Source of the DNA: Syntrophales bacterium
GTDB taxonomy: Bacteria > Desulfobacterota > Syntrophia > Syntrophales > UBA2210
Reading direction: 5' to 3'
Assembly (NCBI GenBank): GCA_963666365.2
Contig: CAXXNF010000001.1
Location: 1,024,001 to 1,088,000, forward strand
Length of the DNA: 64,000 bases
The position numbers and the translations under genes were made by a program. The notes beneath the pieces are model-generated. The model ran no database searches. It was not told the DNA's origin and was given only the letters and a program-made list of their open reading frames with translations. Shown piece after piece: positions 1 to 64,000 of the stretch. Within the stretch, counting starts at the first letter, position 1, and each line of letters starts with the position of its first letter.

Positions 1-3
1 TTC

Positions 4-1971
<1,968 letters not shown>

Positions 1972-2050
1972 GTTCTACCTCCATTTTTTTTATTATCAAT
2001 TCCGCTCGGTGATGGCAGCTTGCCCATCTTCGCCCTGTTAAATTCGCTGC

Positions 2051-2079
2051 TATATAATGTACCAACCATCCTCTGTCAA
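2051..2079 (-). promoter_or_regulatory. Putative sigma70 promoter of acs
   Basis: Minus strand reads TTGACA-17nt-TATATA, about 80 nt upstream of the acs start. Confidence 0.55.
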
Positions 2080-2102
2080 GGAAAAATTTCCCTAAAAAAG
2101 GC

Positions 2103-2131
2103 TTGACTTTGATGGGTTACGATGCTAGCGT
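2103..2131 (+). promoter_or_regulatory. Putative sigma70 promoter of the porin gene
   Basis: TTGACT (2103-2108)-17nt-TAGCGT (2126-2131) with extended TG; implies a ~140-nt 5'UTR. Confidence 0.55.
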
Positions 2132-2277
2132 TTCTCGAAATGTCGCCTCGGACGGGTACGTCCCGGGGGTGAAGGAAAGGGGGTGAGCGGGGAAACAGCC
2201 AATCAGCAGACAGGTATATCGGTTCAAAAAATCAAAGGTTTAAAACAGACAATATCTTTTTTTAGGAGGAAAGATAG

Positions 2278-3615
2278 ATGAAAAAATTATTGGTAGCTCT
2301 GTGCGCTCTGGCGCTGGTATGTGCATTCGCCATGCCTGCGGGCGCAACGGACGTGAAGATGAGCGGTGAATATTATGTCCAGGGATATTATTCGGCCAAC
2401 AGCGGTCTGCTGGACAATGCGGCAACGTCGCATGCCTGGTTCAACCAGCGCCTGCGCATGTCCACGATCTTTCAGGTCAACAAGGCCGTCAAATTCACCA
2501 CCCGCTATGACATCATGGAAAGCTACTGGGGCGGTAGCGACTTGTACATCGACAAAGACGGCGCCAACCGCAATTTGAACGGTCCCAATGCAGCGGGCTA
2601 CCGCGACGAAGCCAACATCTCTTTCGATTTCGGCTACTTGACCTTCGTGACCAAGTGCGGTAAGTTCGACGTGGGGTACATGTCCGACGGCGTCTACGGC
2701 ACCGAATTCGGCAATGCCGAAGTGGCGCTGCCCAAGATCGGCTGGTCCATTCCGATCGGCAAGTTCTACAACGTGTTCCAGTACAAGCATTGGGGTGAGC
2801 GCGACGTGATCTCCGGCAACAACGAGTCCGACGAAGATTACACCCGCTACATGGACATCCTCTTCTACTTCGCCAAGACCTGGCAGGCCGGCTTGCTGTA
2901 TCAGTACAATACCGATGCCACCATGTCGGGAGTGGGAGCGCCCCAGGGCTACAAGACGAATTTCCATGTATTGATCCCCTACGTGAAAGCCACCATCGGC
3001 AATCTCTATATCGAGAGCGAACTGAGCTGGATCGACGGTGACTTCCGTGCATGGGAAGCCCCCAATGCCCTCGGCCTTCAGGACATCGACATGAAGGGAC
3101 TCGCCTTCTACCTGAAGGGCAAGTTCGACCTCGGCAAAGGCTACATCGGCGGCCTCTTTGCCTACACCAAGGGGAACGATATCACCGATCCCACCGAACT
3201 CTACGTGTCCAGCGGCGGCGCTGACTGGAATCCCATGCTGATCCTCTGGAATAAGGAATATTTCAACTGGAACGCCAACAATCTGGGCGCCAACACCGCA
3301 TCGGGCGGCACGGGCAATGCGATGGGCAACGCAACGCTGTATCAGATCTTCGGCGGCTTCAACCTCCGGAAGAATCTCGATATCTTTGCGTCCCTCTCCA
3401 TGGCCAAGGCGGACCAGGATTCCGTGGCCGGTCAGATTGACGATGACTACGGCACCGAGTTCGACCTCCAGGCCACCTACAAGATGTTCGACAACCTCGA
3501 ATACATGGTGGGCTTCGGCTACTTCTGGGCCGGCGACTGGTACAAGGGCGCCAACGCAGCACAGGAAATCGACAACGAGTACATCCTGTTCCACAAGCTG
3601 ACGTTGACATTCTAA
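2278..3615 (+). CDS. Outer-membrane beta-barrel protein, probable major porin
   Basis: 445 aa; Sec signal peptide (MKKLLVALCALALVCAFAMPAGA), aromatic-rich amphipathic strands, C-terminal beta-signal HKLTLTF ending in Phe, strong SD TAGGAGG, strongly C-ending codon bias. Confidence 0.8.
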   Translation: MKKLLVALCALALVCAFAMPAGATDVKMSGEYYVQGYYSANSGLLDNAATSHAWFNQRLRMSTIFQVNKAVKFTTRYDIMESYWGGSDLYIDKDGANRNLNGPNAAGYRDEANISFDFGYLTFVTKCGKFDVGYMSDGVYGTEFGNAEVALPKIGWSIPIGKFYNVFQYKHWGERDVISGNNESDEDYTRYMDILFYFAKTWQAGLLYQYNTDATMSGVGAPQGYKTNFHVLIPYVKATIGNLYIESELSWIDGDFRAWEAPNALGLQDIDMKGLAFYLKGKFDLGKGYIGGLFAYTKGNDITDPTELYVSSGGADWNPMLILWNKEYFNWNANNLGANTASGGTGNAMGNATLYQIFGGFNLRKNLDIFASLSMAKADQDSVAGQIDDDYGTEFDLQATYKMFDNLEYMVGFGYFWAGDWYKGANAAQEIDNEYILFHKLTLTF

Positions 3616-3645
3616 GCGAATTTCAGACAGTTGTTTTGCAGTGTG

Positions 3646-3680
3646 AAAACCCCGGGGCGCCCCGCCCCGGGGTTTTTTTT
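3646..3680 (+). terminator. Intrinsic terminator after the porin gene
   Basis: AAAACCCCGGGGCG-ccc-CGCCCCGGGGTTTT followed by a T-run. Confidence 0.9.
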
Positions 3681-3806
3681 GTTGACGGCGGAAAAAGCGG
3701 CGAGTATCATTGGCATCACTATTGCGTATCGCGCGTTTCCTGTGCCGATACACCGGCATTATAGCGGGAAGAAACTCACAGTTTTCTGGATAGAAAAAAA
3801 GCAGAA

Positions 3807-4015
3807 TCTCGCGCAGAGGCGCAGGGACGCTGAGGGCAGGACAGAAAAAAATACGAGAGCTTTGAAAATTCCCCTTTGGTTTCAATATTGTCATGCCGGA
3901 CGTGATCCGGCATCCAGTTGAAATATTGTCTGGATTCCGGGTCGCGCTTCGCGTGCCCGGAAAGACGAAGAGAAGAGTTAAGCTCTCAAATGTTTTTCTC
4001 TGCGTCTCTGCGCGA
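3807..4015. repeat. CGCAGAG-type inverted repeat element, copy A, with a nested palindromic REP-like unit at 3890-3966
   Basis: TCTCGCGCAGAGGCGCAGGGACGCTGAG (3807-3834) pairs with CTCTGCGTCTCTGCGCGA (3998-4015); related copies at 11.9, 28.2 and 61.4 kb. Confidence 0.8.
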
Positions 4016-4052
4016 AAAAAAATCTGCATTTTTTTAAAGGAGTATTCGCGCC

Positions 4053-5708
4053 ATACCTCGCATTTACGGATACACAACCGGCCTCAAAACGGCCGAGTTC
4101 AAATCCCTGGAACAGCTCTACCGGCGGCGCGTGCCCCCGGACCGCATCATCACGCAGGAGTATGCCCGCGCCCTTGTGGAACTCTCCCGTCGCATCGGTC
4201 GTCAGATCGGCGTGCTCATAAGCCGCCGGGGAGAAACCGGTTATGTCATCGTCGGCGATACCCGTCAGATCGTCATCCCCGATCTCACGGGTTTTCGGGC
4301 GGCGTCGACGCGGCTCAAGGGGCTGCGCCTCCTTCACACCCATCTGAAGGACGAACCGCTCAGCCGGGATGACCTGACCGATCTCGCCCTCCTCCGGCTC
4401 GACCTTGTGGCGGCCCTTACCATCGACCCGGAGGGACTGCCCGGTCCCATGCATATAGCCCATCTGATTCCGGAAAATCCCACCGGCAGCTACTGGCTGG
4501 TGCTGGATCCCTGCCGTCCCTCGGAGCTTTCCATCAACTTCGCGTCCTTTATTCAGGCCCTTGAAGGGGAGTTCGCCCGCACACAGAAGCTGCGAAAGGT
4601 GGAATCCAGGGACCGGGCGATTCTTATACGGGTGGAGACCGATCCCGCCGCCGAGGCGAAGGCATCCCTGGATGAGCTGAAGGAACTGGCCCGGTCCTCC
4701 GATGTGTCCGTTTTCGATGCGGTCATACAGTACCGCAGTCAGGTCGATCCGAAATTTCTCATGGGGAAGGGGAAGCTTTCCGATGTGGTGATCCGGGCGC
4801 TGCAGATGGGGGCGAACCTTCTCATTTTCGATCACGAGCTTACCCCCGCCCAGGCGCGATCCATCGCGGACTTCACCGACATGAAGGTAATCGACCGGAC
4901 CCAGCTCATTCTGGACATCTTTGCCCAGCGGGCCCTGTCCCGGGACGGCAAGATTCAGGTGGAACTGGCCCAGCTCAAGTATCTTCTTCCCCGCCTCGTG
5001 ACAAAAAACACGGCTCTTTCCCGCCTTACGGGAGGGATCGGCGGCCGGGGTCCCGGCGAGACGAAACTCGAAATCAATCGGCGACGGGTCTATGACCGCA
5101 TCAACCATCTTGAAAAAGAACTGGTCCGCATCAGAAGGGGGCGGGGCGAGCGGCGCGGGCGAAGAAAAAAAGAGGGGCTTCCCGTCATATCCATTATCGG
5201 CTACACCAATGCGGGAAAATCGACCCTGTTGAACGCGCTGACCGCAAGTACGGTCCTCGCGGAAGACCGTCTCTTCGCCACCCTCGATCCGAAGAGTGCA
5301 CGCCTGCGGTTCCCCCGCGACCGGTCGGCCATCATCACCGACACGGTGGGCTTTATACGCGCCCTTCCCAAAGAACTCATGGCCGCCTTCAGGGCAACCC
5401 TGGAGGAACTGCACGAGGCCGATCTTCTGCTCCATGTCGTCGACGCCTCCAATCCCGCCTTCGAAGATCAGATGGGCGCCGTGGAGATAATCCTCGAGGA
5501 TCTTTCGCTGCAGGCGAAACCCCGCATTACGGTGTTCAACAAGGAAGATCTCTGTGCGGACAGGGAGGCGCTTGCACATCTCTGCACACGGTATCGTGCA
5601 ATTTCACTTACAGCACGTGATGCAACCACCTTTTCCCCTCTGCTGGAAAAAATTGAAAGGGTGATTCTCAAATCGGAAAAGGGGTGGCGGGACCAAAATA
5701 ACTGTTGA
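4053..5708 (+). CDS. hflX: GTPase HflX (long N-terminal form); start probably non-canonical ATA at 4053 (ORF track uses GTG 4131)
   Basis: [21 protein letters not shown] (G1), LFATLD (G2), DTVGF (G3), NKED (G4); in-frame upstream [12 protein letters not shown]...LEQLYRRR resembles the long HflX N-terminus. Confidence 0.93.
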
Positions 5709-5802
5709 CTTTTCGCATCTTTTTTCATAAAGGTAGGCCGATTTTACTATGAAAGGCGCCTTCGCAATGATGACGGATCAGGAGACAGAAGGTACACGGT
5801 CG

Positions 5803-5877
5803 ATGCTATCTCTTGCGGTATTATCCCTCTTGTGCCTCGCTCTTCCCGGGCGACATACCCGGGCCTCATCGGCGTAA
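5803..5877 (+). CDS. Putative Leu-rich attenuator leader peptide MLSLAVLSLLCLALPGRHTRASSA (24 aa; could start in frame at 5749, 5767 or 5770)
   Basis: 7 Leu codons among the first 14; stop codon lies next to the antiterminator arm; followed by a terminator just before the operon. Confidence 0.65.
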   Translation: MLSLAVLSLLCLALPGRHTRASSA

Positions 5878-5944
5878 AGGAACGATTGTCACGGCACGCG
5901 CACACTCGATGAGGCCACGGATTGAATCCGTGGCCTTTTTTTTT
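5845..5944 (+). promoter_or_regulatory. Transcription attenuator (protector / antiterminator / terminator)
   Basis: CCCGGG 5845-5850 pairs with CCCGGG 5858-5863; GGCCTCATCG 5862-5871 pairs with CGATGAGGCC 5907-5916; terminator AGGCCACGGAT 5912-5922 / ATCCGTGGCCT 5926-5936 with T-run to 5944. Confidence 0.78.
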
Positions 5945-5957
5945 AAAGGAGCAGCCC

Positions 5958-6521
5958 ATGTACGAAATCATATGGCACGGCCGGGGCGGCCAGGGAGTCG
6001 TCCTGGCTTCTGAAGTTCTCGCCGAAGCGGCATATTTTCAGGGGTTCAAGGGCGTCACCTCGGCGCCCACCTTCGGGCCCGAGCGAAGGGGCGCGCCGCT
6101 TGCGGCGTCGACGCGCATCGCCGACGAACCGCTGCGGACCTTCTCTCAGATCGAAGAGGCCGATATCTCCGTCGTGCTCGACGAATCCCTCTTCAAAGTG
6201 GTGGATATCTGGGGGGGGCTCAAAGAAGGGGGCATTATGGTGATCAATTCTTCCGCGCCCCCCGGCGAGCATTTTCTCGTTAAGGCCGTGACGGTTCTGT
6301 GGCTGGATGCCGCGGCCGTCGCCCGGGAACACCGGTTGACCGCCGGCGGGGCGCCCGTGGTCAACACCCCTCTTCTGGGGGCGCTGGCGCGCGGATGGGG
6401 ACTGGTCGATCTCAATAACATTGAAAAGGCACTCGGCATCAAAATGTCCAGTGCCGGCGCCTATGTCAATTTTCAGGCGGTGAAGACCGCCTATGAAAAA
6501 ACGGTGATTATACCAGTGTGA
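5958..6521 (+). CDS. 2-oxoacid:ferredoxin oxidoreductase gamma subunit (PorC-like)
   Basis: HGRGGQG and FGPERRGAP motifs; SD AAGGAG before ATG 5958. Confidence 0.92.
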   Translation: MYEIIWHGRGGQGVVLASEVLAEAAYFQGFKGVTSAPTFGPERRGAPLAASTRIADEPLRTFSQIEEADISVVLDESLFKVVDIWGGLKEGGIMVINSSAPPGEHFLVKAVTVLWLDAAAVAREHRLTAGGAPVVNTPLLGALARGWGLVDLNNIEKALGIKMSSAGAYVNFQAVKTAYEKTVIIPV

Positions 6522-6528
6522 GGATACT

Positions 6529-6822
6529 ATGGAACGACGAGATGAAAATATATCGGGCGTCTGCACACCCGCCGTGGGCGAGGCGGGAAAAACCGGCGAC
6601 TGGAGCGACGTACAGCCCGTGATAGACCACTCAAAATGCACCCCCGCCGTCAAGGGGAGGGCCTCCTGTTTTCTCTGCTGGCTCTACTGTCCCGAAGGGG
6701 TGGTTCGGATGACCATTCCCGTGGAGATCAATCTCGACTACTGCAAGGGGTGCGGGATCTGCGCCGAAGAATGTCCCCCCAATGCGATCACCATGGTCCG
6801 AAAGGAGGAAATCCATGAATGA
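6529..6822 (+). CDS. 2-oxoacid:ferredoxin oxidoreductase delta subunit (2x[4Fe-4S], PorD-like)
   Basis: KTGDW, CxxCWLYCP and YCKGCGICAEECP ferredoxin motifs. Confidence 0.92.
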   Translation: MERRDENISGVCTPAVGEAGKTGDWSDVQPVIDHSKCTPAVKGRASCFLCWLYCPEGVVRMTIPVEINLDYCKGCGICAEECPPNAITMVRKEEIHE

Positions 6823-8035
6823 CATCCGCATCATCACGGGAAACGAAGCGGCAGCCCAGGCAGTCCTGCTCTGCGAACCGAAGGTGGTGGCCGCCTATCC
6901 CATTACTCCTCAGACCAAAATTTCGGAACTCCTTTCCGGGTATGTCGAGGGGGGCGTGCTGAAGGCGGAGTATGTACGCGTGGAAAGCGAACATTCCGCC
7001 ATGACCGTTCTCATATCGGCGTCCACCGTTGGGGCCCGGGTCTTCACGGCGACAAGCTCCAACGGACTTCTCTACATGCACGAACAGCTTCACTGGGCCG
7101 CGGGGTCCCGTCTTCCCATCGTCATGTGCTGTGTAAACCGCGGCGTAGGCGCCCCCTGGTCGATCTTCAACGATCAGCAGGATTCCATGTCGCAGCGCGA
7201 CACGGGCTGGATTCAGATATACTGCAGGGACAATCAGGAAATCATCGACACCGTCATCCAGGCCTACCGGATCGCCGAGCAGGTCTATATTCCCACCATG
7301 GTCTGTTATGACGGATTCGTACTCTCCCATACGATGATGCCCGTGGAAATCCCCGACGCGGGACTGGTGAAAGGGTTCCTTCCCCCCTACCGGCCCCACA
7401 CCTTCCTCGACCCGGAACGCCCCCGGACGATCAATCCCGTCTTCTTCCCCTGGCAGCGGCGCAATGCCGAGGGGGTGCTCTGCGACGGCTATATGGAAAT
7501 GCGCTACAAGCTCCAGCACGATTTCGAACGGTCCAAAGGCGTGATCGAGGAGGTCAACAGGGAGTTTGCCGAACGGTTCGGACGGGATCACGGCGGTCTC
7601 CTCTGGGAATATAGAACCGACGACGCAGACATCCTCGTGGCCGGCATGGGATCGATCGCCCAGGAAGCAACGCTCGCCGTCGACGCCCTGCGGGCCGAGG
7701 GAATAAAAATCGGCGTCGTGGGGATTCGCACCTTCAGGCCCTTCCCCCGCGAAAAGGTGGTCGAAGCCTTCAGGGGGGCCCGCGTCATCATCGTGTTTCA
7801 GAAGGCAATAAGCTACGGCTATGAGGGGGGCCTCACGTCCGAATTGAAAGCGGCGCTTTACGGGACGGGAATCACGGCGCCGGTGCACGATTATGTCGCC
7901 GGCCTGGGAGGACGGGATGTAAAAACACGGGAACTGGTGGAAGCGATCAGAACCACCCTTGATGCCGTCGCACGGGGAGAACGGCACAACAAAACAACCT
8001 GGCTCAACTGTTATACGGGTGACACTCATGCATGA
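6815..8035 (+). CDS. 2-oxoacid:ferredoxin oxidoreductase alpha subunit (PorA-like)
   Basis: TGNEAAA, AAYPITPQT, VESEHSA, RVFTATSSNGL, GLGGRD motifs; SD AAGGAGG. Confidence 0.93.
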   Translation: MNDIRIITGNEAAAQAVLLCEPKVVAAYPITPQTKISELLSGYVEGGVLKAEYVRVESEHSAMTVLISASTVGARVFTATSSNGLLYMHEQLHWAAGSRLPIVMCCVNRGVGAPWSIFNDQQDSMSQRDTGWIQIYCRDNQEIIDTVIQAYRIAEQVYIPTMVCYDGFVLSHTMMPVEIPDAGLVKGFLPPYRPHTFLDPERPRTINPVFFPWQRRNAEGVLCDGYMEMRYKLQHDFERSKGVIEEVNREFAERFGRDHGGLLWEYRTDDADILVAGMGSIAQEATLAVDALRAEGIKIGVVGIRTFRPFPREKVVEAFRGARVIIVFQKAISYGYEGGLTSELKAALYGTGITAPVHDYVAGLGGRDVKTRELVEAIRTTLDAVARGERHNKTTWLNCYTGDTHA

Positions 8036-8927
8036 GAATTTATTTAAACTACATGAAAAAGAATACATTCTGCCCGGCAGCCGCGCCTGTCAGGGATGCG
8101 GGCTTTCTCTGGCCTACCGCTACATTCTGAAAGCGCTCCGCGAAAACACCATTGTGGCAATCCCTCCGAGCTGTCTCTGCGTGCTTCACGGCCTCTACCC
8201 GAATACCTCGGTCATCGTGCCGGCGCTCAATATCACCTTCGCCGGGAACGCCGCCTCGGCATCGGGGATCGTGGCGGCGCTGACCGCGCTGAACAGGCCC
8301 GACATCACCGTGCTCGCCCTTTCGGGGGACGGCGGCACCTATGACATCGGCATCCAGTCCCTGAGCGGCGCCGCCGAACGGAACACCGATTTCATATTCG
8401 CCTGCTATGACAATGAAGCCTACATGAATACGGGGACACAGCGCTCCGGCGCCACCCCGCTGGGCGCCGTCACCACCACCACGCCCCTCCTGACAAAACA
8501 GGATCACAAAAAAGATTTCATCAAGATCATGGAGGCCCACAATATTCCCTACATTGCCACAGTTTCACCCGCTTATCCTCAGGATCTTTATGAAAAATTC
8601 GTAAAGGCGAAGCGCATCAAGGGTACGCGCTACATTCAGATCGACACCCCCTGTCCTCCCGGATGGGGCTACCCGACGAAAGACACCGTGAAAATAGGGA
8701 AACTTGCCGTGGAAACGGGTATGTTTCCGCTGATTGAAATCGAAGACGGCAAACTGCGTTTCACCGGCAGAAGCCATACCCTCACCACAAAGGGGAAACG
8801 CACCCCCATCATTCATTACGTGGAACGGCAGACGCGCTTTAAAAAGATGAGTATCGAACAGCTCAATCAGCTGCAGAGCTGGGTGGACAAACGCTGGAAC
8901 GACTTTATGAGGCAGGCGGAACTCTAA
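8028..8927 (+). CDS. 2-oxoacid:ferredoxin oxidoreductase beta subunit (TPP-binding, PorB-like)
   Basis: ACQGCG, GDGGTYDIG...YDNEAYMNTGTQRS TPP motif, PCPPGW. Confidence 0.93.
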   Translation: MHENLFKLHEKEYILPGSRACQGCGLSLAYRYILKALRENTIVAIPPSCLCVLHGLYPNTSVIVPALNITFAGNAASASGIVAALTALNRPDITVLALSGDGGTYDIGIQSLSGAAERNTDFIFACYDNEAYMNTGTQRSGATPLGAVTTTTPLLTKQDHKKDFIKIMEAHNIPYIATVSPAYPQDLYEKFVKAKRIKGTRYIQIDTPCPPGWGYPTKDTVKIGKLAVETGMFPLIEIEDGKLRFTGRSHTLTTKGKRTPIIHYVERQTRFKKMSIEQLNQLQSWVDKRWNDFMRQAEL

Positions 8928-10222
8928 GGGAGCAGGGAGGCGATGAGATCGGCATAGCGCGCCGCTGCTCCTCTGTTGTTCTGCACAATCTCTTTTCCGG
9001 CCTCGCCGCGCCGGAGACGCTGTTCCGGATTGTTCAGCATATCCGCGATTCCTGCGGCAAGTTCTTCTTCTCCGGTGACGGTCACGCCGGCGCCGACGGA
9101 ACAGAGCTGATCGCGTTCGTCCATGAAATCATCCATATGGGGGCCGAAAAAGACAACCTTCCCCCAGGCGGCCGCCTCGAGGACATTCTGCCCTCCCCGC
9201 GGCACGAGACTTCCCCCGCAAAACACCACATGGGCGCATCCGTAGAGCGTAAAAAGCACCCCCATGGCATCGACAAGCACCACAGGCCGGTTTCCCCGCG
9301 GCACTCCTTTTACGATTTCACTATAGACGATTACATCACGATCGAACCCTTCCGCCTCAAGGAGAGTGCGAATCTCGCCGGATCTCTCTATATGCCGCGG
9401 CACAAGTACAAGCACCACATCGGGGAATTGCCGGCGCAGCTTCTTAAATGCCGCGATGACCGTCTTTTCCTCACCCCCATGGGTGCTGCCGGCGACAAAG
9501 ACAGGGGTGTGCACGGACAGGGACAGCCGGCCGGCCATTGCGCCGGCGCGGGCAGGATCGGCCTCTGCGGCAAGGCTGTCGAACTTGGCATTTCCCATCA
9601 CAAACAGGCGAGAGGAATCCACTCCCATCGATATGAGCCTTTCCTCGTCAATCCTGGAAATGACGCCCGCCGCATCGATCATTTTCAGCACCCCCTGCCA
9701 GAAAAATCTCGTCGCCCGATATTTTTTAAAGGACCGTGGAGAAATACGGCCGTTCACCATCACCACCCTGACGGCGCGCCTTCGGCAGGCGCGAATGAAA
9801 TTGGGCCAGATCTCCGTCTCCACGGGGACAAATACATCGGGGGCGACGCCATCCAGCACCTTATTTATTACGTGTGGAATATCAAGGGGATAATAGAGAT
9901 GGCTCGTCGCATGGGGCACAAGCCGGACCGCCGCATCCTGCCCCGTTTCGGTGCTCGTCGAAAGGACGATGCACCCCTCGGGATAGCGTACACGAAGCGC
10001 TTCGACGATCGGCGCCGCCGCCGTGACTTCACCGACCGACACGGCATGCACCCATATGCGGGGGGTTCCCTTCATAACGCTGAAGAGTTCCGGCGGATTG
10101 ACGCCGAACTTCGGCCCCATGCTCTTCCTGTACTTGCCGGTCACACAGACCCGCCAGGCGTAGTAGGGCGCCAGAAAAAGGGCGGCCAGGCCCAGCAGCA
10201 CATTGTAGAGGAAAAATTTCAT
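8924..10222 (-). CDS. waaA: 3-deoxy-D-manno-octulosonic acid transferase
   Basis: IWVHAVSVGE, ETEIWPN, NGRIS, GNAKFD, AGSTHGGEE, VPRHIER, GGQNVLE motifs. Confidence 0.95.
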   Translation of the reverse strand: MKFFLYNVLLGLAALFLAPYYAWRVCVTGKYRKSMGPKFGVNPPELFSVMKGTPRIWVHAVSVGEVTAAAPIVEALRVRYPEGCIVLSTSTETGQDAAVRLVPHATSHLYYPLDIPHVINKVLDGVAPDVFVPVETEIWPNFIRACRRRAVRVVMVNGRISPRSFKKYRATRFFWQGVLKMIDAAGVISRIDEERLISMGVDSSRLFVMGNAKFDSLAAEADPARAGAMAGRLSLSVHTPVFVAGSTHGGEEKTVIAAFKKLRRQFPDVVLVLVPRHIERSGEIRTLLEAEGFDRDVIVYSEIVKGVPRGNRPVVLVDAMGVLFTLYGCAHVVFCGGSLVPRGGQNVLEAAAWGKVVFFGPHMDDFMDERDQLCSVGAGVTVTGEEELAAGIADMLNNPEQRLRRGEAGKEIVQNNRGAAARYADLIASLLP

Positions 10223-10432
10223 ACAGTACCTTCGAGGAACACTTGCTCCTCCATATCACGACAGCATCATCGGCTGCAACTGTTACCATCGGGGGTCGTC
10301 ACGGTTCAATGCACAATGCCTGTGTTCTTAACCTCTATGCCGCTGCATAATTATCACTGTACACACACGAAAAGATTGACAGGGGAAAATGCGGTATAGT
10401 AAAGGGAGATATAACCAAGGAGAAAAAAAACA

Positions 10433-11176
10433 ATGAAGCACAGAAAATATAACAGGTGCTGCATTGCAGCGGTGTTGTGTGTCGCATTTCTGGTCGCTGC
10501 CGGCTGCACACGGTATGAACGCACGGTTGTCCCCTTCAAGATGCCCACGGCCTACCCCAACGCAACGGCCGTGGCAGGCGCTGTAGTGGCCGCCGAAGCC
10601 TTTGCCGATTCCGAAAAGGCCTCCCGGGCATTCGGGTTCGACATTATGGGGGCGGGAGTCATGCCTGTGCAGGTGGTATTTGACAATCAGGGCGCCCATC
10701 CTCTGGAAGTCATTCCTTCAAAGACATTTCTTGTCGATGCGTCCAGCAATCTGTGGCCCATCCTCGATGAGGGACTCGCCTACGATCGGATTGCCAAAAA
10801 AACGGATTTTGGAGAGGTCGCGCCCAAAGCGGCAAAGCCCGCGCTTTTGGGCGGCGCGGCAGGCGCGCTCATCGGCGCCGCCATCGGCATCGTCACGGGG
10901 ACCAATGTGGGAGAAGCAGCGGGCAAAGGCGCCGCCGTGGGCGCGGCGGCCGGCGCAACGGCAGGGGGTCTTTCGGGGGTCAATGATCAGGAGGTGCGCC
11001 GCCAGATCGGCGACGATCTCCATACCAGGACACTGGAGCAGAAACCCATACCGGCGAAGGAGATCGCCCATGGATTTATCTTCTTTCCCGCCGAGGCCTC
11101 CGGTGCAAAGGAGCTCCGTTTGAGCATCCGGGAAATTGACACGGGCGTTACCCATACCCTCATATTACCGTTTTAA
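10433..11176 (+). CDS. Hypothetical lipoprotein with glycine-zipper segment
   Basis: Lipobox LVAAGC; GAAGALIGAAIG...GAAVGAAAG glycine zipper; SD AAGGAG. Confidence 0.75.
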   Translation: MKHRKYNRCCIAAVLCVAFLVAAGCTRYERTVVPFKMPTAYPNATAVAGAVVAAEAFADSEKASRAFGFDIMGAGVMPVQVVFDNQGAHPLEVIPSKTFLVDASSNLWPILDEGLAYDRIAKKTDFGEVAPKAAKPALLGGAAGALIGAAIGIVTGTNVGEAAGKGAAVGAAAGATAGGLSGVNDQEVRRQIGDDLHTRTLEQKPIPAKEIAHGFIFFPAEASGAKELRLSIREIDTGVTHTLILPF

Positions 11177-11180
11177 TGAA

Positions 11181-11831
11181 ATGAAAAAAATCGCCCCTTC
11201 CATACTTTCGTCCGATTTCAGCAGGCTTGGCGAAGAAATAAAGGCCGTCGAAGCGGCAGGCGCCGACCTGATTCACGTGGATGTCATGGACGGGCATTTC
11301 GTGCCCAACCTGACCATAGGCGCCCCCATCGTCAAATCGATCAGAAAGGTCACGTCCCTCCCCTTTGACGTGCACCTCATGATTGAAAATCCCGATCGCT
11401 TCATCGACGACTTCATAGACGCGGGAAGCGATTATCTCACGGTCCATGCCGAGGCAGCGGCGCACCTCCACAGGACAATTCAGGCCATCAAGGCGAAGGG
11501 AGTCCGTGCCGGCGTATCGATAAACCCGGCCACACCGCTTGTACAGGTTGAATACGTGCTGGAAGACATCGATCTTCTCCTCATTATGACGGTTAACCCC
11601 GGCTTTGGCGGCCAGGAATTTATTTCCACCATGCTGCCGAAAATCCGCCAGGCGAGAGAGATGATCGACCGCATCGCCCCATCGGTGGCCCTGGAGGTGG
11701 ACGGCGGCGTCACAATCGATAATATCGAGACCATCGCGGCAGCCGGCGCCGACATCATCGTGGCCGGATCGGCCATCTTTCACAGCGGCGATTACCACGA
11801 CACCATCGACCGCATGAAAAAGAGCCTGTGA
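11181..11831 (+). CDS. rpe: Ribulose-phosphate 3-epimerase
   Basis: IAPSILSSDF, HVDVMDGHFVPNLT, DVHLMI, MTVNPGFGGQ, EVDGG. Confidence 0.97.
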   Translation: MKKIAPSILSSDFSRLGEEIKAVEAAGADLIHVDVMDGHFVPNLTIGAPIVKSIRKVTSLPFDVHLMIENPDRFIDDFIDAGSDYLTVHAEAAAHLHRTIQAIKAKGVRAGVSINPATPLVQVEYVLEDIDLLLIMTVNPGFGGQEFISTMLPKIRQAREMIDRIAPSVALEVDGGVTIDNIETIAAAGADIIVAGSAIFHSGDYHDTIDRMKKSL

Positions 11832-11875
11832 AGAAAAGCACATGCACTTCGCGCTGGGAATAAAGAAATTAATTC

Positions 11876-12037
11876 CTCTGAGTGCCGCGCACCTGCGAAC
11901 AGAAAACAAAAAACTCGCGCAGAGGCGCAGTGCCGCAGAGGATAAAGAAAAATAATCTTAATATTTTTTTACTCTGCGTCTCCGCGTCCCTGCGCGAGAA
12001 CAAAATTAAAAAAAGCGGTCCCTGCGCCTCGGCGGGA
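11876..12037. repeat. CGCAGAG-type inverted repeat element, copy B
   Basis: CTCGCGCAGAGGCGCAGTGCCGCAGAG (11914-11940) pairs with CTCTGCGTCTCCGCGTCCCTGCGCGAG (11972-11998) around an AT-rich spacer; partial arms at ~11876 and ~12020. Confidence 0.8.
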
Positions 12038-12042
12038 GGAGA

Positions 12043-12720
12043 ATGGTAATGACTATTAGCGATCTTTCGACCTATGATTTTAAGGGCTTTCTGGCGGAAT
12101 CGGAGGCGCGGCGGCTTTATACGCTGGCGAAAGAGGCGTCGCGCCTGGGTCCCTGTCTCGAAATCGGAAGCTACTGCGGGAAGTCCACGGCCTACCTCGG
12201 GATGGGGTGCAGGGAAAACGGCGCCATTCTCTTTTCCATAGATCACCACCGCGGATCGGAAGAACAGCAGCCGGGGGAGGAATATTTCGATCCGGACCTT
12301 CTGGATGCCGAAACGGGTCTGATCGACACCTTCAGAATATTCAGAAACACCATCACCGACCTCGCCTTAACGGACACGGTGATTCCCATCGTCGCACATT
12401 CCGATACGACGGCGCGCCACTGGAGGACACCGCTCTCCCTCGTGTTTATCGACGGCGGCCACAGTTTCGACGCGGCCTTTCGTGATTACAGCTGCTGGTC
12501 ACCCTTTATTCTACCGGGAGGATACCTGGTCATTCACGATATCTTTCCCGATCCCGCCAACGGCGGACAGGCGCCCTATTGCATATACCAACTCGCGCTC
12601 GCATCGGGTCTCTTCGAGGAACTTCCCCGTCTGGACACGCTGGGGGTGTTAAAACGGATCAGTCACGGCATATTGTCAAAAACGGCGGAAGATATCTGGA
12701 AAAAGCACCGCTGGGACTGA
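12043..12720 (+). CDS. Class I SAM-dependent methyltransferase (Methyltransf_24-like)
   Basis: LEIGSYCGKST, IDHHRGSEE, FIDGGHS, PGGYLVIHD. Confidence 0.85.
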   Translation: MVMTISDLSTYDFKGFLAESEARRLYTLAKEASRLGPCLEIGSYCGKSTAYLGMGCRENGAILFSIDHHRGSEEQQPGEEYFDPDLLDAETGLIDTFRIFRNTITDLALTDTVIPIVAHSDTTARHWRTPLSLVFIDGGHSFDAAFRDYSCWSPFILPGGYLVIHDIFPDPANGGQAPYCIYQLALASGLFEELPRLDTLGVLKRISHGILSKTAEDIWKKHRWD

Positions 12721-12767
12721 AGTGGACAGGGATCCGTCTGCCTCAAAAAACAGAGTCACAGGGATAC

Positions 12768-13931
12768 TCAGATCACACCAAGCAGGGCAAAGACCCTTTC
12801 AAACCTCTTTTCCCAGCTGTGGTCTCTTCGAGCCCGCTCGAAGCCCCGCCTCCTGATTTCTTCCCGTTTATCGGGATTCGCCAGAAAATATTCTATCTTT
12901 TCTACAAGATCATCGAAATCGTTATAGGTGGCGATTTCCTTCCCCGGTTCGTAGGCCAGTTTCAGCTCATCGTGATATTCAGTAAGGTAAAATCCGCCGC
13001 TCATGGGAATTTCGAAATCTCTTCCCTTCAGGCAGAAGGTGTCCCCGTGACCGTCCACGCTGCCGAATCCCAGGTTGATGCGACTCCGGGAGTAGAGACG
13101 CACCATCTCTTCGTGAGTGAGCGCTCCCCGGGGCCATCCGGCCCCGAAGGCCTCGACGCCAATGCCCCGTTCTCGCAGCTTCTGTATGATATGGGGCCGT
13201 TTCCCATAGCACTGCCCCACAAATGATACATCGATTGTTTTTCCTTCGTCATAGGGCCTGTGCACATCGGGATTGGCGCCTTCCGGCAGATAGAGGGGCA
13301 GCCCGCCCTCCACACAGTATTTTTTCAGGGCATCTTCAGTGCTGGTCCAACAGAGATCGAAATAGCGGCAGATATCACGCATGCCCATGGACTGTCCCCG
13401 GCGTAGTTTCCCCACGAAATACTCTTTATCGTTGAGACAGAGATTCACCATGGGGACATGAAGGGCTTGAAGTTTCTTCATCGTATCAGGAGTGACCAGG
13501 GCGCCCGACAGGTAGGCGAAGATTACATCGGTCCCATCGTCGGCAACCCATTTTTTTACCTCTTCGGCGAGCGCTTTGTTCATGCGCGCCTTGACGTGTC
13601 TGTGCCAATCCGGCTTCTGGTGGTCGAATTCATCGCCCCAGTCATAATGACGAAGATGACCGAATTTTTCCAGTGCCGGTTTGAGAGAATAATTTTCCCA
13701 GTTGTAGTGATGGTAGAGGGCGAGGATCTGTAAGGCGCCTTTCGGCTTTGCCCTCATTCCTGGATAGATCTCCGTCATACGTGTTCGAATCACTGTCTCA
13801 TCGGGCAGGGGGTGTCCACGCATATCGAACCGCTGTGAATAGTAACGCAGCTCCCTCTCAAGACGGTTCTTATTGCTCCACGCCCTGAACTGATGCCGGT
13901 ATTTTTTAAGTGGATCGTTCATCCTGTCCAT
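12768..13931 (-). CDS. Glycosyltransferase, CgeB/YkvP-like (Glyco_trans_1_2)
   Basis: DVSFVGQCYGKR, YSRSRINL, KGRDFEIPMSGGFYLT, DHSWEKR. Confidence 0.85.
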   Translation of the reverse strand: MDRMNDPLKKYRHQFRAWSNKNRLERELRYYSQRFDMRGHPLPDETVIRTRMTEIYPGMRAKPKGALQILALYHHYNWENYSLKPALEKFGHLRHYDWGDEFDHQKPDWHRHVKARMNKALAEEVKKWVADDGTDVIFAYLSGALVTPDTMKKLQALHVPMVNLCLNDKEYFVGKLRRGQSMGMRDICRYFDLCWTSTEDALKKYCVEGGLPLYLPEGANPDVHRPYDEGKTIDVSFVGQCYGKRPHIIQKLRERGIGVEAFGAGWPRGALTHEEMVRLYSRSRINLGFGSVDGHGDTFCLKGRDFEIPMSGGFYLTEYHDELKLAYEPGKEIATYNDFDDLVEKIEYFLANPDKREEIRRRGFERARRDHSWEKRFERVFALLGVI

Positions 13932-14859
13932 GCCCGTCGCGATGAATGGTGTAGAGCCTCGGTCCGTTCGATTTATTTTCCTGGCCGTTCATCATGTTCA
14001 GCACATGGCCTGCGTCGATGGCGGGTATGTGAAATGCGCCGGCCACATCAACACAGACCAGAAGAGAGCCGATGCCGCCGCCCACCAGGCAGAGATCAAC
14101 ATCCTGGGGAATTGCTGTCAGAACTTCACCCCGAATTGACTCCCAGCGCGTTGCCACATATGAATCGGGAATTTTGACCGATAGAATTTCAGGGCGACTC
14201 GAAAATCCTGCGAACCATTGGCTGCAGGCTTCCAGATTGCAGTCCGAACCGATGACACAGATCTTTTTTCCATCAACCAGCTCACTGAATTTTTTCGATG
14301 TCAGGTATGCGTACACCACATAAAAAGGTATATAATTATCAAGTGTTAAGTCGATATGAGACCTGTGGAGAAGTTCAAGAAAGTTGCGTGCGCCCCCATC
14401 CCCTTTCGGTGTATGAAAGAAGGAAAAAATGCCTCTTTCTTTCCGTCGGATATTCCCGGGAAAAATCAGGGAGGCGATTTTCCCGGTTTTTGCCAGAGTT
14501 TTCATCGCCTCTACATGCAGCGGCATCACACCCTTGATCGCCTCTATCGATTCCGCCTGCCGGTAGAGACCGTTGCAATCAAGTGTATGATCGTAAAAGG
14601 CATATTCTCCGTCGGCAAAACGAACGACCGGCGTAGATTCCCTGTGTTGCAGTCCCTTTTTAAGAAATTCATGTAAAATGGAGCAATACTCATCCCCCGT
14701 CGCCACCTCTCTGTGAAAAAGACAGGTTTCCTGGTCGGATATGTCTGCTGAATAGGCCTGTAACACAGGGCTGTTATCCACATCGCTCAATGCAAGCGCG
14801 TCAAATCGAAAGGTCCCTTCCTCTAAAAGTCCATCGAGATATTGTTTTTCTTTTCCCAT
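13906..14859 (-). CDS. Putative GT-D-fold (DUF1792-like) glycosyltransferase
   Basis: VVRFADGE (cf. RFGDGE) and C-terminal DLCLVGGG...AIDAGH (cf. AIDIGH); lies within the glycosyltransferase cluster. Confidence 0.6.
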   Translation of the reverse strand: MGKEKQYLDGLLEEGTFRFDALALSDVDNSPVLQAYSADISDQETCLFHREVATGDEYCSILHEFLKKGLQHRESTPVVRFADGEYAFYDHTLDCNGLYRQAESIEAIKGVMPLHVEAMKTLAKTGKIASLIFPGNIRRKERGIFSFFHTPKGDGGARNFLELLHRSHIDLTLDNYIPFYVVYAYLTSKKFSELVDGKKICVIGSDCNLEACSQWFAGFSSRPEILSVKIPDSYVATRWESIRGEVLTAIPQDVDLCLVGGGIGSLLVCVDVAGAFHIPAIDAGHVLNMMNGQENKSNGPRLYTIHRDGHGQDERST

Positions 14860-14881
14860 CACATTGAACCTCTTGCCTCGT

Positions 14882-15706
14882 TCACTCCTTTTTCGCCACC
14901 ACCGCGACACTATGGCCGGAATACCGCTTCGCGATCAGGCGGGCAAAGGGCCGAACAAGCAGTTTTTTTTCTAATTTTTCTTTCATATACTGGGAATGGT
15001 ACCTTTTCTCACGAAGAGGGGTAAATCCGAAGCGCACCAGCAGGGTATTGAGCGTTGCCGGCGTAAAATGATAGAGATGGTAGGGGAGGCTCCACCCATC
15101 CCAGGCATCCCACAGGTGTATCGCATCGGTTCCCTCATGATTCGGCACATCGACCACGAACAGACCGCCCGGTTTCAACCAGTGCCACGCCTTCTCCGCA
15201 TGTACCCTGGGATCGGGCGTATGTTCCAGTGCGTGCCACATGGTTATAATATCAAACGATTCGGGCTGAAACGTTACCTCCTCAATTGATCCGGTGGTTA
15301 CAGGTATCTTCAATGTCTCCTCTACATATGATGCCGAATCCCCGGATACATCCATTCCCTCAACTTCATAGCCGAAGGCATGGGCTGCATGGAGAAAATA
15401 TCCCAAGCCGCAGCCGATGTCGAGAATGCGCCCCTGCTTCTTTATGCCACGGAAAAACCTGATGCGATGATCTTCCTGCGAGAGGCGGCGCTTCATTTCC
15501 GGGGACCCTATTTTAAGCCCCTCATCATAATGACTTGAAAAATACTCGCTCCGATAGAGCTCATCCAATTCTTCCTTGCCGGGTCGGGGATCAAGAAATC
15601 CCAGCCCGCACCCGCCGCATTTGAAAACAGTCCATTTATCCTGTGAAATTAATTCCCTGCGGTGGGTGCTGTTACAAAGAATACAATGGACAGGGGCTCG
15701 TTCCAT
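14882..15706 (-). CDS. Class I SAM-dependent methyltransferase with N-terminal CxxC...CxxC zinc ribbon
   Basis: CILC...CGGC, RILDIGCGLG, FDIITMWHALEH, LKPGG. Confidence 0.88.
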   Translation of the reverse strand: MERAPVHCILCNSTHRRELISQDKWTVFKCGGCGLGFLDPRPGKEELDELYRSEYFSSHYDEGLKIGSPEMKRRLSQEDHRIRFFRGIKKQGRILDIGCGLGYFLHAAHAFGYEVEGMDVSGDSASYVEETLKIPVTTGSIEEVTFQPESFDIITMWHALEHTPDPRVHAEKAWHWLKPGGLFVVDVPNHEGTDAIHLWDAWDGWSLPYHLYHFTPATLNTLLVRFGFTPLREKRYHSQYMKEKLEKKLLVRPFARLIAKRYSGHSVAVVAKKE

Positions 15707-15714
15707 GTCGTCTC

Positions 15715-16623
15715 CTATTGTTGTAATGGGCCAAAGTTCCTGACAGTGTGACGAATGACCATGTATTTTTCAAGCTTTTCTTTCGCATGCCCTTTGTCCT
15801 TCATCAGGGGCAACGTAAGTTTCAAGGTCATAATTCTCCAGCACGCTTTTATGGCATCCGCTCTTTTAATCCGCAGGACAGTTTTCGGGGGATAATGCTT
15901 TCTATAAAACAGGTATTCTGCATTAATTTTTTTCTTCCATACTTCCGACAGGAGTGAGTGTTTTTCACTGTGCCCCCCCACATGGGTCACCACTGAGGAA
16001 TCGATATATCCTATTTCATATCCCAGCTTCCTCACTCTGAGGCACAGATCCTGATCTTCTCCGTAGAGAAAAAAATCGTCGTCAAATCCTTGAAGCCTCT
16101 CAATAATCTCGGCTCGGGCTATCATACTGGCGCCTAATACGCAGGCGATGGAACCGGGCAAACTGTCCAGTTCGTTTTTTGCGTAGCCTTGCCCCGGATA
16201 GCGATACGACACGGACCATTGCAGGCTGCCATCGGGATTGACAATCTTTGTGCCTGCAAGCCCTATGCGGGGATGCGAATCCATGTACATCATTGCCGCG
16301 CGCAAACCCTGAGGGGAAATCACCGCATCGGGGTTGAGGAAAAAAATATACCGCCCCCGGCACAGGGGGATCACTTGATTGTTGGCGGCGGCAAAACCGA
16401 CATTTTCCTTGTTGGCCACGAGAGAGACCGAGGGGAAGGTATGCTTTACAATGGCGGCACTCCCGTCGGAAGAGGCATTGTCAATGACGAATACTTCGCT
16501 TCCGATGTCCCGTGCCGCCAAAAGTGCGGCGAGGCAGGATCCGATCACCTCGGCGGAATTGTAGGTAACGACTATGACCGAGATATCAGTCTCAGTGGTG
16601 ACAGTTTTATTCAGCATTTTCAT
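15715..16623 (-). CDS. Glycosyltransferase family 2
   Basis: ISVIVVTYNS, VIDNASSDGS, NVGFAAANN, FLNPDA, FFLYGEDQD. Confidence 0.93.
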   Translation of the reverse strand: MKMLNKTVTTETDISVIVVTYNSAEVIGSCLAALLAARDIGSEVFVIDNASSDGSAAIVKHTFPSVSLVANKENVGFAAANNQVIPLCRGRYIFFLNPDAVISPQGLRAAMMYMDSHPRIGLAGTKIVNPDGSLQWSVSYRYPGQGYAKNELDSLPGSIACVLGASMIARAEIIERLQGFDDDFFLYGEDQDLCLRVRKLGYEIGYIDSSVVTHVGGHSEKHSLLSEVWKKKINAEYLFYRKHYPPKTVLRIKRADAIKACWRIMTLKLTLPLMKDKGHAKEKLEKYMVIRHTVRNFGPLQQ

Positions 16624-16712
16624 CCGCTATATCCGCAGCACTCCTCACTGTAATCCCTGCATGCAATCACCAGGCTCGATCTTCGGGACACGCCTTTTCA
16701 TTTTTTTTGCCC

Positions 16713-17420
16713 CTACGGTTTCTGGAACCAAAAACATCCGCACCCGTACCTTTCCTGGTCGGCCCTTTCTTTTGCAGCGTTTCGAATCAAACCTCCACTG
16801 CGGTTGTCCTCAGTAATCAGACTGAATTCCTTCATTATGAGATCTGAAAAATACCCCAGAATCTGATCATATGAATACACGCGGTGTGCATTAAACATTA
16901 TCCGGGCTGTCCCGATCGGTACTACAAACAGCAGGGAACCTCCCGGCGCTACAACCCGCTTCAGTTCGGCGATTGCCTTCAAATCACCGTCAGGATCAAG
17001 CACGTCGCCATAGCGCCCCAGTCCCACATGCTCCACCACATGCATGCATGAGATCGATTCCACACTGCCGTCTTCAAAGGGAAGGTGCAGAAGATCGGCG
17101 GCCTCCGAGGTCAGGTTATCGAGATTAAGCTTTGCCGGCCGATATTCGTAAAATTTTACCGGCACAAAGGCGGAAACGATGGTGCAAAATGACAGCGTTG
17201 AAGAAATATCGACATGAACGCCGGGACGAATCTGTGCGATAATCCGGGCGGCCCAGGCGGGATGATAGGTATAGTGGGGCTCAATATCGAGGCTGGGCAC
17301 TTTCTCGTTCAAGCAGGGATAACGGTCCTTCCATCGTAGCGTGAAGCGTCGTGGCGATTCTCTCAATAATCTTTTAAAGGCCAAATATTCTGATAAAAAT
17401 CGGGCGTATCGCAGTCTCAC
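16713..17420 (-). CDS. DUF268-like / methyltransferase-fold protein
   Basis: SISCMHVVEHVGLGRYGD...DPDGD, FNAHRVY motifs. Confidence 0.75.
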   Translation of the reverse strand: MRLRYARFLSEYLAFKRLLRESPRRFTLRWKDRYPCLNEKVPSLDIEPHYTYHPAWAARIIAQIRPGVHVDISSTLSFCTIVSAFVPVKFYEYRPAKLNLDNLTSEAADLLHLPFEDGSVESISCMHVVEHVGLGRYGDVLDPDGDLKAIAELKRVVAPGGSLLFVVPIGTARIMFNAHRVYSYDQILGYFSDLIMKEFSLITEDNRSGGLIRNAAKERADQERYGCGCFWFQKP

Positions 17421-17483
17421 ATTTTTCTCCCTGTCTTAAAATTTCTTTTTCTCAGCCATGAGCACCTTTACGTACCGCACTAA

Positions 17484-18260
17484 TCAATAGCGCACGTAAA
17501 TGTCACCCCAGAGGAATTCATCCTCACAGGCATGTAATGTTGTGTAAAGTGTGGAAGCATCAACCCATTCCGGGAGCAGCAATTCCATGGACTCGCCGAG
17601 CGAGCAGTTGAATTGCGCCGGTGCGATGGATAGCAAATGGGTAATGCATTTTTTAGTATCCTCGAAAAATTCTCGTGTGAATTCAAATGATATGTAGGGA
17701 ATAGGACGAGACAACCCCTTCAGCACCGGTTCCTCAAAACCTTCAACATCGATTTTGCAGAACTTCGGGAGTCCATATGTTTCGATTAAACCGTCCAGTG
17801 TGGTGATCTCAACCGTTTCCGTCTGACTCCAGCGGTACTGCGTTGAAAACCTTCCCTCATTTTTCCATTTATCAGACATTGTGGAAATTGTCGGTTCGTC
17901 GGCACATATGGCAAGTTCACCCACACCTTCTCGCTCACCAAGTGCCTTGTCAATGATAATGATATCCTTATTTCCTTTGAACCGTGAACGCAGTTTTATA
18001 AGACAGGAATGCTGTGGTTCGATACAGAGGACCTTTGCTCCAAGTCCCCAAAAGACTTCGGTCCTGTTACCGAAGTTTGCGCCCACATCAAAACAGAGGT
18101 CACCCTCATGAATGAACTGAGAATAAAAATCCATCATCGTCAAACAGGAACGCCAGGATCGAGGACAGAGGGCCTCAATCAATGAACCCGCCGGCCCATG
18201 CGATGCATGTCGCACTGACCTCAACATGTGCATGAATCTTTTATGTATCATCGCTTTCAT
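17484..18260 (-). CDS. FkbM family methyltransferase
   Basis: FDVGANFG, IEPQ, TTLD, FCKIDVEGFE. Confidence 0.9.
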   Translation of the reverse strand: MKAMIHKRFMHMLRSVRHASHGPAGSLIEALCPRSWRSCLTMMDFYSQFIHEGDLCFDVGANFGNRTEVFWGLGAKVLCIEPQHSCLIKLRSRFKGNKDIIIIDKALGEREGVGELAICADEPTISTMSDKWKNEGRFSTQYRWSQTETVEITTLDGLIETYGLPKFCKIDVEGFEEPVLKGLSRPIPYISFEFTREFFEDTKKCITHLLSIAPAQFNCSLGESMELLLPEWVDASTLYTTLHACEDEFLWGDIYVRY

Positions 18261-18306
18261 TCTCTTGTATGTGACACATTGTGCAGCAAGAACCGTCCGT
18301 TACCAT

Positions 18307-19107
18307 TCAGACATTCCCCCTTGTAAGTGATGAGGCGGGGTAGTCCTTTCTGACAATCAACCAGTTTTGATACTGAAAGGTTTCAAGCCTCTGATCATAT
18401 CGCGGAACATTTCGTATCCCTTCCGGATAGATTTTGTAGAAACTATAGTCAAAATTCTCGAAAAATTGAAAAATATCTTTCAGAAAGACATGTGAATCAA
18501 TATTACATCCCCCATATTCAAATTGAATCATTTTAACCAGGGAATGTTCAAATAGTGATCTACCCCCCTTAAACACTTCAAGCTCATGTCCTTCAACATC
18601 TATTTTCATGTAGTCGATTTCCGAAATTTTATTTCTGCTGCAGTAGTGTTCAAGCGTATCAAGTTTCACCTGCTCCTGTTGCCTTTGAGTCTCGAGCCCC
18701 CATCCATTTTCCAGGCCATGCCTCTGATAGAGCGAATTAAGCCCCGAAGCCCCCTCGAAAACAAAGAGCGTTTGTTCGCCTTCAACGGAACTTAATGCCA
18801 CGTTGTTACAATGGACATTCGAAGGAAATTCATTTGCGGTTAATGTGGCAAATGTCCGCGCGCTTGGTTCAAAGCAGTGGATTTCCAGGCGGTGATTAAT
18901 CGCAAGACCAAGCTTTGTCCACTCTCCGATATGTGCGCCTATGTCGAAAACCACTTGACACGTTCCCAGAGTGCGCTGCATGACTCGCAACTCGCCATTG
19001 GTTCTAATATCGGCATTATTTTCGCCATTGTACTTATCCACATAACTCTTACAAAAATTGTAGATGTGCCGATTCTTGGGAAGTATTTTTAATAAGACAC
19101 GTTTCAT
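18307..19107 (-). CDS. FkbM family methyltransferase
   Basis: FDIGAHIGEW, CFEP, MKIDVEGHELEV, IQFEYG. Confidence 0.9.
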   Translation of the reverse strand: MKRVLLKILPKNRHIYNFCKSYVDKYNGENNADIRTNGELRVMQRTLGTCQVVFDIGAHIGEWTKLGLAINHRLEIHCFEPSARTFATLTANEFPSNVHCNNVALSSVEGEQTLFVFEGASGLNSLYQRHGLENGWGLETQRQQEQVKLDTLEHYCSRNKISEIDYMKIDVEGHELEVFKGGRSLFEHSLVKMIQFEYGGCNIDSHVFLKDIFQFFENFDYSFYKIYPEGIRNVPRYDQRLETFQYQNWLIVRKDYPASSLTRGNV

Positions 19108-19210
19108 AAAAACCTCTTCATCGTGTTGTCATCCTACCCGATGCCTTCCTGCATTTCCCCGGCTTCATTAAAATCCGCCATCATTCCTCATATATAAAAG
19201 GCGGCGCCTG

Positions 19211-20377
19211 TTACATTACCGGCCGCTCCATCTCTCTAACACGATCCCTGGTTTTTTCATACAGCAACCGCATCTTATCCGCTGCCGCATCCCAGCTGTG
19301 CAACCGGGCTGTTTTCAGGGCCGCCTCCGCCATGGAGCACCTTCTTGGTTCATCAAAGATGTCTTGGATGGTCTCTGCGATCATCGCCGCATCTGCCGAG
19401 TGTCCAACAACAAAGCCGTTCGTCCCCTGTGTCACCAGATCGGCTGCCCCGACGCGATCGCTGACGACAACGGGAACGGACGAGGCCATTGCCTCAAGTG
19501 CGGCCATGCCGAAGGTATCGAATTTTGAGAGCATGGCATATACGTCGGCACCCCGGTAATACCGTGCAATGTCCTCTTTGGCGACAACTCCGGTAAAGGA
19601 AACCTGGCCCTCGATGCCGAACTCCTTTGCCATGGCGCGGTACTTGCCTATATTCCCCCTACCCACGACAAGCAGGATAAAATCAGCGGTAGGCCGGATC
19701 GCCTTAAATCGACCCAAGGCCGCCAGTATTGTATCCAACCCCTTGATTTCAAAATTCATCGATACGAATAAAATGATACGAGTTTCGGAACCGAGGTAAT
19801 GCCGCTCGATCAGGTAACGGCGGCATTGGTCTCTTTCATATCGCTGAAATCGTTCCACATCGACGCCGGGATGCATGACCTCGATGTTTTTTGGGGACAC
19901 TTCATACTCACGGAGGAATTCCTGCCGCGAAAGTTCGGAAACGGCAAGAAATTTCCTGCAGTTGCCCCTTGTAATCAGGGAATGCTCCACCCAGGCCGTG
20001 CCGAAATCGTACAGACTCATCCGTTTTTTCCGCACGTCCCGCACCCATGCACGATGTGGAATGCCATGCATGGTAAAAATATGGGCTTCAAACACTCGTT
20101 CGTGGCTGTGAACAATGTCGAACCGCATACCGGAAAGCTTTCTCCTCACAAAGGAGGCAAAACTGATGGTGGTAAAAAGCTTCGGAAAGCTTATGACGGG
20201 TATGCGATGAAAGATAATCCGGTCCGTCTCGGCGCGCCACCGGTGGGCAAAGACATGCATCTCCCATCGCCCGTCGCGGGCAATCCGTTCCGTCAGTTCA
20301 AAGGCAAACTGTTCGGCCCCCCCTACGAGGCCATATTTGGGGATTATAACGGCTACTTTCCCAATTTGTTGATTCAT
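19211..20377 (-). CDS. Glycosyltransferase family 4 (RfaG-like)
   Basis: GGAEQF, HPGVD, KGLD, FDTFGMAALEAMAS. Confidence 0.9.
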   Translation of the reverse strand: MNQQIGKVAVIIPKYGLVGGAEQFAFELTERIARDGRWEMHVFAHRWRAETDRIIFHRIPVISFPKLFTTISFASFVRRKLSGMRFDIVHSHERVFEAHIFTMHGIPHRAWVRDVRKKRMSLYDFGTAWVEHSLITRGNCRKFLAVSELSRQEFLREYEVSPKNIEVMHPGVDVERFQRYERDQCRRYLIERHYLGSETRIILFVSMNFEIKGLDTILAALGRFKAIRPTADFILLVVGRGNIGKYRAMAKEFGIEGQVSFTGVVAKEDIARYYRGADVYAMLSKFDTFGMAALEAMASSVPVVVSDRVGAADLVTQGTNGFVVGHSADAAMIAETIQDIFDEPRRCSMAEAALKTARLHSWDAAADKMRLLYEKTRDRVREMERPVM

Positions 20378-20710
20378 GAACACTCTTCTTTTATACAAGG
20401 GGACGCACCTGCAGTACAGGGCTACAGGGTGCTGTATCATAAAGAACATTGAAAATCATCTTCTAAGTACTCGTTATGAAAGTGCGCGCATATAGCCTCT
20501 TCTTTTCCAGCCCCCCGTGATTTCAATCGACCGAGACCGCACGTGCCTGCATGTTTGATCACTTTTCTGGTTGACGGAACAGGTCGCTGTCTGGTATCAC
20601 ATGAGTCGGAAGAATAATTAACATTCTGATATTACTTAATATTAAAAGAATGAACCTGGCCTATCGCATGCATAGACATCTCTCGCCACGCTCATCACAG
20701 GGCTAACGCT

Positions 20711-22318
20711 ATGGACTACAAAGTAATTCTCGGAATCATCGGCGGTCTCGGTCTTTTCATCTATGGAATGCACCTTCTAAGCGATTCGCTGAAAAAGCTC
20801 TCTCTCTCACTCCTCAAAACGATGCTTGAAAAACTCACCTCCGACAGAATAAGGTCTGTGCTGGTGGGGTTGGGAGTAACCGCAATCATACAGAGTTCCA
20901 GCGCCACATCGGTAATCCTCATCGGGTTTCTTAACGCGGGGATTATCCAGCTTGCGGCGGCGCTTTCCATCATGATCGGCGCGAACATAGGCACCACCAT
21001 CACCGCCCAGCTGATTGCCTTCAAATTCACCGCCGCCGCACCCGTCTTCGTCTTTGCCGGAGCGGTTGTCTTTTTCTTTGCAAAGAAGAACAAGCACAAA
21101 AATAAGGGATTGGCAATCCTCGGATTCGGACTGCTCTTTATGGGACTCGCCATGATGAGTTCCGCCGTGAAACCACTGGCGGGAAACATTGTCGTACGGG
21201 ACGCCTTTACGTCTTTCGGAAGTCAACCCTTTCTGGGCATACTTACGGGATTGGTCGTCACGGCCGTCCTTCAGAGCAGCAGCACCACCACCGGGATGAT
21301 CATCGCCTTCGCACTGGCGGGACTTCTCGACCTGCCTTCGTCCATATATCTCATATTCGGCACAAACATCGGCACCTGCGTAACCGCCATTATCGCCAGT
21401 TTCGGCGGGAACCTTTCGAGCAAGCGGCTGGCACTGGGAAACACCCTCTTCAATATTGCCGGCACGGTCATCGCCTTCTTCATGGTTCCCCTGTACCTTG
21501 CCTATGTACCCCTCTTTTCGGAAAGCGTGGCCCGGCAGGTCGCCAACAGCCATACGATCTTCAATATCCTGAATACTATTATCTTTCTCCCCCTGATTCC
21601 GCTTTTTGTCCGAATTCTCGAAAAAATGCTGCCCGGCAGTGATTACAAAAAGCAGGAAATCCGCTATCTGGACGAGAATCTTCTGCCGACGCCCCATCTG
21701 GCCCTTTCGGCGGTCATCAAAGAGCTCACCGTCATGCTCTCGATCTGCGAAGAGATGATCGAAAAGGCGGAGACCTGCGTTTTTTCCTACAACCACAAAC
21801 TCAAAAACGAGATTATCTTCGACGAAGAGTCAGTCGATGAAATGCAGAAGAACATTACCGAGTACCTGGTGGAAATCACGAAAAACGAACTGACGGACCG
21901 CCAGAGGAGGCTGGTGCCGGCGATTCTTCACAGCGTGAACGATATCGAAAAAGTGGCCGACTACTGCGAAAACATCGTAATGCTTGCACAACGGACCTTT
22001 GAAGAAAACCTGTCCTTTTCCGGCGCCGCCAGGGAGGAACTGGAACGGCTCTTCGCAAAGACCAGGACCATCTTGAAACACACCATGCAGGCGGTGAAGA
22101 ACGATGATCATAAATCGGCCGCTATTACCCTCACTATAGAACGGGAATCGGATGAATTGATAACCCAGTATAAGCTGAATCATATTTTGAGGCTCGAGGC
22201 CGGCACCTGCATCAGTGAATCGGGCCTTGTTTTTTCGGATATTCTGACCGATATTGAGCGCATCGACGGACATCTTTGCAACATCACCAAAGGCATATTG
22301 CACATCGGGAAACGATAA
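20711..22318 (+). CDS. Na/Pi cotransporter family protein with C-terminal PhoU domain
   Basis: Two QSSS repeats, GANIGTT / GTNIGTC, cytoplasmic DIEKVAD and DIERIDGH PhoU-like motifs. Confidence 0.92.
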   Translation: MDYKVILGIIGGLGLFIYGMHLLSDSLKKLSLSLLKTMLEKLTSDRIRSVLVGLGVTAIIQSSSATSVILIGFLNAGIIQLAAALSIMIGANIGTTITAQLIAFKFTAAAPVFVFAGAVVFFFAKKNKHKNKGLAILGFGLLFMGLAMMSSAVKPLAGNIVVRDAFTSFGSQPFLGILTGLVVTAVLQSSSTTTGMIIAFALAGLLDLPSSIYLIFGTNIGTCVTAIIASFGGNLSSKRLALGNTLFNIAGTVIAFFMVPLYLAYVPLFSESVARQVANSHTIFNILNTIIFLPLIPLFVRILEKMLPGSDYKKQEIRYLDENLLPTPHLALSAVIKELTVMLSICEEMIEKAETCVFSYNHKLKNEIIFDEESVDEMQKNITEYLVEITKNELTDRQRRLVPAILHSVNDIEKVADYCENIVMLAQRTFEENLSFSGAAREELERLFAKTRTILKHTMQAVKNDDHKSAAITLTIERESDELITQYKLNHILRLEAGTCISESGLVFSDILTDIERIDGHLCNITKGILHIGKR

Positions 22319-22493
22319 CCTTCCGAAAGTAAAAACAGTTCCTGGTCAGCCAAAAAATTCTTTTCCCTTTTTTTTCATCCCTTGACAGAACGGATTTCAT
22401 GTTTATTTTAAGGGTGCCTGATTCAATAACGGAAAGATTTTCTTGTCTTATTTAAAATAAAAAACATGCATGAGGAAAGGAGACAAAGGAAGT

Positions 22494-22784
22494 ATGAACA
22501 TCAGACCATTACATGACAGGATTCTTGTACGGCGCCTCGAGGAAGAGGAAAAAACCAAAGGCGGCATCATCATTCCCGATAGCGCAAAAGAGAAGCCGAT
22601 GGAAGGCGAAGTCATCGCCGTTGGAAATGGAAAGAAGACCGAAGAGGGAAAGCTGGTCGCCCTTGACGTGAAAGCGGGCGACAGGGTTCTTTTCAGTAAG
22701 TATGCGGGTACAGAGGTGAAAATCGATGATGTGGAACACCTCATCATGAGGGAAGACGACATCCTTGGAATTATAGAAAAATAA
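22494..22784 (+). CDS. groES: Co-chaperonin GroES
   Basis: [10 protein letters not shown]...[13 protein letters not shown]...KYAGTEVK. Confidence 0.98.
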
Positions 22785-22794
22785 TAAAGATTAG

Positions 22795-24456
<1,662 letters not shown>

Positions 24457-24486
24457 CAGGGTAATGTAAATTTCACATGCATGCGT

Positions 24487-24523
24487 AAAAAGGTCCCTCG
24501 CCCTTTCGGGCAGGGGCCTTTTT
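24487..24523 (+). terminator. Intrinsic terminator after groEL
   Basis: AAAAAGGTCCCT(C)GCCC-tttc-GGGCAGGGGCCTTTTT. Confidence 0.85.
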
Positions 24524-24749
24524 CATGTTCAGCCCGATGAAACGCCCCCATGATCTCTTAAAATCCTATGCGAGAGTATCTGCGTAGCGTTTTTTTAACA
24601 AATTTATTCCGGCAGTCATTTCCGACAAATCTGTTGCCTCATCCGGCTGACCTGTGTTATAGGGACCCGTTGTTGTAACGTGAAGTCCCTTATGTATCTC
24701 CATTGCGGGGAATACACGCACGTATCAGTCCATACACCAGGAGACGTCC

Positions 24750-27554
24750 ATGAACTACAAGGATACACTTAATCTTCCCAGAACCGATTTCGCCATGAAG
24801 GCAAATCTTTCAAAAAAAGAACCGGACAGGCTCGGCACATGGGAATCCGTTGATATCTACAAGAAAATACGCGCTATATCGAAAGGGAAACCGACCTTCA
24901 TACTTCATGACGGCCCGCCCTATGCGAACGGCGACATCCACCTCGGCACGGCACTCAACAAAATTATCAAGGACATCGTCATAAAATCGAAAAACATGAC
25001 CGGCTACGACAGTGTCTACGTGCCGGGATGGGACTGCCACGGGCTCCCCATCGAACACCAGGTGGACCAGAAGCTGGGGGAGAAACGGTACACCCTTTCT
25101 CAAGCGGAAAAGCGCCGCCTCTGCCGTGCCTACGCGGAAAAATTCGTCGACATACAGCGCGAACAATTTAAAAGATTCGGCGTGTTCGGGGAGTGGAACA
25201 ACCCCTATGTAACCATGGATTACGATTACGAGGCAACGACCATCGCTGAATTCGGAAAGCTCATGGTGGGTGGCGACGTCTACAAGGGAAAGAAACCGGT
25301 TTACTGGTGCGCCTCCTGCAAAACGGCACTGGCCGAGGCGGAAGTGGAATATGCGGATCATTCCACTCCGTCAATATATGTGAAATTCCCCCTTGTTTCC
25401 GATATCGCTTCCGTGCTCCCCGCACTCAGGGGAAAACCCCTTTCCGTTGTCATATGGACCACAACCCCATGGACCATTCCGGCAAATCTGGCCATCGCCC
25501 TGCACGAAGATTTCGAGTATGTCGCCCTTGAGGTAGAGGGGGAGGTGCTTATCTTTGCCGAGGAACTCACCGACTATTGTCTTGACGCCTTCGGATACCG
25601 GGATAAAAACGCAGAGGTGCTGGCCACGTTCAAGGGTTCAGTGCTGGAAGGAATGGCCTGCCGGCATCCCTTCATCGAACGGGAAAGCACGCTCATCCTC
25701 GCCCCCTTTGTTACACTTGAAGCGGGAACCGGCTGCGTCCATATCGCACCCGGGCATGGTCAGGAGGACTATGAAATCGGCCTGGAATACGGGCTCGATG
25801 TCTATGCCCCCGTCAATGACGACGGTCAATTCACCGCCGATGTGGATTTTTTTGCCGGCCAATTCGTTTTCGACGCCAATAGCGCGGTGATCGACAAGCT
25901 GAAGGAAGTGGGCGCCCTGATGGGACACCTCGACATGGAACATCAGTATCCTCACTGCTGGCGATGCAAAAACCCCATCATTTTCAGATCGACGGAACAA
26001 TGGTTCATTTCGATGGATAAAAATTCGCTTCGTCAAAAGGCCCTTTCCGCAATCGACGGCGTGACCTGGTTTCCTTCCTGGGGTCGTGACCGCATTTACG
26101 GGATGATCGAAAACAGACCCGACTGGTGCATCTCGCGGCAGCGTTCCTGGGGCGTCCCCATTACCGTCTTCTATTGCGCCGAATGCGGCCAACACCTGGC
26201 GTCCAGGGAAATCCTCGATTACGTCGTGGCCCTCGTCCGCGATCACGGTGCGGACATCTGGTTCGAAAGGGATGCGAAAGATCTCATGCCCGAAGGCACA
26301 CTGTGCCCCCACTGCGGGGGGGGGCGCTTTACCAAGGAAACAAACATACTGGACGTGTGGTTCGATTCCGGCGTCAGCCACGCGGCGGTACTGGAAAACT
26401 CATCGCAATGGCCGGACCTTTCATGGCCTGCCGACCTCTATCTGGAGGGGAGCGACCAGCACCGAGGGTGGTTTCATTCCTCGCTCCTCGAATCGGTGGG
26501 CTCCCGGGGTCATGCACCCTATCGGTCGGTCCTTACCCACGGCTTCGTCGTCGACGGAGAGGGAAAAAAGATGTCCAAATCGATGGGAAATTTCATCGAT
26601 CCCCAGCAGATGGTCGATCAGTATGGTGCGGAAATTCTCCGTCTCTGGGTAGCCGCCGAAGATTACACCATGGATATTCGCATTTCCGAAGAAATTCTGA
26701 AGCGCCTTGTCGAGGCCTACCGCCGTATCCGCAACACAAGTCGCTACATCCTGGGGAATCTTTATGATTTCGACTGCGAAAAGGACGCCCTCCGCTATGA
26801 GGAAATGGAAGAGATCGATCAGTGGGCCCTTCACCGGCTCCAGGAAATTATCGGACGCGTCCGCAAGGCCTACGAAGACTACCAGTTCCATATGGTCTAT
26901 TACACGCTGTATAATTTCTGTACCGTTGATTTGAGTGCACTCTATCTCGATGTCCTGAAAGACAGGCTGTACACCTCGAAGGCCGCTTCCAGGGAACGCC
27001 GGTCCGCCCAGACCGCCATGCACGCAATTCTCGATGCCATGGTGAGACTGCTGGCGCCGGTGCTGACCTTTACGGCCGAAGAAATATGGGAGAATCTGCC
27101 CCTCTACGAGGGGAAAGAAGAGAGCGTACACATGGCGCAGTTTCCCGAGGTCAATTCCCGCTATCTCATAAACGATCTTGGCGAGCGATGGAAAACCATC
27201 CTGAACGTCAGGGGAGAAATCTCCAAAGCCATAGAAGCGGCACGGCGCGACAAGATTATCGGTCATTCCCTGGACTGCCGCATTGATATCGCGGCGCCGG
27301 ATACACTGAAGGCATTTCTCGGCGACCGCATTTCCGACATGGCCACATTATGCATCGTGTCAGCGGCCCGCATCGTCCCCGCCGAGGAGCTTTCCGATCC
27401 CTATGAAAGCGCGGAGATCGAGGGGCTCAAAATCGCGGTTTCAAAGGCCTCAGGGGACAAATGTGAACGGTGCTGGCACTACAGTGAATCCGTGGGCAGT
27501 CATGCGGAGCATCCTCGTGTCTGCACTCGTTGTCTCGAGAATCTCGCATCATGA
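24750..27554 (+). CDS. ileS: Isoleucine--tRNA ligase (type 1)
   Basis: HDGPPYANG-HLGT (HIGH equivalent), GWDCHGLPIE, WCISRQR, KMSKS, C-terminal CERCW...CTRC zinc finger. Confidence 0.98.
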   Translation: MNYKDTLNLPRTDFAMKANLSKKEPDRLGTWESVDIYKKIRAISKGKPTFILHDGPPYANGDIHLGTALNKIIKDIVIKSKNMTGYDSVYVPGWDCHGLPIEHQVDQKLGEKRYTLSQAEKRRLCRAYAEKFVDIQREQFKRFGVFGEWNNPYVTMDYDYEATTIAEFGKLMVGGDVYKGKKPVYWCASCKTALAEAEVEYADHSTPSIYVKFPLVSDIASVLPALRGKPLSVVIWTTTPWTIPANLAIALHEDFEYVALEVEGEVLIFAEELTDYCLDAFGYRDKNAEVLATFKGSVLEGMACRHPFIERESTLILAPFVTLEAGTGCVHIAPGHGQEDYEIGLEYGLDVYAPVNDDGQFTADVDFFAGQFVFDANSAVIDKLKEVGALMGHLDMEHQYPHCWRCKNPIIFRSTEQWFISMDKNSLRQKALSAIDGVTWFPSWGRDRIYGMIENRPDWCISRQRSWGVPITVFYCAECGQHLASREILDYVVALVRDHGADIWFERDAKDLMPEGTLCPHCGGGRFTKETNILDVWFDSGVSHAAVLENSSQWPDLSWPADLYLEGSDQHRGWFHSSLLESVGSRGHAPYRSVLTHGFVVDGEGKKMSKSMGNFIDPQQMVDQYGAEILRLWVAAEDYTMDIRISEEILKRLVEAYRRIRNTSRYILGNLYDFDCEKDALRYEEMEEIDQWALHRLQEIIGRVRKAYEDYQFHMVYYTLYNFCTVDLSALYLDVLKDRLYTSKAASRERRSAQTAMHAILDAMVRLLAPVLTFTAEEIWENLPLYEGKEESVHMAQFPEVNSRYLINDLGERWKTILNVRGEISKAIEAARRDKIIGHSLDCRIDIAAPDTLKAFLGDRISDMATLCIVSAARIVPAEELSDPYESAEIEGLKIAVSKASGDKCERCWHYSESVGSHAEHPRVCTRCLENLAS

Positions 27555-28042
27555 AAAAGGATCACATAGTATTTTTCCTTATCGCCTTCTCTGTGGTACT
27601 CGTCGATCAAGTGAGCAAGTACTGCATCCGCAGTGCGCTTACCCTCCACGAATCGATCCCCCTAATCGATGGGTTTTTCAATATTACCTATGTGAGAAAC
27701 CCGGGAGCGGCCTTCGGGTTTCTTGCCGGGGCCTCACCGGTCCTACGGTCCGTTTTCCTGATTGCCGTCACGCTGATCGTCATCGTACTTATCGTGATCA
27801 TGATTGGACGGAATCGAAGCCCCGACGGACTTTTCACCTTTTCTCTGTCACTGGTGCTGGGCGGCGCCGTCGGCAACCTTATTGACCGCATTTATTTCGG
27901 TGAAGTGACCGATTTTCTCGATGTCTATATAAGCTCAGCACACTGGCCCGCCTTCAACGCAGCCGATTCGGCAATCACCGTAGGCGCCGTTATGCTGATT
28001 TTGGGGATGATCAGACGAAAAAATCCGGAAATCGCGATTTGA
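27551..28042 (+). CDS. lspA: Lipoprotein signal peptidase II
   Basis: DQVSK, RNPGAAFG, GNLIDR, VTDF, PAFNAADSAI; canonical ileS-lspA order. Confidence 0.96.
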   Translation: MKKDHIVFFLIAFSVVLVDQVSKYCIRSALTLHESIPLIDGFFNITYVRNPGAAFGFLAGASPVLRSVFLIAVTLIVIVLIVIMIGRNRSPDGLFTFSLSLVLGGAVGNLIDRIYFGEVTDFLDVYISSAHWPAFNAADSAITVGAVMLILGMIRRKNPEIAI

Positions 28043-28483
28043 CGGTTTCGTAAAAAGCCCCCATATACCGACGGGTCGGCACTATAATGGAAAGTAAATG
28101 ATGCTGGCGCATCTCTGTTCCCTATGATGCATCCTGCTTCAGTTGCCGTCGTTGAAGGGCATGAGGTGGCGCCCGGCTCAGACCGGTGTTTCGACCATGC
28201 ATCGTCTCGCGAAGCTGCTGAGCTCGCAGAGAAAGCCTTGTTATATCTTATAAATACCCTGCGTTCTCTGCGCCCCTGCGCGAGCATGTTTTTTTGTTCT
28301 CCCGCAGAGCCGCTGAGCTCGCAGAGAAAGCCTATTTATTTTTTCTTTTCTCTTCTCTTTTCCTCTGCGCCCCTGCGCGAAATCCTTTTTTTATTGCCGG
28401 TACGCTTCGCTCAAGAACCTTTGAGGTACTTTCAATTATATTGACACCTTGGTCGGCATAAAGAGCTTTTTACGAGTCCATCA
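28040..28483. mobile_element. MITE-like element (444 bp) with ~57-bp imperfect terminal inverted repeats and no transposase
   Basis: Left end TGACGGTTTCGTAAAAAGC...CACTATAATGGAAAGTA (28040-28096); reverse complement of right end TGATGGACTCGTAAAAAGC...CAATATAATTGAAAGTA (28427-28483). Confidence 0.7.
28205..28381. repeat. CGCAGAG-type inverted repeat element, copy C (two tandem hairpin units)
   Basis: GCTGAGCTCGCAGAGAAAGCCT twice (~28217, ~28312) and CTCTGCGCCCCTGCGCGA twice (~28266, ~28363). Confidence 0.8.
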
Positions 28484-28487
28484 GAAA

Positions 28488-28967
28488 TCAAGGTCTCAAA
28501 ATTATTACGTCAAGATACTTCCTGCCCCACTCGAGCGCGTCGTCGCGATCGGGGAAGAATATGTCGATATGCTCACCCGTAATCGCCCGTCCTCTATCGT
28601 GCACCTCCCCCCATCCATAGCCGGGCACATACATTTTCGTCCCGAAGGGATATTTCGGATCGGCGGCGATCGTGCCTTTTTCGGCTTTTGATCCGTCGGC
28701 GGTAATGCCGACGCGTTTTCGTTTCCCCTTGAGGGGACCATAGGCATAGACGGGGGGACCAATGCACCAGTACTTCCGTTTCCATCCGCACGATTCGGGC
28801 CCCGCATCGTAGGCCGTCACCAGCATTCTTTTTACTTCACGTCTGTGGGCCTTTGTGCCCGCACCGGGAAAGAAGCAGCACCCTTCGACAAGAATCAGGA
28901 TACATATGCTGCAGATAACGAGGGTCCCCTTCAGCGAAACTACGGGTATGCCATGGTCCATTTTCAT
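28488..28967 (-). CDS. 3D domain-containing protein (peptidoglycan-related)
   Basis: VTAY, GITADG, TIAADP..PFGT..YVPGYG, HDRG.AI..HIDIF. Confidence 0.88.
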   Translation of the reverse strand: MKMDHGIPVVSLKGTLVICSICILILVEGCCFFPGAGTKAHRREVKRMLVTAYDAGPESCGWKRKYWCIGPPVYAYGPLKGKRKRVGITADGSKAEKGTIAADPKYPFGTKMYVPGYGWGEVHDRGRAITGEHIDIFFPDRDDALEWGRKYLDVIILRP

Positions 28968-28979
28968 GAAACGTCGTTC

Positions 28980-30029
28980 CTACTCCACGGCACCTTCAAG
29001 ACGTTTCCTTATGGCAACCGCCTCGGCCACTATCCGTTCAATACGTTCCGCAATCGTCGGCACGTCGTGGATCAGCCCCGTCACCTGTCCGACGGGGAGC
29101 ACACCCTGCTTCGTATCCCCTTCCTCGGTGGCGACACGAAGCATCTTGAATGCGTTGGCCAAATAGGCCATCATGGTCATGTTCTTCCATCCGGAGGCCA
29201 CCACTCCCATGAAGAGCTTGGAGTAGGGAAGGCCCAGAGATTTCGCGATATCCTTTGAATTCACAAAAGCGGCTGGAAAATTCGGCAACCCCATAAACCC
29301 TTTCCGATACGCCCGAAGGGCAGCACCGGTTTTCATGGAGCGGCAGCCGAGCCCGTCGAAATAGGGCCCGTAAATAGTATCATCGATCCCCTTCTTGACT
29401 GAAAGTTCCTTGTAGGTGTCGTGCAGCGGACTTTCTTTGGTGCTCATAAAGCCCGTCCCCATGGCAATGCCCTCCGCACCGAGCGAAAGCGCAGCCATAA
29501 GCCCCCGCCCGTCCACAAAACCGCCGGCGGCGATTATGGGGATCTCGACCGCATCTGCCACCGCAGGAATCAACACGAGCGACGTCGCATCACCCCCGTG
29601 AGCAGCCGCCTCATGACCGGTCACGACGAGACCGTCGGCCCCCTGTTCCTCGGCACGCTTTGCATGGCGTTCATTCACCACCGTGGCAATCACCTTCCCC
29701 CCGTATTTGCGGGCGCCTTTGGCGAGCCAGTCCCCCTTGCCAAGAGAAAAATTGATCACCGGCACCTGCTCTTCCAGAAGTACCTTTGCATTTTGTGCGG
29801 CGCCGGGGAACAGCAACGTTGCATTCGCACCGAAGGGCTTGTCGGTCAATTCCCTGATTTCCCGAATTGCCTTTCTTGTCTCTTCGGCATTCAGGGGTCC
29901 CGTCGCAAGCACGCCAAGTCCGCCGGCATTGGAAACCGCGGCGACCATGGAGGGCACGCTTATCCAGCTCATCCCTGAAAGCATGACGGGATACTTGATG
30001 CCAAACAGTTCGGTAATTTTCGTTTTCAT
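28980..30029 (-). CDS. Nitronate monooxygenase / FabK-like flavin enoyl reductase family protein
   Basis: AAVSNAGGLG, GHEAAAHGG, IIAAGG..DGRG, GIAMGT, GQVTGLI. Confidence 0.88.
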   Translation of the reverse strand: MKTKITELFGIKYPVMLSGMSWISVPSMVAAVSNAGGLGVLATGPLNAEETRKAIREIRELTDKPFGANATLLFPGAAQNAKVLLEEQVPVINFSLGKGDWLAKGARKYGGKVIATVVNERHAKRAEEQGADGLVVTGHEAAAHGGDATSLVLIPAVADAVEIPIIAAGGFVDGRGLMAALSLGAEGIAMGTGFMSTKESPLHDTYKELSVKKGIDDTIYGPYFDGLGCRSMKTGAALRAYRKGFMGLPNFPAAFVNSKDIAKSLGLPYSKLFMGVVASGWKNMTMMAYLANAFKMLRVATEEGDTKQGVLPVGQVTGLIHDVPTIAERIERIVAEAVAIRKRLEGAVE

Positions 30030-30057
30030 CGGTCTCTCCTTTGATGTGGTATGGTGT

Positions 30058-31104
30058 TCAATGATGTGGAGTAAATGCTGCAGCCTTCATTCGGATCCGG
30101 CGATACATCGCCTGAAGACAACGGTCCGACATGACCGTCACGGTAGTATAAAAGAGGATCTTTTTTACCTCCCGCCGGCTTATTTTTATCGTGCGACCGC
30201 ACAGAAGAGATTTCTTCTCTTCGGAAAGCCTCGCCAATGTCTCTAGGGCCATAAAGAGCGGCCATAGACAGAAGAGACGGTATCGCACCTGCGATCTCGG
30301 AATATCGAGGGTGTACAAGAGCGCTTCGTCAAGATTTTCAAGGGCCAGGGAGATAAGCCTCCTGAAGACGCCCAACGAAGCCTGTTGATTACACTGTAAC
30401 AAATGCACGTCGGGGGCAATGCCTTCAGACTCAAAAAACGACCGGGGCACATAACACCACCCCCTCCCGAAGTCTGAAAAGAAATCCTTTGCAATATTAG
30501 TAATTTGTAATCCCGTCCCAAAGGCAACGCTTCGGGAGTACAAACGTTCCCTTAGCTCTGACGGCATGGACGGCGCCCCTTCAGCGAAAAGCGAAGTAAT
30601 CATCACGCCCACCGTACCCGCAACATAATAGCAGTAGCGCTCCAGCTCCTCCCGGTTATCAAGACAGATCATCCCGCTGCGGGACCGCTTTTTCTGGAAC
30701 TCGGCCATGCCCAGAGCCATTTCCCGGACATGCTGCGATATGATGGAAATATACGCGGGGGGCAACTTGACAAACTCCGATACTACGCAGTCAATATCCC
30801 CGACGAGGCGTACATCAAAACTCTCCCGGCTGAAGGCAAGCTCGTCAGTAAAATGTGCCGTGCGACTGCGCCAATCGGACGAGGGGGGAAAGAGCGACGC
30901 ATAAAGAGAAAGATAGCCAATTTTCTGCCCGAACGAGAAAGAGGGATCATCTTCAAGGGTATCGGCAATGCGGCACAGTAGGTACGCCAGAAGAAGTCCC
31001 CGATACACGTCCCCTCCGAGCACCCGTATATTCAGGGCAAAAGTTCTGGAAACCTTCGTCAAATGATCCTCACAGATCCTGAAATCGTTCCCGCTCGCCG
31101 CCAT
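30058..31104 (-). CDS. Squalene/phytoene synthase family protein (squalene-synthase-like)
   Basis: VSRTFAL, YLLCRIADTLEDD, YCYYVAGTVG, GLQITNIAKD, RLFCLWP, KISR. Confidence 0.88.
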   Translation of the reverse strand: MAASGNDFRICEDHLTKVSRTFALNIRVLGGDVYRGLLLAYLLCRIADTLEDDPSFSFGQKIGYLSLYASLFPPSSDWRSRTAHFTDELAFSRESFDVRLVGDIDCVVSEFVKLPPAYISIISQHVREMALGMAEFQKKRSRSGMICLDNREELERYCYYVAGTVGVMITSLFAEGAPSMPSELRERLYSRSVAFGTGLQITNIAKDFFSDFGRGWCYVPRSFFESEGIAPDVHLLQCNQQASLGVFRRLISLALENLDEALLYTLDIPRSQVRYRLFCLWPLFMALETLARLSEEKKSLLCGRTIKISRREVKKILFYTTVTVMSDRCLQAMYRRIRMKAAAFTPHH

Positions 31105-31209
31105 AATCCTCGCCCGAAATGTCCTCCCTTTTAGTCTGGGACACTGTAAAAAAAATACCTCCTCAATGTCAAAAGAATAATCGACGCCCGCCGTAATAGT
31201 TCCCGCCAC

Positions 31210-31241
31210 AAAAAAAGGGAGACCCTGAGGCCTCCCTTTGC
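31210..31241 (-). terminator. Minus-strand intrinsic terminator with no annotated upstream gene
   Basis: Minus strand CAAAGGGAGGCC-UCAG-GGUCUCCCUUUUUUU. Confidence 0.8.
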
Positions 31242-31425
31242 AAAGGGAATGTACCAACCAATGTTTTTATAACCCGTGCCGCAATCTAAAGAATAACTCT
31301 AAGAACTTACATCCAAAAACAACCCTCGCCTCGCAATTCCACTTCATGTACAATTCAAGGGCTCTCAAAAATCGGTCGGTTCAAAGGTTTAAACCAGAAA
31401 ATTAGGAGGTATTTTCCAGTTCGCC
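31210..31425 (-). ncRNA. Candidate sigma54-dependent small RNA (~215 nt) with anti-SD loop, complementary to the porin 5'UTR
   Basis: Bounded by the -24/-12 promoter (31435-31450) and the terminator (31210-31241); no convincing ORF; 5' hairpin exposes ACCUCCUA. Confidence 0.65.
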
Positions 31426-31434
31426 CTTTTGTAA

Positions 31435-31450
31435 AGCATGGACCGTGCCA
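31435..31450 (-). promoter_or_regulatory. sigma54 (-24/-12) promoter
   Basis: Minus strand TGGCACGGTCCATGCT = GG-N10-GC; adjacent to a sigma54 activator operon. Confidence 0.8.
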
Positions 31451-31531
31451 GAGGAGTGCATTGATGTTCAACACATTGAAATATCTTTCAAATGCATTGT
31501 CTACCCCCCTTCAAGAAGACGTCGGGACAGA

Positions 31532-31633
31532 GGAACAAAATGTCGAATTATTTCTCCGCCTCATATTTTTTGAATTAAAAACAGGTAGATGCCTATTCGA
31601 CATCTTTTCGTCGATTCGACAAAATTGTCGAAT
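31532..31633. promoter_or_regulatory. Putative enhancer (bEBP) binding sites
   Basis: Perfect palindrome ATTCGACAA-aa-TTGTCGAAT (31614-31633) plus degenerate copies TTCGACATCTTTTCGTCGA (~31596) and GAACAAAATGTCGAAT (~31532), 80-185 bp upstream of the sigma54 promoter. Confidence 0.65.
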
Positions 31634-31741
31634 TGCCTCCGTGGAAAGGGAGCATCCCCTTTTTAATCGCTTGTGTTCGACTACGGATTAGTATATGTAG
31701 GGAAAATAAAACAATAAACCAAAGAATTTAAGGCAGATAGC

Positions 31742-32188
31742 ATGAAGATACTTCAAGGTGTACGCATATGCGCGTTCGTTGTGATTGTCACGGCAGGCGT
31801 CATCGCCTTTTCGGGCCCCGGTTTTTCAGACAACGCCCTGGAAGATAGTAAAAAAAATTGCACCCCCTTGAGCGAAATGCCCCTCACGGAGGCTCAAAAG
31901 CTTTCTATTGAGACCATCCAAGCGGATTTCAGAAAAGATATACTGCAGATACGCAGTAGTCTCCTGGCGAAGAGAATAGAACTCAACGATCAACTGCGGG
32001 ATCCCTCCATTGATGAAACCGCCATATGGGCCAAGGCGCAGGAGGTGGAAAAACTCAACACCAGCATGGAAGAAACGATTCTTCATTATCAGCTGCGCAT
32101 CAGGAGAGTGTTGACGGCCGCACAGATAGCGACGTGGTGTGCCGGCGCAGAAGCGCCGGCAACGAAAGGATGGAGGCCCCGAGAGTGA
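31742..32188 (+). CDS. Periplasmic Spy/CpxP/ZraP-family protein
   Basis: Signal peptide, two LTxxQ motifs (LTEAQ, LTAAQ), helical; first gene of a kinase-regulator operon. Confidence 0.8.
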   Translation: MKILQGVRICAFVVIVTAGVIAFSGPGFSDNALEDSKKNCTPLSEMPLTEAQKLSIETIQADFRKDILQIRSSLLAKRIELNDQLRDPSIDETAIWAKAQEVEKLNTSMEETILHYQLRIRRVLTAAQIATWCAGAEAPATKGWRPRE

Positions 32189-33966
32189 CACAGGAACGAA
32201 GTGCCTTGTCTCAGTATATCATGCCGATTACTCTCTTTCTGGTGGTTGCCGTCTTTATTGCACTCATTCTGATCATGGGATACATGGATCTGAGAAGGCT
32301 TGACCGAACCCTTGTGGAGTTCGTGCAAAACAGGGGACTCGATATTGTCAAGACGATCGAAAACGTCGCACAGGAAGATCTCGATTTCCTCAGGCTCACC
32401 CTCAAGCAAGACAGCGGTGAACTGGCAGTATCGTCCATACCCCTTTCGCATAAAGAATTTTCCATCCAGGAATCTCTCATAAATGCCCTCATTGACGTGG
32501 CCCGGGACATTGATGTCAAGTGGCGGCAGCAGGGGTTGAGCGAGGACATGCTCAAGGAAATAGCAGCGCTGGAAAAACTCGCCATTATCGCCATCCTAAA
32601 CAAGGAAGGAGAAATCGTCCTTCAGAGCAGAAAATTTGACCGGCACGTCGCCGATCATGCGGACTCGATAAAATCGGCACAGGAAAAAATTGTCATCGAT
32701 ATGTTCAACCGTCTGGGGAATTTGGGCGAGATGGGCTACATTGCACTTCGCAGAAAAGACGGAAGTGGCACCATCGTGATCGGACTCGACGCAGAAAAGC
32801 TGAAATACTGGGGCACGAAGATCGCCGTCAACAAAGTGATAGAAGAAATCGGATGGGAAAAGGAACTCGTATACCTGACCGTGTCTGATCATGACGGAAA
32901 GGTTCTGGGGGCGGCAGGAACATTCCCTGAGGAACCGCCTGAAAGATCACAGCTTCTGACGGATGACATCCTGGCGGGGCGTCTTGACATACTGAGCCGA
33001 AAGATAGGCGCTGCAGATAAGGAGCTTATTGAAATTCTCGCACCGCTGCATCTCGATCGCACCATAATGGGATACGCACGCCTGGGTCTCAAGTGGGATC
33101 GCGCACGGACCATACTGTCGGAAAACAGAAACCGTATGATCATCAGCACCATCTTTATCATGATGATCGGCATTATGTCGACTTTGGCACTCTACCAGAA
33201 TCAGAGCAGGCACCTGGCTCGAATGGACGAGATGGAAAAGCGTCTTCGGCGCGCCGAACGTCTGTCAGCGCTGGGACAGCTCGCTGCCGGAGTGGCGCAC
33301 GAGATCCGCAACCCTCTCAATGCCGTCAGCATGGCAAGCCAGCGGCTTCAAAGGGAGTATGCGCCAAAAGACGAGGAGGAAAGGAATGACTTTTATCGCA
33401 TAACCGGCATTATTCGTGAAGAAATCCGACGACTGAACAGCATAATAGAAGAATTTGTCACATTCTTCAGGATCAGGCGAATGGAATTGAGGAGTCATTC
33501 TCTTGAAGAGGTGCTTAAAAAAATTCTGGAGTTAATGAAAGAAGAACTGGCATCACGAAATATCACATTGAAAAGCTACTGGAAGGGAAACGATGCCTTG
33601 GTGCTGATGGATGCCGATAAATTGACACAAGCATTTTATAATATTATCAAAAATGCCGTTGAATCTATGCCCGCATCAGGGATTATCACCCTGTCGGTCG
33701 ATGCTGTAGGAAAGGACCGACTGGCCGTGAGAATTTCCGATACCGGTGCGGGTTTGTCCGCTGAAGAAATAGAACAGATATTTAATCCCGAATATACCAC
33801 GAAGGAAAAGGGGCTCGGCCTGGGCCTGACCCTTGCACACGAAATAATCAAGGGGCACAGAGGGGAGATTCACGTCTCCAGCAGAAAGGGGGTAGGCGCC
33901 ACTTTTGAGGTTCTGCTCCCTCGAGATCGAGAGACTCTGGGAACCAATCAGGACCTGCAACCATGA
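32185..33966 (+). CDS. Sensor histidine kinase (ZraS/NtrB-like)
   Basis: Two TM segments; AAGVAHEIRNPL H-box, NIIKNA N-box, DTGAG, GLGLGL; GTG overlaps the upstream stop. Confidence 0.93.
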   Translation: MTQERSALSQYIMPITLFLVVAVFIALILIMGYMDLRRLDRTLVEFVQNRGLDIVKTIENVAQEDLDFLRLTLKQDSGELAVSSIPLSHKEFSIQESLINALIDVARDIDVKWRQQGLSEDMLKEIAALEKLAIIAILNKEGEIVLQSRKFDRHVADHADSIKSAQEKIVIDMFNRLGNLGEMGYIALRRKDGSGTIVIGLDAEKLKYWGTKIAVNKVIEEIGWEKELVYLTVSDHDGKVLGAAGTFPEEPPERSQLLTDDILAGRLDILSRKIGAADKELIEILAPLHLDRTIMGYARLGLKWDRARTILSENRNRMIISTIFIMMIGIMSTLALYQNQSRHLARMDEMEKRLRRAERLSALGQLAAGVAHEIRNPLNAVSMASQRLQREYAPKDEEERNDFYRITGIIREEIRRLNSIIEEFVTFFRIRRMELRSHSLEEVLKKILELMKEELASRNITLKSYWKGNDALVLMDADKLTQAFYNIIKNAVESMPASGIITLSVDAVGKDRLAVRISDTGAGLSAEEIEQIFNPEYTTKEKGLGLGLTLAHEIIKGHRGEIHVSSRKGVGATFEVLLPRDRETLGTNQDLQP

Positions 33967-35327
33967 AGCCATTGAACACACTTATCGTTGAAGACGGTCA
34001 CTCACAAAGAGAAATGCTGGGAGATTTTCTCACCAAGGAGGGGCACCTCGTCACCGAAGCCGAAACGGGGGATCAGGCTGTGCGGGAGGTGCTGGAGGGC
34101 CATTTCGACCTTGTGCTGCTGGACTACAAGATGCCGGGCATGAATGGACTCAAAGTGCTTAAAAAGATAAAAGAAATAAATCCCGAAATTGACATTGTGA
34201 TGATGACGGCCTATGGAACGATTGAAACCGCCGTCGAGGCGATGAAGCAGGGCGCCGTCGACTATATCACAAAACCGATCGATCTCGATGAATTGCTTAT
34301 TCTCATCGATCGCATCTCAGAGCGGAGAATCCTGATCAGAGAGAACGAAATTCTGAGGAGAAAACTCTGGAAAAAGGGGATGAAGGACAGCCAGATTGTT
34401 CATCAGAACCCGAAAATGGAGGCACTCATCAATATGGCGGGCCGGGTGGCCTCCAGCCGCGCCACCGTCCTTATCGAAGGGGAAAGCGGAACCGGCAAGG
34501 AACTATTTGCCCGGCTTATTCACAACACAAGCCCCCGTTCCGAAAAGCCCATGATCGTGGTGAATTGCGGCGCCCTTCCCGAAACACTTCTCGAAAGCGA
34601 ACTCTTCGGTCACGAAAAAGGGGCCTTCACGGGCGCGACAACCCGTCGAGTCGGCCGTTTTGAAGAGGCCGATGGAGGAACGCTTTTCCTTGATGAAATC
34701 GGCGAACTCTCGGCGCCGGTCCAGGTGAAACTGCTTCGCTTTCTCCAGGAGCGGGAATTTCAGCGCCTGGGAGGCAACCAGACCCTGAAGGCCGATGTAA
34801 GAATCATCAGTGCCACAAACCGCAACCTGGAAGAGCTGATGAAAAAGGGAATTTTCAGGGACGATCTTTATTACCGTTTGAATGTCGTGGTCATGCAGAT
34901 TCCTCCGCTTCGCGAGAGAAAGGAAGATATCCCTCTGCTGGTGCAGCACTTCATCGATATCTTTTCCCGTGAAAACGATAAAGAGATCAATGGTGTCAGC
35001 AGCGAGGCCCTGGACGTGCTTCTGAAATACGACTACCCCGGCAATGTGCGGGAACTTGAGAATATCATGGAACGGGCTGCCGTCATCACCCGGGACACGA
35101 TAATTTCCCTTCGTGATCTCCCCTTCAGGGATACCCCGGGCCAACAGACGGGGGAACCGAAACGGCACGGCAGCCTCATAAAGGACTCCGTTGAAACGCT
35201 GGAGTGTCAACTCATCGAACAGGCGCTGGCCGAAGCAGACCACAATCAGACCCGGGCAGCCGAACAGCTGGGAATTACGGAACGAACCCTGAGATATAAA
35301 ATGAAAAAATACGGCCTGAAACAGTAA
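33963..35327 (+). CDS. sigma54-dependent response regulator (ZraR/AtoC/NtrC family)
   Basis: Receiver domain DYKMP, GESGTGKE, ESELFGHEKGAFTGA, PGNVRELEN, Fis-type HTH. Confidence 0.96.
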   Translation: MKPLNTLIVEDGHSQREMLGDFLTKEGHLVTEAETGDQAVREVLEGHFDLVLLDYKMPGMNGLKVLKKIKEINPEIDIVMMTAYGTIETAVEAMKQGAVDYITKPIDLDELLILIDRISERRILIRENEILRRKLWKKGMKDSQIVHQNPKMEALINMAGRVASSRATVLIEGESGTGKELFARLIHNTSPRSEKPMIVVNCGALPETLLESELFGHEKGAFTGATTRRVGRFEEADGGTLFLDEIGELSAPVQVKLLRFLQEREFQRLGGNQTLKADVRIISATNRNLEELMKKGIFRDDLYYRLNVVVMQIPPLRERKEDIPLLVQHFIDIFSRENDKEINGVSSEALDVLLKYDYPGNVRELENIMERAAVITRDTIISLRDLPFRDTPGQQTGEPKRHGSLIKDSVETLECQLIEQALAEADHNQTRAAEQLGITERTLRYKMKKYGLKQ

Positions 35328-35336
35328 GCCGGTCTG

Positions 35337-36470
35337 TTACGACTCATCCCCCACAGGCACGAGGTCGACCACCACTATCTCCGGCGGCGCCAGCACCCGC
35401 ATGGGAGGTCCCCAGGTGCCCGATCCCCTGCACACATAGAGCAGACGTCCTTTCCCCAGATCGTACCGTCCGGCCAGGTACGGATACACAAGACCTGTTA
35501 TCCAATTGAACGGCACAATCTGACCTTTATGGGTGTGGCCGGAAAGCTGGAGATCGAAACCGTCGCCGCCGCTGTCGATGACCCGAGGCTGATGTTTCAG
35601 CAGAATGCGATACCCTTCCGATTTCATTAATAGATCATGCTCAGGCGGCGCCCGGTTGCCTCCGAATCTTCTGCCTGCAGGATCGTCAACTCCTGCGATG
35701 GTAATCGATTCCGCCACCTTCACCGACTGACCCCGCAGGAGGCGAAACCCGGCCTTTTCAGTAAAGGCTGTCGCCTGATCAATGCCGGCATAAAATTCAT
35801 GATTGCCTGTCACGGCAAATTTCCCATAGCGGGGTTTAATCTCCCTGAAGAGATCGGAAAGCTCTTCAAGAGAATCCATCTCACCGTCCACAAGATCCCC
35901 TGTCGACACGAGAATATCGGGCGAGGCGGCCTTCACCTTCTCAAGAATCATGGACAGGCGTTCCCGGCGCACCATGACCCCCAGATGCACGTCCGAAATC
36001 TGCACAATGCGCAGAAGACCCACGTGCCGGGGGATACGGGGCGTCTCGATTGTGAGAACGGAGGTCTGAATGTCCCACGCCTCGTAAACCCCGTATAGAC
36101 AGATAATGAGGCCCAGCACAAGCGCAAGGGCCGTCAGTGGACGAGGGGAAATATACAATCCTTGCAATCCTGCCGCTTTTGCAGTTAATAGTGCCAGTGA
36201 CAGCAGATCGCCCAGCAGACACAGCAGGAAGGTCACGAAGACAAACCCCATCCAGGTATAGCCCACATGGGCCGAGAGACGCGCTCCCCACGCCCATCCT
36301 TCCCGCTCAAAGAATCGGACCAGGATTGGAGAAAGGACCATCACCGCCATGCACAGAGAGACCATCAGGGTCGCCGTAAGGCCAAATCGAAAGAGGTTTT
36401 TCAGTCGCAGGAAAAGATAGAGGTGGACGCCTCCATAGATCACGAATATCATCAGCAGAAAGGACTTCAT
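35337..36470 (-). CDS. Membrane-anchored metallophosphoesterase (YkuE-like)
   Basis: N-terminal TM helices; SDVHLG, TGDLVD, GNHE, HQP, SGHTHKGQ. Confidence 0.9.
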   Translation of the reverse strand: MKSFLLMIFVIYGGVHLYLFLRLKNLFRFGLTATLMVSLCMAVMVLSPILVRFFEREGWAWGARLSAHVGYTWMGFVFVTFLLCLLGDLLSLALLTAKAAGLQGLYISPRPLTALALVLGLIICLYGVYEAWDIQTSVLTIETPRIPRHVGLLRIVQISDVHLGVMVRRERLSMILEKVKAASPDILVSTGDLVDGEMDSLEELSDLFREIKPRYGKFAVTGNHEFYAGIDQATAFTEKAGFRLLRGQSVKVAESITIAGVDDPAGRRFGGNRAPPEHDLLMKSEGYRILLKHQPRVIDSGGDGFDLQLSGHTHKGQIVPFNWITGLVYPYLAGRYDLGKGRLLYVCRGSGTWGPPMRVLAPPEIVVVDLVPVGDES

Positions 36471-37717
36471 GTGGGCAGACTCTCATCGGGAACAGCGAGA
36501 TGATCGAAAAATACCATCGACGCGTAGGTAACGGCACTGGCCGTCGCCGCCTCGCGGTAGGCATGATGTGCCAGCTGTATCCCCCGGTAGTTCTTCATAA
36601 GTTGCGCAAAAAGAATGATCGACGGAAGACCGCATACATTAAACTGGTCTCTGGTCCTTTTGGCATGCAAAAAAACGCCCTCAGCCCTTCCCTGCTCCAG
36701 AAGCGACAATATCTCGCGATCGCTTTCCAGCGCCTCCTGGAGGAGGACGTCCGCGGGATTCTGATGTCCGAACTTCAACCCCACATGGGAAAAATCAACG
36801 GCGGCAACAACCAGAGTACGTGCATCGTCCCTCGAAATCATGTCCGAAAGCAGGGCGACGGTATTCTGAAATCCCTGATCTTCAAACAGACTCATCCCTC
36901 CCAGGAGAAACTCGTGAATCCCTCCGCAGAGCACCGGCACTATTTTAAAGGGCTTTGCGAGGTAATAATGAAGAAACACCGTCTGAAATTCGATGGAATG
37001 TTCCACCTTGTGTCCGAAATCATCGGCGTCGATCGTTTCCGGAGAAAGACGTTGTCTCAGTTCCTCCACGAAAGGTCTGTCCGTCTCGAGCGTCCCGAAG
37101 GGGGTGATAAATCCTTTTTCGCAGAGACAGTAGAGCCCTCTCTGAATCTGGTGGTTAATTCCCAGAATAACAACCCTGTCATAGTGCCTTCCCCTGAGAT
37201 GACGATAGAGATCGACATAGGTCGATTTCGCCACGCCAATGTCAATGTGGGGGGCAAGGATTCCCGCAATGGACGATTTTGAAAGGTCGATGGCGGGAGG
37301 AGGGAGCGCCGCTTCAACGGCGGCAATAAAAGACGCGAGTGCTGACGGATCAGCATCGTAGGCCTTCCCCGCATGCACGGGACATCGATCGGTCGCGGCG
37401 CCGAAATCCTTGTGCAGGCGATCCTTTCGAGCGCGAAATCGCTCACTTTCCAGCAGATAATTTTTGTCGAGACTCTCAATAAACGATGTCAACCGGTCAA
37501 GAGTGACAGACACCTCCGTGAATCGGTCCGACAGGGACCGTTGTATATCCCTCACACTATGTCGTCCGTCAAGAAGTTCAAGAATCGCGTAAAGCCCCAT
37601 ATCGAGTGCGAGGTCGCCGTCAACGAGTCTGAGCGGATCCAGGAAGGCAATCAATCGCCGCCCCTGCACCCGGGCGGGAATAAGTTGGAGGTCTCTTCTC
37701 AAGAGGGGATGTTCCAT
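36467..37717 (-). CDS. MEMO1 family protein (AmmeMemoRadiSam protein B-like) with N-terminal extension
   Basis: HAG..Y, APHID, GINH, TPFG, EHSIEFQ, DFSHVG, NVCG. Confidence 0.85.
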   Translation of the reverse strand: MEHPLLRRDLQLIPARVQGRRLIAFLDPLRLVDGDLALDMGLYAILELLDGRHSVRDIQRSLSDRFTEVSVTLDRLTSFIESLDKNYLLESERFRARKDRLHKDFGAATDRCPVHAGKAYDADPSALASFIAAVEAALPPPAIDLSKSSIAGILAPHIDIGVAKSTYVDLYRHLRGRHYDRVVILGINHQIQRGLYCLCEKGFITPFGTLETDRPFVEELRQRLSPETIDADDFGHKVEHSIEFQTVFLHYYLAKPFKIVPVLCGGIHEFLLGGMSLFEDQGFQNTVALLSDMISRDDARTLVVAAVDFSHVGLKFGHQNPADVLLQEALESDREILSLLEQGRAEGVFLHAKRTRDQFNVCGLPSIILFAQLMKNYRGIQLAHHAYREAATASAVTYASMVFFDHLAVPDESLPT

Positions 37718-37797
37718 GCCGGTCCTTTCTTTTATCGTTACGCCCCTATGATAGTCGATGATCCGCCGGGGATCAAAGGATATCTCTCCCCCGAATC

Positions 37798-39231
37798 CTA
37801 CAGGTAGGGCGACAGCAGCCAGGCAAGGGCATCGCGCACCTTTTCGGGAAAGGGCCGTCCATCGATCTCCTGAAGTGAAAGAGGGCGAGACCGGTCTCTC
37901 ACCTCTTCGGCATAGACGGCAAGACACGATGCCAGCGACCGATCATAGACTTCCACGGCCAGTTCAAAATTGAGCCGAAGGCTTCGCGGATCGATGTTCG
38001 CCGACCCGATATGCACATAATGGTTATCGACGATAAAAAGCTTGGTGTGTACAAAGGGCGCCGGCTGATAGTAAATCCGGACGCCCCGTTCCAGCAGCTC
38101 CCAGAGCATATTGCGGGTCGCCCAGTGCACCAGGGCCAGATTATTTTTTTCAGGCAATATGATCGTCACTTCCACTCCCCTCAGGGCAGTCGCCTGCAGT
38201 GACGCCAAGAGCCCCCGGGGAGGAATAAAATAAGGGGTCATAATGATCACCGATGATCGAGCCGAGGACACGGCGCCCACCAAGATCATGGAAAGCTTGT
38301 CGAGATCCTCGTTGGGACCTTCCGTAATAACCCTGCATATGGCCGACCCCTGCCCCTGGCGTCTCTGAGTCGCTTTTTTTTCGTAACGGCCCGTAAGAAA
38401 ACGCCAGTCTTCAAAAAACACGGATTCAACCTGTTCCACAATGGGACCGGCAAGGCGAAAGTGGATGTCCACCACCCGGTTGGGGTTTTCAATCCTTTCC
38501 GCAAGATGGCGATCGCCGATGTTCATGCCTCCTGTAAAACCTTCCACTCCGTCCACTACAAGGATTTTTCTATGATTCCTGAGGTTTATATGCAGGCTGG
38601 GAGGAAACAGTCTCGGCGGAAGGAACCGCGCCACCGACACCCCCCTTCTTTTAAGGAGAGTCCCCGCACGCGGCCAGGAATAGAGCTCTCCAAACCCGTC
38701 TATGATTACCCTCACATCGATCCCCCGGGTAACGGCCCGTCCCAGTGCATCAATGAAGCGCCGCCCCGTCTCATTGGTTTCGAAGATATAGGTGGTGAGA
38801 ACGATCGATATCTGCGCACTCTCGATCGCTGCAAGCATTGCGGTATAGGTCTGTTCCCCATTGTGAAGAATATCGATCCGGTTTTCTCCGACCAGAGGTT
38901 TTTTCGTGATCACATCGGAGATATGCAGAAGATCGGCATAGGCATCTGCCGATTGGGCGGGTACGGCATAGACTTCGGCAGTATGAGGGCTCTGTTCCGC
39001 AACTGAGGCATCGGGAGCGTGCCCCCGAAGTTTTATCGCCCGGGTGCGCACCCGATTGATGCCGAAGAGAAAATAGATGAACGGCCCCCCAAAGGGAATG
39101 ATGAGGCACAGGGCCATCCATCCAAGGGATGCTTTGGGATCGCGCTTGCTGAGGAGCGCATGCCCTGCACTCACAATGGCAAGGACAAAGGCCGCCACGG
39201 TAACGGTGTAATCAATAATGTCCGACATCAC
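37798..39231 (-). CDS. cls: Cardiolipin synthase
   Basis: Two HKD motifs (RNHRKILVVD, HTKLFIVD), GSANIDPRS.RLNFE, N-terminal PLDc_N TM region. Confidence 0.92.
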   Translation of the reverse strand: MMSDIIDYTVTVAAFVLAIVSAGHALLSKRDPKASLGWMALCLIIPFGGPFIYFLFGINRVRTRAIKLRGHAPDASVAEQSPHTAEVYAVPAQSADAYADLLHISDVITKKPLVGENRIDILHNGEQTYTAMLAAIESAQISIVLTTYIFETNETGRRFIDALGRAVTRGIDVRVIIDGFGELYSWPRAGTLLKRRGVSVARFLPPRLFPPSLHINLRNHRKILVVDGVEGFTGGMNIGDRHLAERIENPNRVVDIHFRLAGPIVEQVESVFFEDWRFLTGRYEKKATQRRQGQGSAICRVITEGPNEDLDKLSMILVGAVSSARSSVIIMTPYFIPPRGLLASLQATALRGVEVTIILPEKNNLALVHWATRNMLWELLERGVRIYYQPAPFVHTKLFIVDNHYVHIGSANIDPRSLRLNFELAVEVYDRSLASCLAVYAEEVRDRSRPLSLQEIDGRPFPEKVRDALAWLLSPYL

Positions 39232-39490
39232 TTCCCCTGTCGTTTCAATTCAGTTCGATGATTTCAGTGTTGAGACAATCGTGCAGGCCTATTCACATCC
39301 TAAGATGTCGCCTTGCTTTTTCTCGTCACTGCCTGTTTCCTTAATACGTAATGTATACAAAGATTTAAGTCAAGTTTCTCTTGAAAGGTGACCAAAATCA
39401 CACCGCGAACGGCCGCGATTGTCCCCTTACGGCTTGACTTTTAAGGAAAAGTTCATATGTTATCATCTAAAGAACGAAGGGAGCAGTCAT

Positions 39491-39712
39491 ATGAAAGAAA
39501 AAGTCCAAAAAGCGCTTGATGAAATACGGCCCGCTCTTCAGGCCGACGGCGGTGATGTGGAATTAGTCAATGTCAGCGACGACGGCATAGTAACGGTCAA
39601 GCTTGTCGGCGCCTGCGGCGGCTGTCCCATGGCCCAAATGACTCTGAAGGGCGGCATCGAAACACGTCTGAAACAGGTCATTCCCGAAGTAAAAGAAGTC
39701 GTTCCGGCTTAA
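39491..39712 (+). CDS. NifU/Nfu C-terminal domain Fe-S carrier
   Basis: IRPALQADGGDVEL...GACGGCP; SD AAGGGAG. Confidence 0.92.
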   Translation: MKEKVQKALDEIRPALQADGGDVELVNVSDDGIVTVKLVGACGGCPMAQMTLKGGIETRLKQVIPEVKEVVPA

Positions 39713-39742
39713 TTGTTTTTCTGGAAGAGTGTTACCGCGCAC

Positions 39743-39771
39743 GAACCCGCCCTCTGGGCGGGTTCACTCTT
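39743..39771. terminator. Hairpin terminator between convergent genes
   Basis: GAACCCGCC-ctctg-GGCGGGTTC. Confidence 0.6.
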
Positions 39772-39794
39772 TCAGAGACAAAGGAATGTACCGG

Positions 39795-40718
39795 TCACCA
39801 CTCCGAATCCACAGTGGTAGACCACTTTTCGAAACGTCGGTCCTCTCCATTGAGAATCTTTTCCATTATTCCGCTTAACGCCCTTGTTACCGGTCCCGGA
39901 ACGTCCCTCATCACACGATCTTCGATCTTCTTTACGGGAATCAACTTGTTGGGAGTACCCGACAGAAATATCTCATCGGCCTCAAAAAGGAGTGTGGGGG
40001 GAAGGTGCGCTTCTCCGGTTTCGATCCCCTCCGTCCTGGCCACTTCGAGAAGAGAGCGCCGGGTAATGCCGTCGAGGACACGTCCCAGCGCCGGCGTCAG
40101 CAAAGTGCCTCCTTGGACGATAAAAATCGATTCCGTGGCCCCTTCGGCGATATAACCCTCGGTGTCGCACATGAGCGCAAAATCGAACCCCCTTCTACGG
40201 GCATCGCTGCGCGCCACCATGCCGTTCAGATAGTTGGCGGCGGCCTTCGCCTCTATGGGAACCGTGTGGGGATCAAGTTTTCGCCAGCGGGAAATCCCCA
40301 CCGTGGCCCCGTGATCAAAGGACCCGGAAGACCCGTCTCCATAAGAGCGTGAATCAATGACACACACTGCCACGTCAAGAGTGCGCTGAGGCGGATTCAC
40401 ATCAAAAGCGATCTGAGGATAGTAGCAGATAATTTTTATCATCCCATCCCTCGCTCTGCTTTTCCGCAGAGTTTTCAAAACGGCGCGACCGCACTCCTCC
40501 CGTGACAGGGGAATCTCCATATCAAGGAGTTCCGCCGTTCGAAAAAGGCGGTCCAGGTGATCCTGAAGGCGGAAAATCGCCCGTCCCTCCGATATCTCCT
40601 GAAATCCAAGCACCTCAAAGATTGCGGAACCCCGCCCCACACAGTGCGACAAGAGGTGAACGGTGGCCTCCTGCCAGGGAACGAACGTTCCGTTTATGTA
40701 TACAATCGCTTCATTCAT
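39795..40718 (-). CDS. Aminotransferase class IV (branched-chain aminotransferase-like)
   Basis: IFRLQDHLDRL, KAAANY (PLP lysine), EGATES, LDGITR, ADEIFLSGT. Confidence 0.88.
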   Translation of the reverse strand: MNEAIVYINGTFVPWQEATVHLLSHCVGRGSAIFEVLGFQEISEGRAIFRLQDHLDRLFRTAELLDMEIPLSREECGRAVLKTLRKSRARDGMIKIICYYPQIAFDVNPPQRTLDVAVCVIDSRSYGDGSSGSFDHGATVGISRWRKLDPHTVPIEAKAAANYLNGMVARSDARRRGFDFALMCDTEGYIAEGATESIFIVQGGTLLTPALGRVLDGITRRSLLEVARTEGIETGEAHLPPTLLFEADEIFLSGTPNKLIPVKKIEDRVMRDVPGPVTRALSGIMEKILNGEDRRFEKWSTTVDSEW

Positions 40719-40773
40719 CAAAGACTGTCCTTTCAAGATTGCATATACCCTGCAATGCCATGGCCTTCATGAT

Positions 40774-42576
40774 TTATTGTTGCCTTCCCATGAGCACCGT
40801 TATTTCCTCACTGCCGATTTTTTCCTTCTCCAAAAGAAGGGCGGCCCCTTTTTCGAGCACTTCCTGCTTTTCCCTGAGAATTTTCAGCGCCCTTTCATAC
40901 TGCCCGGTAATAATTTTTCGTATTTCAGCATCGATGGTCTCCGACGTCTGTTCGCTGTAATCACTCCGCTGGGGCAGGCCGGCATCCAGAAAGGCATTAC
41001 CCTTTTCACTCGCCAGATATACCTGTCCAAGGACGCTGCTCATGCCGTATTCCTTGACCATGCGTTTTGCGATATCCGTAGCCCGGGCAATGTCGTTGTG
41101 GGCACCCGTCGAAATATCCCCGAAGATAACCTCCTCGGCGACACGACCTCCCAGCAGCGTGGCTATTTTGGCGAGAAGCTCTGTTCTGCTCAAGAGAAAT
41201 CGGTCTTCCGTAGGCGCCTGCATGGTATAGCCCAGGGCCGCAATGCCCCTGGGAATAATCGAAATTTTCTGCACCGGATCGGCGCCGGGAAGAGAGAGAG
41301 CCACCAGGGCGTGTCCCATCTCATGGTGGGCCACGATCTCCCGTTCGTGTACATTGATAAGGCGATTTTTCTTTTCAAGCCCGGCAATTACCCGTTCCAC
41401 TGCCTCTTCGAATTCGGCCATGCCCACCGCCTGTTTTCCCCCTCTTACGGCAAGAAGGGCCGCCTCGTTTACCAGATTCGCCAGATCAGCCCCCACCATT
41501 CCCGGCGTCATGCCGGCGAGTCGTTCTATATCGAGATTAGCGTCTGATTTAATGTTCTTGAGATGTACTTTTAGTATTTCTTCCCTGCCTTTTTTGTCGG
41601 GCCGGTCCACCAGCACATGACGATCGAATCTTCCCGGTCGCAGGAGCGCCGGATCCAGAATCTCCGGCCGGTTTGTTGCCGCCATGAGTATAACGCCCAC
41701 CTTGGGATCAAAGCCATCCATTTCAACAAGCAGCTGATTAAGCGTCTGCTCCCGTTCGTCGTGGCCGCCGGTCATACCCACTCCCCGCGCCTTGCCGAGC
41801 GCATCGAGCTCGTCGATAAAAATGATGCAGGGGGCGCGCCCCTTTGCCTGCACAAAGAGGTCCCGCACCCGAGCGGCGCCAAGCCCAACAAACATCTCGA
41901 CAAATTCGGAACCGCTAAGGCTGAAAAAGGGAACGCCGCTTTCGCCGGCTACCGCCTTGGCAAGCAGTGTTTTCCCCGTCCCGGGAGGACCTACCAGAAG
42001 AATCCCCTTGGGAATCTTTCCTCCCAGTGCGGTAAATTTATCCGGCGTTTTCAGAAAATCGATCACCTCCACCAGTTCCTGCTTCGCCTCGTCGACACCA
42101 GCCACATCCTTGAAGGTGACATTCAGTTCGTTTTCCATGTAAATTTTGGCTTTGTTTTTCCCCAGGGTCATAAAACCGGGCTGGCCGCCGGTCATTCGCT
42201 TCATCATGAAATACCAGATGCCGATGAAAATAAGGATGGGGAACACCCAGGACATGAGATTGGCAAGAAAGGTCGATTCCACCTCTCCCTTAAATGTGAC
42301 ATTGTACTTCGCGAGCATCTGCGAAAGTTCCTGATCGACCCTCACCGTTTTGAAGGATTTCAGTTGCTCTCCCGCCGCGTCGGCTTTCATTTTCCCATGG
42401 ATCTCGTTGGCCGAAACGGCTATTTCCACAACCTTCCCTTCTTCAAGCAGCGATAAAAACGTGCTGTAGGGAATCCTTTGAACGGCAAGCATAGAGGCAA
42501 GATAGTTCTGGACTATCAATACCACCCATACTCCCAGCATTACGTACCAGATCGAAAACTTGTGATGCTTTTCCAT
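40774..42576 (-). CDS. ftsH: ATP-dependent zinc metalloprotease FtsH
   Basis: [28 protein letters not shown] zinc motif. Confidence 0.97.
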
Positions 42577-42849
42577 AATGATTGCTCCCCGTTTATTGAA
42601 TGACGCATTTCACTGCTGGAAAAAACACATGAAAGGTAGCAAGTTGCACAGGCAAACTCAAGTGAAATGTCCGGCACGGAAGAAACAGCCCAATTGCTGT
42701 CTGACTTTCATGGGACCTGATTTTCATTGACAATAGCGGGAAAGCGGGCTATTTTCTTGCCTCAAGTGTCGATCGGGTTCGAGAAAACGCCGGTGGCCTC
42801 AACAGGGCGACAACTGAGACGTAAATAGAGTGCCGAAAGGAGCATGCCT

Positions 42850-42957
42850 ATGGGAAAAGGCGATAAACGCAGCAAAAGAGGAAAAACATTCCGGGGATCT
42901 TTTGGCAAAACCCGCCCCCACAAGAAAAAAGAAAAAGCGAAAGACGCAAAGAAGTAG
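42850..42957 (+). CDS. thx: 30S ribosomal protein Thx (bTHX), 35 aa; not in the ORF track
   Basis: MGKGDKRSKRGKTFRGSFGKTRPHKKKEKAKDAKK matches the GKGDxxxxRGKxxxGxxGxxRP pattern; SD GAAAGGAG 7 nt upstream. Confidence 0.88.
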   Translation: MGKGDKRSKRGKTFRGSFGKTRPHKKKEKAKDAKK

Positions 42958-42960
42958 GGC

Positions 42961-43944
42961 GTGCCTCTTACGATTGAGCGTCTTGTATCGGGCGGTCTGA
43001 TAACCAATTACTACTGCAGTTCGACCTGTCGTCACTGTCTGTACCGGTGCAGTCCCCGCTGGCCCCGAGAATTTATATCCCCCGGGGATGGGGCAGCCGC
43101 ATTTTCCCTGATTAAAAGTCTCGGCTGTGATGCCGTTCACCTCGGCGGCGGCGAGCCTCTTTTGAATCCTGAGGGGGTTCTGTCCTTACTCGATGTCGCC
43201 CGTGAAGCGGACATGACCATCGAATATCTCGAAACCAATTCTTCCTGGTTCAAAGACAGTGACTCCACCCGCAACCTTCTTGAAAAGCTTGCCGCACACG
43301 GTCTTGAAACTCTGCTCATATCGATCAGTCCCTTTCATAACGAATATATTCCGTTATACAAAACAAAAGGGGTGATTCAGGCCTGTCATGAAACGGGACT
43401 GGCCCTCTTCCCCTGGATCGCCGATTTTTATCTCGATCTGGAAAGTTTTGACGAAACAGCCACCCATACCCTGGAAGAGTATGCAGGACACTTCGGTGAT
43501 GAGTACATGGAGAACCTTCCCCACCGCTACGGAATCGTTCCCGGCGGAAGAGCCCTCGAGACATTTCGCCCCTATGTGAAGGAGCAAACCATCGCAGAAC
43601 TGGTGGAGGAAAAACAGAGCGGCTGTCCTGAACTGGCCCAGACCACCCATTTTCACATCGATCTTTACGGCAACTACATACCGGGGATGTGCGCGGGACT
43701 TGCTGTCAGAAAAGAGGATCTCGGCGCCCCTCTTGATCCCGATGCCTATCCCATCATTACCCGCCTCTTCGAAGGGGGCGTTGGCGCACTCCTTTCCTGG
43801 GCCGCCGAGTGGCATGGATTCCGTCCCTCTCACAACACATACGCTACCGAATGCGAACTCTGTTACGAAATACGGCGCTACTTGACAATCGACCAGGCGA
43901 TCGGGTCACCGGAACTCCAGCCCGCCGGTCATTATCGCTTCTAA
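42961..43944 (+). CDS. Radical SAM protein of unknown function
   Basis: CSSTCRHC (CxxxCxxC), GGGEP, ETN, C-terminal CP...C...CELC. Confidence 0.85.
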   Translation: MPLTIERLVSGGLITNYYCSSTCRHCLYRCSPRWPREFISPGDGAAAFSLIKSLGCDAVHLGGGEPLLNPEGVLSLLDVAREADMTIEYLETNSSWFKDSDSTRNLLEKLAAHGLETLLISISPFHNEYIPLYKTKGVIQACHETGLALFPWIADFYLDLESFDETATHTLEEYAGHFGDEYMENLPHRYGIVPGGRALETFRPYVKEQTIAELVEEKQSGCPELAQTTHFHIDLYGNYIPGMCAGLAVRKEDLGAPLDPDAYPIITRLFEGGVGALLSWAAEWHGFRPSHNTYATECELCYEIRRYLTIDQAIGSPELQPAGHYRF

Positions 43945-44186
43945 ACTTGACAGTTGTATACATCTCCCCGGAAAGCGACCTGCTCGATTGGTCTGTACCG
44001 CTTTGATAAACGAAGCATATCAGGAACGTGAAGGGGCCTGAGGATTTTCCTGCAACGATCTTTGACGATATACTGATGTGAAAAAATAATGTATAGGGGA
44101 GTAAAAAAGATTATAGTAAAATATCATGAGAAAAGGGATTTATGCTAGGTCTCATCATATGCCATCGTCCGTGAGAGGGTACTATT

Positions 44187-45011
44187 ATGTGGGATTATAC
44201 GGATAAAGTAAAAGATCACTTTCTTCACCCCCGCAACGTCGGGGACATAGAAAATCCTGACGGGGTCGCCGAAGTCGGGTCTATTGCCTGCGGCGACGCC
44301 TTAAAATTTATGTTCAAACTTGATGAAAACAAACGGATCAAGGAGGCGAAATTCAAGACCTTCGGCTGTGCGAGCGCCATAGCATCTGCGTCCGCCCTGA
44401 CGGAGATGGTAAAGGGAAAAACCCTTGAAGAAGCCGCGAAAATTACCAATCAGGATATTGCCGAATACCTGGGAGGATTGCCGGATGCCAAAATGCATTG
44501 TTCCGTTCTCGGACGGCAGGCTTTGGAAGCCGCTATAGGCAACTATGGAGGAGCTCAGGCAGAAAAGACCGAGGAAAGAATTGTCTGCGAGTGCTTTGGC
44601 GTTACTGATAATGAAATCGAGAGGGCGATAAGAGAGAACAATCTGACTGCCGTGGAAGAAGTGACGAACTACACAAAAGCGGGGGGTGGATGTGGAAGCT
44701 GCCACAAAGACATCCAGGAAATCATCGACCGGGTATGGTCCGAAAAAAAAGAGATCACAAAACCCGAACTCACCAACATCCAGAAAATCAAGCTGATCGA
44801 GGAGACGGTGGATCGTGAAATCAGACCGTCGCTTAAAAAGGACGGGGGAGATATCGAACTGATAGACATTATAGAAAACCGTGTGCTTGTCGCGAAGCGG
44901 GGCGCCTGCGTTGCCTGTCCCGCCTCGCAGCAGACCCTGAAAGGGCTTGTGGAAGCGAAACTTCGTGAATTTGTGCATCCCGATCTGACCGTGGAAGAGG
45001 TGAGCGAATGA
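44187..45011 (+). CDS. nifU: Fe-S cluster scaffold NifU (three-domain)
   Basis: ACGDAL, TFGCASA, KMHCSV, CECF...GCGSC, DGGDIEL...CVAC. Confidence 0.95.
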   Translation: MWDYTDKVKDHFLHPRNVGDIENPDGVAEVGSIACGDALKFMFKLDENKRIKEAKFKTFGCASAIASASALTEMVKGKTLEEAAKITNQDIAEYLGGLPDAKMHCSVLGRQALEAAIGNYGGAQAEKTEERIVCECFGVTDNEIERAIRENNLTAVEEVTNYTKAGGGCGSCHKDIQEIIDRVWSEKKEITKPELTNIQKIKLIEETVDREIRPSLKKDGGDIELIDIIENRVLVAKRGACVACPASQQTLKGLVEAKLREFVHPDLTVEEVSE

Positions 45012-46189
45012 ACACGATCTATCTTGACAATAACGCCACCACAGAGGTTGCTCCCGAGGTGGTGGAGGCCATGATGCCCTCTTTTCATGAGTATTACGGT
45101 AATCCTTCGAGTATGCACTCCTTTGGAGGCCAGGTGGCGAGAAACATAGAGCAGGCACGGGAGCAGGTGGCGGAACTTTTGGGCGCCTCACCCGAAGAAG
45201 TCATTTTTACCAGTTGCGGTACTGAGAGTGATAACGCAGCGATTATGTCGGCTCTTGCCGTCAATCCCGAAAAACGTCATATCGTCACGAGCCGCGTGGA
45301 ACACCCTGCCGTGAGGGGGCTCTGTATGCATTTGGCGAAACAGGGCTATGGCGTCACGGAACTCTCCGTCGACAAGGATGGTCTTCTCGATATGGAACGT
45401 TATCGGAAAAGTCTTTCAAAAGATACGGCCATCGTCAGTCTCATGTGGGCTAACAACGAGACAGGTGTTCTTTTTCCGGTGATCGAAGCGGCCGAGATGG
45501 CCCGTGAACGGGGAATACTTTTTCATACCGACGCCGTGCAGGCGGTGGGAAAGATTCCGATTAACGTGAACAACACCGCCATCGATATGCTTTCGCTTTC
45601 GGGACACAAACTCCACGCTCCCAAGGGGATCGGCGTGCTGTACCTTCGCAAGGGGACGAAGTTTTCCCCTTTTCTGATCGGCGGGCACCAGGAGCACGGA
45701 CGCAGAGGGGGGACGGAAAATACGCCGAGTATTATCGGTCTGGGAAAGGCCAGTGAACTGGCAATGAAGAATTTGGAAATTGAAAAAACCTTTGTCCGTG
45801 GATTGAGGGATAAGCTCGAGCACGAGATCACCACTCGGATTCCTCATTCTAAAGTGAACGGCCACAAAAAGCGGCGTCTTCCCAACACGACAAACATAAG
45901 TTTCGAATTCGTGGAAGGTGAAGGAATTCTGCTCATGATGAACGAATACGGTATCTGCGCCTCTTCCGGTTCCGCCTGTACTTCCGGCTCTCTTCAGCCG
46001 TCACACGTCATGAGGGCCATGGGAGTTCCGTTCACCATGGCCCACGGCTCCATCCGATTCAGTTTGAGTATTTACAACAGGGAAGAAGAGATCGACTTTG
46101 TCGTCGAAAAGATCGTGCCGATCATAGAAACCCTGCGTAAGATGTCGCCATACTGGGATGAGACCGAACATGTCTATTCCATTCAATAG
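45008..46189 (+). CDS. nifS: Cysteine desulfurase NifS
   Basis: YLDNNATT, GNPSSMH, SGHKLH, SSGSACTS. Confidence 0.96.
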   Translation: MNTIYLDNNATTEVAPEVVEAMMPSFHEYYGNPSSMHSFGGQVARNIEQAREQVAELLGASPEEVIFTSCGTESDNAAIMSALAVNPEKRHIVTSRVEHPAVRGLCMHLAKQGYGVTELSVDKDGLLDMERYRKSLSKDTAIVSLMWANNETGVLFPVIEAAEMARERGILFHTDAVQAVGKIPINVNNTAIDMLSLSGHKLHAPKGIGVLYLRKGTKFSPFLIGGHQEHGRRGGTENTPSIIGLGKASELAMKNLEIEKTFVRGLRDKLEHEITTRIPHSKVNGHKKRRLPNTTNISFEFVEGEGILLMMNEYGICASSGSACTSGSLQPSHVMRAMGVPFTMAHGSIRFSLSIYNREEEIDFVVEKIVPIIETLRKMSPYWDETEHVYSIQ

Positions 46190-46246
46190 GTCTTGAATGA
46201 GCGTTCTATTTTTACTTATTCCACGAGCGTGAAAAGGGGGGATACA

Positions 46247-47203
46247 ATGGACAGGCCGTCGATTGAAGATCGATGCCGAAAGGAAGTCGCCGATAGTTTC
46301 CGCATACGGGAGGAGCTGCCGGAGGTCGTGCGCGACCTGGTGAAAACCTGCCGCCTCGAAGGCTGCTTCGATCACGTCGATCCCGAATCGATTTCATCAC
46401 GGGACACTATTGTCGATATCGTCAACCGCACCTACCGGATTCTTTATCCCGGCTATTTCACCCGTCGGCGCATTGACCGAGTCAACCTTGAATTTTACTA
46501 TGGACAGAAGATAACGGAACTCTTTGAATTGATGGCCGAGCAGATAACTCGTGCAATCCGGCACGATTGCCTGCGCTATACCCTCCCCTGCACGAATTGT
46601 CAGGACCGGGGGCACTATGAAGCGCTGGCGTTTTTGAAAAGTCTTCCCCGTCTGAGGGTAATTCTGGGTATGGATGTACGGGCTACCTGGGAAGGAGATC
46701 CGGCGGCAAAAAGTCATGACGAAATCATCGTAAGCTATCCCGGACTCTTCGCGATCACCGTATATCGCGTGGCTCATCAGCTTCAGGAACAGAGCATTCC
46801 CCTGATTCCCCGCATCATGGCCGAACATGCGCACAGCCTGACCGGAATCGATATTCATCCGGGCGCCGAAATCGGCGAAAGTTTTTTTATCGACCACGGA
46901 ACGGGAGTGGTGATCGGCGAAACCACGAAAATCGGGAATCGGGTCAGGATCTATCAAGGAGTGACGCTAGGGGCGCTTTCTCTCAAAAAAAACGAGGTAG
47001 TACAGCTGAGAGGAAAAAAACGACACCCCACAATTGAAGATGATGTCATTATCTACGCAGGGGCAACCATTCTGGGAGGTGACACCGTGATCGGTGCACG
47101 GTCGATTGTCGGAGGTAATGTATGGGTTACCGAGTCGGTGCCGTCGGATACGGAGGTATTCGCCGGAAAACCGGAGCTTATCTTCAAGAGGGGCACCGGT
47201 TAA
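46247..47203 (+). CDS. cysE: Serine O-acetyltransferase (long EpsC-type)
   Basis: GDPAA, TGIDIHPGA, IDHGTGVVIGET, KRHPT. Confidence 0.93.
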   Translation: MDRPSIEDRCRKEVADSFRIREELPEVVRDLVKTCRLEGCFDHVDPESISSRDTIVDIVNRTYRILYPGYFTRRRIDRVNLEFYYGQKITELFELMAEQITRAIRHDCLRYTLPCTNCQDRGHYEALAFLKSLPRLRVILGMDVRATWEGDPAAKSHDEIIVSYPGLFAITVYRVAHQLQEQSIPLIPRIMAEHAHSLTGIDIHPGAEIGESFFIDHGTGVVIGETTKIGNRVRIYQGVTLGALSLKKNEVVQLRGKKRHPTIEDDVIIYAGATILGGDTVIGARSIVGGNVWVTESVPSDTEVFAGKPELIFKRGTG

Positions 47204-47365
47204 CCCGGAGCATCGGAGACATATTCCGGAAACTGAAAAACGTTCTGTCCTCCATACCGCTATGGATGGTCCGGATGCCGATAAACGCGAATGTACGGGG
47301 GCACACGCTACGCTACTATCAACGTCCCCCGCATGATCGTTTTACAAAGAGAAAGGAGGGATTTC

Positions 47366-48295
47366 ATGGCCCGCTATTATTCCCATGTTATGAGCACCAT
47401 TGGAAGGACGCCTCTTGTCAGACTCAACCGCATTGCAGAGGGGACAGAGGCCACACTTCTCGCCAAACTGGAATTCAGAAATCCTCTGGGAAGTCTGAAA
47501 GACCGCATCGGCGCGGCCATGATCGAGCAGGCGGAGCGTGAGGGATTAATCGACAAAGAGACTCTCATCGTGGAACCGACCAGCGGGAATACCGGCATCG
47601 CCCTGGCTTTTGTGACAGCCGTCAAAGGGTATCGCCTGATGCTGACCATGCCCGAATCAATGAGTCTGGAACGACAGAAAATTCTGAGATATCTGGGGGC
47701 TGAATTGACCCTTACCGTTGCCGAGAAAGGAATGGGGGGCGCCATCGAAAAGGCCCACAAGATATTGGAAAGCCGCACCAACACCTTTATGCCCAATCAA
47801 TTTGCAAATCCCGCAAACCCCGAGATCCACCGGAGAACCACGGCGGAAGAAATCTGGCATGATACGGAAGGCCAGGTGGATATACTCATCGCCGGTGTAG
47901 GAACGGGAGGCACCATTACGGGAGTAGCCGAAGTGCTGAAGGCGCGAAAGCCCTCATTTAAAGCCGTTGCAGTCGAACCCGCTGATTCAGCGGTCATCTC
48001 AGGCGGAACACCGGGCCCTCACTCCATTCAGGGTATAGGCGCCGGCTTTATTCCGGATAACTTGAATGTACGGGTTATCGACGAAATCGTAACCGTGACA
48101 AATGAAGAGGCATTCGATACGGCACGGGCCCTCGCAAAAATGGAAGGCCTGTCCTGCGGCATCTCCTCCGGAGCGGTTGTGGCTGCGGCGCTTAAGGTCG
48201 CCCGGCATCCGGGCAGCAAGGGCACACAAATCGTCACGATCCTCGCAAGCCATGGAGAGAGGTATCTCAGCACACCGCTCTTCGAATCGCGCTAG
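47366..48295 (+). CDS. cysK: Cysteine synthase A
   Basis: [32 protein letters not shown]. Confidence 0.95.
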
Positions 48296-48735
48296 GGCCT
48301 CAGAAGCTTAAACCCCGTTTCCTGATCATGCAGGCGACGCGCCGTTGAGTCCTTCAGTTCGAAAAGCACCGCCTCCATTACCTGCCATACCCGCACGCCG
48401 TTGCGCACGCACCCTGTCACGGTGGCGGTTTCCCTGCCGCAGGCAATGTGCATATGAAGTACGGGGTTTCCCTCGTCATCAGGGAAAATTGTGCCCGTTC
48501 CCACGATTTCCGACACCTCTGCGAGCACTGTTTCCAGGGGAACGATTACTGCCGCCCGTCCGTCTTCGGGACCGACCACGAGCCGGCTCCCTTCATCGGC
48601 GCCCCCCAGAATGATAAGCGCCGCCGCCCCGATGTCTTCTGCCCGGGCGAGCTTCTCGATTTCTTCATGAACAATGTCGCCATCTTCAAGACGAATGACA
48701 AAAATTCTTCCCTGACGTGCCTGTGAATACCGCAT
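48292..48735 (-). CDS. PPC/DUF296 domain protein
   Basis: IRLEDG, LHMH, TGCV. Confidence 0.82.
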
Positions 48736-48993
48736 TCGTTTTTCCTCCCCTGTCTCTCTACGGCGTCGCCGATGTTGCAATCATAGTACAGTGAAAGCAT
48801 CTCTGCCGCAACAACATGATTGAGTATCCTGCATAGTGATGTCTTTTTTTCTGTTTATTCTGCCCGGATATGGTGGTATGATGCGCGCCGATACAGATAG
48901 AGGGTCGTCAATCATTGTGTATCTTGCAAGGGGGTCGCTGCCTCCGAAGAAAGGTACGCACTGAAGGACTCTTTTTCAATCCCCAAAGGAGGA

Positions 48994-49983
48994 ATGATGA
49001 TGACATATCGAAGTGAAGGGCTGCGGCGGTGCCTGATGGCGTTAGTATTTCTGGTAGTGGCGGCGGGTCCAGCCCTGGGAGGCGCTTCAGGCGACAAGAC
49101 GGATCCGATAGCCCTCGTTAACGGCCAGGCGATTTTACGAAGCACCTTCGATGACGAAGTGAAAAAAATGGAGGCCCAATCCGCTCAGCAGGGCAGACCG
49201 CTTTCCGCTGATCAGGTTGCCGCTATGAAGAAAGACACCCTTGAGCGGCTCATAAACATAGAACTGCTCTGGCAGGAAAGCCAGAAACAGAAAATATCCA
49301 TTAATGAAAATGATGTAGCCGAAGAAATCGGCAAACTGAAACAGCGGTTCCCCGATGAAAAGGCCTTTACGGAGGCAATAACGAATATGGGGATGACTGA
49401 AGCGGAACTGAAGGAACGAATCGAAAAGAGCATGGCGATTCAAGGACTTATCGATCAGGCGGTGACACAGAAGATTATCGTCTCCGATCAGGAAATAAAG
49501 GATTTCTACGACAAAAACCCCTCGTATTTCAAGGAAGAAGCGCAGGTGCGGGCAAGCCATATCTTGATCAAAGTCGAAGACAAGGCGACCGATGCCGAAA
49601 AGGCGCAGGCGAGAAAGAAAATAAAAGAAATCCAGGAAAAACTGAAACAGGGTGAAGGCTTTGAAAAGCTTGCCAAAGAGAATTCTCAGTGTCCCAGCGG
49701 AAAAAATGGCGGGGATCTGGATTTCTTTGGACGGGGCCGCATGGTCGAGGCCTTTGAAAATGCCGCCTTTGCCTTGAAAAAGGGGGAAATCAGCGACATA
49801 GTGGAAACCCCCTTCGGATATCATCTGATCAAGGTAACGGACACGAAGGACGCGCGAACCGTCGATCTTAAAGAGGCCAGGGAAAAGATTGCCGGTTATC
49901 TGAAACAGCAGAAAACCGAAAAGGATGTAAACACATATATCGAAAAGCTCCACAGTGAATCGAAAATAGAAAATTTTCTTTAG
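48994..49983 (+). CDS. Parvulin-type peptidylprolyl isomerase (SurA/PrsA-like)
   Basis: Signal peptide, SurA-N-like region, VRASHIL, GGDL.FF, ETPFGYHLI. Confidence 0.92.
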   Translation: MMMTYRSEGLRRCLMALVFLVVAAGPALGGASGDKTDPIALVNGQAILRSTFDDEVKKMEAQSAQQGRPLSADQVAAMKKDTLERLINIELLWQESQKQKISINENDVAEEIGKLKQRFPDEKAFTEAITNMGMTEAELKERIEKSMAIQGLIDQAVTQKIIVSDQEIKDFYDKNPSYFKEEAQVRASHILIKVEDKATDAEKAQARKKIKEIQEKLKQGEGFEKLAKENSQCPSGKNGGDLDFFGRGRMVEAFENAAFALKKGEISDIVETPFGYHLIKVTDTKDARTVDLKEAREKIAGYLKQQKTEKDVNTYIEKLHSESKIENFL

Positions 49984-50015
49984 AAGAGAGATCGTCTGAC
50001 CATGAAGCGCGATCT

Positions 50016-51611
50016 TCAGGCGGCACTGTTGCCGAAGAAGCGAAGAATCCTGTCGAAGAGGGATCGCCGCTTTTCGTGACCGCTCATTGAAGAAGGCTTT
50101 GGTGCGGCATCGGGAGATGCCGCCTCCATCCCCCCTGATTCGCGGGGACTCACTTCGTGAGACATTTCGAAAGTTTCGCCGTATTTGGACTGGTAATAGG
50201 CGAGCCGTTCTTCCCTAGACCCATTGAGGGGGGCAACCTGTTTCGGTGATCCTTTTACTGAAGGACGCCGTGTGCGGGTTTTCGTGGAAGGAGTCGTCCC
50301 CTCCTTTATCGCGTGTGTTTCAACGGACGCCGCCTCTTTGCGGGGTCTCTTTCTGCGAACTTTTTCTTTCGATTCCGTTGTGGCGACCTTTGTTTTCCGC
50401 CCCTTTCCTCTTTCATTACGCTCTGAATACTTCTTGTCTTTGTCATCCAGTCTGAATCGCATGCCGGCGGCAGCGTCGGCTTCGAAGAGGGTGTCGTCAG
50501 GCCAGATGACGGGGATCTTCATCCCGATGTAATCCTCGATCGCTTCTAAACCATAGACATATTTTTCGCAGGCAAGAGACAGGGCTTTCCCTGTTTTACC
50601 GGCTCGGGCCGTGCGGCCGATACGGTGTACATAATTTTCACAGTCCTGGGGAATGTCATAATTAATGACAAGTTCAAGATCATCCACATGCAACCCCCGG
50701 GCCGCCACATCGGTTGCAGCCAGGAACCGAATTTTCCCTGATTTTAAACCCTTGATAATTTTCTCCCTCTGCCGCTGGGGCAAATCGCCGATCAGGTATT
50801 CGCAGGGATATCCGTTCCGCTCAAGACGCTGCGACAGCGCATAGGCTTCGTGTTTCGTATTCGTGAAAATAAGTGCGTTTCTGGGATCGACCCTTTTCAT
50901 CAGGCCAAGAAGGAGGCGTATTTTTTCATGGACGCCCACATGGTACAGCTCCTGTGTAATTTCTTCCACCACCTTCTGGTCCGGCGTGACGGCGATTTCC
51001 GCCGGATCGTTCATATGTTCCCAGGCAAGATCCCGCGCAACGGCGTCAAGCGTCGCACTGAACAGCATGGTAATCCGCTGGTCCGACGGGGGCATTTTTT
51101 TCAGCATCTTTCTCAAATCGGGAAGGAATCCCATATCGAACAGTCGGTCGGCCTCATCAATGACCAGAATGCCCCGCTCCCGAAAGTTCAATTTTCCCGA
51201 TCTGCCAAAATCCAGAAGTCGTCCCGGCGTACCGATAATGATGTCGGCATCCTGCTCAAGAAGCTCCTCCTGCTTGGCATATCCGACACCTCCGTATATG
51301 CTGCCAACGGAGTAGGGCAGATGACCTCCAAGAATGTTCGCTTCCTTTTCTATCTGAACGGCCAGTTCCCGCGTGGGGACGATTATCAATGCTTTTTTTC
51401 CGACCCCCGAAGCGTCATCCGAAAAAAGCTTGTAAATAGTAATGAGGAAGGCGGCCGTTTTCCCGGTACCCGTTTGAGATTGTACCGTAACGTCTCTCCC
51501 CTTGAGGGTTTCTGAAAAGGTCAACTCCTGTACCGCCGTGCATTCAACAAAGCCGGCATCCCGAATTCCTTCCAAAATCGCTTCACTTACATCTAGTTCG
51601 TTAAAATTCAC
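50016..51611 (-). CDS. DEAD-box RNA helicase (RhlB-like)
   Basis: QTGTGKT, PTRELA, DEAD, SAT, HRIGRTAR; basic C-terminal tail. Confidence 0.95.
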   Translation of the reverse strand: MNFNELDVSEAILEGIRDAGFVECTAVQELTFSETLKGRDVTVQSQTGTGKTAAFLITIYKLFSDDASGVGKKALIIVPTRELAVQIEKEANILGGHLPYSVGSIYGGVGYAKQEELLEQDADIIIGTPGRLLDFGRSGKLNFRERGILVIDEADRLFDMGFLPDLRKMLKKMPPSDQRITMLFSATLDAVARDLAWEHMNDPAEIAVTPDQKVVEEITQELYHVGVHEKIRLLLGLMKRVDPRNALIFTNTKHEAYALSQRLERNGYPCEYLIGDLPQRQREKIIKGLKSGKIRFLAATDVAARGLHVDDLELVINYDIPQDCENYVHRIGRTARAGKTGKALSLACEKYVYGLEAIEDYIGMKIPVIWPDDTLFEADAAAGMRFRLDDKDKKYSERNERGKGRKTKVATTESKEKVRRKRPRKEAASVETHAIKEGTTPSTKTRTRRPSVKGSPKQVAPLNGSREERLAYYQSKYGETFEMSHEVSPRESGGMEAASPDAAPKPSSMSGHEKRRSLFDRILRFFGNSAA

Positions 51612-51979
51612 CGTAGTTTTATATTCTCTTTTCTCTCTGATTTATAACGCATACTGTCTACTGCATGGGGGGCGGGGGCTGGCAGCATATATGAGCGCTT
51701 TCTTTGCATCTGAGCGCCGCTTATACCACAACTACTGAATAATGCAAGCGCTTTATATGCATCGTCCGATTCTCTTCCAGTAGATCCCTGGGAAACCTTG
51801 TGCGGCGCCCTGCTTTTTTTCTAAAGATTAAATTCCTTCTGTCCGAATATATCTCTGCGGCGCCTGCAGGCGCCGTCGGGAGATTTTACATTTTCATTCG
51901 GTTCGGGCAGACAGGCGCCTCATCCTGTCTACATCAGGTACAAAGGTTACGCGATCATCATAGTGCAATGGAGGATTAT

Positions 51980-52180
51980 ATGGCAGGGAAAATAAAAAAA
52001 ATGCTCGATGAAATCATTGAAAAAAAATCGGGGGGGCATCCGACTCTGATGAGTACCACAAAAACCAAGCTGATTTTAAAGGGACTCAATCCGGACAAAT
52101 ACAGTGCTCAATCGGCAGATGACCCCGTCGTGATAGAGAAAGTCCTTATGGCGGCGCGAGAAATGGGTGTAAAATTTTAA
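51980..52180 (+). CDS. Small hypothetical protein (66 aa) upstream of the FIST gene
   Basis: SD GGAGG; MAGKIKKMLDEII...TKTKLILKGLNPDKY...; co-oriented with the FIST gene. Confidence 0.75.
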   Translation: MAGKIKKMLDEIIEKKSGGHPTLMSTTKTKLILKGLNPDKYSAQSADDPVVIEKVLMAAREMGVKF

Positions 52181-52207
52181 ATGGACACAACAGGGAGGAG
52201 AAATCAT

Positions 52208-53320
52208 ATGAGTATAAAAACAGCCTATACCACCGAGAAAATAACAGGAAAGGCCGTGGATGCTATAAGAGCGAATTTTTCCGGAGAGAATCCGAAAGCC
52301 CTTATATATTTTGCCTCATCGTCCTACGGCGCTGATGAGCTCGCCGCTACGATGCAAAAGGCCTTCGGCGAAGTGCCGGTATTCGGTTGCACGACGGCGG
52401 GAGAAATTGTGTCCGGTAAAATGTTGGATAATTCCATTGTGGCCATGGCGCTCGGGTCCGATGTAATTGACGATATATCGATCGCCGTAGTGGAAAATGT
52501 AAGCGCCGGGGACAAGGCAACCATTCAGCATGCCTTCAGTGCCTTTGAAAAATATTTCAGTGCCGACATGTCCACACTGGATTTCACACAATATGTAGGG
52601 ATCATTCTCGCCGACGGCATGAGCGGCGCCGAAGAAAGACTGATGGAATGGATCGGCGATCTGACCAATGTCACATTTGTGGGTGGATCTGCAGGTGATG
52701 ATCTTGCATTTAACAGGACCTATCTCTTTGCACAGGGGAAGGCCTATACAGACGCGGCCCTTCTGGTTCTGATACAATCAGCCAGAACTTTCGATATCGT
52801 CAAGACCCAGAGTTTCAAGATTCTGGACCGTACACTGACGGCAACAAAAGTGGATGAAAAAAATCGGGAGGTGATTGAATTTGACAACCGGCCTGCCGTA
52901 GACGCCTACGCGGAGGCAGTGGGAATACCTGTGGCGGAAGTGGCTGACTATTTCATGAAATACCCTCTCGGCCTTGTCATCGATGGGGAGCCCTACGTAA
53001 GAAGCCCACAGCAGGTAAAGGATAAGGGCATTGTCTTTTACTGTCAGATACTGGAGGGCATGGAGCTTTCCCTGCTGGAATCGGGAGATATTGTGGGAGA
53101 CACAAAAGTCGCCCTTGAGAAGAAAGAACAAGAACTGGGATCGCTTTCAGGCATCTTGAATTTTCACTGCATTCTGAGGACGCTGGAACTGAAAGAAGAA
53201 GGGAAAACAGATGAATACGGCGCGGTGTTTTCCCATACTCCCACCATCGGATTCAGTACCTATGGCGAGGAATATCTCGGCCACATCAACCAAACCTCGA
53301 CAATACTCGTTTTCCGATAG
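52208..53320 (+). CDS. Stand-alone FIST (NosP-like) sensory domain protein
   Basis: GCTTAGEI, GGSAGD, CILR, GFSTYGE, NQT motifs. Confidence 0.9.
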   Translation: MSIKTAYTTEKITGKAVDAIRANFSGENPKALIYFASSSYGADELAATMQKAFGEVPVFGCTTAGEIVSGKMLDNSIVAMALGSDVIDDISIAVVENVSAGDKATIQHAFSAFEKYFSADMSTLDFTQYVGIILADGMSGAEERLMEWIGDLTNVTFVGGSAGDDLAFNRTYLFAQGKAYTDAALLVLIQSARTFDIVKTQSFKILDRTLTATKVDEKNREVIEFDNRPAVDAYAEAVGIPVAEVADYFMKYPLGLVIDGEPYVRSPQQVKDKGIVFYCQILEGMELSLLESGDIVGDTKVALEKKEQELGSLSGILNFHCILRTLELKEEGKTDEYGAVFSHTPTIGFSTYGEEYLGHINQTSTILVFR

Positions 53321-53326
53321 GCGTGT

Positions 53327-53359
53327 ATTCCGGGGGCGCCGAACCGGTTCCCCCGGAAT
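53327..53359. terminator. Hairpin between convergent genes
   Basis: ATTCCGGGGG...CCCCCGGAAT inverted repeat. Confidence 0.55.
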
Positions 53360-53414
53360 GGCGTCCCTGCCCGATCCTTTCACACATTTTTGTCCTGCTG
53401 AAAGACGAAATGCC

Positions 53415-53846
53415 CTATTTTGGGGTATTCAGGAAGGGAAGCGGGGCGTCTTTCCGGTAAACCAGAGCGTTACAGGTAGCCATGAGACGTTCCTTTTCGT
53501 CCTTCACAGTAATTGCATAGGTTGCCGTTCGTCGGGTTCTGCTGATTTCGGTCGCTTCAGCCCTCAGCGTGTCGCCGATTTCAGGCGCCGCTATGTAGGT
53601 AACATTCATATTCAGGGCAACCGCCATAATGCCGTGGGAATTGGAGGCGATCTCGAAGGCCTCGTCTAAAAGTGAAAAAATCGCCCCTCCGTGGGCCATA
53701 CCGAAGATGTTCGCCATCTCCTCGGTAAGCGCCATTTCCACAAGCGCATACCCTTCATCAACCGCACACAGTCGGATCCCCATTTTCCCGGCGTAGGGTT
53801 CGTGCAACACCTCCATTTTTATTGATTCTTCAATTTCCTTACGCAC
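53415..53846 (-). CDS. PaaI family hot-dog thioesterase
   Basis: N..G.AHGGAIFSLLDEAF..ASNS. Confidence 0.9.
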   Translation of the reverse strand: MRKEIEESIKMEVLHEPYAGKMGIRLCAVDEGYALVEMALTEEMANIFGMAHGGAIFSLLDEAFEIASNSHGIMAVALNMNVTYIAAPEIGDTLRAEATEISRTRRTATYAITVKDEKERLMATCNALVYRKDAPLPFLNTPK

Positions 53847-54035
53847 CTGTCCCCCCTGCGTTTTTCTGTAGTGATATAGGAAATTCAGGAATGTGTCTAT
53901 CTATAAATCATCGAAACTTACATGTTCCCTTTATGGAAAAATTCTTCACAAAGCACTTGACACCCTTCGGTACACGCGCTAGTGTGCGTGATTTTAATGT
54001 GTAGTCATACTATTTGCTGAAAAAGAAAGGTCATA

Positions 54036-54212
54036 ATGGGAATATTACAGAACCTCCTCTCAAGGAAAAAATCGCCAGAAGACATAAAACTTGGCAGAAA
54101 CGATCTGTGCTGGTGCGGGAGCGGCAAAAAATACAAGCGATGCTGCATGGAAGATGACGCCAGGAAACGATCGAGCAGAATCGCCGAAGCGGCGATTCAG
54201 GGCAAGCGATAA
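54036..54212 (+). CDS. Small SEC-C metal-binding motif protein (58 aa); not in the ORF track
   Basis: [28 protein letters not shown] upstream; TTGACA-17nt-TAGTGT promoter-like sequence at ~53957-53985. Confidence 0.85.
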
Positions 54213-54278
54213 TATGAACCGGCAATCAGAATCGCACACACACGATTCTCATTGGACATAGGCTATAAGGAGATCAGT

Positions 54279-54764
54279 ATGCAACAAAAGCAATGGGACA
54301 CACGGCCGGCATTGACAATCGATCCGGAGAAAAGCTACCGGGCATCGATAGAAACTGAAAAGGGGAAAATAGAGCTGACTCTTTATCCCCAGCACGCGCC
54401 TCAGACGGTAAACAACTTTGTATTCCTGGCACGGGAAGGATTTTATGACGGCGTCGCCTTTCACCGGGTAATCGGGAATTTTATGATTCAGGGAGGCGAT
54501 CCGACGGGCACTGGCAGGGGAGGACCGGGGTACCATTTTGAGGATGAAATAAAGGGTAATCCGCTGCAGCATGAAACCGGGGTCATTTCAATGGCGAATG
54601 CCGGTCCCCATACTAATGGAAGCCAGTTTTTCATTACCCATTCGCCGCAACCGCACCTGAACGGCAACCATACGGTCTTCGGGAAGGTCACGGCGGGGCA
54701 GAGCGTGGTAAACGCAATCCGCCAGGGAGACAGGATGATTAAAGTTACCATTGAGGAGCTGTAG
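54279..54764 (+). CDS. Cyclophilin-type peptidylprolyl isomerase
   Basis: [37 protein letters not shown]. Confidence 0.96.
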
Positions 54765-54862
54765 TCTTCTTAACCGTTGACCCCCTCTCGGCGCCGGTAG
54801 TATAGTAGAACAACTTGTGCAGTGTGCAAAAAGGCTTCCTGAAAGGATATAGAGGGCATGCC

Positions 54863-56659
54863 ATGACTCTGCAGATGCTGCTTGTATTTCTGATTCTCGC
54901 CGTAACGGTGTTTCTTATTGCAAGTGACGCCCTGAGGGTGGACATAGTCGCCATTTCGGTTATGGTACTCCTGCCCTGGCTGGGTCTCCTCACGCCGGCG
55001 GAGGCATTTTCCGGACTTGCCAGCAATGCCGTAGTAGCAGTTATCGCCGTGATGATCCTGGGGTATGGGGTGGATCGTTCCGGCGCCGTCAACCGACTGA
55101 TACACCCTATTATTCTATTTGCCCGTAACGACGAACGACGTCTTATCGGCGTAGTAACCGTTACGGTAGGACTGATTTCAGCCTTTATGCAGAACAGCGG
55201 GGTTGTTGCCCTCTTCCTGCCCGCCATGCTGAGAATCTCAAAGAGTACGGGAATGCCGGCTTCACGCCTTTTGATGCCCATGGCCTTTGCCGTACTGCTG
55301 GGAGGAAACCTTAGCATGATCGGATCGGCGCCCTTGATAATCCTTAATGACCTGCTTCGCCAGGGTGGAGAGAACGATTTCGGTCTGTTCTCCGTGACGC
55401 CGGCGGGAATTGTTCTACTCGGAGCAGGAGTTCTCTATTTTTTCTTTTTCGGAAATCGCGTACTGCCCGATCTGGGGAAACGGTCAAAAAAATCCGTAAG
55501 CGCCCAGCAAAAACTAATAGAAACCTGGCATCTTCCCACAACCATCTACCAGTGCGCAGTTCCGGCGCAAAGCCCCCTGGTAGGTAAAACGAGGGGAGAA
55601 GCCCAGATTCGGGCGCACTACCGGCTGAATCTTCTTGCCTTGGCGCAGGGGGACGATGTGCACTACGCCCCATGGCGACATACGCCTTTTGCTGCGGGAC
55701 AGCGCATGGCGCTTCTGGGGAACAAGGACGATCTGAACAGATTTGTCAATGATTACGGGCTTATGTACAAAGAAGACGCCAGGCCCTTCGAGCATCTGGA
55801 AACCGCGGGAAATGCCGGCTTTGCCGAACTGATCATTCCTGTCCGGGCGCCGATTATTGGAAAGTCACTGCGCGACATCGCACTTCGCAAGACCTACGGT
55901 GTCGAGCCGATCATGTTGCTAAGCGGCGAGGGTGAGGCGCGGCAGAATTTTTCCGATGAACAACTTCAGGCAGGAAATGCGCTTATCGTTCACGGAAGAT
56001 GGCAGCAAATCAGAGCGATGGCCGACAACAACAACTTCGTGCTCATTACCCCCGTTGACGCAAAAGAAGAGGCGGAAGAGGCACGGCCGGGAATGGCTTT
56101 GGTCTGTTTTATCGGCGCCATTATTCTCACCCTCTTAGGCCTCCCCATTGCCCTCGGTCTCCTGACGGGCGCCTTGGCAATGATTCTGCTGCGTGTTGTC
56201 CCCATTGATGAAGCCTACCGATCCGTCAACTGGCGAACAGTGTTTCTTCTGGCGGGATTGATTCCGCTGGGAATCGCCATGGATCAGAGCGGCGCCGCTC
56301 GGTATGTAGCCTCCCATGCACTCCACCTTCTGGAAGGAAGCTCCCCGATTCTGATACTCTGCACCGTCGGTCTCCTTACCACCTTCTTTACTCTCGTCAT
56401 ATCAAACGTGGCCGCCACGGTGCTCCTGGTTCCTCTGGCAATGGTCATGGCCGATTTGTCGGACATTAATCCCCGCGGCATGGCACTCCTGGTCGCCCTC
56501 TGCGCCTCGAATTCATTTCTGCTTCCCACGCATCAGGTAAACGCACTGATTCTGGCGCCGGGGGGATATAAGACGGCGGATTTCATGCGCACAGGCAGCA
56601 TACTGACTATTTTGTTTCTCGGCATATCGGTGCTCTTTATCTACCTGTTTCATGTGTGA
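54863..56659 (+). CDS. SLC13 family permease with two TrkA-C domains
   Basis: Hydrophobic N- and C-terminal halves, SAFMQN, ISNVAAT, P.HQVN; central RCK-C repeats. Confidence 0.9.
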   Translation: MTLQMLLVFLILAVTVFLIASDALRVDIVAISVMVLLPWLGLLTPAEAFSGLASNAVVAVIAVMILGYGVDRSGAVNRLIHPIILFARNDERRLIGVVTVTVGLISAFMQNSGVVALFLPAMLRISKSTGMPASRLLMPMAFAVLLGGNLSMIGSAPLIILNDLLRQGGENDFGLFSVTPAGIVLLGAGVLYFFFFGNRVLPDLGKRSKKSVSAQQKLIETWHLPTTIYQCAVPAQSPLVGKTRGEAQIRAHYRLNLLALAQGDDVHYAPWRHTPFAAGQRMALLGNKDDLNRFVNDYGLMYKEDARPFEHLETAGNAGFAELIIPVRAPIIGKSLRDIALRKTYGVEPIMLLSGEGEARQNFSDEQLQAGNALIVHGRWQQIRAMADNNNFVLITPVDAKEEAEEARPGMALVCFIGAIILTLLGLPIALGLLTGALAMILLRVVPIDEAYRSVNWRTVFLLAGLIPLGIAMDQSGAARYVASHALHLLEGSSPILILCTVGLLTTFFTLVISNVAATVLLVPLAMVMADLSDINPRGMALLVALCASNSFLLPTHQVNALILAPGGYKTADFMRTGSILTILFLGISVLFIYLFHV

Positions 56660-56821
56660 CGCCGCCGCAGAAAGGGCCATAGAAACAGAAACGCGCCGAG
56701 ACTGTTCTCTTATCAGGCCTTTATATATGCAATGTTCCGGTCTCTTAGGAGAAACAATGTAACCTCTTGCGTCGGCTATGCGACGTACTATATACACAAT
56801 GAAGAAAAGAGGTGTACGGTC

Positions 56822-57622
56822 ATGTTGCAAAGAGCCAAAAAACGGCGGGTCCGGGGTTCGATTGTCCTTGCCGCGATATTTGCATCGGCCTTCGTGCTGC
56901 CCCATAACGAAGTACTGGCATTTCACAGGCACTCTCCGGAGAGTCCACAGAGTTATCAGTCCCGCATAAATCAGTCGAACCTGCAACAGCCAGAACTGTC
57001 TCGTCCCGCGGCGCATCACTCCCGAATCTACCAGCCAAGGGCGTATCGGTCACGCGCGGCCCGCCCTCCTGTGCATTACTCATACTGGCGGGATCACGAC
57101 CCGTTACTGCGGTTGCTGCCGCTTGGCGTCGCCCTGCTGACCATCGCCGGCATTCATTATTACTACCATCAGGAACGGGACGTCTACTACAGGCAGGCGC
57201 CCTCCGGGTATATAACGGTTCCACCGCCGATCGGCGCCTGTGTGAAGACCCTTCCCATTGGATACACGACCTTTTATGCAAGCGACGCCAGGTACTTTTA
57301 TTATGGAGGCGTCTATTACCGGAGGGCGCCGGCGGGGTATATCGTGGTGAACCCTCCCTACATGATCCAGTCTTCGAGTGGTGCGGCAGAACCTTCCGCG
57401 ACAGGTTCATCATCGGCACGCGTTACTGTCACAGCCCAGTTGTTGAATGTTCGCTCCGGTCCCGGCGTGGAACATCCTATCATTCATCAGGTCGCCAAAG
57501 GCACTCTTCTGGAAACTCACGGCACTGCTCCGGGATGGCTGTATGTCAAACTTCCGGTGGGTTGTTATGGGTGGGTAATGATTCAATTTACCGCATCCTC
57601 CACACCGGCAACCTGTGGATAA
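56822..57622 (+). CDS. Exported Tyr/Pro-rich protein (DUF6515-like) with C-terminal SH3b domain
   Basis: Signal peptide, repeated YYY...GY.VV.PP, LNVRSGPG...GW...GWV. Confidence 0.75.
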   Translation: MLQRAKKRRVRGSIVLAAIFASAFVLPHNEVLAFHRHSPESPQSYQSRINQSNLQQPELSRPAAHHSRIYQPRAYRSRAARPPVHYSYWRDHDPLLRLLPLGVALLTIAGIHYYYHQERDVYYRQAPSGYITVPPPIGACVKTLPIGYTTFYASDARYFYYGGVYYRRAPAGYIVVNPPYMIQSSSGAAEPSATGSSSARVTVTAQLLNVRSGPGVEHPIIHQVAKGTLLETHGTAPGWLYVKLPVGCYGWVMIQFTASSTPATCG

Positions 57623-57641
57623 CCAACGTCCGCTCTAACAG

Positions 57642-57684
57642 GGGGAGAATTCCTTTCTGAAGGAACTCTCCCCGTATTTTTTTT
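57642..57684 (+). terminator. Intrinsic terminator
   Basis: GGGGAGAATTCCTT-tctg-AAGGAACTCTCCCC followed by a T-run. Confidence 0.75.
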
Positions 57685-57865
57685 GCCCCACCCCCCTTTC
57701 CCGTTGCTATTCCTCCCCCGATTGTTTATTATACACACTATTTCGTGCACGAACGATAGACGACACAACGTGCACCATGAGTACCGCGACCGTTATGCGG
57801 CACTGAAGATTATCGATTCCCTGCAAACCTGTACGGCTGTCACAGGCATTTTTTAAGGATAGACT

Positions 57866-58849
57866 ATGGCACTCATCAATACGGTTCTCGGTCCCATACA
57901 CCCGGACTCCCTGGGACCGACCCTCGTGCATGAACACCTTGCAATCGGCTTTCCAGGATGGGAATTAGATCCCCTGGCAGGGTCAACGAACCGGAGGCAC
58001 ATCGTTGAAACCTGTCTCAAGGCGCTCAAACCGGCAAAAGATCTCGGCCTCCGTTCCCTCATTGACGCCACTCCCCCCGATCTTTCCAGAGATGTGGAAA
58101 TCATGAGGGAAGTGTCCGAGAAGGCAGAGATCAATGTCATCTGTGCCACGGGCAGGTATGATGAGGAAAAAGGAACCTGGACCTATCTGAAATTCAAGAA
58201 CCAGGGTGATATGGGGGCCATCCGGGGAGAACTCTATGAGGGGTTTATGCGAGAGGTCACCTCTGGAATCGGCCCGTTGCATATAAAGCCCGGCGTCATA
58301 AAAGTCGCCACGGGGCTGGGACATATTTCCCCCTGTGAAGAGGCACTGCTGACGGCGGCGGCCAGAGTCAGCAAGGAAACGGGCGTCCCCATCGTCACCC
58401 ATACCGAAGACGGCACCATGGGACCGGAACAGGCGCAGCTTCTTATTGACGAAGGCGCCGACCCGAACCGCATCATGATCGGCCATATGTGCGGCAATCA
58501 ATCGCTTGACTATCACAGGTCCGTGTTGCACAGAGGCGTCAACATTGCCTTCGACCGCTTCGGGGTCGATATTTTCGTTTCCGACGCGGCGCGCCTCGCC
58601 ACACTCGTCGCGCTTCTGCGTGAAGGGCACGCCGAAAATATCATGCTCTCCCATGACCATGTCAGCGCAACCTTCGGCCGCGGCGGCGTCTGGCCGACAC
58701 ACCTGCTCCCCCAGACCGTTAATTGGTCCTTTTCCCACATATTCAAGGCCATCATCCCGGCACTCAAACAGGAAGGGATCGAAGATGAGATGATTCGCAC
58801 AATGATAATCGACAATCCCCGCCGTCTCTTTGAAGGAACAGCCGAATAA
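57866..58849 (+). CDS. Phosphotriesterase-related amidohydrolase
   Basis: TLVHEH, GVIKVAT, THT, IGH, LSHD, NPRRLF. Confidence 0.92.
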   Translation: MALINTVLGPIHPDSLGPTLVHEHLAIGFPGWELDPLAGSTNRRHIVETCLKALKPAKDLGLRSLIDATPPDLSRDVEIMREVSEKAEINVICATGRYDEEKGTWTYLKFKNQGDMGAIRGELYEGFMREVTSGIGPLHIKPGVIKVATGLGHISPCEEALLTAAARVSKETGVPIVTHTEDGTMGPEQAQLLIDEGADPNRIMIGHMCGNQSLDYHRSVLHRGVNIAFDRFGVDIFVSDAARLATLVALLREGHAENIMLSHDHVSATFGRGGVWPTHLLPQTVNWSFSHIFKAIIPALKQEGIEDEMIRTMIIDNPRRLFEGTAE

Positions 58850-58886
58850 ACCAAAAACCCGGAATTTAAATAGAGGAGGAAGATTC

Positions 58887-59555
58887 ATGGAGCTGAAAGA
58901 AGCCATTGCGAAGAGGAGAAGCATTCGGAGTTACAGAAACGATCCCCTGTCAAAGGAGACACTTGCGGAAATCATCGAAACGTCTCTACGCGCACCGTCG
59001 GCGATGAACGTACAGCCATGGGAAATTATTGTCCTCGCCGGCGCCCCCCTCGATGAGCTCCGCCGGGCTAATATGGAAAAACTGAGCGCCGGCGCCGCAC
59101 CGGTTTCCGATTTCGGCCATGCGAAGCCCTATGAAGGTGTCCATAAAGAACGCCAGCGTACCCTGGGATTCGACCTTTACGGGCTTCTGGGCATTGCCCG
59201 CGACGATACGCAAAAGCGAACGGAGTGGACCATGAAGGGGTTTCGCGGGTTCGACGCACCGGCCATGATTATACTCGCGGCCGATGAGAGCCTGGATGTC
59301 CGCCTGGCCGCCTCCGATATCGGGGGGCTGATACAGACGATCTGCCTGACGGCACTTGAATACGGTCTGGGTACCTGCATCAATGGCCAGGGCGTCTTTT
59401 TCCCCGACGAAGTCAGAAAAATCGTCGGCATCCCGCCGTCTAAAAAAATCTACATCTGTATCGCTATCGGCTACCCCGATTGGGATCACCCGGCAAATGC
59501 ACTGGAAAGTGCGAGAGAGTCGGTTGAAACCATGGTGCGCTGGGTCGGCCTCTAA
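58887..59555 (+). CDS. Nitroreductase family protein
   Basis: RRSIR, APSAMNVQPW, GLGTC, IAIGYPD. Confidence 0.92.
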   Translation: MELKEAIAKRRSIRSYRNDPLSKETLAEIIETSLRAPSAMNVQPWEIIVLAGAPLDELRRANMEKLSAGAAPVSDFGHAKPYEGVHKERQRTLGFDLYGLLGIARDDTQKRTEWTMKGFRGFDAPAMIILAADESLDVRLAASDIGGLIQTICLTALEYGLGTCINGQGVFFPDEVRKIVGIPPSKKIYICIAIGYPDWDHPANALESARESVETMVRWVGL

Positions 59556-59602
59556 TGCACTGCGAAGATGTCAAATTGTAAATTATGAAGAAAGGAAACA
59601 CC

Positions 59603-60295
59603 ATGGCACTTATCCAATATGAGATGGACGAGCATATGGCAGTGGTCACTATGAATGCCGGTGAAAACCGCTTTAACTTCCCCTTCATCCGGGCATTCAT
59701 GGAAGTGCTGGACGAGATCGAGGAAAAAACCGATGCAAAGGCGCTCGCGGTGAAATCATCGGATGTAAAGATATGGTCCAACGGCATTGACCTGAACTGG
59801 CTTCTTCCGGTGATCGAAAGGCAGGAGCAGGCATTGATCAATTCATTCCTGCGAGAGTTATTTGGCTTGATGAGACGCGTACTCCTCTATCCGATGCCCA
59901 CTATTGCCGCCATTAACGGTCACGCCTTTGCAGGCGGCGCATTTCTGTCATTCGCCCACGACTTCCGCTTCATGCGTAATGACAGGGGGTGGATCTGCAT
60001 GCCCGAGGTGGATCTCGGCATGTCACTTACACCGGTGTTTGTGGCGCTTTCGAAACGGGCGGTTCCCATGTATATGTTCGAAGAGATGCAATACACGGCA
60101 CGAAGGCTCACGGCGCAGGAATGCGAGCAACACCACATCATTACGAAAGCCTGTGCCAACGAGGAGCTGCTGTCCGAGGTGCGGGCCTTTGCAATGCCCC
60201 TGAAAAAAGACCGGGAAGTAATCCGGAAAATGAAGATTGAAACCCACGACCAAACCCTTGCCGTAATCGACAGGGAACTTGCATCTCTGTCGTGA
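59603..60295 (+). CDS. Enoyl-CoA hydratase/isomerase family protein (delta3,delta2-isomerase-like)
   Basis: SNGIDL, PTIAAINGHAFAGG, CMPEVDLG. Confidence 0.9.
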   Translation: MALIQYEMDEHMAVVTMNAGENRFNFPFIRAFMEVLDEIEEKTDAKALAVKSSDVKIWSNGIDLNWLLPVIERQEQALINSFLRELFGLMRRVLLYPMPTIAAINGHAFAGGAFLSFAHDFRFMRNDRGWICMPEVDLGMSLTPVFVALSKRAVPMYMFEEMQYTARRLTAQECEQHHIITKACANEELLSEVRAFAMPLKKDREVIRKMKIETHDQTLAVIDRELASLS

Positions 60296-60442
60296 AGAGA
60301 CGACCAGCGCATAAGGAAGAATGAGGAATGACCGGTAACCGGTATAAAGAACGAATCGCCAAACCGGTGGGCATCAGGCGCGAAGGCTCAACAAAGGGCA
60401 TCTTCAGAGCGCTCCATTCGTGGCATTAACGAGGACAGCCCG

Positions 60443-61360
60443 TTGAAGATTCATTCTCTGGATGACATTTCGAGACTGGCACGTGAAAAAGGGCCGAAAA
60501 CACTTGCTGTTCTCGCACCGGAGGACGAGGAGTTTATGGCGGCGGTAAAAGAGGCGCGCCGACTCGGTTTTATTGAACCTCTGCTCATCGGTGATGTGGA
60601 GATCATGAAAACCATGGCCGAGAAGGTGGAATTCGATATAAGCCCCTTCGAAACGATTTCCCTGCGTGACAAACAGGAGATCTCAGACCTGGGCATCGCA
60701 CTGCTTTTTTCCGGTCAGCGCGCCATTGCCAGCAAAGGGCAGATTCCCACCTCTTTTATCTACCGTTCGATCATTCGGCAGGAGGCCACGGCGGGTTCCG
60801 GCATGACGGTCAGTGTGGTCTGCTTCTGGGAAGTTCCAGGCGTCGATCATCTGGTGGCGCTGACCGATACAGGCGTCAACATCGCGCCCAATGTAAGAGC
60901 CAAGGCGGAAATACTGAAAAACGCCGTCTTTGTCTGCCGCCTGCTGGGCTATGAGAAACCGAAAATCGCCATACTCTCGGGCCGGCGGGAAATCGGCGGC
61001 GGCCTTCAATCATTTAAGGATTTCGAGAAACTGAAGGAATACGCCGCTTTGGGGAAACTGGGGCTGTGCGAAATGCTCGAAGCCACGTCTTTTACCGACA
61101 TCTTTCTGGGCCAAGGAAAGAGGTTTAAAAATTACGAGGAGATCCGTACTGAAACTATGCCCCATATCCTCCTTGTCCCATCGCTCGATGCGGGAAACAT
61201 TATCTGCAAACTCGATTTCTTTCTCAATGTGACGCGAAGCGCCCTGGTGGCTACCTCGCGTGGGCCGGTCTGCATCCCGGCCCGTTCGGATCTTTGTGAT
61301 AACATCGTCCAGCAGATGGCCACGTGCGTCGTCCTGGCGGACCGAATGGAGACCCGATGA
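60443..61360 (+). CDS. Phosphate acyl/butyryltransferase family protein (divergent)
   Basis: KG, DTGVNIAP, ILLVPSLDAGNI, RSD; TTG start with SD GAGGA. Confidence 0.78.
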   Translation: MKIHSLDDISRLAREKGPKTLAVLAPEDEEFMAAVKEARRLGFIEPLLIGDVEIMKTMAEKVEFDISPFETISLRDKQEISDLGIALLFSGQRAIASKGQIPTSFIYRSIIRQEATAGSGMTVSVVCFWEVPGVDHLVALTDTGVNIAPNVRAKAEILKNAVFVCRLLGYEKPKIAILSGRREIGGGLQSFKDFEKLKEYAALGKLGLCEMLEATSFTDIFLGQGKRFKNYEEIRTETMPHILLVPSLDAGNIICKLDFFLNVTRSALVATSRGPVCIPARSDLCDNIVQQMATCVVLADRMETR

Positions 61361-61444
61361 GCTGCCGCAAAACGCTTCTCTATGCCAACATATTGGCATT
61401 ATAATGGAAAGTCTTCGCAAAGTGCCGGGAATAAAAACATTATT

Positions 61445-61526
61445 TCGCGCAGAGACGCAGGGACGCTGAGGATAAAAGGAAATAAAAAAATGTTTTTCTC
61501 TGCGCGTCTTGACGTCTCTGCGGGAG
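61445..61526. repeat. CGCAGAG-type inverted repeat element, copy D
   Basis: TCGCGCAGAGACGCAGGGACGCTGAG (61445-61470) pairs with CTCTGCGCGTCTTGACGTCTCTGCGGGAG (61498-61526). Confidence 0.8.
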
Positions 61527-61600
61527 AGAATGAACAGGTTACTTGGGTTCAGAACAATAGGGGTTACCTTGCTTTTTTTATGCATGTACTGTCGGGTACG

Positions 61601-64000
61601 TCACAGGTGATGCTCGGTTCTGGCAATAATGCCGTCCTGTAAAGGTTTCGGAAGTCGCGTGTAATAGGCGCTGTATCCTGCCACCTTGACAACGAGATCG
61701 CGGTAATCGTCAGGATTTTTCTGAGCCGCCCGCAGTGTTGCACCGTCTATCATATTGAACTGGACATGGAAAATCCCGTGATCCGCAAAGGCACGGATAA
61801 AATTAGTGAACCGCTGCATTCCATCCTTCAGTGTGAAGAAACGGGGATCGAACCTCAGATTAAGCGTCACTCCTGCCGTCAGCTCCGCGTTGTCGATCTT
61901 CCCCATACTTCCCAGAACCGCCGTAGGACCCTTCCTGTCGCAGCCGGCAGAGGGCGACCAGGCATCCGAAAGGGGCTGCCAGGCGGCGCGTCCCGACGGC
62001 AGCGCGCCGACAACCCAGCCGCCGAACACGTAATACTGAAGGGGGGCGCCCAGGGGAGTGGAAAACCCGCCCCTCGTGTTGGGCTGTTTCCCCACTTCTT
62101 CGGCAAAGACGTGGCTGACCCAGGCAACCTGCTCATCGGCGTAGTCATCGTCGTTTCCGAATTTGGGCGCCTCGCGGAGACGTTTCTGAAGCACTTCATT
62201 TCCCTCAAAGTTATGCTCCAGTGCCTCGCACAATTCCTTCATGGAAACAGTGCGATCCTCATAAACGAGTTTGCGTAGGGCTGTCAGCGAGTCTCCCGCA
62301 TCGGTGGAGCCGGCGCCGACGAACTGTTTGAAATTGAACAATGCTCCTCCTTCTTCGCGCGAAGTACCTTTCTCTATGCACCCATCAATCAGGCTCGATT
62401 CAAAGGGCGTGGGGAGCACATCGGCAAAGACGCGCTCGAAGATGTTCGACGCATCGGAGAAGTTCTTCGCCATGTGCGCGAGCTGTTTCCGGTAGGCGTT
62501 CTTGAACGCCTCGAATGACTCAAACGTGGCGGGATCGCCCGTTTTTGGACCGATCTGCTTCTTGTAATAGCGGCTGTACCCGTTGGTAAGCACCAGCTCC
62601 ATCACTGCGGCCATATTGAAAAATCCGCTGAACATGTATCCCGAATCCTGCCCGGGGATGACCGGTTCGTAACAGCCGACGGGCGTCGCCTTGCGGGCCA
62701 GCGGCAGGGTGATGCAGGGACCGCCCCTGGTTCCCCGGGCCAGCATCATTGTGGTAAGCGTGTCGGCATTCAGGTAGACGGGATGGCCGGAACCGAGCGA
62801 CGACAGTTCCGCGGCCCGAATCAGCAGGCGTTCCGGCGTGCGCCTGTGGACCAGTATGCTGAAAAAGGGTTCCACAAGCCGTATGCGCTTCATGCTCTCA
62901 ATCAGCATATAGGATATCTCGTTGGCGCCGTCACGACCGTCGGGCCGGTAGCCGCCCACGGATATGTGACTGCCGCTGTTGACGTGACTCAATTTGATAA
63001 AATAGCAGTCGAACAATTCCTGCGCCTCTTCCACAGTCAGTGCTCCTGAATCGATGTCCCTTCTGTAATAGTTGTAAAGGTACTGATCGATTCTGCCCGG
63101 TGTCTGGGACATGATGCGCGGCGATTCCCAGTTGAGAATGACCTGCGTCAAGAAGATGGATTGCAGGGCTTCATGCAGATTCCTCGCGGGCTGGGCGGGA
63201 ACCCGTTCGCAGATTTCCGATATTTTAAGCAGATCCTCTCTTCTTTCGTCATCCTGCTCCGATACGGCGAGAGTTCGCGCTGACTTCGCAAACCTCCCTC
63301 CCACCTCCGCAGCAGCCTCAAGCGCCAGCAGCACCGCGTCTAAAAACCGGGCTTCATGTTTGCGGTCCGAGGGCAGTGACGCACGCCTTTCCTCGGCTTC
63401 TTTTCGGATTCCCAGAAACCCCTTTTCCAGCACTTTTTCATAGTTGGCGGAATTATGCCCGTAATGCCCCCCCTTTATAAAGGGCGTATAGATCATGGAG
63501 CGCTTTGGAGGAAACACCCCATCATCAACAAGGAGCAGCGCTTTTAAATAATCGGGAAGCGCCTTTAGATTGCTGCCCAGCTGTGTCCGCGCCCAATCGC
63601 CTTCCCCTTTCCAGTAGGGGGCAATCTCTTCTTTCAACACTCTCTGATCCTCGGGATCAAAATCCTTCAATGAATATTCCAGGGTGTCGCGGACCGGCGC
63701 CATCCTTTTGCCCGCCAGCAGGACCGGGATATCATCGGGGATGACATCGAGGCAGAGAGGCCTGATGCCGGCATGGCCGACAATCAGTTCATCCGGGAGA
63801 ATCACTGCAGGCGTTTCTCGCGCAAGGGCGGCAAACACCTTCGCCCTCCGCATCATCATGGGCTCACCCTCGGTTTCCCTCATCACCCTTGTCTCGATCC
63901 GCAGGCGGTTGATTGAAGCCGAGTTGTACTCAAGTTTCAGATGGCCTTCCCGCAATCTGTCCACGCGCCGTCGCGCAGGAACGTCGCTCAGCGCTTTCGG
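61601..64000 (-). CDS. Glycyl-radical enzyme (PFL superfamily), 5' end probably beyond the window
   Basis: DELIVG, GRIDQYL, VGCYEP Cys loop, PKFGNDD, HVQFN, LVVKVAGYS Gly loop; frame stays open to position 64000. Confidence 0.93.
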   Translation of the reverse strand, partial: PKALSDVPARRRVDRLREGHLKLEYNSASINRLRIETRVMRETEGEPMMMRRAKVFAALARETPAVILPDELIVGHAGIRPLCLDVIPDDIPVLLAGKRMAPVRDTLEYSLKDFDPEDQRVLKEEIAPYWKGEGDWARTQLGSNLKALPDYLKALLLVDDGVFPPKRSMIYTPFIKGGHYGHNSANYEKVLEKGFLGIRKEAEERRASLPSDRKHEARFLDAVLLALEAAAEVGGRFAKSARTLAVSEQDDERREDLLKISEICERVPAQPARNLHEALQSIFLTQVILNWESPRIMSQTPGRIDQYLYNYYRRDIDSGALTVEEAQELFDCYFIKLSHVNSGSHISVGGYRPDGRDGANEISYMLIESMKRIRLVEPFFSILVHRRTPERLLIRAAELSSLGSGHPVYLNADTLTTMMLARGTRGGPCITLPLARKATPVGCYEPVIPGQDSGYMFSGFFNMAAVMELVLTNGYSRYYKKQIGPKTGDPATFESFEAFKNAYRKQLAHMAKNFSDASNIFERVFADVLPTPFESSLIDGCIEKGTSREEGGALFNFKQFVGAGSTDAGDSLTALRKLVYEDRTVSMKELCEALEHNFEGNEVLQKRLREAPKFGNDDDYADEQVAWVSHVFAEEVGKQPNTRGGFSTPLGAPLQYYVFGGWVVGALPSGRAAWQPLSDAWSPSAGCDRKGPTAVLGSMGKIDNAELTAGVTLNLRFDPRFFTLKDGMQRFTNFIRAFADHGIFHVQFNMIDGATLRAAQKNPDDYRDLVVKVAGYSAYYTRLPKPLQDGIIARTEHHL

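Follow-up and report, generated by a model that had tools for sequence, protein, structure and literature searches.

What regulates the operon for a four-subunit 2-oxoacid:ferredoxin oxidoreductase (OFOR) in this Syntrophales bacterium, and what might that regulation say about the reaction the enzyme performs? The window (the whole 64,000-nt stretch of DNA analyzed) carries a short Leu-rich open reading frame (ORF) and an intrinsic terminator before the first OFOR gene, which a sequence-only reading had interpreted as a leucine attenuator. Comparison of related sequences indicates that a Leu-responsive, ribosome-mediated (leader-peptide) transcription attenuator very probably controls this gamma-delta-alpha-beta operon of the POR/VOR family. 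The interpretation is supported by a leader found at 29/30 loci, by compensatory changes in its helices, and by a paralogous leader on leuA-leuCD. Coordinates refer to the window and its forward (+) strand unless marked otherwise.

Anatomy of the Leader

The 24-codon ORF described previously was read directly (ATG 5803 to TAA 5875–5877; peptide MLSLAVLSLLCLALPGRHTRASSA), and its codons 2–14 hold seven Leu codons (CTA, CTT, TTA, CTC, TTG, CTC, and CTT). At the genome Leu frequency of 9.0%, the binomial probability of at least seven Leu in 13 codons is 5e-5. The Leu codons and coordinates are as claimed, but this ORF is only the 3′ part of a longer one. The frame is open from ATG 5749 (5749–5877 in the ORF list), and translation likely starts at 5767 or 5770, giving 36 or 35 codons, because the Shine–Dalgarno (SD) sequence GAAAGG and the "ATGACAGG" start of orthologues align with GAAAGG (5751–5756) and ATGATGACGG (5767–5776) of the window. 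The putative leader ORF thus reads MMTDQETEGTRSMLSLAVLSLLCLALPGRHTRASSA followed by TAA (5767–5877), in the same frame as 5803–5877. In 18 of 29 leaders, an SD-like word lies 5′ of the start chosen here. The control region, with seven Leu codons in 13 (5806–5844), ends in a conserved CTC GCT CTT triplet (5836–5844).

Downstream, the letters confirmed the proposed protector hairpin P1 (CCCGGG-CGACATA-CCCGGG, 5845–5863), whose arms (5845–5850 with 5858–5863) were also recovered by window folding. Direct reading likewise confirmed the antiterminator, in which the 5′ arm GGCCTCATCG (5862–5871) and the 3′ arm CGATGAGGCC (5907–5916) form 10 perfect pairs; the leader stop codon lies 3 nt further 3′ of the 5′ arm. 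The intrinsic terminator (5912–5944) consists of an 11-bp stem, the loop TGA, and a run of nine T residues (5936–5944), with arms GGCCACGGAT (5913–5922) and ATCCGTGGCC (5926–5935) extended by an A5912–T5936 pair, and it ranks top in the terminator scan (12 pairs, 7 G-C). Only 13 nt (5945–5957), including AAGGAG (5946–5951), separate the T-run from the gamma-subunit ATG, which is at 5958 and not 5959. The terminator and its spacing stand as first described, but its mutual exclusion with the antiterminator extends over only 4–5 nt (A5912 and the common GGCC, 5913–5916). In the unmasked MFE fold, P1, the antiterminator, and an 8-bp terminator remnant coexist side by side, and the folding energy of 5740–5960 is unexceptional (z = −1.26; 23 of 200 shuffles fold equally well). 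The leader anatomy itself, namely SD, Leu-rich ORF, P1, antiterminator, and terminator within 5767–5944, is real.

The gene upstream is hflX (4131–5708; TIGR03156 GTP_HflX, 441.6 bits, cut-off 216.75), and its stop codon TGA (5706–5708) falls within a −35-like box. The candidate promoter region (5705–5733) comprises TTGACT (5705–5710) and, after 15–17 nt, CATAAAGG (5726–5733). A TTGAC box is found 20–110 nt 5′ of the leader start in 27/29 leaders; a simple sigma-70 scan gave no site at 5705–5733, so this assignment is based on conservation only.

In the mechanism that we propose, transcription would start just 3′ of hflX and a ribosome would translate the leader of 35–36 codons. With ample charged tRNA-Leu, the ribosome would reach the stop codon at 5875 and cover the antiterminator 5′ arm; the terminator would then form and transcription would end before gamma. 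Scarce Leu-tRNA would stall the ribosome on the Leu codons of the control region, melting the 5′ half of P1 and leaving 5862–5871 free to pair with 5907–5916. This pairing would deprive the terminator stem of its basal GGCC and A5912, beside the T-run, and polymerase would enter the operon. Leu-dependent stalling and read-through are what we infer from this arrangement.

Conservation and Covariation of the Leader

Orthologues of the alpha subunit (at least 53% identity) are present in 33 of 41 related genomes. The sequence-only reading had proposed a search for Leu-rich upstream ORFs and stems at orthologous operons; both are conserved 5′ of gamma at 29 of the 30 such loci fetched within the order, L027 being the exception. 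Covariance model R1 was run on a 151-genome sample of the order; among its best 30 matches, 29 lie upstream of gamma and one upstream of leuA. Nineteen of these best 30 came from genomes outside the model (18 upstream of gamma and one upstream of leuA). No such leader was found on homologues outside the order (beta subunits 53–63% identical) or on family f15 homologues inside the order.

Leu accounts for 43% of the 14 core codons in OFOR leaders and 41% in leuA leaders, and for 21% and 25%, respectively, of all leader codons, against 9.0% genome-wide. Val makes up only 6% of the OFOR-leader core. CTG supplies 15% of leader Leu codons and 35% of those genome-wide. Six leaders (five from one genus, plus L028) have only two or three Leu codons in the last 13. 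Within the conserved triplet, the first codon is CTC in 26/29 leaders and the third is Leu in 29/29 (CTT in 23), with a variable middle codon (GCT in 17, then ACT, GTC, ACC, GTT, GCA, GCC, CCC, and CTC). The wobble-level conservation of this triplet may reflect a constraint on the RNA instead of codon choice.

In 24/29 leaders, the stop codon falls inside the antiterminator 5′ arm or immediately 3′ of it, at a distance of 22–35 nt from the terminator arm downstream; in the other five, all from one genus, it is in the P1 loop. The nucleotides GCCCGTCGTTTTTAGG encode RPSFLG in the leuA leaders and SPVVFR in the OFOR leaders, and the frame across P1 differs between the window and another leader (L005). 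These frame differences over GCCCGTCGTTTTTAGG and P1 point to an RNA-level constraint.

In related clades, all three helices (terminator, P1, and antiterminator) are backed by compensatory changes. Of the 11 terminator pairs predicted from an alignment of 29 leaders, 7 carry such changes. A hairpin with a folding energy of −5 kcal/mol or below occupies the P1 site in 28/29 OFOR leaders, and within the class III clade 91.5% of P1 cells are paired, with 4/6 pairs compensatory and 11 compensatory cells (matched by 0/500 shuffles). For the antiterminator, class III and leuA leaders together gave 84.7% paired cells and 5/11 compensatory pairs; 0/500 shuffles reached either the percentage paired or the covariation score, and slid controls gave 29–63%. 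The antiterminator of the window's own clade (seven sequences) appears conserved and hardly variable, with 94.3% of cells paired, one compensatory cell in 70, and 266/500 shuffles reaching the observed percentage.

With a masked ribosome footprint, modeled for the window only, the three bottom terminator pairs had a probability of 0.63 without a ribosome; this rose to 0.98 when the ribosome sat at the stop codon and fell to 0.25 when it sat on the Leu codons. Equilibrium modeling across the family gave mixed results: moving the ribosome from the stop to the Leu position lowered the terminator-base probability by at least 0.3 in only 13/29 OFOR and 6/18 leuA leaders. The truncated-transcript test discriminated poorly (7/29 OFOR and 11/18 leuA leaders), and antiterminator arms without the GGCC anchor were no better than shuffled ones (mean z −0.42; z ≤ −2 in 2/47 leaders).

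Amino-Acid-Specific Leaders in the Same Genome

A second full-length leader, itself outside the model, is located at C1:68087–68227 (−), directly before leuA (50.8 bits, E 2.4e-11). Its peptide begins VTILGQLISLYAIVLLGLSLALTL and contains an identical AGC CTC GCT CTT. The leuA gene scored 786.9 bits with NF002086 (cut-off 532), and leuC (651.5 bits, cut-off 610.65) and leuD follow downstream. In other genomes, 17/20 second copies precede an ORF starting with the LeuA N-terminal motif. This genome also has an NWWW leader before trpE, a YFSFYWYFY leader before DAHP synthase, a FIISGVIIII leader before one ilvB copy, and a VVLSSVYVLVVVL leader before the other. With Ile-, Val-, Trp-, and aromatic-rich leaders on these genes, leaders here are amino-acid specific. 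The occurrence of the same kind of attenuator on the leucine-synthesis genes suggests that the OFOR helps to make leucine when it is short, and hence acts anabolically. The sequence-only reading had asked whether leuABCD is missing from the genome, which proved not to be the case: leuA, leuB, leuC, and leuD are all present, and the enzyme is therefore no stand-in for a missing pathway.

The Enzyme Downstream of the Leader

The operon encodes gamma (5958–6521; TIGR02175 PorC_KorC, 166.2 bits, cut-off 81.1), a delta subunit resembling a 2×[4Fe-4S] ferredoxin (6529–6822; TIGR02179, 85.0 bits, cut-off 60.05), alpha (6815–8035; ATG 6815 after AAGGAGG, 8-nt overlap with delta, motif YPITP), and a TPP- and [4Fe-4S]-binding beta (8028–8927; ATG 8028, 8-nt overlap with alpha, motifs IPPSCLCV and VPALN). 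A waaA-like Kdo transferase gene (8924–10222, − strand; NF004388, 342.4 bits, cut-off 438; PF04413, 191 bits) points toward the operon, which therefore has beta as its last gene, and no conserved codirectional gene follows beta among the 30 loci.

Alpha scored 456.5 bits with PorA_Arch (cut-off 550), 375.7 with VOR-alpha, and 368.0 with POR-alpha; beta scored 361.3 bits with VOR-type PRK11864 and 349.1 with PorB (both cut-offs 405). The VOR score is thus at or above the POR score in both subunits, and all NCBIfam POR and VOR equivalog scores are under cut-off. A paralogous four-subunit enzyme at C2:1688–1691 kb passes the PorB cut-off of 405 (434.6; VOR-beta 355.4), and its alpha scores 432.0 for POR vs. 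332.7 for VOR. This better-scoring, pyruvate-type paralogue lies apart from the operon, whose enzyme falls into a POR/VOR-like subfamily of its own. The most parsimonious guess is that the operon's enzyme would carboxylate isovaleryl-CoA reductively, yielding 2-oxoisocaproate; this assignment follows from the regulatory logic and is tentative, falling somewhat short of an even chance.

Alternative Explanations

Somewhat less likely than that assignment is a reading in which the leucine attenuator stands but its enzyme supplies the ordinary LeuABCD route during leucine shortage, either with 2-oxoisovalerate made from isobutyryl-CoA or as a second pyruvate synthase, and does not make 2-oxoisocaproate. 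The complete de novo leu genes, coregulated through a homologous leader, would fit such a role, as would family scores midway between POR and VOR and all under cut-off. Characterized VORs take several branched-chain 2-oxoacids, which also favors it. However, a better-scoring POR paralogue is already present, and a supplier of 2-oxoisovalerate would also serve valine, whereas the core of OFOR leaders is rich in Leu and poor in Val; one ilvB copy in this genome does have a Val-rich leader.

The remaining alternatives question the attenuator itself. An RNA switch sensing a protein, small molecule, or tRNA, with the short ORF incidental, would account for the conservation as nucleotides, wobble positions included, of CTC GCT CTT, the P1 loop ACATA, and the arm GCCCGTCGTTTTTAGG, and for the lack of a conserved frame across P1 and the arm. 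Yet no Rfam family, whether T-box, Leu_leader, or any other, gave a match at E up to 10; the ORF stays open, with the motif in a Leu-x-Leu frame in 28/29 leaders and its third codon always Leu; Leu enrichment extends 5′ of the conserved nucleotides into nonconserved sequence; and sister leaders in this genome bear the amino acid cognate to the operon they precede. We consider such a switch improbable. The peptide could instead be a small hydrophobic (membrane) peptide with its own function, given its hydrophobicity and a conserved central LLCLAL-like segment, but its C-terminal half switches frame between clades, its stop codon follows the RNA arm and not protein length, and its composition (Leu 21% vs. 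Ile 3.6%, Val 8.5%, and Phe 2.8%) is less mixed than expected of a generic hydrophobic helix, making this role highly improbable. Equally remote is the outcome that the sequence-only reading had named as contrary to its proposal, in which the hairpin and T-run terminate hflX only and the operon has its own promoter downstream. There is no other terminator between the end of hflX at 5708 and 5912, and hflX transcripts probably stop at 5912–5944 as well. The 13-nt gap to gamma, SD included, is nevertheless too short to hold a promoter; the leader and terminator travel with the operon at 29/30 loci, whereas hflX was detected upstream in only 7/30; the TTGAC box precedes the leader start; and the same architecture recurs before leuA, which has cimA as its upstream neighbor.

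Comparison with Known Systems

The enzyme resembles the four-subunit pyruvate:ferredoxin oxidoreductases (PDB 9bt4 and the C2:1688–1691 kb paralogue) in its gamma-delta-alpha-beta architecture, its TPP and cluster motifs, and YPITP in alpha. For its beta subunit, the match to 9bt4_C has E 2.7e-61, and identity is 45% to the paralogue beta, which has the higher PorB score (434.6 vs. 349.1). The contrast in beta motifs noted earlier is real: IPPSCLCV in the window corresponds to ATGCMEV in the POR-like paralogue and PTGCLEV in 9bt4_C. All 30 orthologues have P(P/A)(S/C)CL(C/T)V ... P(A/C/S)(L/I/V)N, whereas the POR paralogue, 9bt4_C, and the oxalate enzyme 5c4i_C have TGC(M/L)(E/Y)V ... PWIH at the same site.

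Ferredoxin-dependent conversion of a branched-chain acyl-CoA and CO2 into the 2-oxoacid that corresponds to a branched-chain amino acid is described in PMC7356843, citing Allison et al. 1962 and 1966, and is the reaction that the regulatory logic predicts here. The passage of that article stating this route describes no leucine regulation at the gene level. Unlike the route presented there, the window enzyme, whose activity is predicted, is under the NCBIfam VOR cut-offs and occurs alongside a complete LeuABCD. An anabolic VOR was reportedly described in Methanothermobacter by Tersteegen et al. in 1997. A literature search found no attenuator for this enzyme family.

Like the enterobacterial leuL (Rfam RF00512 Leu_leader), ilvGMEDA, ilvBN, and trp leaders, the window leader is a short, putatively translated ORF rich in codons of the regulatory amino acid, with an antiterminator 5′ arm that would be covered by a ribosome at the stop codon and an intrinsic terminator immediately before the first structural gene; as with leuL, a homologous copy in this genome appears to control leuA. 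It differs in matching RF00512 neither by sequence nor by model (E up to 10) and in its interspersed Leu codons (seven in 13, against a run of four in leuL). Competition between its P1 and the antiterminator is slight, with an overlap of 2 nt, and the antiterminator and terminator overlap by only 4–5 nt. The host belongs to a syntrophic Desulfobacterota-type lineage, to which a hit to the porin family NF033939 points, unlike that of enterobacterial leuL. The target is a ferredoxin-dependent 2-oxoacid oxidoreductase and not a textbook biosynthetic enzyme; a known mechanism appears to act on an unusual target.

The leader peptide and its leucine codons

The operon consists of four genes that encode the gamma (5958-6521; TIGR02175, 166.2 bits against a cut-off of 81.1), delta (6529-6822; TIGR02179, 85.0 bits against 60.05), alpha (6815-8035) and beta (8028-8927) subunits of a 2-oxoacid:ferredoxin oxidoreductase (OFOR). 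The genes are translationally coupled, with two 8-nt overlaps, and are followed by a convergent waaA-like gene; no conserved co-transcribed gene was found after beta that would give a clue to the pathway. Upstream of the leader lies hflX (TIGR03156, 441.6 bits).

A 24-codon ORF had been proposed ahead of the gamma gene from the sequence alone. Direct reading confirmed a frame from ATG 5803 to TAA 5875-5877, translating as MLSLAVLSLLCLALPGRHTRASSA, and the seven leucine codons claimed for it were found in codons 2-14 (CTA, CTT, TTA, CTC, TTG, CTC, CTT). The frame is open from 5749, and the 24 codons are probably the 3' part of a longer leader. The Shine-Dalgarno (SD) sequence GAAAGG and the ATGACAGG start conserved in the orthologues align with 5751-5756 and 5767/5770 of the window, so the leader probably has 35-36 codons and starts at 5767/5770. 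The ORF then has its own ribosome-binding site (GAAAGG, 5751-5756, ahead of ATG 5767/5770) and continues to the TAA at 5875. Given 9.0% leucine in the long ORFs of the genome, at least 7 leucines in 13 codons has a binomial probability of 5e-5. A promoter scan by a simple rule returned no sigma-70 site.

Conservation of the leader

A search with the alpha subunit in 41 related genomes gave matches of at least 53% identity in 33. Loci were returned for 30, all with gamma upstream of alpha, and the leucine-rich upstream ORF and stems that the sequence-only reading expected before orthologous operons were present ahead of gamma in 29 of them. The common build comprises, in order, a TTGAC box, a short ORF, a hairpin, a conserved arm, a variable spacer and a terminator with its T-run. 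The TTGAC box lies 20-110 nt from the leader start in 27 of the 29; the ORF runs through a conserved CTC-NNN-CTT, and the terminator has the form GGCCATGGG...CCCATGGCC. The exception is L027 (genome G026), the only one of the 30 operons rejected as a carrier of the leader, in which a different hairpin with a T-run and a 5-codon ORF precede gamma.

The CTC-NNN-CTT motif is spanned by the ORF in all 29 leaders, with an SD-like word before the chosen start in 18. Its first codon is CTC in 26 of 29 and its third is a leucine codon in every leader (CTT in 23), while the middle codon takes nine forms. The median is 6 leucines per 13 codons over the 29 leaders, with at least 5 in 22 and at most 3 in 6. 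Leucine accounts for 21% of all codons in the OFOR leaders and 25% in the leuA leaders described below, versus 9.0% genome-wide; in the core of control codons, the values rise to 43% and 41%, with valine at 6% of the OFOR core. CTG, the commonest leucine codon of the genome (35%), makes up 15% of leader leucine codons, the baseline being that of the window's genome only. The genome has five tRNA-Leu isoacceptors with one gene each. CTC GCT CTT (window positions 5836-5844) is kept to its wobble positions in OFOR and leuA leaders (loci L003-L030 and L074-L091), and the single tRNA-Leu(GAG) gene should read both of its leucine codons. Selection for one isoacceptor and an RNA contact are candidate explanations for this wobble-level conservation.

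In the window the terminator follows hflX, and the sequence-only reading had named as an alternative that the hairpin only terminates this gene. Because hflX was found upstream in only 7 of the 30 loci, the element travels with the operon, not with hflX. In two loci from family f15 of the same order (L149 and L150), hflX is still the upstream neighbor of a divergent OFOR whose beta subunit is ~50% identical, and between the two genes there is only a short stretch devoid of a leader. The synteny of hflX with an OFOR thus predates the attenuator or is more widespread than it.

A covariance model was built from the 29 leaders and used against 151 genomes of the order. Matches with E up to 0.01, including partial matches to the terminator only, occurred in 150. 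Among the best 30 of the 150 matches listed (a further 765 are unlisted), 29 lie before gamma and one before leuA. The training set had not included the genomes of 19 of the 30, and these 19 matches are divided into 18 ahead of gamma and one ahead of leuA. The sample drawn at class level consists of this order alone. A phylum-wide sample comprised 151 genomes, of which 146 lie outside the order, and the top matches in these 146 reached at most 47 bits. Seven of these loci were read and none has an OFOR beside the match: two are Ile/Leu/Val leaders before ilvB, one is an aromatic leader before a DAHP synthase gene, one is a second aromatic leader, two are leucine-rich leaders that have no gene within reach, and one is ambiguous. 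No leader was found beside OFOR homologues from outside the order and from family f15 in the 13 of 20 regions where gamma was found; the other 7 have no gamma within 3 kb upstream of beta.

Leader hairpins and the predicted switch

All three helices claimed for the window can be read in its sequence. In the first, P1, CCCGGG 5845-5850 pairs with CCCGGG 5858-5863. The 10-bp antiterminator pairs GGCCTCATCG (5862-5871) with CGATGAGGCC (5907-5916) without mismatch, and the terminator is formed by GGCCACGGAT (5913-5922), a TGA loop and ATCCGTGGCC (5926-5935), extended by A5912-T5936. Nine T residues (5936-5944) follow, and the 13 nt between this run and the gamma ATG at 5958 hold AAGGAG (5946-5951). 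This terminator ranked first in a consensus terminator scan of 5000-9500. The antiterminator and the terminator had also been called mutually exclusive. An overlap does exist, but it is confined to A5912 and GGCC 5913-5916, and in the unconstrained minimum-free-energy fold P1, the antiterminator and an 8-bp remnant of the terminator coexist. The leader as a whole has an unexceptional folding energy (z = -1.26; 23 of 200 shuffles equally stable).

Covariation differs among the helices. The terminator is present in 29 of 30 loci, with compensatory changes in 7 of its 11 pairs. For P1, pair counts apply to the ten leaders of the class III clade, as the MAFFT alignment gives classes I and II no common register; in these ten, 91.5% of cells are paired and 4 of 6 pairs show compensatory changes (11 cells), values matched by none of 500 shuffles and compared with 41-59% in slid registers. 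The energy of P1 relative to shuffles is weak (mean z -0.77), and no consistent P1 was seen among the leuA leaders. In one genus (L009, L011, L012, L014 and L007) the arms of P1 are flipped, CCC-ACATA-GGG replacing GGG...CCC, and the leader stop, a TAG, falls within the P1 loop, with 2-5 leucine codons left.

The antiterminator has three versions, each specific to a clade, which differ in the sequence and placement of their arms. Across nine class III OFOR leaders and 18 leuA leaders, 84.7% of cells are paired and 5 of 11 pairs show compensatory changes (12 cells), one position being A-U in 8 sequences and U-A in 9; none of 500 shuffles matched either the percentage paired or the covariation score, and slid controls gave 29-63%. 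In the seven sequences of the window's own clade, pairing in the 10-bp helix is at 94.3% and the spacer between its arms diverges freely; this set has one compensatory cell only, and shuffles do not set the helix apart. Cognate arms pair at -14.1 versus -11.4 kcal/mol for non-cognate arms, a small difference confounded by relatedness, and the duplex energy of the arms minus the GGCC anchor was not significant against shuffled arms. The stretch GCCCGTCGTTTTTAGG is translated as RPSFLG in the leaders of leuA and as SPVVFR in the OFOR leaders of other families, and the window and L005, an orthologous locus, read through the P1 loop ACATAC in different frames. Judged from such comparisons, conservation past the leucine codons is at the level of the RNA.

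The stop codon of the window lies 3 nt past the 5' arm of the antiterminator. Across the family, 24 of 29 leaders have 22-35 nt between the stop and the terminator, and in the other five the stop falls within the P1 loop, a few nucleotides ahead of the arm. A ribosome at the stop codon (5875) would mask 5862-5871 and let the terminator form, and one stalled on the leucine codons (5806-5844) would mask the 5' arm of P1, freeing 5862-5871 to capture the base of the terminator stem. Footprint-masked folding of the window gave a probability for the three bottom terminator pairs of 0.98 with the ribosome at the stop, 0.25 at the leucine codons and 0.63 unmasked. The same equilibrium pattern holds in 13 of 29 OFOR leaders and 6 of 18 leuA leaders, and folding of truncated transcripts with ribosome masks fits the window and is mixed over the family. 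GGCC is self-complementary and takes other partners; a mixed equilibrium picture is expected of a kinetic switch, but it leaves the step from structure to regulation as an inference. No RNA run of this organism was found; one metatranscriptome run contained 8% of the words sampled, and the runs that contain all of them are not labelled as RNA. Taken together, we consider it highly probable that the element is a conserved leucine leader-peptide attenuator.

Related leaders in the same genome

A covariance search of the window's own genome returned a full-length match on contig C1 (68087-68227, minus strand; 50.8 bits, E 2.4e-11). A separate TTGACA box and SD accompany this copy, which encodes the leader VTILGQLISLYAIVLLGLSLALTLRHISRVLPAPLWRE with 11 leucines and shares AGC CTC GCT CTT with the OFOR leader. 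The gene directly after its terminator is leuA (NF002086, 786.9 bits against a cut-off of 532), in a cluster with the order cimA, leader, leuA, leuC, leuD and with leuB on the opposite strand. Twenty lower-scoring second copies were fetched from other genomes, and 17 lie ahead of an ORF starting with the LeuA N-terminal motif of this genome, the motif on which these leuA calls rest; the other three are ambiguous, namely L082, L091 and L077, the last at the end of a contig.

Further leaders were found on the minus strand of contig C2. The leader of trpE (TIGR00564, 548.4 bits against 517.7) reads MNRNWWWTRIKRKGCIRR, with WWW, and that of a DAHP synthase gene (NF006421, 509.2 bits against 335) reads MGINCRADNYFSFYWYFYHTSVCPFAWRS, with the aromatic-rich YFSFYWYFY. 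Each of two ilvB-like genes (~2031540-2031630 and ~2034040-2034135) has a separate leader and terminator; an Ile-rich leader (MTTERNFIISGVIIIISSHTRGWLMV) precedes one and a Val-rich leader (MTGRFGVVLSSVYVLVVVLTGTAARSR) the other, which suggests two acetolactate synthase isozymes under separate Ile and Val control. As these sister leaders are amino acid specific, the leucine-rich leader is a specific signal and not one of general hydrophobicity. The DAHP synthase (~1525740-1525900) and trpE (~1517690-1517830) leaders have GGCC...GGCC terminators as in the leucine leaders. A 9-nt unit, GACCARAYA, occurs in tandem arrays of 4 to ~14 copies; one array lies just upstream of the leuA-leader promoter (C1:68332-68371, minus strand) and another in the region before the trpE leader (C2:1517855-1517921, minus strand). 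As an operator common to the two leaders the unit was rejected, since at least 18 sites occur genome-wide.

Identity and possible metabolic role of the enzyme

OFOR paralogues are numerous in anaerobes, and their substrates can seldom be read from sequence. The operon encodes POR_N, PFOR_II and TPP_enzyme_C domains and belongs to the general pyruvate/2-ketoisovalerate OFOR group: the gamma and delta subfamily models were passed, and PF01855, PF17147, PF02775 and PF01558 scored above their cut-offs. The NCBIfam equivalog cut-offs were missed both for 2-oxoisovalerate-type enzymes (VOR; beta PRK11864, 361.3 against 405; alpha PRK08366, 375.7 against 646; delta PRK09623, 75.8 against 166) and for pyruvate-type enzymes (POR; PorB, 349.1 against 405; PorA_Arch, 456.5 against 550; PorC, 147.7 against 270). 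The unusual beta motif noted earlier was borne out, with TIVAIPPSCLCV...VPALN in the attenuated enzyme versus TIVVNATGCMEV...LPWIH in a paralogue; the solved PFOR beta subunit 9bt4_C has PTGCLEV...VPWIH, unlike the attenuated enzyme. The variant motif is present in 30 of 30 orthologues and in all 21 homologues read, which are 50-63% identical; one belongs to family f15 and the other 20 to different orders of the phylum.

The paralogue is a second four-subunit OFOR on contig C2 (1688-1691 kb), which passed the PorB (434.6 against 405) and gamma PRK08534 (228.2 against 225) cut-offs. In the surrounding locus (L103, C2:1685500-1694500), genes for a two-subunit fumarate hydratase lie ahead of it and a gene for a GltD/NfnB-like NAD(P)-binding iron-sulfur flavoprotein of 639 aa comes after it; the locus may form a module for pyruvate synthesis that includes a dedicated partner for electron input. 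No nifJ-type PFOR in the genome scored above the cut-off, and such an enzyme was rejected as the housekeeping form.

If leucine shortage switches the operon on, the role of the enzyme would be leucine supply and not degradation. The sequence-only reading had raised the possibility that leuABCD is missing; the leucine pathway proved complete, so the operon is no replacement for it. 2-Oxoisovalerate and pyruvate are both live alternatives as products. The attenuated enzyme scores slightly higher against VOR than POR models (beta 361.3 vs 349.1, alpha 375.7 vs 368.0), and the paralogue scores well higher against POR (beta 434.6 vs 355.4, alpha 432.0 vs 332.7). The leader shares its leucine specificity with that of leuA, the ilvB leaders being rich in Val or Ile, and 2-oxoisocaproate from isovaleryl-CoA would therefore be the most economical product. 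We tentatively propose, as a possibility somewhat short of an even chance, that the enzyme is a dedicated, leucine-repressed 2-oxoisocaproate synthase using isovaleryl-CoA, CO2 and reduced ferredoxin. According to a passage in PMC7356843, citing Allison et al. (1962, 1966), isovalerate carboxylation is a leucine route in anaerobes. The conserved attenuator, homologous to that of leuA, would place one OFOR subfamily in the leucine regulon and makes it a candidate for a ferredoxin-driven route from isovalerate to leucine in syntrophs of methanogenic habitats. More broadly, the amino acid in the leader peptide could serve as a substrate label for otherwise unassignable OFOR paralogues; the genome marks leuA, the two ilvB copies, trpE and the DAHP synthase gene in the same way.

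Comparison with known attenuators

An Rfam cmscan of 5000-7000 with E up to 10 returned four chance-level matches to unrelated families, with no Leu_leader (RF00512) and no T-box. The literature search, which covered papers available without subscription, found no attenuator or leader peptide on this enzyme family and no attenuation in Syntrophus or the delta-proteobacteria; a 2004 study reportedly compared attenuators in proteobacteria. The RNA family and its target operon are new and the mechanism is known. Classical leader-peptide attenuation probably serves Leu, Ile, Val, Trp and aromatic operons across the lineage.

Follow-up and report, generated by a model that had tools for sequence, protein, structure and literature searches.

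Organization of the locus

The window, by which we mean the whole stretch of 64,000 nucleotides analysed here, carries a predicted small RNA gene on its minus strand, a divergent set of genes for a periplasmic protein, a sensor kinase and a response regulator and, 29 kb from the RNA gene, the gene for a porin-like outer-membrane protein, the leader of which includes the proposed target. The features referred to below are as follows (coordinates are those of the window).

2232..2269, plus strand: proposed target in the porin leader, with the seed site UCAAAGGUUUAAA at 2232-2244 and the Shine-Dalgarno (SD) sequence UUAGGAGG at 2262-2269, ahead of the ATG at 2278
2278..3615, plus strand: porin-like outer-membrane protein (445 aa; signal-peptide-like N-terminus; C-terminal Phe)
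31207..31424, minus strand: small RNA, a predicted transcript of ~218 nt with its 3' end at the U tail of the terminator
31239-31207, minus strand: intrinsic terminator (11-bp stem and 4-nt loop at 31239-31214, then U7)
31253..31380, minus strand: central domain of the RNA, closed by the long-range helix P2
31381..31393, minus strand: proposed seed UUUAAACCUUUGA, the single-stranded linker that joins stem-loop 1 to helix P2
31391..31422, minus strand: stem-loop 1, with CUGGAAAAU-ACCUCCUA-AUUUUCUGG at about 31419-31394
31410-31403, minus strand: loop of stem-loop 1, ACCUCCUA, with the anti-SD sequence CCUCCU at 31409-31404
31450-31435, minus strand: TGGCACGGTCCATGCT, with the sigma-54 promoter TGGCAC-GGTCCA-TGC (-24 GG and -12 GC) at 31450-31436
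31532..31549, minus strand: proximal upstream activator site AATTCGACATTTTGTTCC, its TCGACA lying 97 nt upstream of the -24 GG
31597-31602, no strand assigned: extra half-site TCGACA near the distal site
31614..31633, no strand assigned: distal upstream activator site, the palindrome ATTCGACA-AAAT-TGTCGAAT, ~165-185 nt upstream of the -24 element
31742..32188, plus strand: ZraP/Spy/CpxP-like periplasmic protein (Pfam Metal_resist, 32.8 vs cut-off 29.2), divergent from the RNA
32170..33966, plus strand: sensor histidine kinase with 2 transmembrane segments flanking a periplasmic domain of ~285 aa (start uncertain, 32170-32218)
33963..35327, plus strand: NtrC-family response regulator and sigma-54 activator (receiver, AAA+ sigma-54 interaction domain, Fis-type helix-turn-helix)

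Promoter, terminator and structure of the predicted RNA

The first-pass annotation of this DNA had proposed a minus-strand promoter TGGCAC-N5-ATGCT, a U-tailed terminator about 215 nt further on and no credible gene between the two, and closer inspection agreed with it throughout: the promoter sequence is exact and has the canonical sigma-54 spacing (TGGCAC-N5-TTGCW), the terminator has a strong stem followed by U7 (31239-31207), no conserved ORF was found inside the RNA interval, and the length of the central part differs among aligned relatives by non-multiples of 3. Within the window, TGGCAC-N6-TGC is matched exactly by the RNA promoter alone; at one mismatch or fewer, 8 matches were seen against 12.3 expected, so the motif by itself is within chance. 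The -24/-12 element GGYAY-N6-TGC is, in addition, present in all 31 aligned homologues, and the genome carries rpoN (218.8 bits). The 5' end of the RNA was inferred at ~12 nt 3' of the -12 GC. The terminator is kept, with compensatory changes, in 7/7 aligned sequences; in genera g9 and g10 there is no clear U-tail terminator after the second hairpin, and for this reason read-through into the downstream gene is possible there.

The hairpin at the 5' end had been described as displaying an anti-SD sequence, which is borne out by the CCUCCU loop of stem-loop 1, predicted to be unpaired with a probability of 0.96-1.0. In an alignment of 31 sequences, 92.5% of the cells of stem-loop 1 are paired and two-sided changes occur at 5 of its 8 pairs, a compensatory signal that was equalled by none of 500 shuffles. 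The linker that follows is the exact complement of positions 2232-2244 of the porin leader. Helix P2, in which ACCGACCGAU (31380-31371) pairs with AUUGGUUGGU (31262-31253), also carries compensatory changes, and in other genera a helix of different sequence was recognized by eye at the same place. The G-U pairs of the helices would be C-A mismatches if read on the plus strand; they work on the minus strand only, which contradicts a plus-strand relic. A promoter and a terminator of its own, the non-coding interval and the conserved secondary structure are those expected of a trans-acting small RNA, and this part of the window most likely represents the gene for such an RNA of ~218 nt on the minus strand.

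Upstream sites and the neighbouring two-component system

Most of 30 homologous loci have the palindrome TCGACA-N4-TGTCGA between about -160 and -190, and 26 of the matches across these loci are to TCGACA at -82 to -97. At least one TCGACA/TGTCGA site at a fixed upstream distance was detected in 29/30 loci, as compared with 7/30 control regions. An enhancer-binding protein, upstream sites and rpoN, as expected for a sigma-54 promoter, are thus all present, and we infer that the neighbouring activator binds the TCGACA sites. The kinase gene is located upstream, divergent from and adjoining the RNA in 29/30 loci; the activator gene behind the kinase was read in the source window only.

The envelope-stress signal of the first-pass annotation is hypothetical, and its ZraP/S/R label is not established. 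The Metal_resist domain of the periplasmic protein is above the cut-off, whereas the scores for the ZraP, ZraS and ZraR equivalogs are all below theirs (30.6 vs 200, 195.2 vs 479 and 450.5 vs 760, respectively), AtoS and AtoC outscore ZraS and ZraR while also staying below their own cut-offs, and the ZraP-like gene is not a constant partner of the kinase-regulator pair, adjoining the RNA locus in only 5/30 loci. By eye, no canonical sigma-54 promoter was detected for the ZraP-like or the kinase gene on the plus strand between 31450 and 31741. The suggested link from the kinase through the activator to a sigma-54-transcribed RNA fared better, in good agreement with the -24/-12 element (31/31), the upstream sites and the kinase synteny (each 29/30) and the presence of rpoN, and the adjacent sensor system probably induces the RNA.

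Distribution of the RNA family

A covariance model built for the RNA, R1, gives 111.9 bits at the locus and exactly one match in each of 30 genomes out of 38 from the family, covering 9 of its 10 genera; two further genomes (G042 and G006) carry divergent copies in the same synteny. In an order-wide sample, R1 matched 10/11 genomes of the family vs 0/139 genomes from 23 other families, and the RNA family as detected by this model is confined to one deltaproteobacterial family. A second R1 match in the source genome (E 0.26) was rejected as merely another sigma-54 promoter before a gene. Searches against Rfam with cmscan gave no family at the gathering threshold in the whole window (MicA, MicF, RybB, OmrA-B, Qrr and GlmY were included), only sub-threshold chance matches in 31100-31500 (STnc100, 18.8 vs 47; sRNA41; SNORD63), and tRNAs alone in the loci of 8 relatives.

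The porin-like gene and the shared sequence

The identity of the target protein was examined by family searches. The N-terminal 100 residues match NCBIfam DESULF_POR1 (58.8 vs cut-off 250), and the N-terminus is matched in 15/15 homologues; Alginate_exp is matched at E 0.0049 by the source protein and by 12/15 homologues, all sub-threshold. Alginate_exp or Porin_4 was found in a minority of its Atlas neighbours, a profile search of the PDB with the protein gave nothing useful, and the C-terminal F is invariant among the homologues. These sub-threshold family matches suggest a putative porin, and we call the protein porin-like.

The porin-like gene has a long leader of roughly 150 nt, in which there are other conserved elements besides the target site. 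A set of sequences common to this leader and the RNA locus had been noted at first pass, and was recovered here: the 13-mer TCAAAGGTTTAAA (2232-2244 in the leader, 31381-31393 in the RNA locus), TTAGGAGG (2262-2269 and 31402-31409, respectively) and, in the leader, TCGGTTCAAA at 2220-2229. The 13-mer has 3 copies in the 4.0-Mb genome, the third being inside a coding region as an apparent chance match. Within one genome, before relatives were compared, the match is suggestive rather than decisive; it goes beyond chance because the complementarity is conserved in relatives, as described below. In the predicted fold of the leader, the target site is mostly unpaired.

Conservation and co-variation of the predicted pairing

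The porin-leader motif AAGGGUUUAAG forms pairs with the family consensus of the linker, CUUAAACCCUU, in all 17 genomes having both, and the pairing site of the leader always ends 23-32 nt upstream of the ATG. When each linker was paired with the leader of its own genome, the mean energy for the 17 genomes was -16.9 kcal/mol, while control leaders averaged -8.5, and in 14/17 genomes the duplex was equalled by at most 2 of 200 shuffles. In the other three (G021, G046 and G052) it was no better than many shuffles; the duplex of G052 has a central C-C mismatch, and the leader site is largely lost in G046, as it is in G042. Cognate pairs were modestly better than non-cognate ones (-16.9 vs -14.1).

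Compensatory changes, the search for which had been recommended at first pass, were found at both contacts. In the linker, positions 5 and 13 change from G-C to A-U in the source genus, and one of the two also in genus g4; such events are few and inherited within genera. In stem-loop 1, the 3' flank of the loop co-varies with the porin SD context: the loop CCUCCUA goes with UAGGAGG (G000, G001 and G048), CCUCCUG with CAGGAGG (12 genomes), CCUCCAG with CUGGAGG (G012) and UCUCCUGAA with UUCAGGAG (G016). The claim that the minus-strand RNA is complementary to the porin leader through its SD is thus upheld in 17/17 genomes, and a conserved, co-varying complementarity to a distant mRNA is again as expected of a trans-acting small RNA.

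As a test of specificity, the pattern AGGGTTTAAG-N12-24-AGGAGG was searched for in 5 genomes, where it gave one match per genome, always in the porin leader (5/5), and no match for the reversed control. In the order-wide sample it was present in 5/11 genomes of the family vs 1/139 others. A second OMP-like gene of G015 bears the same site. Eight RNA-bearing genomes yielded no porin homologue with the query used, and the consensus leader site was absent from the 5 of them that were tested. For 5 genomes with an A-to-G variant of the linker, no compensated site (GGGYCTAAG followed by GGAG) was detected, the counts being no higher than in the reversed control; the matches to this pattern were the opposite strands of the RNA genes themselves, plus 3 others in G011. 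By means of G-U pairing, the variant linker can still form a duplex with the consensus site.

Genome-wide ranking of predicted targets

Under a two-site model, in which the segments were set from the structure and which was chosen after the hypothesis was known, the porin start region ranked 1st of 11,354 in the source genome; for the linker alone, it ranked 2nd. A nested cofold model, which is unable to represent loop-kissing contacts, placed the porin 45th of 11,354 (-9.7 kcal/mol), and a naive scan for duplexes, made with the 5'-terminal 54 nt of the RNA, placed it at about 22nd of 19,640 seeded sites, with inflated energies (median -19) and poor discrimination. The rank of the porin therefore depends on the model, and the expectation that the porin would be among the top predicted targets is satisfied by the two-site model and disappointed by the cofold model. 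The top scorers of the cofold and naive duplex models were mostly short, probably spurious ORFs.

Proposed mechanism and alternatives

The most likely course of events would be as follows. Upon a signal sensed by the kinase, the NtrC-family regulator of the divergent periplasm-sensing system would act from the TCGACA/TGTCGA sites on the sigma-54 promoter, and the RNA would be transcribed. The RNA would then present two exposed segments, the CCUCCU hairpin loop and the 13-nt linker directly 3' to it, of which the linker would pair with the conserved porin-leader motif and the loop with the SD sequence; pairing at the two sites would block the binding of the 30S subunit, leaving less porin when the kinase is active. 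Repression rather than activation is favoured because the pairing overlaps the SD sequence. Hfq was not found in the family, and for this reason the two-site pairing is probably Hfq-independent. Promoter and upstream sites, conserved gene order, RNA structure and co-varying complementarity can all be read directly from the sequences compared, and every computationally testable link of the circuit outlined in the first-pass annotation found support in them. We give a probability of roughly 0.68 to the reading that an RNA of ~218 nt, driven by sigma-54 and the activator, pairs at two sites with the porin leader and represses porin synthesis.

Of the other explanations, the one that keeps the RNA and its pairing with the porin leader and changes the outcome, so that the mRNA would be stabilised or activated, or the leader would serve as a sponge titrating the RNA, is unlikely. 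It would fit a seed site that lies 33-46 nt upstream of the ATG, beyond the ribosome footprint, and a long leader with other conserved elements, but the second contact lies over the SD sequence and varies together with its flank, as in the classic arrangement for blocking initiation, and since the free leader does not hold the SD sequence in strong pairing, an activator would have little to release.

It is quite unlikely that the RNA is a general regulator, either as an anti-SD mimic on many mRNAs or as a protein-binding RNA, for which the porin match would be one among many or incidental. CCUCCU is able to pair with any strong SD, the loop alone gives -12 to -14.5 kcal/mol at many start regions, and the FabK-like start region of the source genome has UCAAAGG at its SD (-14.2). 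Against this breadth, in 5/5 genomes the linker motif followed by AGGAGG occurs in porin-like leaders only, the flank of the loop co-varies specifically with the porin SD context, the runners-up in the source genome are a functionally unrelated set with poorer pairing to the linker, and the FabK-like match is not general among relatives.

A role in cis, as leader or attenuator of the downstream operon (squalene-synthase-like or FabK-like), is very unlikely, although the RNA is on the same strand as the next gene and ~100 nt upstream of it, g9 and g10 are without an obvious U-tail past the second hairpin, and an 11-nt sequence complementary to stem-loop 1, GGAGGUAUUUU, is located downstream in the source genome. 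The RNA is followed by a strong terminator and then by a sigma-70-type promoter, TTGACA-18-TACAGT, at 31172-31143, and a TTGACA promoter precedes the downstream gene in relatives too. The downstream gene itself varies by genus while the RNA is constant, and GGAGGUAUUUU sits in the spacer of the sigma-70-type promoter and is missing in a same-genus relative. That the locus is the decayed remnant of a porin leader whose paralogous gene on the plus strand has been lost, or a product of chance with no functional RNA, is hardly credible in spite of the collinear plus-strand match to the porin leader and the chance copy of the 13-mer in a coding region, since the RNA is kept as one copy per genome across 9/10 genera with promoter, structure and terminator, the plus-strand AGGAGG is not followed by a start codon, and the minus-strand-only G-U pairs contradict a decayed porin UTR, named at first pass as the refuting alternative.

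Comparison with known regulatory systems

Qrr1 of Vibrio is a small RNA encoded beside the phosphorelay gene luxO, and the NtrC-family regulator LuxO activates it via a sigma-54 promoter and upstream sites. Qrr acts together with Hfq, in contrast to the RNA described here, in the family of which Hfq was not found. In the glmY-qseEGF region, according to the part of the report available, a small RNA gene is likewise situated beside two-component genes for an NtrC-family regulator, with a sigma-54 promoter and upstream sites (PMC8745638). The locus thus shares with Qrr1-LuxO and GlmY-GlrK/GlrR of Enterobacterales (also named QseE/QseF) the layout of a small RNA gene adjoining an NtrC-type system. 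It differs from them in that the RNA has no sequence or Rfam relationship to Qrr or GlmY and in its target, which is predicted to be a porin-like outer-membrane protein instead of the mRNA of a quorum-sensing regulator or glmS.

For enterobacteria, small-RNA control of porins is textbook knowledge: MicF, MicC, MicA, RybB and OmrA/OmrB are trans-encoded, induced by systems that sense the envelope or osmolarity, and pair at or near the ribosome-binding sites of abundant outer-membrane protein mRNAs, the synthesis of which they lower; they are Hfq-dependent and transcribed from sigma-70 promoters with OmpR or from sigma-E promoters. The RNA of this locus resembles them as a trans-encoded RNA with predicted pairing at the ribosome-binding site of an outer-membrane protein mRNA, and differs in the use of sigma-54 with an enhancer-binding protein, the loop-plus-linker pairing, the lineage and the absence of an Rfam match. 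RsaE/RoxS of Firmicutes and small RNAs of Campylobacter and Helicobacter use exposed C/U-rich loops to pair with G-rich ribosome-binding sites independently of Hfq, and RpoN-dependent small RNAs of Campylobacter jejuni have reportedly been the subject of one study. Compared with these C-rich loops, the loop predicted here is a literal CCUCCU anti-SD, and specificity would be supplied by another contact, the single-stranded seed that lies 3' of the hairpin.

In the available part of a study of Burkholderia cenocepacia, small RNAs that pair at or near ribosome-binding sites are stated in general to lower outer-membrane protein synthesis, and the conserved small RNA NcS25 is predicted to pair with the 5' UTR and SD of the porin BCAL3473 (PMC10117139). 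As far as that part goes, NcS25 is constitutive, and sigma-54/NtrC is linked to the porin promoter and not to the small RNA (PMC10117139). NcS25 and the RNA described here share a conserved predicted target of the porin type and have no sequence relationship. Our search for literature on small RNAs in Syntrophus aciditrophicus or Syntrophales found none, and nothing equivalent was found in the broader literature.

Syntrophaceae and their relatives are slow-growing syntrophs, genetically hard to study and central to methanogenic degradation, and to our knowledge the post-transcriptional control of porins by small RNAs is essentially uncharted among them. The locus offers a complete and testable circuit of sensor kinase, sigma-54 activator, small RNA and porin mRNA, with covariation at both contacts, and would provide an example of sigma-54-driven porin control, with specificity built around an anti-SD loop and with no Hfq detected, as well as an entry point to the regulation of outer-membrane permeability in organisms of methanogenic degradation. 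The RNA would be a new family for Rfam. More tentatively, and as a possibility that we consider rather doubtful in its full extent, the RNA may belong to an Hfq-less "clamp" type of riboregulator, in which a literal 16S anti-SD loop and an adjacent seed, present in 1-2 sibling copies and driven by the kinase and sigma-54, would have co-evolved with the porin leader at both contacts family-wide and would tune outer-membrane permeability, perhaps gating the exchange of metabolites or electron carriers between obligate syntrophs and their partners. A second, sibling RNA is present in 11 of the 38 genomes, and keeps the same loop and seed.

Organization of the small-RNA locus

The first-pass annotation had proposed a sigma-54-dependent small RNA on the minus strand, divergent from a ZraP/S/R-like operon, with a 5′ hairpin displaying an anti-Shine-Dalgarno sequence, a U-tailed terminator and a porin leader as target. 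The promoter, hairpin and terminator were all located, as listed here together with the neighbouring genes and the target gene.

Features of the small-RNA locus and of the proposed target gene in the window
2278-3615, plus: porin-like gene (445 aa, signal-peptide-like N-terminus)
30029-28980, minus: FabK-like NMO-family gene, after the synthase-family gene
31104-30058, minus: squalene/phytoene-synthase-family gene, after the sigma-70-type promoter
31172-31143, minus: sigma-70-type promoter TTGACA-18-TACAGT (10/12 matches), directly past the RNA terminator
31239-31207, minus: terminator-like hairpin, 11 pairs then U7
31450-31435, minus: sigma-54 promoter TGGCACGGTCCATGCT, fitting the consensus with GG at -24 and GC at -12
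31541-31546, 31597-31602 and 31614-31633 (palindrome): TCGACA/TGTCGA sites
31742-32188, plus: ZraP/Spy-like Metal_resist protein gene, divergent from the RNA
end at 33966, plus: histidine kinase gene (two transmembrane segments flanking a periplasmic domain of about 285 aa)
33963-35327, plus: NtrC-family sigma-54 activator gene

The promoter sequence TGGCAC-N6-TGC has a single exact match in the 64-kb window and, with one mismatch allowed, 8 matches versus 12.3 expected, so that the motif alone proves nothing; the genome carries rpoN. Transcription would start near 31424, about 12 nt downstream of the promoter. The RNA is predicted to begin with stem-loop 1 (stem CUGGAAAAU/AUUUUCUGG, loop ACCUCCUA), of which the loop is unpaired with a probability of 0.96-1.0, and to continue with a linker, helix P2 and the terminator.

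Conservation and structure of the RNA family

By BLAST against relatives, the element was detected in several genera. A covariance model (R1), built from the 8 sequences of alignment A3 and spanning the region from the promoter through stem-loop 1 and the linker to the 5′ half of P2, gave exactly one match per genome in 30 of the 38 family genomes and 9 of the 10 genera; beyond these, G042 and G006 carry weak but syntenic, divergent copies. Under stricter filters in the order-wide sample, R1 matched 10/11 family genomes and none of the 139 that represented 23 other families. When 185,579 species genomes were scanned for an exact pattern, 23 loci came up, with chance matches estimated at roughly 9; 16 are in metagenome-assembled genomes titled Syntrophaceae (7), Syntrophales (3), Syntrophobacterales (1) or "Deltaproteobacteria bacterium" (5), and 7 are in unrelated taxa. 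On these titles the family is taken to be Syntrophaceae. The Rfam search that had been suggested matched no family, either in the window or at the loci of 8 relatives. A weak R1 match also fell on another good sigma-54 promoter of this genome, TGGCATGAATTATGCT, located before a protein-coding gene (L126:1518-1535; G000:C1, near 520,980).

The promoter core GGYAY-N6-TGC is kept in all 31 aligned sequences, in which 92.5% of stem-loop 1 cells are paired and 5 of 8 pairs have changed on both sides, a level reached by 0/500 shuffles, slid controls being far worse. By our own count, CCUCCU is the loop of 27 of 30 RNAs, UCUCCU of 2 and CCUCCA of 1. In the full-length alignment of 7 sequences, compensatory changes were found both in P2 (ACCGACCGAU with AUUGGUUGGU) and in the terminator. 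Other genera have quite different sequences, in which a helix is still seen by eye at the P2 position; in genera g9 and g10 the P2 domain is swapped for a second hairpin with a second CCUCCU loop, after which no clear U-tail was found. The predicted unpaired probability among 25 homologous RNAs is about 0.9 for the loop and 0.55 for the linker core, the overall mean being about 0.4. From comparative sequence analysis we put the probability of a real, family-wide, sigma-54-driven small-RNA gene at roughly 0.9.

Predicted pairing of the RNA with the porin-like leader

Homologues of the porin-like gene are present in 28/38 family genomes and have an invariant C-terminal Phe. The NCBIfam model "outer membrane homotrimeric porin" matches the N-terminus only, in 15/15 homologues, and Alginate_exp weakly matches 12/15; as no score reaches its cut-off, we use the name porin-like. 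The leader is long (about 150 nt), lying behind a conserved TTGACA-type promoter (window 2100-2215 and homologues), and a G-rich element resembling GGGGGTGA(T)CACGGA(A) is conserved between genera some 70-110 nt ahead of the ATG. The gene and the RNA gene are 29 kb apart in the window. Their distance is about 22 kb in the relative of the same genus and about 3 kb, on one contig, in G012 (G012:C15:27809-32104).

As first noted, the 13-mer TCAAAGGTTTAAA occurs both in the porin-like leader (2232-2244) and at the RNA locus (31381-31393), accompanied in the same order by TTAGGAGG and TCGGTTCAAA. The genome has one further copy, which lies within a coding sequence and looks like chance, and the match in a single genome is therefore only suggestive. 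In the leaders of the homologues, the conserved motif AAGGGTTTAAG precedes (C/T)AGGAGG and is the complement of the conserved RNA linker CUUAAACCCUU. In 17/17 genomes having both partners, the linker pairs with its own leader at -11.8 to -20.8 kcal/mol (mean -16.9), and in each of them 23-32 nt separate the end of the site from the ATG. No more than 2 of 200 shuffled leaders equalled the cognate one in 14/17 genomes, the exceptions being G021 (12), G052 (36; a C-C mismatch in the contact) and G046 (48; only 6-7 pairs left). The control leaders, those of the downstream genes, gave a mean of -8.5 kcal/mol (n=16), with one outlier at -14.2 kcal/mol for the FabK-like gene of this genome, where UCAAAGG overlaps the Shine-Dalgarno sequence. 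With a 17-nt query, AUCAAAGGAGAGACC at this position (30030-30050, minus) can pair with the 3′ part of the linker; the same control gave -4.5 to -12.3 kcal/mol in relatives, and hence this pairing is probably specific to this genome or due to chance.

The compensatory changes looked for in related genomes are present in both contacts. Two linker positions that are G-C in the family are A-U in this genus (G000, this genome, and G001), one of them also in genus g4, and A-to-G variants in the RNA keep pairing through G-U. The loop contact is CCUCCUG with CAGGAGG in 12 genomes, CCUCCUA with UAGGAGG in both G000 and G001 and, within genus g10, independently in G048, CCUCCAG with CUGGAGG in G012, and UCUCCUGAA with UUCAGGAG in G016. 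The proposed complementarity through the Shine-Dalgarno sequence extends to relatives, and the porin-like mRNA is quite probably the direct target of the RNA. The RNA would clamp its leader at two sites and block initiation, and repression through Shine-Dalgarno occlusion is the likely outcome. The rival with the best standing accepts the pairing and differs in its effect: the RNA might activate, or the leader might act as its sponge.

Specificity for the proposed target

The pattern AGGGTTTAAG-N12-24-AGGAGG has one match per genome, always the porin leader, in 5/5 genomes, and its reversed control none. With the pattern loosened, this genome and four others gave only porin leaders, the opposite strands of the RNA genes and, in G015, a second outer-membrane-protein-like gene. 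The latter (L133:145-1537, G015:C136, minus; 449 aa, signal peptide, C-terminal Phe) is divergent from the porin homologue, about 1.7 kb upstream of it, and its leader carries the same site, AGGGTTTAAGC...TTCAGGAGG, which suggests a small outer-membrane-protein regulon. Order-wide, the site pattern was found in 5/11 family genomes and 1/139 others, with 2 reversed-control matches in all 151 genomes; site and RNA therefore have the same narrow distribution.

The genome-wide rank of the porin-like leader varies with the model. The ranking set came from crude calling of ORFs of at least 80 aa in this genome, which gave 11,357 starts, many of them spurious. In a two-site model (13-nt linker against -80 to +20; 10-nt loop against the Shine-Dalgarno region) the porin-like start was 1st of 11,354 at -26.9, the next being at -23.8, while it was 2nd with the linker alone, 45th at -9.7 in a nested cofold model and about 22nd of 19,640 seeded sites in a naive 54-nt duplex scan. 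The two-site model suits the structure, as the linker is the exact stretch between stem-loop 1 and P2; as it was adopted with knowledge of the hypothesis, its rank weighs less than the comparative evidence. The rival of a general anti-Shine-Dalgarno regulator would agree with the CCUCCU loop; the miscellaneous functions of the two-site runners-up (PHP, radical SAM, DctP, ABC ATPase, integrase, flagellin and others) and the leader-specific linker site speak against it.

Neighbouring genes and predicted control

The divergent genes encode a Metal_resist protein, a kinase and an NtrC-family activator; none of the three proteins reached the equivalog cut-offs of ZraP, ZraS and ZraR. By tblastn, the kinase gene is upstream and divergent at 29/30 RNA loci, the remaining one being cut by a contig end, and a ZraP-like gene is present at just 5/30. 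Relative to the -24 GG, TCGACA/TGTCGA motifs keep two fixed positions, with one cluster near -82 to -97 and, near -160 to -190, the palindrome TCGACA-N4-TGTCGA. One motif or more occurs at 29/30 loci versus 7/30 control regions. From the usual architecture of sigma-54 enhancers, we infer that the neighbouring activator binds these sites. Control of the RNA by the neighbouring two-component system is likely: a periplasmic signal, for which envelope stress is one candidate, would be sensed by the kinase, and the phosphorylated activator would open the sigma-54 promoter from the TCGACA sites.

Downstream of the RNA, 28/30 loci carry the FabK-like gene, or a synthase-like gene and then the FabK-like gene (tblastn), the other two being truncated. 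Against the rival of a transcript acting in cis as leader of the downstream operon stand the terminator, the sigma-70-type promoter directly past it and the change of the adjoining gene between genera. The weakest rival, a relic of a porin leader, would explain the shared 13-mer, but the G-U pairs of P2 become C-A mismatches if read on the plus strand.

Both hexamers of the 31143-31172 promoter are shared by the same-genus relative. Genera g9 and g10 have a TTGACA(C) promoter ahead of the FabK-like gene. An 11-nt inverted repeat, GGAGGTATTTT, occurs in stem-loop 1 (31405-31415, plus) and in the spacer of the sigma-70-type promoter (31152-31162, minus); the genome has 5 copies, and since the same-genus relative does not share the repeat, it is probably due to chance.

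Comparison with known systems and a sibling RNA

Neither small RNAs of this lineage nor a sigma-54-dependent porin-targeting small RNA was found described in Creative Commons PMC papers or bioRxiv, in line with the novelty first supposed. The RNA family is new; the circuit is otherwise of a known kind. In function the closest RNAs are MicF, MicA, RybB and OmrAB, to none of whose families it belongs. In architecture the closest are Qrr1/LuxO and GlmY/GlrKR (QseEF), each with a sigma-54 small-RNA gene beside the operon of its activator, an arrangement that PMC8745638 reports for glmY-qseEGF. For the porin-targeting small RNA NcS25, PMC10117139 ties sigma-54 to the porin promoter, not to the RNA.

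Hfq (PF17209) was detected in 0/38 family genomes, 27 of them at least 90% complete, with control genomes positive, which fits a long, chaperone-independent two-site pairing. Base-pairing small RNAs typically have seed-sharing siblings. A sibling RNA, absent from this genome, was found in 11/38 family genomes, all of them in genera g9 and g10; some of these had given no primary copy with R1. Its sigma-54 promoter is followed by a hairpin with a CCUCCUCC loop, the same seed AGCUUAAACCC, another hairpin and a terminator ending in U8, and its loci, such as L088 (G014:C2:346640-346790), L089 (G047:C72) and L135-L140, are non-syntenic with the primary RNA.
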